Source: a virus (lineage: Duplodnaviria > Heunggongvirae > Uroviricota > Caudoviricetes). From it: a stretch of 22,774 nucleotides of DNA. Numbering within the stretch: position 1 is the first letter of the stretch; each line of letters begins with the position of its first letter. Shown here in pieces: positions 1-22,774 of the stretch. The stretch spans positions 1 to 22,774 of IMG/VR virus record IMGVR_UViG_2675903366_000010; one strand, given 5' to 3'. Made by a program: the position numbers and the translations under genes. The notes under the pieces are model-generated. The model searched no databases, was not told where the DNA came from, and saw nothing but the letters and a program-made list of their open reading frames with translations.

Positions 1-1284
1 CTACTTCTTCGCCTCTGCAACCACTTTGCTACCCACGCCGCGGTTATTGTATTCCCACATGCGGTTGTAGTTAGTGTCATTCAGATTGCGCTGTACTTCG
101 TCGTTATCATCAACGCTGCCGGTGTTACCCGCAAACGGACGATTAGAGATCACCGCATCAGCCCACGGTTTGGCTGTGTTAAAACCTTCGTTGATGGCGC
201 TATCACGGATCACTACCTGACCGTTGGTATTGGCATCAACATCCAGCGAGCGGCCCAGTTGCGCCACGCCATCACCGGAAGCATTGAAACGGCTGTTTAC
301 GGCGAGGAAACCGTAGTAAATGTTGGACAGCGTAGCCGGTGCAAACACATACGCTTCTTGCTGGGTACGGGAGTTCACCACGCGGAATTCGGTGTTATCG
401 AACACCACTGCGCCGCGACCAGAAACGATATCCACATCCCCTTCAATATAGCTGTTGGTCACCAGCGTACGCGGCTGGCGATTCGTTTCCAGACGGTTCT
501 GCACACCGCTGTTGGTGACAAAGAAGGTGTTCTGACGACCGAGAATGTTGACGTTATTGATCTGCACTTTGTCGCCATCAGTACGCAGTGCCACCGCCGG
601 ATGGTTACCCGCATCTACGCTATCGCCCAGCGTGTTTTCGATGGTCAGGTTTTGCAGTTGCAGGCCATTGTTTTGTGACCAGAAGACCGCAGAGCAGAGA
701 ACACCGATACTGTCGCTGCGTTTACTCTGGCAGCTATCGTACATATACCACGCCGGTTTACCTGGCATATATTTGCCGCGCGGGTTGACGTCGTGACGCC
801 AGTCGGCAGGGCTCATGCCACCATCAAGGGAAAGCCCAATCTTCACATCAATCGGTTTTTCACCTGTACCGTACAGAGTAATTCCACCCGGAGCGGCAGG
901 GACATACACCGTTCCCTGATACTCACCAGGCATCACGGCAATATACTGGCGCTTGTTGGTACGCTTGATAATTGCCGCATCTACCGCCGCCTGAATCGTG
1001 GTATGCGTTACACCTTGAGTACCCGCCGGGCCGACAACAAAGTCAGGTTGCGCAGGCAGGGTAATCGGGGAAGGATTCCACGCTGCCGCACCTGGTGTCA
1101 GGGATGCAAAATAGTGTTGAGCATCGAAATTCTGCGCTTCTTTTGCCGACAGAATCGGGCGAGAAGAGGTACCAGGCGCGGTTTGATCAGAAGGACGTTG
1201 ATCGGGCGGTGTTGAGCTACAGGCGGTCAGCGTCACGCCAAAAGCCAATGCCAGCGCCAGACGGGAAACTGAAAATGTGTTCAC
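1..1284 (-). CDS. ybhC: YbhC-like lipoprotein (pectinesterase / acyl-CoA thioesterase family); host gene flanking the lambda attachment site
   Basis: Complete 427-aa ORF with GTG start at 1282-1284 and stop at 1-3; N-terminal lipoprotein signal with LTAC lipobox; recognised from memory as the E. coli gene next to attB-lambda. Confidence 0.85.
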   Translation of the reverse strand: MNTFSVSRLALALAFGVTLTACSSTPPDQRPSDQTAPGTSSRPILSAKEAQNFDAQHYFASLTPGAAAWNPSPITLPAQPDFVVGPAGTQGVTHTTIQAAVDAAIIKRTNKRQYIAVMPGEYQGTVYVPAAPGGITLYGTGEKPIDVKIGLSLDGGMSPADWRHDVNPRGKYMPGKPAWYMYDSCQSKRSDSIGVLCSAVFWSQNNGLQLQNLTIENTLGDSVDAGNHPAVALRTDGDKVQINNVNILGRQNTFFVTNSGVQNRLETNRQPRTLVTNSYIEGDVDIVSGRGAVVFDNTEFRVVNSRTQQEAYVFAPATLSNIYYGFLAVNSRFNASGDGVAQLGRSLDVDANTNGQVVIRDSAINEGFNTAKPWADAVISNRPFAGNTGSVDDNDEVQRNLNDTNYNRMWEYNNRGVGSKVVAEAKK

Positions 1285-1315
1285 AGGTTGCTCCGGGCTA
1301 TGAAATAGAAAAATG

Positions 1316-1420
1316 AATCCGTTGAAGCCTGCTTTTTTATACTAAGTTGGCATTATAAAAAAGCATTGCTTATCAATTTGTTGCAACGAACAGGTCACTA
1401 TCAGTCAAAATAAAATCATT
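1316..1420. other. attL: bacterial B arm, 15-bp core GCTTTTTTATACTAA (1331-1345), phage P' arm with IHF-like site and Int arm-type sites
   Basis: Exact lambda core sequence; downstream TATCAATTTGTTG (IHF consensus) and CAGGTCACTAT / CAGTCAAAAT arm-type repeats, directly abutting the int stop. Confidence 0.9.
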
Positions 1421-2489
1421 ATTTGATTTCAATTTTGTCCCACTCCCTGCCTCTGTCATCACGATACTGTGATGCCATGGTGTCCGACTTATGCCCGAGA
1501 AGATGTTGAGCAAACTTATCGCTTATCTGCTTCTCATAGAGTCTTGCAGACAAACTGCGCAACTCGTGAAAGGTAGGCGGATCCCCTTCGAAGGAAAGAC
1601 CTGATGCTTTTCGTGCGCGCATAAAATACCTTGATACTGTGCCGGATGAAAGCGGTTCACGACGAGTAGATGCAATTATGGTTTCTCCGCCAAGAATCTC
1701 TTTGCATTTATCAAGTGTTTCCTTCATTGATATCCCGAGAGCATCAACATGCAATGTTGTAGGGATGGCAATTTTTACGCCTGTTTTGCTTTGTTCGACA
1801 TAAAGATATCCATCTACGATATCAGACCACTTCATTTCGCATAAATCACCAACTCGCTGCCCGGTAACAACAGCCAGTTCCATTGCAAGTCTGAGCCAAC
1901 ATGGTGATGATTCTGCTGCTTGATAAATTTTCAGGTATTCGTCAGCCGTAAGTCTTGATCTCCTTACCTCTGATTTTGCTGCGCGAGTGGCAGCGACCGG
2001 GTTTGTTGTTATATGGCCTTCAGCTATTGCCTCTCGGAATGCATCGCTCAGTGTTGATCTGATTAACTTGGCTGACGCCGCCTTGCCCTCGTCTATGTAT
2101 CCATTGAGCATTGCCGCAATTTCTTTTGTGGTGATGTCTTCAAGTGGAGCATCAGGCAGCCCCCTCCTTATTGCTTTAATTTTGCTCATGTAATTTATGA
2201 GTGTCTTCTGCTTGATTCCTCTGCTGGCGAGGATTTTTTCGTAGCGATCAAGCCATGAATGTAACGTAACAGAATTATCACTGTTGATTCTCGCTGTCAG
2301 AGGCTTGTGTTTGTGTCCTGAAAATAACTCAATATTGGCCTGTATTGCTTCAGTGATTGCTATCCTCCTGTCTCGGCCTAAACCAAACTCTTTACCCGTC
2401 CTTGGGTCCCTGTAGCAGTAATATCCATTGTTTCTTATATAAAGGTTAGGGGGTAAATCCCGGCGCTCATGACTTCGCCTTCTTCCCAT
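1419..2489 (-). CDS. int: Tyrosine integrase, lambda Int type
   Basis: 356-aa ORF beginning MGRRRSHERRDLPPNLYIRNNGYY, matching lambda Int from memory; adjacent to att core. Confidence 0.97.
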   Translation of the reverse strand: MGRRRSHERRDLPPNLYIRNNGYYCYRDPRTGKEFGLGRDRRIAITEAIQANIELFSGHKHKPLTARINSDNSVTLHSWLDRYEKILASRGIKQKTLINYMSKIKAIRRGLPDAPLEDITTKEIAAMLNGYIDEGKAASAKLIRSTLSDAFREAIAEGHITTNPVAATRAAKSEVRRSRLTADEYLKIYQAAESSPCWLRLAMELAVVTGQRVGDLCEMKWSDIVDGYLYVEQSKTGVKIAIPTTLHVDALGISMKETLDKCKEILGGETIIASTRREPLSSGTVSRYFMRARKASGLSFEGDPPTFHELRSLSARLYEKQISDKFAQHLLGHKSDTMASQYRDDRGREWDKIEIK

Positions 2490-2685
2490 TTCTGATCCTC
2501 TTCAAAAGGCTACCTGTTACTGGTCGATTTAAGTCAACCTTTACCGCTGATTCGTGGAACAGATACTCTCTTCCATCCTTAACCGGAGGAGGGAATATCC
2601 TGCATTCGCGCACCCATCGACGAACTGTTTCAAGGCTTCTTGGGCGTCGCTGGCGTGCGTTCCACTCCTGAAGTGTCAAGTACAT
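2467..2685 (-). CDS. xis: Excisionase Xis
   Basis: 72-aa ORF MYLTLQEWNARQRRPRSLETVRRWV matching lambda Xis; overlaps int start by 23 nt as in lambda. Confidence 0.95.
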   Translation of the reverse strand: MYLTLQEWNARQRRPRSLETVRRWVRECRIFPPPVKDGREYLFHESAVKVDLNRPVTGSLLKRIRNGKKAKS

Positions 2686-2724
2686 CGCAAAGTCTCCGCA
2701 ATTACACGCAAGAAAAAGCCGCCA

Positions 2725-2892
2725 TCAGGCGGCTTGGTGTTCTTTCAGTTCTTCAATTCGAATATTGGTTATGTCTGCATGTGCTATCTGCGCCCATATC
2801 ATCCAGTGGTCATAGCAGTCATTGATGTTCTCTGCTTCGATAACTCTGTTGAATGGTTCTCCATTCCATTCACCTGTGACTCGGAAGTGCAT
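2725..2892 (-). CDS. Small hypothetical protein (55 aa), xis-proximal, lambda orf55-like position
   Basis: Open frame translated by hand (MHFRVTGEWNGEPFNRVIEAENINDCYDHWMIWAQIAHADITNIRIEELKEHQAA); GGAG 7 nt upstream of the ATG; below the 60-aa cutoff of the ORF track. Confidence 0.55.
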   Translation of the reverse strand: MHFRVTGEWNGEPFNRVIEAENINDCYDHWMIWAQIAHADITNIRIEELKEHQAA

Positions 2893-3134
2893 TTATCATC
2901 TCCATAAAACAAAACCCGCCGTAGCGAGTTCAGATAAAAGAAATCCTCGTCAGTGCGAGGATGCTGTTCATTGCTGCTATACACTTTTTTGCTCTCAACG
3001 TAAGCGGTAGCTCATTCTGTTGGGTTGGTGCAGTTGCTTTTAGGAAATGCTATTTACCCCTTAAACGTCGGCTGAAAGAGCTAAAATCCATGCAAAAAAT
3101 TTACGCAATTTTGTGTATTATTGTGCAGTAAGTA

Positions 3135-3737
3135 ATGAGCTATTTTCTGCGCAAAAAATGGATGGTAAATTTGTCCGGGGCAGGAAAAATTTTATGGGCG
3201 CTAAACATGAAAAAAGATTCGTATCCTTATTTGATTTGCATGACAGTTTCAGGCCTGATCTTTATTTTCCTTTTCTTCTGGTGGCGGGCAGATATTTACA
3301 GGGTCACGTTTCTTAATCAGAGTATATCCCACTATTACATTCTGTTTAGCATGGGAATAGCTTTTCTGTTATCTCTGTTTTGGGTTAAGAAGGGGATAGT
3401 AAAACAAAGCGGCTGGAAGAGTCTGTCAGCATACCTTAAGGTTTATGCAGGGATGTGCATATTTGCTGGATTTTTTCTGATTATACCCCTTACAACACTA
3501 ACTTATTTTTTGCCTGGAGAGACATCGTCTTATGTTGCACCGTATCGGTATACTTCCGGTAGTTCAAAAAGTTGTTCTGGAGCTGAGGTGGATGACCCCG
3601 ATCTACATGAGAATATTCGCATTTGCTATCCGTATGGCAATTATGAGTACGATAATATTATCTATGTTGAAAAGAAAATTAATACATTAGGTGCGGTAGT
3701 AACATATGCACAGACCGCGCGTGATGATACTGAATGA
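3135..3737 (+). CDS. Hypothetical membrane protein (about 3 TM segments plus a roughly 70-aa C-terminal domain), AT-rich cargo gene on the strand opposite to the pL operon
   Basis: 200-aa ORF in AT-rich DNA; hydrophobic stretches LICMTVSGLIFIFLFFWW, YYILFSMGIAFLLSLFWV, GMCIFAGFFLIIPLTTL; start codon uncertain (in-frame ATGs at 3135, 3162, 3207). Confidence 0.55.
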   Translation: MSYFLRKKWMVNLSGAGKILWALNMKKDSYPYLICMTVSGLIFIFLFFWWRADIYRVTFLNQSISHYYILFSMGIAFLLSLFWVKKGIVKQSGWKSLSAYLKVYAGMCIFAGFFLIIPLTTLTYFLPGETSSYVAPYRYTSGSSKSCSGAEVDDPDLHENIRICYPYGNYEYDNIIYVEKKINTLGAVVTYAQTARDDTE

Positions 3738-3947
3738 GATAGTATATAGCGGGCAAGTTTTAGTTAATTTATCGAGGTAATATAATTTACCTCGACTCGT
3801 TTATTCTGGTATTAATATTTCGCTTTACGATCGATTTTTATCTGATGATATTATGCGGTTTTCATATACTGACTTACTGTCTTTTCTCCGTTAGCGATTT
3901 TCTCCTGCTCAGCGATGATTTTATCTTTGGCTTCTAGTTAATTTCGC

Positions 3948-4169
3948 TCACTTCGAACCTCTCTGTTTACTGATAAGTTCCAGATCCTCCTGGCAACTTG
4001 CACAAGTCCGACAACCCTGAACGGCCAGGCGTCTTCGCTCATCTATGGGATCGCCACACTCACAACAATGAGTGGCAGATATAGCCTGGTGGTTCAGGCG
4101 GCGCATTTTTATTGCTGTGTTGCGCTGTAATTCTTCAATTTCTGATGCTGAATCAATGATGTCTGCCAT
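3948..4169 (-). CDS. TraR/DksA-family C4 zinc-finger protein (lambda Orf73-like)
   Basis: 73-aa ORF with CCECGDPIDERRRLAVQGCRTCASC (CxxC...CxxC) typical of TraR/DksA C4 fingers; position matches lambda orf73. Confidence 0.8.
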   Translation of the reverse strand: MADIIDSASEIEELQRNTAIKMRRLNHQAISATHCCECGDPIDERRRLAVQGCRTCASCQEDLELISKQRGSK

Positions 4170-4224
4170 CTTCCATTAATCCCTGAATTGTTGGTTAATA
4201 CGCTTGAGGGTGAATGCGAACAAT

Positions 4225-4245
4225 AAAAAAGGAGCCTGTAGCTCC
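4225..4245 (-). terminator. Intrinsic terminator-like hairpin on the leftward transcript (tL3-like position)
   Basis: Minus strand reads GGAGC-tacag-GCTCC followed by TTTTTTATT. Confidence 0.5.
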
Positions 4246-4267
4246 CTGATGATTTTGCTTTTCATGC

Positions 4268-4483
4268 TCACCGTTCCTTAAAGACGCCGTTTAACATGCC
4301 GATCGCCAGGCTTAAATGAGTCGGTGTGAATCCCATCAGCGTTACCGTTTCGCGGTGCTTCTTCAGTACGCTACGGCAAATGTCATCGACGTTTTTATCC
4401 GGAAACTGCTGTCTGGCTTTTTTGATTTCAGAATTAGCCTGACGGGCAATACTGCGAAGGGCGTTTTCTTGCTGAGGTGTCAT
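4268..4483 (-). CDS. Small hypothetical early protein (71 aa from MTPQQENALRS; 93 aa if the upstream ATG at 4549 is used)
   Basis: ORF in the exo-proximal small-gene cluster of the pL operon; no recognisable motif. Confidence 0.55.
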   Translation of the reverse strand: MTPQQENALRSIARQANSEIKKARQQFPDKNVDDICRSVLKKHRETVTLMGFTPTHLSLAIGMLNGVFKER

Positions 4484-4559
4484 TGAACAAGTCCCATGTC
4501 GGCAAGCATAAGCACACAGAATATGAAGCCCGCTGCCAGAAAAATGCATTCAGTGGTTG

Positions 4560-4751
4560 TCATACCAGGTCTCTCTCATCTGCTTCTGCTTTCGCCACCA
4601 TCATTTCCAGCTTTTGCGAAAGGGATGTGGCTAACGTATGAAATTCTTCGTCTGTTTCTACTGGTATTGGCACAAACCTGACTCCAATTTGAGCAAGGCT
4701 ATGTGCCATCTCAATACTCGTTCTTAACTCAACAGGAGATGCTTTGTGCAT
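4560..4751 (-). CDS. Small early protein, lambda orf63/orf60a-family position (63 aa)
   Basis: 63-aa [40 protein letters not shown]; collinear with the lambda small ORFs between orf73 and exo. Confidence 0.65.
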   Translation of the reverse strand: MHKASPVELRTSIEMAHSLAQIGVRFVPIPVETDEEFHTLATSLSQKLEMMVAKAEADERDLV

Positions 4752-4912
4752 ATCGCCTCCCGTTTATTATTTATCTCCTCAGCCAGCCGCTGGGCTTTCA
4801 GTGGATTTTGGATAACAGAAAGGCCGGGAAATACCCAGCCTCGCTTTGTAACGGAGTAGACGAAAGTGATCGCACCTACCCGGATATTATCGTGAGGATG
4901 CGTCATCGCCAT
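4724..4912 (-). CDS. Small early protein, lambda orf61-like position (62 aa)
   Basis: ORF immediately upstream of exo, overlapping neighbours by short out-of-frame overlaps as in lambda. Confidence 0.55.
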
Positions 4913-5583
4913 TGCTCCCCAAATACAAAACCAATTTCAGCCAGTGCCTCGTCCATTTTTTCGATGAACTCCGGCACCATCTCGTCAAAACTCGCCATGT
5001 AATTTTCATCCCGCTCAACCACGACATAATGCAGGCCTTCACGCTTCATTCGTGGGTCATAGTTGGCAAAGTACCAGGCATCTTTTCGCGTCACCCACAT
5101 GCTGTACTGCACCTGGGCCATGTAAGCCGACTTTATGGCCTCGAAACCACCGAGCCGGAATTTCATGAAATCCCGGGAGGTAAACGGGCATTTCAGTTCA
5201 AGGCCGTTGCCGTCACTGCATAAACCATCGGGAGAGCAGGCGGTGCGCATACTTTCGTCGCGATAGATGATCGGGGATTCAGTAACATTCACGCCGGAAG
5301 TGAACTCAAAGAGGGCTCTGGCGTCGTTCTCGTACTGTATTCCCCAGGCCAGCGCCTTAGCGTTAACTTCCGGAGCCACACCGGTGCAAACCTCGGCAAG
5401 CAGGGTGTGGAAGTAGGACATTTTCATGTCAGGCCATTTCTTTCCGGAGCGGGGTTTTGCTATCACATTGTGAACTTCTGAAGCGGTGATGACGCCGAGC
5501 CGTAATTTGTGCCACGCATCATCCCCCTGTTCGACAGCTCTCACGTCGATTCCGGTACGCTGCAGGATAATGTCCGGTGTCAT
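4903..5583 (-). CDS. exo: Lambda exonuclease (Red-alpha)
   Basis: 226-aa ORF matching lambda Exo from memory ([40 protein letters not shown]). Confidence 0.97.
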
Positions 5584-6365
5584 ACAGCCACCTTCTGTTC
5601 AGAGGCTTTCTGTTTCAGGAATCCAAGAGCTTTCATTGCTTCTGCCTGTGTCAGTTCTGACGATGCGCGAATGTCGCGGCGAAATATCTGGGAACAGAGC
5701 GGCAATAAGTCGTCATCCCATGTTTTGTCCAGGGCAATCAGCAGAGTGTTAATCTCCTGCATGGTTTCATCGTTAACCGGAGTGATGTCGCGTTCCGGCT
5801 GGCGTTCTGCAGTGTATGCAGTATTTTCGACAATGCGCTCGGCTTCATCCTTGTCATAGATACCAGCAAATCCGAAGGCCAGACGGGCACACTGAATCAT
5901 AGCTTTATGCCGTAACATCCGTTTAGGATGCGACTGCCACGGCCCCGTGATTTCTCTGCCTTCGCGGGTTTTGAATGGTTCGCGGCGGCATTCATCCATC
6001 CATTCGGTAACGCAGATCGGATGATTACGGTCCTTGCGGTAAATCCGGCATGTACAGGATTCATTGTCCTGCTCAAAGTCCATGCCATCAAACTGCTGGT
6101 TTTCATTGATGATGCGGGACCAGCCATCAACGCCCACCACCGGAACGATGCCGTTCTGCTTATCAGGGAAGGCGTAAATTTCTTTCGTCCACGGATTAAG
6201 GCCGTACTGGTTGGCGACGATCAACAATGCGATGAACTGCGCATCGCTGGCATCGCCTTTAAATGCCGTCTGGCGAAGAGTGGTGATCAGTTCCTGTGGG
6301 TCGACAGAATCCATGCCGACACGTTCAGCCAGCTTCCCTGCCAGCGTTGCGAGTGCTGTACTCAT
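5580..6365 (-). CDS. bet: Red-beta single-strand annealing protein
   Basis: 261-aa ORF matching lambda Bet ([72 protein letters not shown]). Confidence 0.97.
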
Positions 6366-6370
6366 CCGTT

Positions 6371-6667
6371 TTATACCTCTGAATCAATATCAACCTGATG
6401 GTGAGCAATGGTGTCAACCATGTACCGGATGTGTTCTGCCATGCGCTCCTGAAACTCAACATCGTCATCAAACGCACGGGTAATGGCTTTTTTGCTGGCC
6501 CCGTGGCGTTGCAAATGACCGATGCATAGCGATTCAAACAGGTGCTGGGGCAGGCCTTTTTCCATGTCGTCTGCCAGTTCTGCCTCTTTCTCTTCACGGG
6601 CTATCTGCTGGTAGTGACGCGCCCAGCTCTGAGCCTCAAGACGATCCTGAATGTAATAAGCGTTCAT
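6371..6667 (-). CDS. gam: Gam, RecBCD inhibitor (98-aa short form only; see findings)
   Basis: [21 protein letters not shown]... matches lambda GamS; AGGAG 7 nt upstream; the upstream ATG at 6786-6788 is in a different frame. Confidence 0.9.
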
Positions 6668-6742
6668 GGCCGAACTCCTGAAAATGGCTGTGAAAATATC
6701 GCCCGCGAAATGCCGGGCTGATTAGGAAAACAGGAAAGGGGG

Positions 6743-6886
6743 TTAGTGAATGCTTTTGCTTGATCTCAGTTTCAGTATTAATATCCATTTTTTATAAGCG
6801 TCGACGGCCTCACGAAACATCTTTTCATCGCCAATAAAAGTGGCGATAGTGAATTTAGTCTGGATAGCCATAATTGTTTGATCCAT
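6743..6886 (-). CDS. kil: Kil (host cell-division inhibitor), 47 aa
   Basis: Internal ATG at 6884-6886 of the 89-aa track ORF gives [47 protein letters not shown]; AGGAG 9 nt upstream; 32-nt overlap with cIII as in lambda. Confidence 0.85.
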
Positions 6887-7019
6887 TTTTTGGGACTCCT
6901 GGCTGATTAAGTATGTCGATAAGGCGTTTCCATCCGTCACGTAATTTACGGGTGATTCGTTCAAGTAAAGATTCGGAAGGGCAGCCAGCAACAGGCCACC
7001 CTGCAATGGCATATTGCAT
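6855..7019 (-). CDS. cIII: CIII (FtsH inhibitor stabilising CII), 54 aa
   Basis: Hand translation [54 protein letters not shown]; AAGGAG upstream; below the ORF-track length cutoff. Confidence 0.9.
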   Translation of the reverse strand: MQYAIAGWPVAGCPSESLLERITRKLRDGWKRLIDILNQPGVPKNGSNNYGYPD

Positions 7020-7091
7020 GGTGTGCTCCTTATTTATACATAACGAAAAACGCCTCGAGTGAAGCGTAATTGGTATGCGGTAACGCCGCGC

Positions 7092-7460
7092 TCAGGCGGC
7101 CTTGATAGTCATATCATCTGAATCAAATATTTCTGATGTATCGATATCGGTAATTCTTATTCCTTCACTACCATCCATTGGAGGCCATCCTTCCTGACCA
7201 TTTCCATCATTCCAGTCGAACTCACACACAACACCATATGCATTTAAGTCGCTTGAAATTGCTATAAGCAGAGCATGTTGCGCCAGCATGATTAATACAG
7301 CATTTAATACAGAGCCGTGTTTATTGAGTCGGTATTCAGAGTCTGACCAGAAATTATTAATCTGGTGAAGTTTTTCCTCTGTCATTACGTCATGGTCGAT
7401 TTCAATTTCTATTGATGCTTTCCAGTCGTAATCAATGATGTATTTTTTGATGTTTGACAT
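7092..7460 (-). CDS. ea10: Ea10 (lambda early single-strand-binding-like protein)
   Basis: 122-aa ORF at the same offset from cIII (72-nt gap) and of the same length as lambda ea10. Confidence 0.75.
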   Translation of the reverse strand: MSNIKKYIIDYDWKASIEIEIDHDVMTEEKLHQINNFWSDSEYRLNKHGSVLNAVLIMLAQHALLIAISSDLNAYGVVCEFDWNDGNGQEGWPPMDGSEGIRITDIDTSEIFDSDDMTIKAA

Positions 7461-7480
7461 CTGTTCATATCCTCACAGAT

Positions 7481-7506
7481 AAAAAATCGCCCTCATCTTG
7501 GAGGGC
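7481..7506 (-). terminator. Intrinsic terminator-like hairpin just upstream of ea10 (tL2-like)
   Basis: Minus strand GCCCTC-caagat-GAGGGC followed by GATTTTTT. Confidence 0.5.
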
Positions 7507-7648
7507 AAAGAAGATTTCCAATAATCAGAACAAGTCGGCTCCTGTTTAGTTACGAGCGACATTGCTCCGTGTATTCACTCGTTGGAATGAATACACAGCG
7601 CTGTGTTTATTCTGTTGTTTGCGTGAAAATGAAATCCGCCTGAGCGGG

Positions 7649-8530
7649 TTATGACCACTTTTTGTTTGGGTTTCGTTGGTGAGCGTGGTTTACAGGATTA
7701 TTTGATATACCCCATAACTCTGACTCGCTTATCTCTACACGAGAGAAAGACCTGCTTTCTTTCAGTTCTTTTATAAACCTAGAACCTAAGATGACATCTA
7801 TTGTACCAGAAAGTTCTTGTAAAAGATCTTTGTTTTTTCTGAGGAAGAAAATATCTTCTTTATATTTAATTTTTACATAGAATTTATTCTGTATTTTTAA
7901 TATATCAAAGCATGGCAGATATCTATATCCCTCATATTTTCGCCACTGCTTAACAATTATAACATCTTTTTCATTTACTGCATTAATCAGCCCAAGACCA
8001 AGTACAGGTATGAATATTCTATTGTCTGCCGAAAGCGTACAATTATCACCACCAGGCAAATATGTATAAATCATGTCGGAATTTTTATACGCATCAACGA
8101 ATGCACGTAAGAAGCGTACATATTTTTGCCATCCGTTTATACCGAATTTACCATATAAGTATTCTTTATTTGTTAGAAGAAAACTATTTGTATCAGGATC
8201 CTTATCTACAGACCTGTCGATAAGATCTCCAACTACGTTTACAAAGTCAAAGACAGAGTTTAATAAGAACAATTGTCTTTCAGTAGGGCGAATTTCAATT
8301 ATGTAGCCAGGATGAAGACGATATTGCATCTGCTTACGAAGTATACCGAACGCTTGGGTCCGAGCATCTGAAAGCAACTTCTTGTCGCCATCGCCGTGAG
8401 CATTGTTTCTAATAAAACTGATATAATTTGCTAATTTTTCAGCCTCTTTTTTGTGTTTTTTTCGCTCTGATGCTGAGTCTATTGGTTTTGGTATGGACTT
8501 GTAATCAATCTTCTTCATTACGTACCTCAT
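7649..8530 (-). CDS. Hypothetical 293-aa protein, AT-rich, no recognisable family; occupies the ral/sieB accessory locus
   Basis: ATG at 8528-8530 overlaps the N stop (ATGA); second in-frame ATG at 8516-8518 with a GAGG upstream; no long hydrophobic segment. Confidence 0.7.
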   Translation of the reverse strand: MRYVMKKIDYKSIPKPIDSASERKKHKKEAEKLANYISFIRNNAHGDGDKKLLSDARTQAFGILRKQMQYRLHPGYIIEIRPTERQLFLLNSVFDFVNVVGDLIDRSVDKDPDTNSFLLTNKEYLYGKFGINGWQKYVRFLRAFVDAYKNSDMIYTYLPGGDNCTLSADNRIFIPVLGLGLINAVNEKDVIIVKQWRKYEGYRYLPCFDILKIQNKFYVKIKYKEDIFFLRKNKDLLQELSGTIDVILGSRFIKELKESRSFSRVEISESELWGISNNPVNHAHQRNPNKKWS

Positions 8531-8850
8531 GCCAATGGAATGGATTCCCCTTTAACCTTTTGTCTTCCTTGACAAGTTATACCGAACTCACCTGGCTTGC
8601 TATACCAAACTCGATGATTCTTGCGCTCAATACGTTGCAGGTTGCTTTCAATCTGTTCGTGGTATTCAGCCAGCACCGTAAGGTCTATCGGATTCAGTGC
8701 GCTTTCTACTCGTGATTTCGGTTTGCGATTCAGCGAGAGAATAGGGCGGTTAACTGGTTTAGCGCTTACCCCAACCAACAGGGGATTTGCTGCTTTCCAT
8801 TGAGCCTGTTTCTCTGCGCGACGTTCGCGGCGGCGTGTTTGTGCATCCAT
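8527..8850 (-). CDS. N: Antiterminator N (107 aa)
   Basis: Internal ATG at 8848-8850 gives MDAQTRRRERRAEKQAQWKAANPLLVGVSAKPVNRPILSLNRKPKSRVESALNPIDLTVLAEYH...; ARM motif as in lambda N; AGGAG 7 nt upstream; C-terminal third differs from my memory of lambda N at several residues. Confidence 0.92.
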   Translation of the reverse strand: MDAQTRRRERRAEKQAQWKAANPLLVGVSAKPVNRPILSLNRKPKSRVESALNPIDLTVLAEYHEQIESNLQRIERKNHRVWYSKPGEFGITCQGRQKVKGESIPLA

Positions 8851-9007
8851 CTGGATTCTCCTGTCAGTTAGCTTTGGTTGTGTGTGGGAGTCGTAGTCCT
8901 GAACGAAAACACCCCGCAATGGCACATTGGCAGCTAATCCGGATTCGCACTTCCGGCCAATGCTTCGTTTCGTATCACACACACCAAAGCCTTCTGCTTT
9001 GAATGCT

Positions 9008-9038
9008 GCCCTTCTTCAGGGCTTAATTTTTAAGAGCC
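9008..9038 (-). promoter_or_regulatory. nutL (boxA-like GCTCTTAAAAATTAA plus boxB GCCCTGAAGAAGGGC)
   Basis: Exact lambda nutL boxB hairpin on the minus strand with adjacent boxA-like element, upstream of N. Confidence 0.85.
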
Positions 9039-9083
9039 TCACCTTCAATGGTGGTCAGTGCGTCCTGCTGATGGCTTAAAATT

Positions 9084-9152
9084 ACAAGGAAGATTGTATG
9101 TTGTAAACAAGAAATATTGTAAAAAAGGGGCGTGAAAAACAAACTCCATTGT
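9084..9152 (-). promoter_or_regulatory. oL/pL of 434 type: three 14-bp operators ACAAGGAAGATTGT (9084-9097), ACAAGAAATATTGT (9107-9120), ACAAACTCCATTGT (9139-9152)
   Basis: ACAA-N6-TTGT 434 operator architecture read directly from the sequence; sits between nutL and the cI operon. Confidence 0.85.
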
Positions 9153-9202
9153 TTTTAAACGGAAAATAGTTTGTTTTTTTGTTATCGAGATTGAGGTGGG
9201 GA

Positions 9203-10555
<1,353 letters not shown>

Positions 10556-10563
10556 GACATTCC

Positions 10564-10595
10564 CGCTCTTACACATCCCAGCCCTGAAAAAGGGC
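10564..10595 (+). promoter_or_regulatory. nutR (boxA CGCTCTTACACATCCCA, boxB GCCCTGAAAAAGGGC), followed by a tR1-region hairpin (about 10622-10640)
   Basis: Exact lambda-type boxA/boxB downstream of cro. Confidence 0.85.
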
Positions 10596-10674
10596 ATCAA
10601 AATAAACCACACCTATGGTGTATGCATTTATTTGCATACATTCAATCAATTGTTATCTAAGGAAATACTTACAT

Positions 10675-10968
10675 ATGGTTCGTGCAAACAAACGCAACGA
10701 GGCTCTACGAATCGAGAGTGCGTTGCTTAACAAAATCGCAATGCTTGGAACTGAGAAGACAGCGGAAGCTGTGGGAGTTGATAAGTCGCAGATCAGCAGG
10801 TGGAAGAGGGATTGGATTCCAAAGTTCTCAATGCTGCTTGCTGTTCTTGAATGGGGTGTCGTCGACGACGACATGGCTCGATTGGCACGACAAGTTGCTT
10901 CGATTCTCACCAATAAAAAACGCCCGGCGGCAACCGAGCGTTCTGAACAAATCCAGATGGAATTCTGA
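10675..10968 (+). CDS. cII: CII transcriptional activator (97 aa)
   Basis: MVRANKRNEALRIESALLNKIAMLGTEKTAEAVGVDKSQISRWKRDWIPKF matches lambda CII; internal ATG of the 117-aa track ORF preceded by TAAGGA. Confidence 0.95.
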   Translation: MVRANKRNEALRIESALLNKIAMLGTEKTAEAVGVDKSQISRWKRDWIPKFSMLLAVLEWGVVDDDMARLARQVASILTNKKRPAATERSEQIQMEF

Positions 10969-11000
10969 GGTTATTACTGGAACTATCAACAGGAGTCATT

Positions 11001-11900
11001 ATGACAAATACAGCAAAAATACTCAACTTCGGCAGAGGTAACTTTGCCGGACAGGAGCGTAATGTGGCAGATCTCGATGATGGTTACGCCAGACTATCAA
11101 ATATGCTGCTTGAGGCTTATTCAGGCGCAGATCTGACCAAGCGACAGTTTAAAGTGCTGCTTGCCATTCTGCGTAAAACCTATGGGTGGAATAAACCAAT
11201 GGACAGAATCACCGATTCTCAACTTAGCGAGATTACAAAGTTACCTGTCAAACGGTGCAATGAAGCCAAGTTAGAACTCGTCAGAATGAATATTATCAAG
11301 CAGCAAGGCGGCATGTTTGGACCAAATAAAAACATCTCAGAATGGTGTATCCCTCAAAACGAGGGAAAATCCCCTAAAACGAGGGATAAAACATCCCTCA
11401 AATTGGGGGATTGCTATCCCTCAAAACAGGGGAACACAAAAGACACTAATACAAAAGAAAATAGAAAAGATTATTCGTCAGAGAATTCTGGCGAATCCTC
11501 TGACCAGCCAGAAAACGACCTTTCTGTGGTGAAACCTGATGCTGCAATTCAGAGCGGCAGCAAATGGGGGACAGCAGAAGACCTGACCGCCGCAGAGTGG
11601 ATGTTTGACATGGTGAAGACTATCGCGCCATCAGCCAGAAAACCGAATTTTGCAGGGTGGGCTAACGATATCCGCCTGATGCGTGAACGTGACGGACGTA
11701 ACCACCGCGATATGTGTGTGCTGTTCCGCTGGGCCTGCCAGGACAACTTCTGGTCCGGTAATGTGCTGAGCCCGGCCAAACTCCGCGACAAGTGGACCCA
11801 GCTCGAAATCAACCGTAACAAGCAACAGGCAGTCGTGACAGCCAGCAAACCAAAACTCGACCTGACAAACACAGACTGGATTTACGGGGTGGATTTATGA
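11001..11900 (+). CDS. O: Replication initiator O
   Basis: 299-aa ORF matching lambda O; contains the origin iterons. Confidence 0.97.
   Translation: MTNTAKILNFGRGNFAGQERNVADLDDGYARLSNMLLEAYSGADLTKRQFKVLLAILRKTYGWNKPMDRITDSQLSEITKLPVKRCNEAKLELVRMNIIKQQGGMFGPNKNISEWCIPQNEGKSPKTRDKTSLKLGDCYPSKQGNTKDTNTKENRKDYSSENSGESSDQPENDLSVVKPDAAIQSGSKWGTAEDLTAAEWMFDMVKTIAPSARKPNFAGWANDIRLMRERDGRNHRDMCVLFRWACQDNFWSGNVLSPAKLRDKWTQLEINRNKQQAVVTASKPKLDLTNTDWIYGVDL
11349..11480. repeat. Lambda-type replication origin: four approximately 19-bp iterons (ATCCCTCAAAACGAGGGA-like) followed by an AT-rich stretch, inside O
   Basis: Tandem inverted-symmetry iterons at about 11349-11433 and an A-rich segment to about 11480, read directly. 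Confidence 0.85.
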
Positions 11901-12598
11901 AAAACATCGCCGCACAGATGGTTAACTTTGACCGTGAGCAGATGCGTCGGATCGCCAACAACATGCCGGAACAGTACGACGAAAAGCCTCAGGTACAGCA
12001 GGTAGCGCAGATCATCAACGGTGTGTTCAGCCAGTTACTGGCAACTTTCCCGGCGAGCCTGGCTAACCGTGACCAGAACGAACTGAACGAAATCCGCCGC
12101 CAGTGGGTTCTGGCTTTCCGGGAAAACGGGATCACCACAATGGAACAGGTTAACGCAGGAATGCGCGTAGCCCGTCGGCAGAATCGACCATTTCTGCCAT
12201 CACCCGGGCAGTTTGTTGCATGGTGCCGGGAAGAAGCATCCGTTATCGCCGGACTGCCAAACGCCAGCGAGCTGGTTGATATGGTTTACGAGTATTGCCG
12301 GAAGCGTGGCCTGTATCCAGATGCAGAGTCTTATCCGTGGAAATCAAACGCGCACTACTGGCTGGTTACCAACCTGTACCAGAACATGCGGGCCAATGCG
12401 CTGACTGACGCGGAATTACGGCGTAAGGCTGCCGATGAGCTGACCTGTATGACAGCGCGAATTAACTGTGGTGAGACTATACCTGAACCAGTAAAACAAC
12501 TTCCTGTCATGGGCGGCAGACCTCTAAATCGAGCACAGGCTCTGGCGAAGATCGCAGAAATTAAAGCTAAGTTCGGACTGAAAGGAGCAAGTGTATGA
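11897..12598 (+). CDS. P: Replication protein P (DnaB helicase loader)
   Basis: 233-aa ORF matching lambda P (MKNIAAQMVNFDREQMRRIANNMPEQYDEKPQVQQVAQIINGVF). Confidence 0.97.
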   Translation: MKNIAAQMVNFDREQMRRIANNMPEQYDEKPQVQQVAQIINGVFSQLLATFPASLANRDQNELNEIRRQWVLAFRENGITTMEQVNAGMRVARRQNRPFLPSPGQFVAWCREEASVIAGLPNASELVDMVYEYCRKRGLYPDAESYPWKSNAHYWLVTNLYQNMRANALTDAELRRKAADELTCMTARINCGETIPEPVKQLPVMGGRPLNRAQALAKIAEIKAKFGLKGASV

Positions 12599-12885
12599 CG
12601 GGCAAAGAGGCAATTATTCATTACCTGGGGACGCATAATAGCTTCTGTGCGCCGGACGTTGCCGCGCTAACAGGCGCAACAGTAACCAGCATAAATCAGG
12701 CCGCGGCTAAAATGGCACGGGCAGGTCTTCTGGTTATCGAAGGTAAGGTCTGGCGAACGGTGTATTACCGGTTTGCTACCAAGGAAGAACGGGAAGGAAA
12801 GATGAGCACGAACCTAATTTTTAAGGAGTGTCGCCAGAGTGCCGCGATGAAACGGGTATTGGCGGTATATGGAGTTAAAAGGTGA
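12595..12885 (+). CDS. ren: Ren
   Basis: 96-aa ORF matching lambda Ren (MTGKEAIIHYLGTHNSFCAPDVAALTGATVTSINQAAAKMARAG). Confidence 0.92.
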   Translation: MTGKEAIIHYLGTHNSFCAPDVAALTGATVTSINQAAAKMARAGLLVIEGKVWRTVYYRFATKEEREGKMSTNLIFKECRQSAAMKRVLAVYGVKR

Positions 12886-12910
12886 CCATCTACATCACTG
12901 AGCTAATAAC

Positions 12911-12945
12911 AGGCCTGCTGGTAATCGCAGGCCTTTTTATTTGGG
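12911..12945 (+). terminator. Intrinsic terminator (tR2-like) after ren
   Basis: AGGCCTGC-tggtaatc-GCAGGCCT followed by TTTTTATTT. Confidence 0.7.
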
Positions 12946-12957
12946 GGAGAGTAAATC

Positions 12958-13164
12958 GTGGTTGAGTTGATTTTTTCTGCATTGAGGATTCTCGGTGCTA
13001 TGTGGATGGTGTCGACGTTCATTGCGGTTGTCGGAAGTTTTGTCCGGTTGGTAGGCGAAGGTAAAGACCTGGTGGGTGTGCTGTTCGGTAGCATTCTCCT
13101 GTGGGTGATTATCGGTGTTGCGCCTGTCGCTGTAGCAAAAATGGCGTGGCGTTTTGTTAGTTGA
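12958..13164 (+). CDS. Small hydrophobic protein (68 aa, two predicted TM helices)
   Basis: GTG start 7 nt after GGGGGAGAG; sequence dominated by hydrophobic residues (FIAVVGSFVRLVG, ILLWVIIGVAPVAVA); GTG start and small size lower confidence. Confidence 0.45.
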   Translation: MVELIFSALRILGAMWMVSTFIAVVGSFVRLVGEGKDLVGVLFGSILLWVIIGVAPVAVAKMAWRFVS

Positions 13165-13171
13165 GGGGAAT

Positions 13172-13450
13172 ATGAGCGAGATCTACCGACAATTCGAAGA
13201 GTGGTGGTCAAAACACAAAAGCCCGTTCACGGAAGACGATGAGCTAAAAGAGTTTGCCTGGGAGATATGGCAGGCATCGCGAGCAACTATTGAACTGGAT
13301 ATCGACTGGCCCGAATCGAATGACGACTTTTGGAAAGATGGTGAAGAAGGTGCTTATGCGATGGGTTATGAGGATGGGCGTGACAAAACGGTAATTGCAG
13401 TAATGAAAGCCATCAGGGCCGCAGGAATCAAAGAAAAGAATTTCGATTAA
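13172..13450 (+). CDS. Hypothetical acidic protein (92 aa)
   Basis: ATG at 13172 after GAGGGG; MSEIYRQFEEWWSKHKSPFTEDDELKEFAWEIWQ...; inserted between ren and ninB relative to lambda. Confidence 0.6.
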   Translation: MSEIYRQFEEWWSKHKSPFTEDDELKEFAWEIWQASRATIELDIDWPESNDDFWKDGEEGAYAMGYEDGRDKTVIAVMKAIRAAGIKEKNFD

Positions 13451-13582
13451 GCAAATATCACTTCAATAAATCGCTTTTAAGGCATCACAATCGCTCTGTA
13501 GTGAGGTAAGTGCGTGCAAGGAATGCCGATAAGCAGCGAGAATGAAAAATGCGTCAGAATGCGTTTGAGGAGGTTTTAAGAA

Positions 13583-13798
13583 ATGAGTACGGTAGCTGAA
13601 CTTGTCAGGGCTAATTTTCGTGAAGAGTTGGTGCGTTGGTATCGGTATCGTTCATCGTCCAGTTTGCCGCTTGATGAGTTGTATGAGCATTCACCTGCCG
13701 CACGACGCTATCCGCGTGACCGTGTTCTTCGACGGTTGTTCAAACTCAACAATGAGTTTCAGCGCAACAGAATTATCCGGAGTCTGGATTTAAAGTGA
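13583..13798 (+). CDS. Hypothetical basic protein (71 aa)
   Basis: ATG preceded by GAGGAGG at 8-nt spacing; the overlapping alternative frame (13602-13793) lacks a comparable RBS. Confidence 0.55.
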   Translation: MSTVAELVRANFREELVRWYRYRSSSSLPLDELYEHSPAARRYPRDRVLRRLFKLNNEFQRNRIIRSLDLK

Positions 13799-13808
13799 AG
13801 GAGTGAGC

Positions 13809-13991
13809 ATGAGCGAGCAAATATTCAGAGAGATTAAGCCACGGTTTTATCGCAAGGTAAGGGTGGTTTATCAGGACGAAAACAAGACCTGTGCATACGC
13901 CATTCATAATGGTCGGTGGTCAGTGTTCGACACCAAAAACTTCGAGAAGAACTTCGAGAGGATTAAGGGTGATGAGGAAACTAACATTTGA
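13809..13991 (+). CDS. Hypothetical protein (60 aa)
   Basis: ATG at 13809 preceded by AAGGAG at 7 nt; overlaps ninB start by 20 nt. Confidence 0.5.
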   Translation: MSEQIFREIKPRFYRKVRVVYQDENKTCAYAIHNGRWSVFDTKNFEKNFERIKGDEETNI

Positions 13992-14412
13992 ACTAAGAAG
14001 CCCCATCCATCAGCAGAACGCCATTCAAGCTATCCAGCAAATTCTTCCAGACCCAACCAAACCAATCGTAGTAACCATTCAGGAACGCAACCGTAGCTTA
14101 GACCAAAACCGAAAGCTTTGGGCTTGCCTTGGTGACGTCTCGCGTCAGGTTGAATGGCATGGTCGATGGCTGGATGCAGAAAGCTGGAAGTGTGTGTTTA
14201 CCGCAGCATTAAAGCAGCAGGACGTTGTTCCTAACCTTGCCGGGAATGGCTTTGTGGTAATAGGCCAGTCAACCAGCAGGATGCGTGTAAGCGAATTTGC
14301 GGAGCTATTAGAGCTTATACAGGCATTCGGTACAGAGCGTGGCGTTAAGTGGTCAGACGAAGCGCGACTGGCTCTGGAGTGGAAAGCAAGATGGGGAGAC
14401 AGGGCGGCATGA
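13972..14412 (+). CDS. ninB: NinB (Orf family recombination mediator)
   Basis: Internal ATG gives a 146-aa protein [55 protein letters not shown] matching lambda NinB. Confidence 0.92.
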
Positions 14413-14591
14413 GGCGACAACGACGAAGTATCACCGACATAATCTGTGAAAACTGCAAATACCTTCCAACGAAACGCTCCAGAAATAAACGCAAGCCAAT
14501 CCCAAAAGAATCTGATGTAAAAACCTTCAACTACACGGCTCACCTGTGGGATATCCGGTGGCTAAGACATCGTGCGAGGAATACAAGGTGA
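14409..14591 (+). CDS. ninE: NinE
   Basis: [53 protein letters not shown] matches lambda NinE; ATGA overlap with the ninB stop. Confidence 0.85.
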
Positions 14592-14683
14592 TTGACGCGA
14601 TGATTTATTTGGGGCTATATTCCTCACGCGCCAGCAAAATCTGGCGTCGGGATTAGGAACCCCGGATAGAGACCGCGACAGAC

Positions 14684-14708
14684 ACACGCCGCGAGCGTGT
14701 TTTTTATT
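14684..14708 (+). terminator. Intrinsic terminator-like hairpin in the ninE-roi intergenic region
   Basis: ACACGC-cgcga-GCGTGT followed by TTTTTTATT. Confidence 0.5.
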
Positions 14709-14868
14709 GTCGTATGCACGCGCACATCTGAATTATGGTGGGGCGTATGGGGGAGCTGAAAAGCTCGCCGGTTGGTTTCCCGGTAGTTCCTAACCCTGTA
14801 CGTCTCACCACCCGATGATTAGGAACCTGACGGTGGTGATAGTTTAGAAACCACTCGAGGGCGTCATT

Positions 14869-15549
14869 GTGACAACTCAAATCTCTGTTGAAACTCTCTC
14901 CCCGATCACCCATAACCAGATTCCTGTTATTACCACCGAACTTTTGGCGCAGCTTTATGGCACAGAAATTCTGAACATCCAGGTTAACTTCACCAGAAAC
15001 AAAGAGCGTTTTGTCGAAGGAAAGCACTTTTTTAAAGCATCTGGTGAGGAATTAAAAAATTTGCGACTTACTTTAAGTAAGTCACAAAACCCCATATCTC
15101 CCAAAGCCCGCTCCCTTATCCTCTGGACAGAACGCGGAGCAGCCCGTCATGCAAAAATGCTCGAAACCGATCAGGCGTGGGAAGTGTTCGAAAAACTGGA
15201 AGACTGCTATTTCAGCCAGGGCGAGAAAAATACTGGCAAACAAGAGAAGAAGCTCAACGGGCTTTCCGCAAAAGAAACAGACATCCTTGTATGGCTGTGG
15301 GATTATGCCAACCGCTCACAGGCATTGTTCCGTGAGTTGTATCCCGCATTAAAACTGATTCAGTCTGGCTATTCCGGCATATGCCACGACTACGGCTATG
15401 AGTTCTCGTATATCATCGGGAGGGCGAGGGGCGTTTTAATTAATCACACGCGGGATATAGATATTTATGAGCCTGACGGGCCGACGAACCTTCTGGCATT
15501 GGAAAGGCTTAATAACAAAGAGTTGCCGCCTTCACTGCATCGCTACTGA
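14869..15549 (+). CDS. roi: Roi-like DNA-binding protein (ORF6N-type N-terminal domain)
   Basis: 226-aa ORF with GTG start; N-terminal [30 protein letters not shown] resembles the ORF6N / Roi family of lambdoid phages. Confidence 0.7.
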
Positions 15550-15566
15550 CAATTGACAACTTAACA

Positions 15567-15593
15567 AACCCAGCTTCGGCTGGGTTTTTTATT
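15567..15593 (+). terminator. Strong intrinsic terminator after roi
   Basis: AACCCAGC-ttcg-GCTGGGTT (8-bp stem, tetraloop) followed by TTTTTTATT. Confidence 0.8.
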
Positions 15594-15617
15594 GCTGAAT
15601 TTTCAATGTGAGAGGAC

Positions 15618-16346
15618 ATGACAATGAATGAGCTGATAAATAACAATGCCATCAAAATGACAAGCATTGAAATCGCTGAGTTGGTGGGAAGCCAACACGG
15701 TAATGTCAGAATATCAATAGAACGTCTGGCAAAGCGTGGGGTGATTCAACTTCCTCCAATGCAAAAAGTTGAAAATAAACAAACAATTAGCCCTAACAAA
15801 TTCACAAGCGTGTATATATTCGAAGGCGAACAAGGTAAGCGCGATAGTATCATTGTCGTCGCCCAGTTGTCGCCAGAGTTCACCGCTCGCCTTGTTGACC
15901 GCTGGCGAGAACTCGAAGGGGCAACCGCGAAAATCCCACAAACCTTCTCTGAAGCATTGCGCCTCGCGGCTGACCTTGAAGACCAGAAGGCTGAACTGGA
16001 GAAACAGCTTGCTCTCGCAGCACCTAAAGTTGATTTTGCCGATCGCGTTGGCGAGGCCAGCGGAATTTTGATTGGAAACTTTGCAAAGGTTGTTGGTATT
16101 GGTCCAAACAAACTGTTTGCGTGGATGCGCGATCACAAAATCCTTATTGCTTCAGGTTCCCGGCGAAATGTGCCAATGCAGGAATATATGGATCGCGGCT
16201 ATTTCACAGTGAAAGAAACAGCGGTCAACACAAATCACGGAATACAGATATCGTTCACCACAAAAATAACCGGGCGTGGTCAACAGTGGCTGACCAGAAA
16301 GCTGCTCGATAACGGAATGCTGAAAGTAACAGGGGAGGCTGCTTAA
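15618..16346 (+). CDS. Phage antirepressor-type protein (Rha-like N-terminal domain plus KilAC/ANT C-terminal domain)
   Basis: N-terminal TSIEIAELVGSQHGNVRISIERL resembles Rha family; C-terminal DFADRV...FAKVVGIGPNKLFAWMRDHKIL resembles KilAC; probable start is the ATG at 15624 (AGGA 7 nt upstream). Confidence 0.75.
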   Translation: MTMNELINNNAIKMTSIEIAELVGSQHGNVRISIERLAKRGVIQLPPMQKVENKQTISPNKFTSVYIFEGEQGKRDSIIVVAQLSPEFTARLVDRWRELEGATAKIPQTFSEALRLAADLEDQKAELEKQLALAAPKVDFADRVGEASGILIGNFAKVVGIGPNKLFAWMRDHKILIASGSRRNVPMQEYMDRGYFTVKETAVNTNHGIQISFTTKITGRGQQWLTRKLLDNGMLKVTGEAA

Positions 16347-16636
16347 TGGCTAACCTACGCAAAGAAGCGCGCGGCAGAGAATGTCAGGTACGTATTTACG
16401 GCGTATGCAATGGCAATCCTGAAACTACAGTTCTGGCACATTACCGGATGGCTGGAATTTGCGGAACTGGAATGAAGCCTGACGACCTGATCGGCGCATG
16501 GGCTTGTAGCGCGTGTCACGATGAAATCGACCGACGCACCCATAATCTCGACAACAAAGACGCCAGACTTTACCACCTCGAAGGCGTGATCAGGACGCAG
16601 GCGATACTGCTGAAGGAGGGGAAGATTAAACCATGA
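16346..16636 (+). CDS. DUF1364-family protein (YbcO-like, Cys/His-rich putative nuclease)
   Basis: 96-aa ORF with CxVRIYGVCNGNPETTVLAHY...CSACHDE pattern; immediately upstream of rusA as in the DLP12 prophage. Confidence 0.7.
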   Translation: MANLRKEARGRECQVRIYGVCNGNPETTVLAHYRMAGICGTGMKPDDLIGAWACSACHDEIDRRTHNLDNKDARLYHLEGVIRTQAILLKEGKIKP

Positions 16637-16995
16637 ACGAATATCAGTTTGTGCTTCCATACCCGCCGTCGCTGAACACCTACTGGCGAAGACGGGGAAG
16701 CCAATACTACATCAGCGATAAAGGCCAGAAATACCGAAAAGACGTTCAGAAAATCATCCGCCAACTCAAGTTAGACATTTTCACCAAATCACGACTCCGC
16801 ATCAAAGTCATCGCAGACGTTCCAGACTCCCGCCGCCGCGACCTCGATAACATCCTGAAGGGTTTACTCGACTCCCTTATCCACGCCGGATTTGCGGAAG
16901 ACGACGAGCAATTCGATGACATTCGCGTAATTCGTGGTGTGAAAGTACCAGGCGGAAGGCTTGGAATAAAAATCACCGAACTGGAGAACGTATGA
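16633..16995 (+). CDS. rusA: RusA Holliday-junction resolvase
   Basis: 120-aa ORF with the DSRRRDLDN catalytic motif and overall RusA-family pattern. Confidence 0.9.
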   Translation: MNEYQFVLPYPPSLNTYWRRRGSQYYISDKGQKYRKDVQKIIRQLKLDIFTKSRLRIKVIADVPDSRRRDLDNILKGLLDSLIHAGFAEDDEQFDDIRVIRGVKVPGGRLGIKITELENV

Positions 16996-17180
16996 ACGCC
17001 ACAATTCAAACGATACCAGAGCTTCTTATCCAGACACGAGGCAATCAGACCGAAGTGGCGAGGATGCTTTCCTGCGCAAGAGGAGCAGTGCTCAAGTACA
17101 ACCGAGACAGCAAAGGCGAGCGTCACGTAATAGTTAACGGCGTCCTGATGGTCACGCCAGGCAAAAAGGGAAGACGATGA
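16992..17180 (+). CDS. ninH: NinH-like protein
   Basis: 62-aa ORF with GNQTEVARMLSCARGAVLKY resembling lambda NinH (GNQTEVARRLKCSRGTVRKY); directly upstream of Q. Confidence 0.7.
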   Translation: MNATIQTIPELLIQTRGNQTEVARMLSCARGAVLKYNRDSKGERHVIVNGVLMVTPGKKGRR

Positions 17181-17800
17181 GACTCGAAAGCGTAGCTAAA
17201 TTTCATTCGCCAAAAAGCCCGATGATGAGCGACTCACCACGGGCTACGGCTTCTGACTCTCTTTCCGGTACCGATGTGATGGCTGCTATGGGGATGGCGC
17301 AATCACAAGCCGGATTCGGAATGGCTGCATTCTGCGGTAAGCATGAACTCAGCCAGAACGACAAACAAAAGGCTATCAACTATCTGATGCAATTTGCACA
17401 CAAAGTATCGGGGAAATACCGTGGTGTGGCAAAGCTTGAAGGAAATACTAAGGCAAAGGTACTGCAAGTGCTCGCAACATTCGCTTATGCGGATTATTGC
17501 CGTAGTGCCGCTACGCCGGGCGCAAGATGCCGAGATTGCCACGGTACAGGCCGTGCGGTTGATATAGCCAAAACAGAGCAGTGGGGGATAGTTGCTGAGA
17601 AAGAGTGCGGAAGATGTAAAGGCGTCGGTTATTCAAGAATGCCAGCAAGCGCCGCATATCGCGCTGTGACGATGCTAATCCCAAACCTTACCCAACCCAC
17701 CTGGTCACGCACTGTTAAGCCGCTGTATGACGCTCTGGTTGTGCAATGCCACAAGGAAGAGTCAATCGCAGACAACATTTTGAATGCGATCACACGTTAG
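17177..17800 (+). CDS. Q: Late antiterminator Q, lambda type
   Basis: 207-aa ORF MRLESVAKFHSPKSPMMSDSPRATASDSLSGTDVMAAMGMAQSQAGFG matching lambda Q. Confidence 0.95.
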   Translation: MRLESVAKFHSPKSPMMSDSPRATASDSLSGTDVMAAMGMAQSQAGFGMAAFCGKHELSQNDKQKAINYLMQFAHKVSGKYRGVAKLEGNTKAKVLQVLATFAYADYCRSAATPGARCRDCHGTGRAVDIAKTEQWGIVAEKECGRCKGVGYSRMPASAAYRAVTMLIPNLTQPTWSRTVKPLYDALVVQCHKEESIADNILNAITR

Positions 17801-17842
17801 CGCCATGATTGCCACGGATGGCAACATATTAACGGCATAATA

Positions 17843-17871
17843 TTGACTTTTTGAATAACTTTGGGGAAACT
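17843..17871 (+). promoter_or_regulatory. Candidate late promoter pR' (TTGACT, 17-nt spacer, GAAACT) with presumed qut region
   Basis: Resembles lambda pR' (TTGACT ... gggTAAATT) in position and -35 hexamer; -10 is weak; no clear tR' hairpin found nearby. Confidence 0.4.
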
Positions 17872-18037
17872 TGACACCAATAATGGGCGTTTTTTACATG
17901 TCATTGATGAGTCTCAATAACCTGCCGCCGAGTAGTTTTTATGCTCTGAATTGTATTTGTGTAGTAAACATGCTGACTGCAATGTAATAGAGTTTTTTTA
18001 GCCTGTAACCTCTTGACGGCATTGAATTGCTTTTGTT

Positions 18038-22774: not shown

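Follow-up and report, generated by a model that had tools for sequence, protein, structure and literature searches.

Positions 2963-3935 of the window (the whole 22,774-nucleotide stretch of viral DNA analysed here) are, judged by their sequence, a moron: a self-contained foreign cassette that replaces ea8.5 and ea22 in a lambda-like early-left region. Its gene, located on the plus strand at 3207..3737 (stop codon included), encodes a 176-aa membrane protein, and comparisons with homologues place it under strong purifying selection, with a dN/dS of about 0.1. It is possible, at somewhat less than even odds, that the cassette's product is a prophage-expressed protein with three transmembrane (TM) helices and a periplasmic barrel, which blocks superinfecting phages at the cell envelope. 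A serious rival is a role in the envelope or in immunity that has nothing to do with phage.

A foreign cassette in place of ea8.5 and ea22

We compared the window with the lambda reference genome (NC_001416) by blastn, and found that lambda 27724-29355 corresponds to window 1331-2962 (97.9% identity) and lambda 30380-33500 to window 3936-7056 (97.2%). Both flanks are thus collinear with lambda, as the original prediction had stated. Since the alignments end at 2962 and resume at 3936, the 973 bp between them (2963..3935) substitute for the 1,024 bp of lambda 29356-30379. This lambda segment contains ea8.5 and ea22 minus its first 5 codons, and the predicted replacement of the ea8.5/ea22 region proved to be exact. 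The copy studied here is flanked by orf55/xis and the orf73-like gene in a lambdoid prophage, and not by gpQ and gpA, the P2 site described below.

The left flank is the orf55 homologue (2725..2892, minus strand; lambdap35 of lambda, ORF55 of phage 434). The right flank is a minus-strand gene for a 73-aa TraR/DksA-type zinc-finger protein (3948..4169), whose DNA is 97% identical to lambda and which is unannotated in the lambda reference record. At the left edge of the substitution we located the tL4 terminator of the leftward (pL) transcript (2943..2962, minus strand), which is labelled t-L4 in the 434 record M60848 and was also found in our hairpin scan, together with a second terminator-like hairpin on the same strand (2912-2931). 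The right edge holds remnants of ea22 (3890..3951, minus strand). Here, alignment with lambda shows that the start of ea22 survives as VSEIN followed by a stop codon (3934-3951). A short Ea22-like coiled-coil remnant at 3890-3937 was matched by tblastn with a fragment flanking the P2-hotspot copy, a weak match (69% over 16 aa, E 0.21). The P2 copy is itself adjoined by an ead/Ea22-like partial gene in the PGAP annotation.

The region was also described as AT-rich, in agreement with a GC content of 0.33-0.41 over 2850-3900 vs 0.44-0.56 in the flanks. The value is 0.388 for the gene and 0.376 for the cassette, compared with 0.458 in int-xis-orf55 and 0.502 in orf73-bet. Two of the features by which morons are recognised are found here: the segment is present in some relatives and absent from others, with sharp breakpoints (97-98% identity to lambda up to 2962 and again from 3936), and its base composition deviates from that of the neighbouring phage genes. 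The protein is encoded by only 5 of 50,697 phage records.

The gene runs opposite to the minus-strand int-xis-orf55 and orf73-like...exo-bet-gam genes, and is therefore convergent with the pL transcript, as proposed. The proposed lack of minus-strand ORFs between about 2900 and 3940 was borne out as well: none of at least 40 aa is present in 2985-3947, and a 61-aa GTG ORF (2799..2984), which overlaps orf55 out of frame, intrudes by 85 nt. Two other annotated ORFs of the region were rejected. The upstream 56-aa ORF at 2961-3131 (CPT_434_35, "putative membrane protein") was judged not to be a gene, as its ATG is missing in the 97.8%-identical copy L021 and the changes there are mostly nonsynonymous. 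This ORF overlaps the tL4 hairpin and the promoter repeats. ORF-22+ of M60848 (the frame of 3113-3316) is an overlapping-frame ORF, and the conserved frame is another.

Reading frame and transcription signals

The original prediction placed a 200-aa gene with an ATG start at 3135..3737. The ORF is present in the ORF list at those coordinates, but its length and start did not hold, and the coding sequence is better described as 3207..3737. The evidence favours ATG 3207 as the start codon and a protein of 176 aa, because stop codons break the 24-codon N-terminal extension of the longer ORF in both close and distant relatives. Specifically, in-frame stops are found in L021 and in the P2-type copies L014, L015, and L018. 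In the alignment, M25 of the 200-aa ORF is the start of all homologues at 42-78% identity. The density of variable sites is 0.29 in 3135..3206 vs 0-0.18 in segments of the core protein, and for L021 the 176-aa form was called by PGAP itself. Elsewhere, the gene is annotated from TTG 3171 in the 434 record (188 aa) and from ATG 3135 in PGAP (200 aa); both starts were rejected on account of the stops in relatives and the common start at M25. We thus assign the plus-strand segment 3135..3206 to noncoding DNA that contains the promoter -10 region and the 5' leader.

The 176-aa reading frame is evidently maintained as a protein. Its dN/dS against diverged copies is 0.08-0.15, there are 0 nonsynonymous changes at a pS of 0.06 in the comparison with L021, and 30 columns of the protein alignment are invariant across genera. 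The original prediction had named a chance ORF as an outcome that would overturn it. Such an ORF, or an annotation artefact, might be suspected from the lack of a Pfam/NCBIfam match and from the fact that AT-rich DNA yields hydrophobic ORFs by chance. The homologue alignment and dN/dS already refute this explanation, and the confident AF2 model and the 61 clusters sharing one architecture (both described below) also speak against it, leaving it a negligible probability.

Upstream of the gene, a sigma-70 promoter is predicted on the plus strand at 3143..3171, with the -35 element TTTTCT (3143-3148), a 17-nt spacer, and the extended -10 element TGgTAAATT (3163-3171); transcription is predicted to begin near 3178. 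These positions are invariant columns of the upstream alignment with P2-type copies, and the patterns TG-n-TAAnTT and TTT(T/C)C(T/A) are retained in the chromosomal copies of Cedecea and Citrobacter. The -35 and extended -10 blocks are invariant in five genomic contexts, including lambdoid, P2-type, Cedecea, and Citrobacter. A generic promoter scan did not report this promoter, because its -35 element matches only 3/6 positions, and the four hits of that scan equal the chance expectation. The AT-rich promoter region could be silenced by H-NS, which would speak against the exclusion function considered below.

Three direct TTGTGCA-like repeats with a 10-nt period precede the promoter on the plus strand (3100..3128; TTTACGCAA / TTTTGTGTA / TTATTGTGCAG). 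They form a candidate regulator site that L015 and L018, both phage-borne copies, have conserved. The annotators of phage 434 labelled 3111-3124 as a CII box. We found this label unsupported: the site reads TTGT-N6-TTGT, whereas all three known CII sites of the window read TTGC-N6-TTGC, and the degenerate CII-like pattern is not enriched in the window (9 found vs 6.3 +/- 2.6 expected).

Downstream, a terminator scan revealed a plus-strand intrinsic-terminator-like hairpin with a 9-bp stem (3772-3795; 3772..3805 with its T-rich tail), 35 nt past the stop codon. The terminator region is common to the window and the E. coli P2-type copy L018. With invariant promoter elements before the gene and this hairpin after its stop codon, the cassette has the makings of a putative transcription unit of its own, which is consistent with the proposed expression independent of the early operon. 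An Rfam scan of the whole window gave no RNA family match within 2900-3950.

Carriers of the gene and the P2 hotspot

The window matches phage 434 at 99.8% DNA identity over 2900-3950, and its protein shares 100% identity with CPT_434_36 (OL657226). The latter is annotated as "putative membrane protein", with no function assigned (Feiss et al. 2022, PMC9119081). Other carriers of the gene are phages 2B8 and mEp332 and E. coli O157:H7 Sakai (ECs_0804); the protein accessions are WP_000120060/WP_000711110. Family members at 42-78% identity, with the same start and the same architecture, occur in Escherichia, Salmonella, Citrobacter, Enterobacter, Klebsiella, and Cedecea. A profile search extended the family to 61 clusters, throughout which the architecture is kept. 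One match of this search, the giant repetitive protein P0138, was judged spurious, as it matched through Cys-motif repeats.

The cassette was found in 998 of 5,426 complete E. coli genomes (about 18%), and in every O157:H7 or O55:H7 genome among the top matches. The gene is intact in the defective Sakai prophage Sp3, where int and bet are pseudogenes. Likewise, the protein is 100% identical in a KplE1-like remnant, in which the neighbouring phage genes are pseudogenes. Prophage Sp3 also carries envelope morons, e.g. lpxR.

In P2-like prophages of Salmonella and E. coli, homologues with 70-78% identity (L014-L019) are located between the portal gene gpQ and gpA. The mobile cassette common to these copies, consisting of promoter, gene, and terminator, spans 3013..3844 on the plus strand: in blastn, L018 and L019 match the window at 3013-3074, 3070-3211, and 3696-3844 with 69-77% identity. 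One P2-hotspot copy is frameshifted. The gpQ-gpA locus is the old/tin anti-phage hotspot of P2; its fourth most common cargo is system no. 4 ("3 TM", 470 occurrences; Table S5B), and it also holds cargo unrelated to defence, e.g. partition systems and the cytolethal distending toxin Cdt (Rousset et al. 2022, PMC9122126). We found that the representative of this system is homologous to the 176-aa protein (BLASTP, 52% identity over 168 aa, residues 1-168, E 3e-57). Both have three TM helices and a C-terminal CSGA...ICYP domain, and both are single-gene units. The difference is one of location, the P2 site vs the lambdoid exo-xis region for the copy studied here. What was published of system 4 is its sequence, its count of 470, and the remark "3 TM", with neither name nor domain, and the family is missing from the table of tested systems in the same work, as a motif search matched Table S5 and not Table S2. 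At the equivalent defence locus of P4 satellites, 6 of 8 randomly chosen loci of unknown function gave protection when tested (PMC13586616).

Family members also occupy fixed syntenic chromosomal sites in Enterobacter, Klebsiella, Cedecea/Pseudescherichia, and Citrobacter that belong to neither prophages nor defence islands, and there they are GC-ameliorated to a host-like GC content. In Enterobacter the gene begins 16 nt after a LysR regulator gene, and the order LysR-gene-GGDEF is found in at least six species of this genus. Because these syntenic copies lie in neighbourhoods related to neither phage nor defence, the family cannot be regarded as a purely phage function. The gene is always single and its neighbours vary with every context; no toxin gene was found beside a family member in any context examined.

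Predicted architecture and candidate functions

The small membrane protein with a C-terminal soluble domain that was originally envisaged is what TM and structure prediction returned: three TM helices followed by a C-terminal non-membrane domain. The AF2 model (pLDDT 87) comprises the three helices and a 5-strand beta domain, which reached a pLDDT of 88 when modelled in isolation. The three TM helices predict an inner-membrane location. In the predicted topology, the N-terminus and the lysine-rich TM2-TM3 loop are cytoplasmic, and the short TM1-TM2 loop and the C-terminal five-stranded beta-barrel of roughly 75 aa are periplasmic. The net charge is +3.6 for the TM2-TM3 loop and -1.3 for the C-terminal domain, and the predicted cytoplasmic parts are about 7 aa (N-terminus) and about 19 aa (loop). 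The protein contains exactly two cysteines, C123 and C140, both invariant and both in the barrel, which probably form a disulphide. Conservation is 65% in the C-terminal domain vs 32-36% in TM2/TM3. Since the periplasmic face is the most conserved, the protein is expected to act either periplasmically or on the outer side of the inner membrane.

A literature search found no paper mentioning this membrane-protein family, and searches of Pfam/NCBIfam and of the PADLOC-DB v2 defence HMMs (0 families at E <= 1) gave no family match. Among PHROGs, only phrog_1416, which has no annotation, was matched (E 2.1e-50; residues 113-200 of the 200-aa ORF vs profile positions 1-88/90). It covers the C-terminal domain only, and no superinfection-exclusion PHROG was matched. 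A sequence profile search of the PDB found no match, and the family shows no clear similarity to a solved structure; candidate structural relatives are membrane-anchored small beta-barrels of the DUF1093/YxeA type (PDB 3npp, 2k5q) and OB / cold-shock-like barrels.

Two known exclusion proteins serve for comparison. P22 SieA, the product of a single prophage gene, is a small (about 164 aa) multi-TM inner-membrane superinfection-exclusion protein (Leavitt et al. 2024, PMC10883804). It has its own promoter, is oriented against the neighbouring operon, and is sufficient alone, and we use it as a working analogy for the 176-aa protein. However, SieA is without a periplasmic beta-barrel and without sequence or profile similarity to the 176-aa protein, and hhalign gave a probability of 0.2%, i.e. 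no homology. HK97 gp15 is reported to be a small inner-membrane protein that is expressed from the prophage and mediates superinfection exclusion (Cumby et al. 2012). Its gene is a textbook moron, followed in the HK97 record by an annotated terminator. It differs in its length of 62 aa, in its place among the tail genes, and in its sequence, for which hhalign gave a probability of 0.9% (again no homology).

The original idea of an exclusion or conversion gene receives indirect support from the gene's status as P2-hotspot cargo and from its intactness in decayed prophages. Indeed, a cassette that recurs in the P2 defence hotspot and is carried by about 18% of the complete E. coli genomes is a good candidate for phage exclusion, and we count its frequency and the intact gene in defective prophages as signs of a benefit to the host. 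As an exclusion protein, it would be expressed from the repressed prophage and shield the lysogen at the level of the envelope, where the genomes of superinfecting phages would most likely be stopped on their way in, at a periplasmic or inner-membrane step. An unrelated protein would here follow the logic of P22 SieA or HK97 gp15. The mode would probably be the binding of a conserved host inner-membrane or periplasmic component, or of the phage's trans-envelope conduit. We tentatively extend this proposal, as a speculation with a minority chance of being right, to a new non-homologous family of single-gene, envelope-acting exclusion determinants, in which the disulphide-bonded barrel clamps a host component that many phages need for genome entry. 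A roughly 0.8-kb promoter-gene-terminator cassette would then shuttle among lambdoid prophages, the P2 old/tin hotspot, and chromosomal islets. Clamping a host component would lead to broad rather than self-type exclusion, and this would explain the unrelated phage carriers and the occurrence in E. coli genomes including O157:H7. Several observations count against exclusion. The chromosomal copies in metabolic or regulatory neighbourhoods fit a housekeeping or envelope role equally well, and the periplasmic domain is conserved and not diversifying, which is unusual for a phage-contacting surface. Furthermore, the P2 hotspot includes non-defence cargo and a frameshifted copy of this gene, and the protein has no resemblance to known exclusion or defence proteins.

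The same chromosomal copies, with their host-like GC, their position outside prophages and defence islands, and the 16-nt spacing to LysR in Enterobacter, speak for an envelope or fitness factor unrelated to phage, which prophages would carry as a lysogenic-conversion gene; we give this explanation a substantial minority chance. The barrel might then confer orphan immunity against periplasm-acting toxins (colicins, CDI, T6SS effectors), protect from envelope stress, or modulate a host envelope protein. A conserved, non-diversifying periplasmic domain suits a host or toxin ligand. Immunity proteins to pore-forming colicins are typically small inner-membrane proteins with 3-4 TM helices. The company of other envelope morons in Sp3 (lpxR) and of virulence cargo in the P2 hotspot fits as well. 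On the other hand, no toxin gene adjoins the family in the contexts examined, and so frequent an occurrence in the P2 old/tin hotspot points rather to a role in inter-phage conflict.

An abortive-infection effector that depolarises or permeabilises the inner membrane upon infection, like RexB or the TM effectors of CBASS/Thoeris, is unlikely. In its favour, the protein is a multi-TM protein located in a defence hotspot, and suicide effectors are what the TM proteins of known systems are presumed to be (Rousset et al. 2022, PMC9122126). However, there is no sensor partner, as the gene is always alone among variable neighbours. The cytoplasmic parts are too tiny to sense phage products in the cytoplasm, most of the conservation lies on the periplasmic side, and the chromosomal gene is stably retained in several genera. 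Even less probable is a gene that serves the phage's own programme, whether as a CII-activated establishment gene, an antisense brake on pL, or a modulator of lysis or adsorption. Being transcribed against pL, the gene might disturb the N-antiterminated leftward transcription that proceeds toward xis/int, and the 434 annotators' CII-box consensus and the conservation of the 10-nt-period TTGT repeats in phage-borne copies also count in favour. Against this stand the mismatch of 3111-3124 to bona fide CII sites and the near-chance frequency of the pattern. The same cassette also occurs in P2-like phages without CII and pL and in chromosomes, the gene is intact in remnants incapable of lytic growth, and purifying selection acts on the protein, beyond the act of transcription.

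The family is widespread, being present in 998 of 5,426 E. coli genomes, in O157:H7/O55:H7, in the classical phage 434, and at rank four of P2 hotspot cargo, and yet it has no name and no domain. If it is a true exclusion protein, it would represent a new protein family, probably with a new envelope target for superinfection exclusion, and would document cargo exchange between lambdoid and P2-type prophages. It would also bear on host-range prediction and on phage therapy against pathogenic E. coli and Salmonella. Should its function instead concern the envelope or immunity, the gene would be a widespread agent of lysogenic conversion.

Gene model and selection

The six-frame ORF list of the window holds a plus-strand, ATG-initiated ORF of 200 aa at 3135..3737. 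We found 74 relatives of its product among 5.8 billion proteins, and a profile run against 1.84 billion cluster representatives matched only 61 clusters. In a scan of one genome per species, the relatives were almost confined to Enterobacteriaceae. The sole match outside this family lies on a 3.6-kb MAG contig (JARKOR010000073.1, 'Candidatus Nanosynbacter' MAG). This contig clearly derives from an E. coli prophage and almost certainly entered the MAG by mis-binning; it carries a 99%-identical gene with lambda-type exo, bet and a TraR-like gene.

All relatives at 42-78% identity start at the residue-25 Met of the 200-aa ORF (MKKDSYP...) and have lengths of 169-186 aa. The 24-codon extension is broken by in-frame stops in four copies: a 97.8%-identical copy in a KplE1-like remnant (L021), an E. 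coli P2-type copy (L018) and two Salmonella P2-type copies (L014, L015). Among near-identical alleles, the density of variable sites in the extension is about twice that of the remaining protein. The family alignment has 30 invariant columns, and dN/dS (Nei-Gojobori) is 0.08-0.15 against P2-type copies; against L021, there are 0 nonsynonymous changes at a pS of 0.06. The common start, the stops in the extension and the dN/dS values together place the coding sequence at 3207..3737 (plus strand, 176 aa). The original prediction of a 200-aa gene at 3135-3737 thus stands as to a real plus-strand gene, and its length and start are revised to 176 aa and 3207. The relatives and the purifying selection exclude a chance ORF.

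The start at 3207 supersedes the 200-aa PGAP start and the TTG start of the phage 434 annotation (3171, 188 aa), and the 1991 'ORF-22+' lies in a different frame from 3207..3737, which replaces it. We also rejected the phage 434 'putative membrane protein' CPT_434_35, a 56-aa ORF at 2961-3131 (plus strand). In L021 it has lost its ATG and differs mostly by nonsynonymous changes, and it covers the tL4 hairpin and the promoter repeats; on this comparison it is probably not a gene.

A cassette in place of ea8.5 and ea22

The source element, a lambdoid prophage, occupies attLambda, and ybhC lies at the window's left end. The gene is flanked on the left by orf55 (2725..2892) and on the right by a 73-aa TraR/DksA-type zinc-finger gene (3948..4169). 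Both are on the minus strand, as are int, xis, exo, bet and gam further out, so the gene does run opposite to its neighbours. Direct alignment matched lambda 27724-29355 to window 1331-2962 (97.9%) and lambda 30380-33500 to window 3936-7056 (97.2%), which bears out the predicted collinearity of the flanks. Since the aligned flanks end at 2962 and resume at 3936, the 973 bp at 2963-3935 substitute exactly for 1,024 bp in lambda. These hold ea8.5 and the whole of ea22 except its first five codons, confirming the replacement of both genes; an ea22 start stump (VSEIN, then a stop) remains at 3934-3951 on the minus strand. No minus-strand ORF of at least 40 aa occurs between 2985 and 3947 in the six-frame list, and GC dips to 0.33-0.41 compared with 0.44-0.56 in the surroundings, as anticipated for an AT-rich region devoid of minus-strand genes.

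The TraR/DksA-type gene probably corresponds to 'orf73' in the exo-xis literature. Its DNA is 97% identical to lambda at 30.4-30.8 kb, where NC_001416 carries no annotation. In phage 434, an additional ORF114 separates xis from ORF55 (L001 3453-3797; compare window 2685-2725); in the window prophage, as in lambda, xis directly adjoins orf55.

The lambdoid copy and the copies in P2-like prophages share a conserved stretch of about 130 nt upstream of the ATG. The invariant columns of this alignment include a predicted plus-strand promoter, which combines a weak -35 (TTTTCT, 3143-3148), a 17-nt spacer and an extended -10 (TG-g-TAAATT, 3163-3171). The pattern TGnTAAnTT with TTT(T/C)C(T/A) is also retained in chromosomal Cedecea and Citrobacter copies. 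A generic promoter scan did not report the promoter at 3143-3171 because its -35 matches just 3/6 positions. Just upstream, three TTGTGCA-like direct repeats with an exact 10-nt period (3100-3128, plus strand) form a candidate regulator site. They are kept in the phage-borne P2-type copies, reading TTGT-N6-TTGT-N6-TTGT in L015. Here the phage 434 annotators placed a CII box (3111-3124). Our comparison does not support this label: the site is TTGT-N6-TTGT, the degenerate pattern occurs at chance frequency, and all three genuine CII sites in the window (pI, pRE and paQ positions) read TTGC-N6-TTGC.

Beyond the stop codon, a 9-bp hairpin with a T-rich tail (3772-3805, plus strand) is a predicted terminator, and the P2-type copy L018 has the hairpin in common. 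Promoter and terminator are both sequence-level predictions. The unit common to the P2 copies spans about 3013-3844 (blastn), and the cassette has the marks of a moron, namely sharp breakpoints and an aberrant composition (GC 0.376). Since the tL4 terminator (2943-2962, minus strand) lies at the left breakpoint on the other strand, N-antiterminated pL transcription must cross the cassette antisense. In a repressed prophage, the predicted promoter would be unopposed.

The window also holds other RNA elements. Above the Rfam gathering thresholds we identified the Hfq-binding sRNA isrK (14628-14705), a C4 antisense RNA (14731-14815) and a C4 a1/b1 target (14615-14668), all on the plus strand. The stretch 14615-14815 is a P1/P7-type c4 antisense module with an isrK element in a lambdoid prophage. 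The lambda cIII thermoregulator element (RF01804, 88.5 bits) lies at 6974-7032 on the minus strand, a type of element expected upstream of cIII.

Distribution in prophages and chromosomes

Among sequenced phages, only 434, 2B8 and mEp332 carry the gene, and the phage 434 genome paper gave it no function (PMC9119081). It occurs in 998 of 5,426 complete E. coli genomes (915 copies at ≥95% identity, 83 at 60-80%), and the sampled contexts are lambdoid prophages at attLambda, a Sakai prophage and a KplE1-like remnant. In prophage Sp3 of O157:H7 Sakai, the gene (ECs_0804) is intact, and int and bet are pseudogenes. The cargo of this defective prophage further includes lpxR (lipid A 3'-O-deacylase) and pphA (L034 9892-10851), so that ECs_0804 is co-resident with envelope-modifying morons. 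In a KplE1-like remnant adjoining torI, the flanking phage genes are pseudogenes and the protein is 100% identical. This locus, L021 (NZ_CP034787.1 1429983-1438696), lies beside torI and dsdC; its 176-aa gene is intact, with an IS4 pseudogene on one side and a degraded exo (YqaJ) pseudogene on the other, and looks domesticated.

P2-like prophages of Salmonella and E. coli carry copies at 70-78% identity between the portal gene gpQ and the replication gene A. This gpQ-gpA (old/tin) locus is an anti-phage hotspot, and its system no. 4 in Table S5B has 470 occurrences, '3 TM' and no domain (Rousset et al., PMC9122126). The representative of system no. 4 matches our gene product at 52% identity (E 3e-57), and the homologue is absent from the table of tested systems in that study (PMC9122126). 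One P2 copy is adjoined by an ead/Ea22-like fragment (L019 5748-6119), weakly matched by a short Ea22-like coiled-coil remnant with the ea22 start beside the window gene (3890-3951, minus strand). These remnants suggest that the P2 hotspots may have received the cassette from a lambdoid exo-xis region.

At 34-56% identity, the more distant homologues lie in chromosomes. They occupy a syntenic LysR-gene-GGDEF-AI-2E locus in at least six Enterobacter species and a common locus near yccA in Cedecea and Pseudescherichia. In Klebsiella the site is flanked by a bgl-type PTS operon and a LysR gene, and in Citrobacter it is an islet separating rstA from rstB. GC is host-like (0.52-0.55) in the Enterobacter and Klebsiella copies, compared with 0.38-0.42 in phage-borne ones. 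In the Enterobacter cloacae complex (L004 5085-6510; L024-L032), the orthologue begins 16 nt past the stop of a LysR-family regulator gene, with which it may form an operon, and lies upstream of a HAMP-GGDEF gene. The LysR gene is absent or degraded in some species (L025-L027); the membrane-protein gene is kept.

Protein architecture and proposed function

Hydropathy analysis revealed three hydrophobic windows of 19 residues each. The AlphaFold2 model (20-sequence alignment, pLDDT 87) has helices at residues 5-29, 38-61 and 70-101, a short strand in the first loop (34-36), and five strands between residues 105 and 171, in agreement with the proposed membrane protein with a soluble C-terminal domain. 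Modelled alone, this domain gave the same fold (pLDDT 88), a barrel apparently of generic small OB/cold-shock/DUF1093-like type. Membrane proteins can be oriented by the positive-inside rule. The family-wide net charges (+3.6 for the TM2-TM3 loop, -1.3 for the C-terminal domain) predict that the N-terminus and the lysine-rich TM2-TM3 loop are cytoplasmic, with the TM1-TM2 loop and the C-terminal barrel in the periplasm. The barrel contains exactly two cysteines, both invariant, and a disulphide is plausible. Conservation peaks in the periplasmic domain (mean identity to the query 65%) and is weakest in TM2 and TM3 (32-36%). The protein is thus predicted to lie in the inner membrane with a conserved periplasmic surface, and this conservation, with the minimal cytoplasmic portions of the predicted topology, points to action on the periplasmic side.

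Foldseek against PDB and BFVD gave no match at E <= 1e-3, a PDB sequence profile search gave nothing significant (best E 0.38), and Pfam, NCBIfam and PADLOC gave no match. In PHROGs, the sole match was phrog_1416, an unannotated 90-position profile over the C-terminal domain. Profile comparison with P22 SieA and HK97 gp15 was negative.

The gene is an apparently autonomous single-gene unit under strong purifying selection among variable neighbours. Its occurrences are enriched at a locus that prophages use for anti-phage cargo, and it persists as the surrounding prophage decays. It would be expressed from the prophage, and its product would benefit the host at the envelope. The simplest reading, which we offer tentatively, is superinfection exclusion at the periplasm/inner-membrane stage of genome entry, for which P22 SieA (PMC10883804) and HK97 gp15 are an analogous, not homologous, working model. 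Because siphovirus-type and myovirus-type prophages both carry the cassette, and because the periplasmic domain shows conservation, not diversification, the protein may be directed at a conserved component of the host or at heterologous phages, not at the carrier's own type.

As the main rival, the product would serve the envelope or immunity in a way that has nothing to do with phage. In its favour are orthologues stably kept at chromosomal sites among ordinary genes, and the non-defence cargo also found in the P2 hotspot; we rate this rival somewhat below exclusion. An abortive-infection effector is less likely still, as the gene has no partner and its product almost no cytoplasmic mass. Retention in dead prophages and in chromosomes makes a role in the carrier phage's own cycle unlikely.

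The sequence itself was already known: thousands of genome annotations list it as hypothetical, and it also appears in phage 434 and in a hotspot table already in print. We add the corrected gene model, define the promoter-gene-terminator cassette and its conservation, delimit the lambda substitution exactly, and link the lambdoid copy to the P2-hotspot family and the chromosomal orthologues. The gene, not surprising in kind, stands out by its unusual abundance and clinical relevance (O157:H7, Salmonella) and can be tested directly. If it encodes an exclusion protein, it would represent a new protein family with a function of a known kind.

Follow-up and report, generated by a model that had tools for sequence, protein, structure and literature searches.

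The window analysed here, a stretch of phage DNA of 22,774 nucleotides, carries an uninterrupted open reading frame of 293 aa (7649-8530, minus strand) directly behind the antiterminator gene N. The 1.7 kb around this frame are 100% identical to Escherichia phage 434 (OL657226) and to the clear mutant 434B. The flanking genes also agree with phage 434, with 434 cI, cro, hex, lambda-type N and nutL on one side and ea10, cIII, kil, gam, bet and exo on the other. The gene is gp48 of this phage (CPT_434_48, GenBank UMO75312.1), and the depositors named its product "Nun C-terminal peptide-containing protein", so the resemblance of its tail to Nun is already noted in GenBank. gp48 is not discussed in the genome announcement of phage 434 (PMC9119081). 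The features of the locus are as follows.

9007..9085 (-): pL, with its -10 element at 9085-9080, the transcript start at 9072 and the nutL boxB hairpin at 9023-9007 (OL657226 annotation mapped to the window)
8527..8850 (-): N antiterminator gene, 107 aa, immediately upstream of gp48 and co-transcribed with it from pL
8525..8528 (-): GAGG Shine-Dalgarno sequence for the ATG at 8518, overlapping the N stop (sequence reading and ribosome-binding-site annotation in OL657226)
7649..8518 (-): gp48 coding sequence from its most likely start, 289 aa and a TAA stop (open reading frame, UMO75312.1, PHROG 12139, homologue starts)
7479..7648 (-): structured 3' untranslated region with a terminator-like hairpin at 7508-7487 and a fold z-score of -5.7

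The original prediction placed the start of the gene on the N stop codon. An ATGA at 8530-8527 does overlap that stop (TGA 8529-8527), but the most likely start is the ATG at 8518-8516, giving a protein of 289 aa rather than 293 aa. This ATG is preferred because it follows the GAGG Shine-Dalgarno sequence (8528-8525) with a 6-nt spacer, begins the GenBank coding sequence, coincides with the point (residue 5) from which PHROG 12139 aligns, and supplies the Met start common to all homologues. PHROG 12139, a family of unknown function, matches over its full length (E 1.6e-205; profile positions 1-289 of 289, residues 5-293 of the 293-aa frame). With this start, gp48 begins 8 nt past the N stop without overlap, and its close coupling to N holds.

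A terminator scan found no terminator-like site between N and gp48, the first on that strand lying at 7508-7487, so gp48 is expected on the immediate-early pL transcript together with N, in agreement with the original prediction. Transcription of both genes is driven by pL and modified at nutL, whose boxB reads GCCCTGAAGAAGGGC. Within N, a consensus scan, which left P_Nun of HK022 unresolved, found no promoter-like site upstream of gp48. As read from the sequence, gp48 comes second, after N, on the immediate-early pL transcript. Being under pL in 434, it may be silent in lysogens, where Nun acts. The gene has a GC content of 34.6%, compared to 47% for the whole window, and was rightly described as AT-rich.

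Comparison with lambda DNA revealed homology from 9076 to 8594, which then resumes at 7620. The interval measures 975 bp compared to 1040 bp in lambda, making it 65 bp shorter, where about 66 bp had been estimated. The lambda DNA replaced in 434 comprises sieB, ral and the last ~22 codons of N, and in the prophage L007 gp48 is co-inherited with the 3' end of N. Neither Pfam, NCBIfam nor PHROG gave any ral- or sieB-like match for gp48, and lambda DNA homology is absent from 8594 to 7620, which upholds the earlier reading that the interval has no ral- or sieB-like frame. gp48 is a real, conserved gene. That it might be a decayed fusion of ral- and sieB-like sequence, which the original prediction had considered, is not supported, given the conserved and, as modelled, well-folded family described below.

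The C-terminal tail of gp48

The protein is divided into the following segments, the first three taken from an AlphaFold model.

8312..8518 (-): residues 1-69, predicted basic N-terminal helical hairpin (helices 16-38 and 43-65)
7853..8311 (-): residues 70-222, predicted TnpB/Cas12-type WED+REC module (strand 71-77, helices 80-145, strands 152-219)
7694..7852 (-): residues 223-275, predicted C-terminal helices (221-259) ending in ESRSFSRVEIS, followed by a disordered linker
7652..7693 (-): residues 276-289, VNHAHQRNPNKKWS, Nun-type RNA polymerase translocation-arrest peptide, identical to Nun 96-109

The original prediction regarded the protein as unrecognised and without an assignable motif, a view overturned by its last 14 residues, which are identical to residues 96-109 of HK022 Nun. 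The Nun of the HK022 genome ends in ...MHRVVNHAHQRNPNKKWS and gp48 in ...ISNNPVNHAHQRNPNKKWS. Consistent with this, phrog_5632 (Nun-like termination factor) matches the last 20 aa of gp48 only (E 7e-5; residues 274-293 of the 293-aa frame). For residues N97, H98, H100, R102, K106, K107 and W108 of Nun, contacts with RNA polymerase or nucleic acid, or a part in arrest, are reported (PMC5386594). All of them are kept in gp48 and are invariant in seven homologues, down to 37% identity. The upstream-DNA contacts H93 and R94 of Nun are not conserved in gp48.

Across the family, tail residues V276, N277, H278, A279, H280, R282, K286, K287 and W288 are invariant, and the final Ser is absent in two homologues, which end at W. 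The mean pairwise identity of the tail is 0.82, compared to 0.38-0.51 for the other regions of gp48, making it the best-conserved part of the family. The DNA of 434 and HK022 is ~95% identical from 7694 (the V276 codon of gp48 and V96 of Nun) through the 3' untranslated region to 7479, and IS903 is the sole interruption of this stretch in HK022. The 3' untranslated region of gp48 is likewise ~95% identical to the DNA downstream of nun in E. coli prophages (blastn and alignment). Since the identity begins exactly at the tail, we considered that the tail is a recent recombination scar. This is ruled out by the diverged homologues: at 37-68% identity they retain V-N-H-A-H-x-R-x-x-x-K-K-W with many synonymous codon differences, and these, together with the high conservation, show that the tail is under selection.

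Short proteins of Proteus, Providencia, Photorhabdus and Raoultella likewise have the Nun tail at their end, and one of these proteins carries a different arginine-rich motif. A tail-only search of a large protein database returned at least ten such short proteins among 16 candidates, a sample rather than a census. Given its presence on other short N-terminal parts and its conservation under selection, the Nun tail behaves as a selected, portable effector module.

We also looked upstream of the tail for the boxB-binding arginine-rich motif of Nun, which has no conserved counterpart in the gp48 family. The N-terminal helix, rich in Lys in 434, varies among the homologues; in P0003 it reads SERTKQDIAAKM and is not basic. 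The aromatic position of N W18 and Nun Y39 is Cys in gp48 homologues. A candidate alignment of AEKLANY of gp48 with AEKQAQW of lambda N as an arginine-rich motif was rejected, as the basic and aromatic residues are not conserved.

The body of gp48 and its relatives

To model the protein, structure prediction was run with an alignment of three sequences, which was unusable (pLDDT 43), and was repeated with 24 sequences, giving an AlphaFold model of pLDDT 82.7 and pTM 0.71. Residues 261-281 have pLDDT below 50 and the whole tail is of low confidence. The tail is predicted to be disordered, which fits a peptide that orders only inside the elongation complex. A Foldseek check of the predicted structure, as the original prediction had proposed, placed Cas12f, Cas12k and Cas12n first, although weakly; against the PDB and viral models it gave weak matches only (E>0.004).

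A profile comparison points the same way. Using hhalign against a ten-sequence profile of the N-terminal half of TnpB, gp48 was matched with Prob 74.9% and E 2.6e-5 over 140 columns, residues 71-222 aligning to TnpB 6-176, a register that agrees with the fold match. Against ISDra2 TnpB alone (query sequence identical to 8bf8_A), only residues 70-97 aligned, to TnpB 5-32, and the match was not significant (E 0.035). gp48 had no match in Pfam (E<=1), including Pfam OrfB, in NCBIfam or in a PDB-sequence profile search.

In the model, a WED β-barrel is interrupted by a helical REC domain. The conserved motifs of this module in gp48 are IEIRPTERQ, FLLxNK, C(S/T)LS, IPxLGLGLI, RYLP.F and KFYVKIKY. 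The protein ends ~67 residues past the WED module, in helices and the disordered tail; RuvC (D-E-D) and the zinc finger (TNB) are absent, and gp48 has two Cys residues only (C160 and C203). The search for a partner or guide RNA gave no Rfam match. Together, the model and the profile match identify the predicted core of the body as a RuvC-less TnpB/Cas12-type WED+REC module that has lost the zinc finger. The N-terminal hairpin is specific to the phage clade, with a pairwise identity of 0.38, and is missing from most distant relatives. The pre-tail motif ESRSFSRVEIS is conserved and is common to distant relatives with another tail. The body is a conserved family that is well folded as modelled. 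Neither the TnpB-type fold nor the relatives in BREX operons described below figured in the original prediction.

Close relatives of gp48 are rare, forming one 90%-identity cluster of 1042 E. coli sequences and a few diverged ones. A full-length gp48 was found in 83 of 5426 complete E. coli genomes (~1.5%), almost always adjoining N, and 434 and 434B are the only isolated phages that carry it. When 1.8 billion representatives were searched with a profile, 24 proteins were returned, ~18 of them distant relatives.

A gp48-like gene lies behind N in the lambda-like 434, L007, L014, L051, L052 and L055. In L005 and L053, it follows HK022-type cI, pL and putL, with neither nun nor N; the repressor of both is of HK022 type and the intergenic region aligns with HK022 pL and putL. 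Conversely, a genuine nun lies behind an N-like gene in the E. coli prophage L009, and a 5'-truncated copy of nun occupies the same position in L008. With a gp48-like gene exactly in the place of nun and nun behind an N-like gene, the two genes are alternatives for a single slot.

The distant relatives are 19-26% identical to gp48 and share residues ~70-225 and the pre-tail motif, but end in GGLPSLGKRR and have no Nun peptide. The homology of the two groups was clear by hhalign (Prob 98.5%, E 1.7e-15, 189 columns). A genome-wide scan with the narrower distant-relative alignment matched three genomes. One distant subclade belongs to BREX operons, where it is flanked by brxC and pglX and the gaps measure ~20 to 35 nt. 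At such a locus, PADLOC matched BrxA, BrxB, BrxC and PglX and gave no hits for the embedded relative. Other distant relatives lie in a defence island and on a Dechloromonas element that also encodes TrfA, ParB and a recombinase; on conjugative Burkholderia plasmids they come first in a run of small genes. Given the different tail and the BREX and plasmid settings of these relatives, the body may have had an ancestral role unrelated to RNA polymerase.

Proposed function and alternatives

On balance, we lean towards reading gp48 as a Nun-type RNA polymerase arrest factor with a TnpB-derived targeting body, used for exclusion or takeover. The tail of gp48 would enter and bind the elongation complex as the Nun tail does, blocking translocation. 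The WED-REC body would take over from the boxB-binding arginine-rich motif of Nun as the tether that chooses complexes, through contact with a DNA motif, or with RNA that is nascent or structured, close to the upstream fork. gp48 could then shut down transcription by competitors, such as other phages and mobile elements, or by the host, while complexes of the phage itself, modified by N (or by put in HK022-like phages), would be spared. Polymerase modified by put reads through Nun arrest, and the C-terminus of lambda N enters the catalytic cavity beside upstream DNA. These two observations make it plausible that each phage's antitermination device shields its own transcription. Phage 434 itself relies on lambda-type nut sites and N, so an arrest factor without targeting would put its own transcription at risk. 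This counts against the proposed reading, as do the missing H93 and R94 of Nun, the two homologues that end at W, the pL control of gp48 in 434 and the other tail of the distant relatives. For gp48, we infer RNA polymerase binding, arrest, toxicity and exclusion alike.

The original prediction had named exclusion, host takeover and anti-defence as candidate functions. Exclusion or takeover gains from the Nun arrest peptide and the nun-slot relatives, whereas anti-restriction does not, gp48 having no Ral, SieB or PADLOC similarity.

The alternative that survives best, although we consider it unlikely, is untargeted host shut-off. Here gp48, made in quantity from pL, would arrest any elongation complex non-specifically by means of the Nun tail, the body would be a scaffold or stabiliser, and N (put RNA in HK022-like phages) would protect the phage by taking up or remodelling the same entry path. 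A cryo-EM study of Nun places every known arrest determinant in residues 87-109. This part of Nun also binds elongation complexes that are non-specific, with a Kd of about 300 nM, and E. coli is killed through arrest when Nun is overproduced, although the chromosome is without nut sites. Production of gp48 as an immediate-early pL gene directly behind N would suit such a role, as would the resistance of put-modified polymerase to Nun and the entry of lambda N into the cavity by upstream DNA. However, a conserved nucleic-acid-binding fold of 150 residues is needless for untargeted arrest, and lambda itself does well although it has no gene of this kind. Protection of N complexes against the Nun tail is, moreover, an assumption of this explanation.

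The settings of the distant relatives bear on a further explanation, in which the body is an anti-defence or DNA-binding protein that mimics or binds a BREX-like or plasmid component, as Ral does for EcoKI, and the tail is secondary or vestigial. The homologous relatives in BREX operons, in defence islands and on Burkholderia plasmids are in keeping with this, and the position of gp48 holds ral in lambda. Nevertheless, we judge it improbable. Within the phage clade no segment is as conserved as the tail, whose codons vary synonymously, whereas the BREX-type relatives have a different tail. The link to BREX is limited to one subclade, and the PADLOC run, a defence-set check put forward with the original prediction, returned nothing for gp48, as for the BREX-embedded relative.

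There is a slight chance that gp48 is an autoregulator which opposes N read-through on its own pL and pR transcripts, tuning the lysis-lysogeny decision or early timing. Its tight coupling to N, its co-inheritance with the N 3' end in L007 and the competition of Nun with N on lambda-type nut sites, which are present in 434, would all fit. Against this, the family has no conserved boxB-binding arginine-rich motif (the N-terminal helix of P0003 is not basic), relatives also occur in HK022-like phages with neither N nor nut, and HK022 nun mutants grow and lysogenise normally. Very improbable is RNA-guided arrest, in which the TnpB-derived body retains an omega-RNA-like guide and brings the tail to complementary targets: the WED+REC fold, the TnpB profile match and the structured 3' untranslated region are compatible with it and nuclease-dead TnpB relatives are known as RNA-guided repressors, but RuvC, which helps hold omega RNA in TnpB, is wholly absent, the structured 3' region also lies downstream of nun, which has no WED-REC body, the BREX-type relatives are closely packed (gaps of ~20 to 35 nt), and the Rfam searches gave no match.

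Returning to targeted arrest, it could be part of a wider scheme, which we regard as distinctly unlikely. The gp48 family would then be a hitherto undescribed class of TnpB-derived proteins, reduced to WED-REC, that serve as sequence-specific targeting modules and deliver short C-terminal effector peptides; a guide, a DNA motif or a structure in RNA would direct them. The phage clade would act as a natural, programmable RNA polymerase brake, the GGLPSLGKRR clade would deliver another peptide in BREX operons and plasmids, and HK022 Nun would be a recombinant with a peptide borrowed from this family.

Nun has hitherto been treated as a one-off, one small protein with one target phage, and in the literature that could be searched Nun is the only protein mentioned with this tail. 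That literature also appears to lack any description of the TnpB-type body, of gp48-like genes in the nun slot or of the relatives inside BREX operons. Phage 434 is among the founding phages of molecular genetics, and in its gp48 the arrest peptide appears as a portable effector, carried by an entirely different, folded body. If gp48 does arrest RNA polymerase, the range of ways in which phages stop this enzyme would be wider, and a RuvC-less branch would join the list of TnpB exaptations. The family also gives a handle on an uncharacterised gene inside some BREX operons. The arrest hypothesis is open to existing Nun reagents, namely Nun-resistant rpoC alleles and known tail mutations.

Comparison with known systems

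Like ral and sieB of lambda, gp48 is an accessory gene of the early left operon, in the same N-ea10 interval and between the same mosaic junctions at 8594 and 7620. It is unlike Ral and SieB in sequence, profile and size, Ral being a protein of 66 aa.

Compared to TnpB, Cas12f and the nuclease-dead derivatives TldR, Cas12k and Cas12m, RuvC and the zinc finger (TNB) of gp48 are absent outright and not just inactivated. gp48 further differs from TnpB and Cas12 in having its own N-terminal hairpin, C-terminal helices and a putative RNA polymerase-invading peptide, with no omega RNA or guide detected. The relatives that end in GGLPSLGKRR share its core and the pre-tail motif, S+xYSRV(D/E). Unlike gp48, most of them are without the N-terminal hairpin, and they lie outside the lambdoid pL operon, on BREX operons, plasmids and integrative elements.

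The closest comparison is with HK022 Nun, which has the identical last 14 residues and the same genome position, as the first or second gene of the pL operon. Nun is a protein of ~109 aa without a folded domain, whereas gp48 has 289 aa and a confidently predicted fold. The nun gene is also expressed constitutively from the repressed prophage, whereas gp48 in 434 is under pL. In contrast to HK022, the phage that carries gp48 itself uses lambda N and nut. Although it has neither the arginine-rich motif nor the small, unstructured form of Nun, gp48 would, by analogy, resemble Nun in its action.

The N-gp48 junction and interrupted gene 48 copies

The final ~22 codons of 434 N (window 8530-8594) lie beyond the DNA homology with lambda N. 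In L007, a locus with a gp48-like gene behind N, this 3' end of N is co-linear with the start of gp48, and a single blastn block covers the N-gp48 junction. Because the two are co-linear outside the lambda homology, the RNA-polymerase-binding end of N may, as judged from the alignments, be inherited together with gp48. Another locus with a gp48-like gene behind N, the prophage L052 (region L052:3625-6096), carries a 108-aa N-like ORF with an arginine-rich motif immediately upstream of that gene. A second N-like ORF, of 95 aa, is located after an HNH/AP2 gene of L052, and its C-terminus (…GKSIPLI) is similar to that of lambda N.

Gene 48 itself is disrupted in some E. coli copies. An IS1A insertion interrupts it in H50 (NZ_CP062851.1), and in L054 (L054:4001-5202) the match stretches over 1.2 kb compared to the 0.87-kb gene.

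The untranslated region downstream of gp48 and nun

The untranslated region that follows gp48 (window 7478-7652, minus strand) has an unusually stable predicted fold (-57.6 kcal/mol, z -5.7) and contains the following features:

around 7598-7567, minus strand: 14-bp hairpin
7508-7487, minus strand: terminator-like hairpin

From 7620 onward this region is kept in lambda too, upstream of ea10. In HK022, an IS903 has inserted into the 3' untranslated region that follows nun (L003:1-158 and L002:2602-3658, compared with window 7694-7479). Both flanks of the IS903 align to unbroken 434 sequence and share 9 nt (window 7590-7582), an overlap that looks like a target-site duplication. The region downstream of nun has no IS interruption in the E. 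coli prophage L009.

Nun tails on other proteins and nun variants

The Nun tail of gp48 was also observed at the end of P0008, a 96-aa E. coli protein that joins a lambda-type Bet N-terminus (23 residues), in frame, to the C-terminal 73 residues of gp48. Such a fusion implies a prophage deletion running from within gene 48 to bet that spared the Nun tail. In a further E. coli prophage, L008, nun sits behind an N-like 'regulator' gene and is annotated at just 73 aa, without the arginine-rich motif (L008:2325-2546); at the same location, L009 has the full 112-aa nun. Short ORFs of 37-48 aa from Raoultella, Providencia, Proteus and Photorhabdus (P0039-P0047) comprise hardly more than …DD(I/V)M.(R/K)VVNHAHQRNP.KKW and may be either Nun-like genes with mis-called starts or real mini-proteins. 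P0042 of this set, at 77 aa, has a different arginine-rich motif preceding a Nun-type tail.

Distant relatives of gp48 and their BREX loci

The distant relatives P0010-P0035 share a strongly conserved C-terminal end, L.G+.V.GGLPSLGKRR-COOH (alignments A4 and A6), a peptide for which we know of no link to a known interaction motif. In four loci (L010, L012, L013 and L017) such a relative lies within a BREX operon whose layout, to our knowledge, differs from all six standard BREX types. The gene order is BrxA-BrxB-BrxC-[relative]-PglX. After PglX come two uncharacterised proteins (376 and 423 aa), then an HSP70-family protein (~610 aa) as well as a second methyltransferase of the MmeI type. Upstream of the BREX operon, L012 and L017 encode a WYL/WCX regulator and an ADP-ribosylglycohydrolase.

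Follow-up and report, generated by a model that had tools for sequence, protein, structure and literature searches.

A probable P1 immI-type antisense RNA cassette between ninE and an antirepressor gene of a lambdoid prophage

Results

Organization of the ninE–antirepressor gap

The window analyzed here, a stretch of 22,774 nucleotides from a tailed-phage genome (IMG/VR record IMGVR_UViG_2675903366_000010), contains a 277-bp gap (14592–14868) between ninE and an antirepressor gene. The gap carries no annotation in public records: in the GenBank and RefSeq entries of many Stx and other lambdoid prophages it is left blank or filled with a "hypothetical protein". It opens with a promoter-like element whose -35 box lies directly 3' of the ninE stop codon (TGA, 14589–91). 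The features recognized in the gap and in the adjoining gene are collected in Table 1.

Table 1. Features of the cassette and of the gene that follows it (coordinates of the window)
Feature	Position	Strand	Remarks
Cassette promoter, TTGACG-18-TATATT	14592..14621	+	Counterpart of P1 promoter P1c4 (former P51b); predicted transcription start ~14628
IsrK-type leader/decoy RNA, ~78 nt (predicted)	14628..14706	+	Hairpin 1, a1 hairpin, b1, terminator
a1, upstream (decoy) copy of site a, UUAGGAAC	14653..14660	+	In the 9-nt loop of hairpin 14648–14664; 8 bp with a'
b1, upstream (decoy) copy of site b, GAGACCG	14669..14675	+	7-bp helix with b', including two G-U pairs
Predicted mature C4 RNA, 76 nt	14737..14812	+	tRNA-like 17-bp acceptor stem, two hairpins, 3' ACC tail
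b', antisense determinant, UGGUUUC	14773..14779	+	In the 8-nt loop (14772–14779) of C4 hairpin 2; complementary to b1 and b2
a', antisense determinant, GUUCCUAA	14786..14793	+	In the unpaired C4 junction (14785–14793); complementary to a1 and a2
Hairpin presenting a2, 19-nt loop	14805..14839	+	Inverted repeat TCACCACC/GGTGGTGA; 100% paired in 20 of 20 distinct cassettes
a2, target in the antirepressor mRNA leader, UUAGGAAC	14819..14826	+	8 bp with a'; starts 7 nt after the predicted C4 3' end
b2, target in the antirepressor mRNA leader, GAAACCA	14847..14853	+	7 bp with b'; ends 3 nt upstream of the Shine-Dalgarno sequence
Shine-Dalgarno GAGGG (14857–61) and GTG start codon (14869–71)	14857..14871	+	Read from the sequence
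Ant gene, 226 aa, ORF6N N-terminal and P22 antirepressor C-terminal domains	14869..15549	+	Predicted directly controlled gene
Intrinsic terminator closing the cassette, AAACCCAGC-TTCG-GCTGGGTTT and T-run	15566..15595	+	Between the Ant gene and roi; 9 pairs, UUCG loop

The protein encoded downstream of the gap matches the Pfam families ORF6N (2.3e-21) and P22AR_C (1e-22), and its close homologs bear the RefSeq name "phage antirepressor Ant". An Ant of the P22AR_C type has been reported to promote efficient Shiga-toxin phage induction (PMC3064807). The start codon is ATG in all 36 other distinct relatives sampled and GTG in the window copy, so the antirepressor of the window may be weakly expressed. 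A preliminary description of this DNA had named a repeated motif in the gap as a candidate control element of a Roi-like and a Rha/KilAC antirepressor gene. The antirepressor gene (14869–15549) is indeed the one placed for direct control, whereas the true Roi homolog, a KilAC protein, is the product of the second gene (15618–16346) and lies beyond a terminator whose core follows the Ant gene in nearly every ninE–roi locus. The roi gene is absent from cassettes in other genomic contexts.

Within the gap, three Rfam families exceed their gathering scores, all on the plus strand and in the expected order: isrK, c4-a1b1 and C4.

A promoter and an IsrK-type leader RNA

The promoter-like element noted in the preliminary description was confirmed in the sequence (TTGACG at 14592–97, an 18-nt spacer, TATATT at 14616–21). 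It matches 10 of the 12 sigma-70 consensus positions and is the best match between 13800 and 16400. Its two boxes align with those annotated for P1c4 (-35 and -10) in phage P1, and the element is kept in cassettes with an unrelated upstream flank (loci L049, L050, L072, L077 and L080). Both hairpins described downstream of it were also recovered: (G)CGCCAG-caaaat-CTGGCG(U) at 14628–14647, and the terminator hairpin ACACGC-cgcga-GCGTGT at 14684–14700 followed by a T-run, the latter found by the same scan as the promoter.

The small RNA of about 80 nt that had been guessed from these elements corresponds well to a known family. The segment 14628–14705 (about 78 nt) matches the isrK model (RF01394) end to end, over model positions 1–77, at 69.4 bits (gathering score 50), and model position 1 falls at the predicted transcription start. 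The c4-a1b1 model (RF03163) matches 14615–14668 at 47.8 bits, only just above its gathering score of 46.7. In the folded leader, hairpin 1 (14628–14647) is followed by a second hairpin (14648–14664) that holds a1 in its loop, by single-stranded b1, and by the intrinsic terminator (14684–14700) with its U-run. Across 20 distinct sequences, pairing in hairpins 1 and 2 is complete (100%), and the promoter-like and terminator-like sites of the predicted IsrK RNA are conserved at the expected places.

The only inverted repeat in a scan of 14560–14900 that flanks the promoter (14571–83 and 14618–30) was considered as a possible operator and rejected because it is not conserved in other cassette contexts and shows no covariation.

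A C4-type RNA downstream of the leader terminator

The preliminary description had overlooked both the C4 RNA (14737–14812) and the triplet of b sites. The C4 model (RF01695) matches a precursor at 14731–14815 on the plus strand over model positions 1–87, with 67.0 bits against a gathering score of 45. The ends of the mature species were placed from the annotated c4 RNA of P1 (48343–48419); by analogy, RNase P is predicted to cut between U14736 and G14737. The sequence context at the predicted cut (AUUAU/GGUGGGG) is identical to that of P1, and the 3' ACC tail is present.

The minimum free energy (MFE) fold of this RNA (-42.4 kcal/mol, z = -5.7) has the same dot-bracket architecture as P1 C4. 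For the predicted mature RNA the fold accounts for 81% of the ensemble and leaves a' and b' unpaired. The stems are 96–100% paired among the cassettes compared, with nine pairs showing compensatory changes, and slid controls are 33–47% paired.

An AUG at 14735, at the 5' end of C4, was considered as the start of a conserved small protein, the counterpart of Gifsy-1 "orf45". It was rejected because its frame varies from 14 to more than 49 codons among relatives, its stops shift and the peptide is not conserved. In the window the frame has 27 codons, lacks a Shine-Dalgarno sequence and ends 50 nt before the ant start codon.

Two triplets of complementary sites

The repeated motif of the preliminary description, TTAGGAAC, is present at 14653–60 and 14819–26, and its complement GTTCCTAA at 14786–93. 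In the output of a repeat finder the direct repeat is 11 nt long (GATTAGGAACC, 14651–61 and 14817–27), and the inverted pairs 14650–60/14786–96 and 14786–93/14819–26 are listed as well. Over the whole window and both strands the motif occurs four times against 0.37 expected, a number reached in 0 of 100 dinucleotide shuffles. The fourth copy (14227–34, minus strand) lies inside ninB, where the plus strand reads GTTCCTAACC and resembles a'. It is not part of the element, since the same ninB codons (run VVPNL) occur in loci that use other a alleles.

Linking the motif to control of the downstream antirepressor gene was sound: its three copies are the sites a1, a' and a2 of a P1-type C4 system, and the copy previously described as inverted is a'. 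A second triplet, b1, b' and b2, accompanies it. Sites b1 (GAGACCG) and b2 (GAAACCA) differ from each other and yet both pair with b' (UGGUUUC), which makes sense only at the RNA level. In every allele b2 adjoins or overlaps the Shine-Dalgarno sequence of the antirepressor gene, with direct overlap in, for example, GAAAAAGGA and GUACGGAG. The hairpin that presents a2 can form only when C4 is unfolded or unprocessed, because its 5' arm (14805–12) doubles as the 3' strand of the acceptor stem of C4.

The pairings were further examined by energy calculations. When the whole leader is folded, its MFE structure has a1 and b1 paired in cis with a' and b' (z = -3.5). The duplex energies of the C4 core with its targets beat most shuffles but not all, 18 of 500 and 23 of 500 shuffles doing as well. 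Co-folding of C4 with its targets was uninformative (ddG = 0) because loop-loop (kissing) complexes cannot be represented.

The preliminary description had read the three copies of TTAGGAAC differently, as a candidate set of DNA operators through which a Roi-like or antirepressor protein, or a repressor, would regulate downstream transcription. The over-representation of the motif (4 versus 0.37), its location between a promoter and regulatory genes, and the putative DNA-binding domains of the downstream proteins (ORF6N, Rha) are what one would expect of such operators. However, the copies lie 32, 165 and 198 bp downstream of the -10 box, none overlaps the promoter, and the motif is not palindromic. 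All three sit inside transcribed structures, in loops or junctions of the RNAs that the covariance models recognize. The differences tolerated between the b sites, GAGACCG versus GAAACCA, are compatible with G-U pairing and would not preserve a DNA site. Finally, the same arrangement in P1 is, by experiment, an antisense RNA system (P1 record; PMC5320573). Together with the behavior of related cassettes described below, these observations make operators a reading to which we attach next to no probability.

Allele covariation among related cassettes

To compare related loci we used 37 distinct cassettes drawn from 80 loci. The sites were taken by anchored extraction and compared by a permutation test at the level of alleles rather than by counting pairs in alignment columns, as MAFFT misaligns a one-nucleotide length difference between alleles. 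Six a alleles and seven b alleles were found, in 11 combinations. Each antisense allele forms 6–9 bp, G-U pairs included, with either of the two target copies in its own cassette. For a, the cognate assignment outscores every other of the 720 permutations; for b, it ranks in the top two of 5040. Besides the alleles of the window, examples are a' ACGCCAA with b' CGGUUUC, and a' GUGCUAA with b' UGUUUCGA.

Thus, the three copies of each site change jointly while Watson-Crick or G-U complementarity is kept, which argues for RNA pairing and against a DNA operator. One copy is inverted in every allele. The recognition alleles also reassort independently of the downstream protein sequence, another point against a site recognized by that protein.

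Some cassettes have one module in common but not the other (L049 and L058, for instance), and in genomes with several cassettes the co-resident combinations differ in three of the four sampled. One might therefore regard a and b as two independently reassorting address codes that link E. coli lambdoid prophages in a combinatorial network. We put this forward only tentatively and consider it rather less likely than its opposite.

Cassettes identical or nearly identical (at least 99%) to that of the window occur in 100 E. coli records, and the module of promoter, IsrK, C4 and Ant gene was found in at least three different genomic contexts. In all likelihood, then, the cassette is a self-contained module placed between ninE and roi of a lambdoid prophage. 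Judged from its sequence, the ninE-to-antirepressor gap is very probably a complete antisense RNA cassette of the bacteriophage P1 immI type.

Discussion

A model for antirepressor control

We propose a model in which promoter activity, termination, RNase P processing, translational block, decoy effect and antirepressor target are carried over by analogy from experiments on P1 and Gifsy-1. A constitutive sigma-70 promoter (14592–14621) would start transcripts at about 14628. Most of them would stop at the intrinsic terminator (14684–14706) and yield a 78-nt IsrK-type RNA with a1 (UUAGGAAC) in a loop and b1 (GAGACCG) single-stranded. Transcripts that read through, together with N-antiterminated pR transcripts in lytic growth, would carry the tRNA-like precursor, from which a cut by RNase P at U14736/G14737 would release the 76-nt C4 RNA (14737–14812).

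C4 would display its two determinants, b' (UGGUUUC) in the loop of a hairpin and a' (GUUCCUAA) at an unpaired junction, and would pair through them with a2 (14819–26) and b2 (14847–53) in the leader of the ORF6N/P22AR_C antirepressor mRNA. Since b2 abuts the Shine-Dalgarno sequence, we propose that this pairing denies ribosomes access and so prevents antirepressor synthesis in the lysogen. Sites a1 and b1 would compete for the same determinants, in cis on the unprocessed transcript and, in the form of the short IsrK RNA, in trans, so that an excess of leader RNA would relieve repression. Every read-through transcript also carries a1 and b1, and the net amount of free C4 would therefore depend on RNA stabilities. 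Once made, the antirepressor would push the prophage towards induction. Sites a and b would act as an address code in which only the cognate C4 silences a given cassette, the principle of P1/P7 heteroimmunity.

A purely cis-acting switch, as proposed for IsrK of Gifsy-1, would account for part of these features in another way. In such a switch, pairing of a1/b1 with a'/b' locks the mRNA, IsrK opens it in trans, a small upstream ORF takes part, and C4 has no role as a repressor. The cis pairing of a1/b1 with a'/b' in the whole-leader fold agrees with this, as do the G28A and G31A mutations of Gifsy-1 with their compensatory partners and the more than 100-fold activation of anrP by IsrK supplied in trans; the AUG at 14735 corresponds to the one that opens orf45 (+107/+108 relative to the transcription start). 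However, a2 and b2 are conserved, and they covary no less strictly than a1 and b1 do, which pairing of a1/b1 alone leaves unexplained, and b2 abuts or overlaps the antirepressor Shine-Dalgarno sequence in every allele. The variable length of the AUG 14735 frame, its end 50 nt before ant and its lack of a Shine-Dalgarno sequence make conserved translational coupling unlikely. The tRNA-like stem and ACC tail, moreover, are kept as in P1, where RNase P frees a trans-acting 77-nt repressor. We therefore regard a purely cis-acting switch as unlikely. The two models are compatible, and the decoy role of IsrK is already contained in the antisense RNA model.

Terminators in the path from pR to Q are classical for the lambda nin region. 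The hairpins and T-runs might be tR-type terminators that block N-independent read-through to Q, with the RNA cassette a decayed, non-functional remnant. Two intrinsic-terminator-like sites do lie in this path (14684–14700 and 15566–15587), and the ant start codon is GTG instead of ATG. Against decay, all parts are intact and score like the functional locus of P1, the Ant ORF is full length with both of its domains, all six sites and the stems remain under selection, as their covariation shows, and identical or near-identical cassettes recur in the 100 E. coli records mentioned above. A remnant is thus highly improbable. Terminator action within the pR operon is a side effect compatible with the antisense RNA explanation.

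Implications for prophage interactions

The antisense RNA reading would give a definite function to a 277-bp gap that is blank in many prophage records, and it replaces the protein-operator hypothesis with an RNA-RNA mechanism whose recognition code is legible straight from the sequence. The cassette system itself is textbook-type biology rather than a discovery. Cross-silencing and cross-activation of antirepressors between prophages of one strain become predictable, which is relevant to the induction of Shiga-toxin phages. If repression requires a match at both sites, the alleles would determine between which prophages, co-resident or incoming, C4 silences antirepressors and IsrK decoys de-repress them. 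The tentative address-code network, if real, would have consequences for the set of Stx prophages induced together. A parallel cassette of the sRNA-Xcc1 type, with the same three-copy logic and the same gene family downstream, would extend the principle beyond the C4 family.

Comparison with known systems

Elements of this kind are already known from P1/P7 (c4), Gifsy-1 (IsrK) and APSE phages, and partial likenesses extend to other phages. Phage P22 immI encodes an antirepressor with the same C-terminal domain, P22AR_C, and its control involves an antisense RNA, sar. The latter is transcribed from the opposite strand as a cis-antisense RNA in the strict sense, and P22 additionally requires two repressor proteins, Mnt and Arc, for control; no counterpart of this arrangement was seen. 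The CA RNA of N15 is a processed, tRNA-like antisense RNA with upstream and downstream complementary sites. The CI RNA of satellite phage P4 is likewise described, as cited in PMC4825925, as a processed, tRNA-like antisense RNA flanked by the complementary sequences seqA and seqC. In P4 this RNA causes transcription of replication genes to terminate prematurely and does not control translation of an antirepressor; the likeness is one of description.

In the APSE phages of Hamiltonella, isrK-family and c4-family RNAs are reported to lie beside a regulatory gene of the BRO-N or ORF6N type, with a' and b' matching the sequence upstream of it (Rouil et al. 2020, PMC7313666). Host, phage lineage and downstream gene differ from those of the window, and the APSE paper contains no decoy-site or allele analysis.

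The isrK-orf45(STnc1160)-anrP locus of Gifsy-1 in Salmonella (Hershko-Shalev et al. 2016) is, like that of the window, part of a lambdoid prophage, and the window has a full-length IsrK match. In both, one promoter (predicted in the window) serves a short terminated sRNA and a read-through mRNA, and an antirepressor-like gene is under translational control, again predicted for the window. A processed stable RNA lies downstream of IsrK in Gifsy-1, at the position of the window C4, and the cis pairing of the window leader with the C4 region corresponds to the isrK "structure A". In Gifsy-1 this structure was shown experimentally to be translationally inactive, the mutants G28A and G31A and their compensatory partners support the cis fold, and anrP translation rose more than 100-fold when IsrK was supplied in trans (PMC4825925). 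The authors' model is a cis/trans RNA switch that includes translation of "orf45"; repression in trans by the processed C4-like STnc1160 was not demonstrated, and co-expression did not reduce toxicity (PMC4825925). The window counterpart of orf45, with 27 codons, is not conserved and ends 50 nt before the ant start codon; coupling by overlap is therefore not possible, unlike in Gifsy-1. The neighborhoods differ as well: Gifsy-1 has antQ upstream, and no IsrJ-like sRNA was found after the window Ant gene, where a permissive Rfam search gave only sub-threshold, terminator-driven matches.

For the comparison with P1 immI we relied on the annotated P1 record and on secondary descriptions. RNase P processes C4 at a GGW site, with b' occluding the ribosome-binding site and a' giving specificity (PMC5320573). 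The Rfam scores are similar, at 68.8 bits in P1 versus 67.0 in the window for C4 and 51.0 versus 47.8 for c4-a1b1. Promoter, a1, b1, c4 RNA, a2, b2 and start codon are collinear, and the two nucleotide sequences can be aligned over the whole stretch between -35 box and start codon.

The 5' part of C4 has nearly the same sequence in both (GAAUUAUGGUGGGGCGU); as in the window, P1 C4 holds b' (CACUAAC) in the loop of hairpin 2 and a' (CUGUCAA) in the junction, and ends in a 3' ACC tail. Both loci place the a1/b1 decoys ahead of a terminator-like hairpin and a2/b2 just after C4 and at the ribosome-binding site, followed by an antirepressor gene. Site a2 starts 4 nt after the C4 3' end in P1 and 7 nt after it in the window. 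A pairing equivalent to the a2 hairpin can be seen by eye in P1 (CCUGCCACC/GGUAGCAGG).

The two loci differ in several respects. In P1, a small ORF, icd, lies between b2 and ant, its translation is the step controlled by C4, and b2 overlaps its Shine-Dalgarno sequence; the Icd protein has no Pfam family. No icd-like ORF was found between b2 and the Ant ORF of the window, which starts 15 nt after b2. The P1 antirepressor Ant1 is of the KilAC type and that of the window of the ORF6N/P22AR_C type. P1 also has a C1-controlled promoter, P51a, with operator Op51, upstream of the constitutive promoter, whereas one promoter was seen in the gap: reading from the ninE stop codon to the -35 box revealed no P51a/Op51 counterpart, and the promoter scan gave one strong site. 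Unlike in P1, the window cassette resides in a lambdoid prophage, co-oriented within the pR delayed-early (nin) operon. The sites themselves differ, with a being UUGACAG in P1 and UUAGGAAC in the window, and b GUUAGUG in P1 and GA(A/G)ACC in the window. P1/P7 heteroimmunity nevertheless provides the precedent for allele-specific recognition, which the cross-pairing matrix predicts for the window cassettes as well.

Identity of the cassette

We determined the identity and structure of the cassette in the gap together with the positions, complementarity and covariation of its recognition sites. The whole window was scanned against Rfam and matches above the gathering score were kept. Three adjacent matches, c4-a1b1, isrK and the C4 antisense RNA, lie between ninE and the antirepressor gene (see table). 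Together, they are parts of the immI immunity region of bacteriophage P1, for which the P1 record annotates the promoter P1c4 (formerly P51b), a1, b1, a 77-nt c4 RNA, a2, b2, icd, and ant. For the P1 locus itself, the scores are 68.8 bits (C4) and 51.0 bits (c4-a1b1), practically equal to those of the window. The alignment of the two regions is collinear, beginning at the -35 box and continuing to the start codon, and the 5' region of C4 is nearly identical (GAAUUAUGGUGGGGCGU).

All features listed in the preliminary description were found in place on reading the sequence, and its guess of a small RNA of about 80 nt holds, as this RNA is the isrK match. The promoter is the top sigma-70-like site in 13800-16400, with 10 of 12 positions matched, and the same scan independently detected the terminator at 14684-14706. 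A 13-nt inverted repeat (14571-14583/14618-14630, 85% complementary), with one arm in the 3' end of ninE, flanks the promoter; it is probably fortuitous, because it is not kept where the cassette has another upstream neighbour. Elsewhere in the window, a full-length match to the lambda cIII thermoregulator RNA element (RF01804, 6974-7032, minus strand, 88.5 bits, gathering score 50) confirms the lambdoid nature of the prophage.

Features of the cassette and the adjoining genes
Feature	Position	Strand	Remarks
-35-like TTGACG	14592-14597	+	read from sequence; immediately 3' of ninE stop codon
-10-like TATATT	14616-14621	+	read from sequence; 18-nt spacer from TTGACG
c4-a1b1	14615-14668	+	Rfam, 47.8 bits (gathering 46.7)
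isrK	14628-14705	+	Rfam, 69.4 bits (gathering 50)
Hairpin 1	14628-14647	+	read from sequence
Motif TTAGGAAC	14653-14660, 14819-14826 (direct); 14786-14793 (complement)		read from sequence
a1	14653-14660	+	within 9-nt loop of hairpin 14648-14664
b1 GAGACCG	14669-14675	+
GC-rich hairpin and T-run, terminator-like	14684-14706	+	read from sequence; also found by scan
C4 antisense RNA	14731-14815	+	Rfam, 67.0 bits (gathering 45)
b' UGGUUUC	14773-14779	+	loop of C4 hairpin 2
a'	14786-14793	+	single-stranded junction of C4
a2	14819-14826	+	begins 7 nt past predicted C4 3' end
b2 GAAACCA	14847-14853	+	ends 3 nt upstream of Shine-Dalgarno
Shine-Dalgarno GAGGG	14857-14861	+	gene start GTG at 14869
Ant gene	14869-15549		ORF6N N-terminal and P22 antirepressor C-terminal domains
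Terminator after Ant gene	15566-15595 (hairpin 15566-15587)		scan; 9 bp, UUCG loop; between Ant gene and roi
Roi homologue (second gene)	15618-16346		Rha and KilAC domains; true counterpart of VT2-Sakai Roi

Recognition sites and predicted RNA folds

The three copies of TTAGGAAC are a1, a' and a2; a second triplet, b1, b' and b2, had been overlooked. By homology with P1, mature C4 is predicted to span 14737-14812 (76 nt). Folded alone, this predicted RNA adopts the P1 C4 architecture at an ensemble frequency of 81%, with a 17-bp tRNA-like closing stem, a GAAA hairpin, the b' hairpin, the a' junction, and a 3' ACC tail; its fold energy is -42.4 kcal/mol, compared with -42.0 for P1 C4 (z = -5.7). 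In the entire leader (14628-14880), a1/b1 are predicted to pair in cis with a'/b' (z = -3.5). A further hairpin, 14805-14812/14832-14839, displays a2 in its loop and is paired in all 20 distinct relatives; P1 has an equivalent of different sequence. In the window, the arm 14805-14812 also serves as the 3' strand of the stem that closes C4, so that an unprocessed transcript can adopt only one of the two folds at a time. The b2 region (14842-14852, GTTTAGAAACC) shares 82% identity with the a-site repeat GATTAGGAACC, a hint at a possible origin of the a and b target sites by duplication.

Covariation across relatives

To the 80 viral-contig loci collected through relatives of the downstream protein we added VT2-Sakai; this sample yielded 41 distinct upstream regions, 37 of which carry the isrK and C4 cassette. 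These cassettes contain six a alleles (UUAGGAAC, UUGGCGU, UUAGCAC, UUUGCAC, UUGGAAC and UUGGCAU) and seven b alleles in 11 combinations. The decoy, antisense and target copies always vary jointly, retaining 6-9 bp of complementarity. The cognate antisense/target assignment ranks first, untied, among the 720 permutations for a and is one of the two best among 5040 for b, a tie that arises because two b' alleles have a common target set. RNA stems show 96% pairing with nine compensatory pairs, against only 33-47% for slid controls, and the promoter hexamers are kept even with an unrelated upstream flank. Four genomes have several cassettes, and in three of them the cassettes present together differ from one another. 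The allele catalogue and the independent reassortment of a and b modules may be a modest new observation, perhaps already published.

The preliminary description had proposed that the repeated motif forms an operator set controlling the downstream genes. The 22.8-kb window contains four copies of TTAGGAAC where 0.37 would be expected, no shuffle yielded as many as four, and a repeat finder lengthens the direct copies to 11 nt. However, the three copies in the gap covary as RNA complements, and b1 and b2 may differ from each other yet both pair with b' through G-U pairs, which is a signature of RNA-RNA recognition, contrary to a DNA operator. Thus, the earlier interpretation stands for the small RNA and falls for the operator. 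The fourth copy (14227-14234, minus strand, within ninB; GTTCCTAACC on the plus strand), 10 nt of which are identical to the a' region of C4, was rejected as part of the system: it encodes a conserved ninB codon run, VVPNL, and looks coincidental because it is also present in loci whose cassettes have other alleles.

The controlled gene and the limits of the module

Homologues of the Ant gene are named 'phage antirepressor Ant' in RefSeq. The gene next to the gap had been labelled Roi-like; the true Roi homologue is the second gene. The latter is missing where the cassette occurs in other contexts, after a rusA-like gene (L072-76) or before ninB (L077-80), so the module, which is composed of the promoter, IsrK, C4, the Ant gene and the terminator, ends before roi. 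This strong terminator (hairpin 15566-15587) is kept in nearly all ninE-roi loci and, because an A-tract precedes it and a T-tract follows, is possibly bidirectional. The scan also found a 13-pair terminator-like hairpin on the minus strand within the Ant gene (15060-15088).

The start codon is GTG (14869-14871) in the window and in loci with an identical upstream region, and ATG in 36 of 36 other distinct cassettes; one locus (L032) has ATG despite sharing its recognition alleles with the window. The GTG may be a translation-initiation down-mutation.

In VT2-Sakai (L081 2807-3533) and tandem-cassette loci (L037 1082-1440), truncation or recombination has altered the first ORF6N gene. The break falls in a conserved 19-residue region, exactly where the new cassette or gene copy starts, which suggests a recombination hot spot within the ORF6N domain. 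In L077, a related prophage, a sok antitoxin RNA match (RF01794, 5165-5339, 118 bits) lies a few kb downstream of the cassette and identifies a hok/sok-type toxin-antitoxin locus there.

A parallel cassette with sRNA-Xcc1

In three loci (L037:1440-1715, L066:2230-2505 and L051:2230-2505), an sRNA-Xcc1-family RNA (RF02221, 73-79 bits) takes the place of C4 ahead of the same ORF6N/P22AR_C gene; farther upstream, all three also have an isrK and C4 cassette, so that two cassettes stand in tandem. The leader contains a promoter, two target sites and a terminator, the tRNA-like RNA bears both antisense sites, and the two sites recur directly upstream of the Shine-Dalgarno sequence, the same three-copy design as in the C4 cassette. 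The sites are TCAGAA/TTCTGA and CTAAAG/CTTTAG in L037 and L066, and CTCAAAA/TTTTGAG and CAAGTAG/CTACTTG in L051. This design and the covariation of the sites between loci suggest that sRNA-Xcc1-type RNAs are C4-like antisense regulators of antirepressor genes.

Proposed mechanism

In P1 and P7, RNase P excises C4 from a longer transcript at a GGW site, the b' loop of C4 occludes the ribosome-binding site, and specificity comes from the a' region, a 4-nt difference between the two phages sufficing against cross-reaction (P1 record; summaries PMC5320573, PMC12197685). In Gifsy-1, two transcripts start at one promoter, a terminated short IsrK and a read-through mRNA; the latter is translationally inactive when the middle part of IsrK folds in cis with the downstream (C4) region, where the stable processed RNA STnc1160 is located, whereas supplying IsrK in trans increases translation of the antirepressor more than 100-fold and triggers prophage induction (PMC4825925). 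Combining the two bodies of evidence, C4 would pair with a2 and b2 and thereby silence the antirepressor, and the a1/b1 leader would compete, in cis and as a free small RNA, setting the threshold for de-repression. By this analogy, we infer transcription, termination, processing, translational block, decoy action and the antirepressor's target for the window.

Comparison with known systems

Systems of this kind are already well known, and the element belongs among them: examples are c4 of P1 and P7 (1990) and IsrK in Gifsy-1 (2008 and 2016). C4 and c4-a1b1 motifs are known from gamma-proteobacterial phages (PMC2864571), and APSE phages have paired isrK and c4 RNAs adjoining BRO or ORF6N genes (PMC7313666). 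At least 904 of 5426 complete E. coli genomes contain close copies, as do 278 phage records, most of which are from Stx phages. VT2-Sakai, CB9615 and the majority of Stx phage records leave the gap blank or call it 'hypothetical'; annotation is what public records lack.

Gifsy-1 'orf45' has an equivalent of 27 codons in the window, ending 50 nt upstream of ant; its length and peptide are not conserved among the relatives compared, and we therefore discounted it as a gene. P1 has an icd ORF and the repressor-controlled P51a/Op51, whereas the cassette has no icd-like ORF and, on reading the sequence, one promoter and no counterpart of P51a/Op51. The antirepressor is of the P22AR_C type in the window and of the KilAC type in P1. 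Unlike in P1, the cassette lies within the pR delayed-early operon, and therefore N-modified transcripts should pass both terminators during lytic growth.
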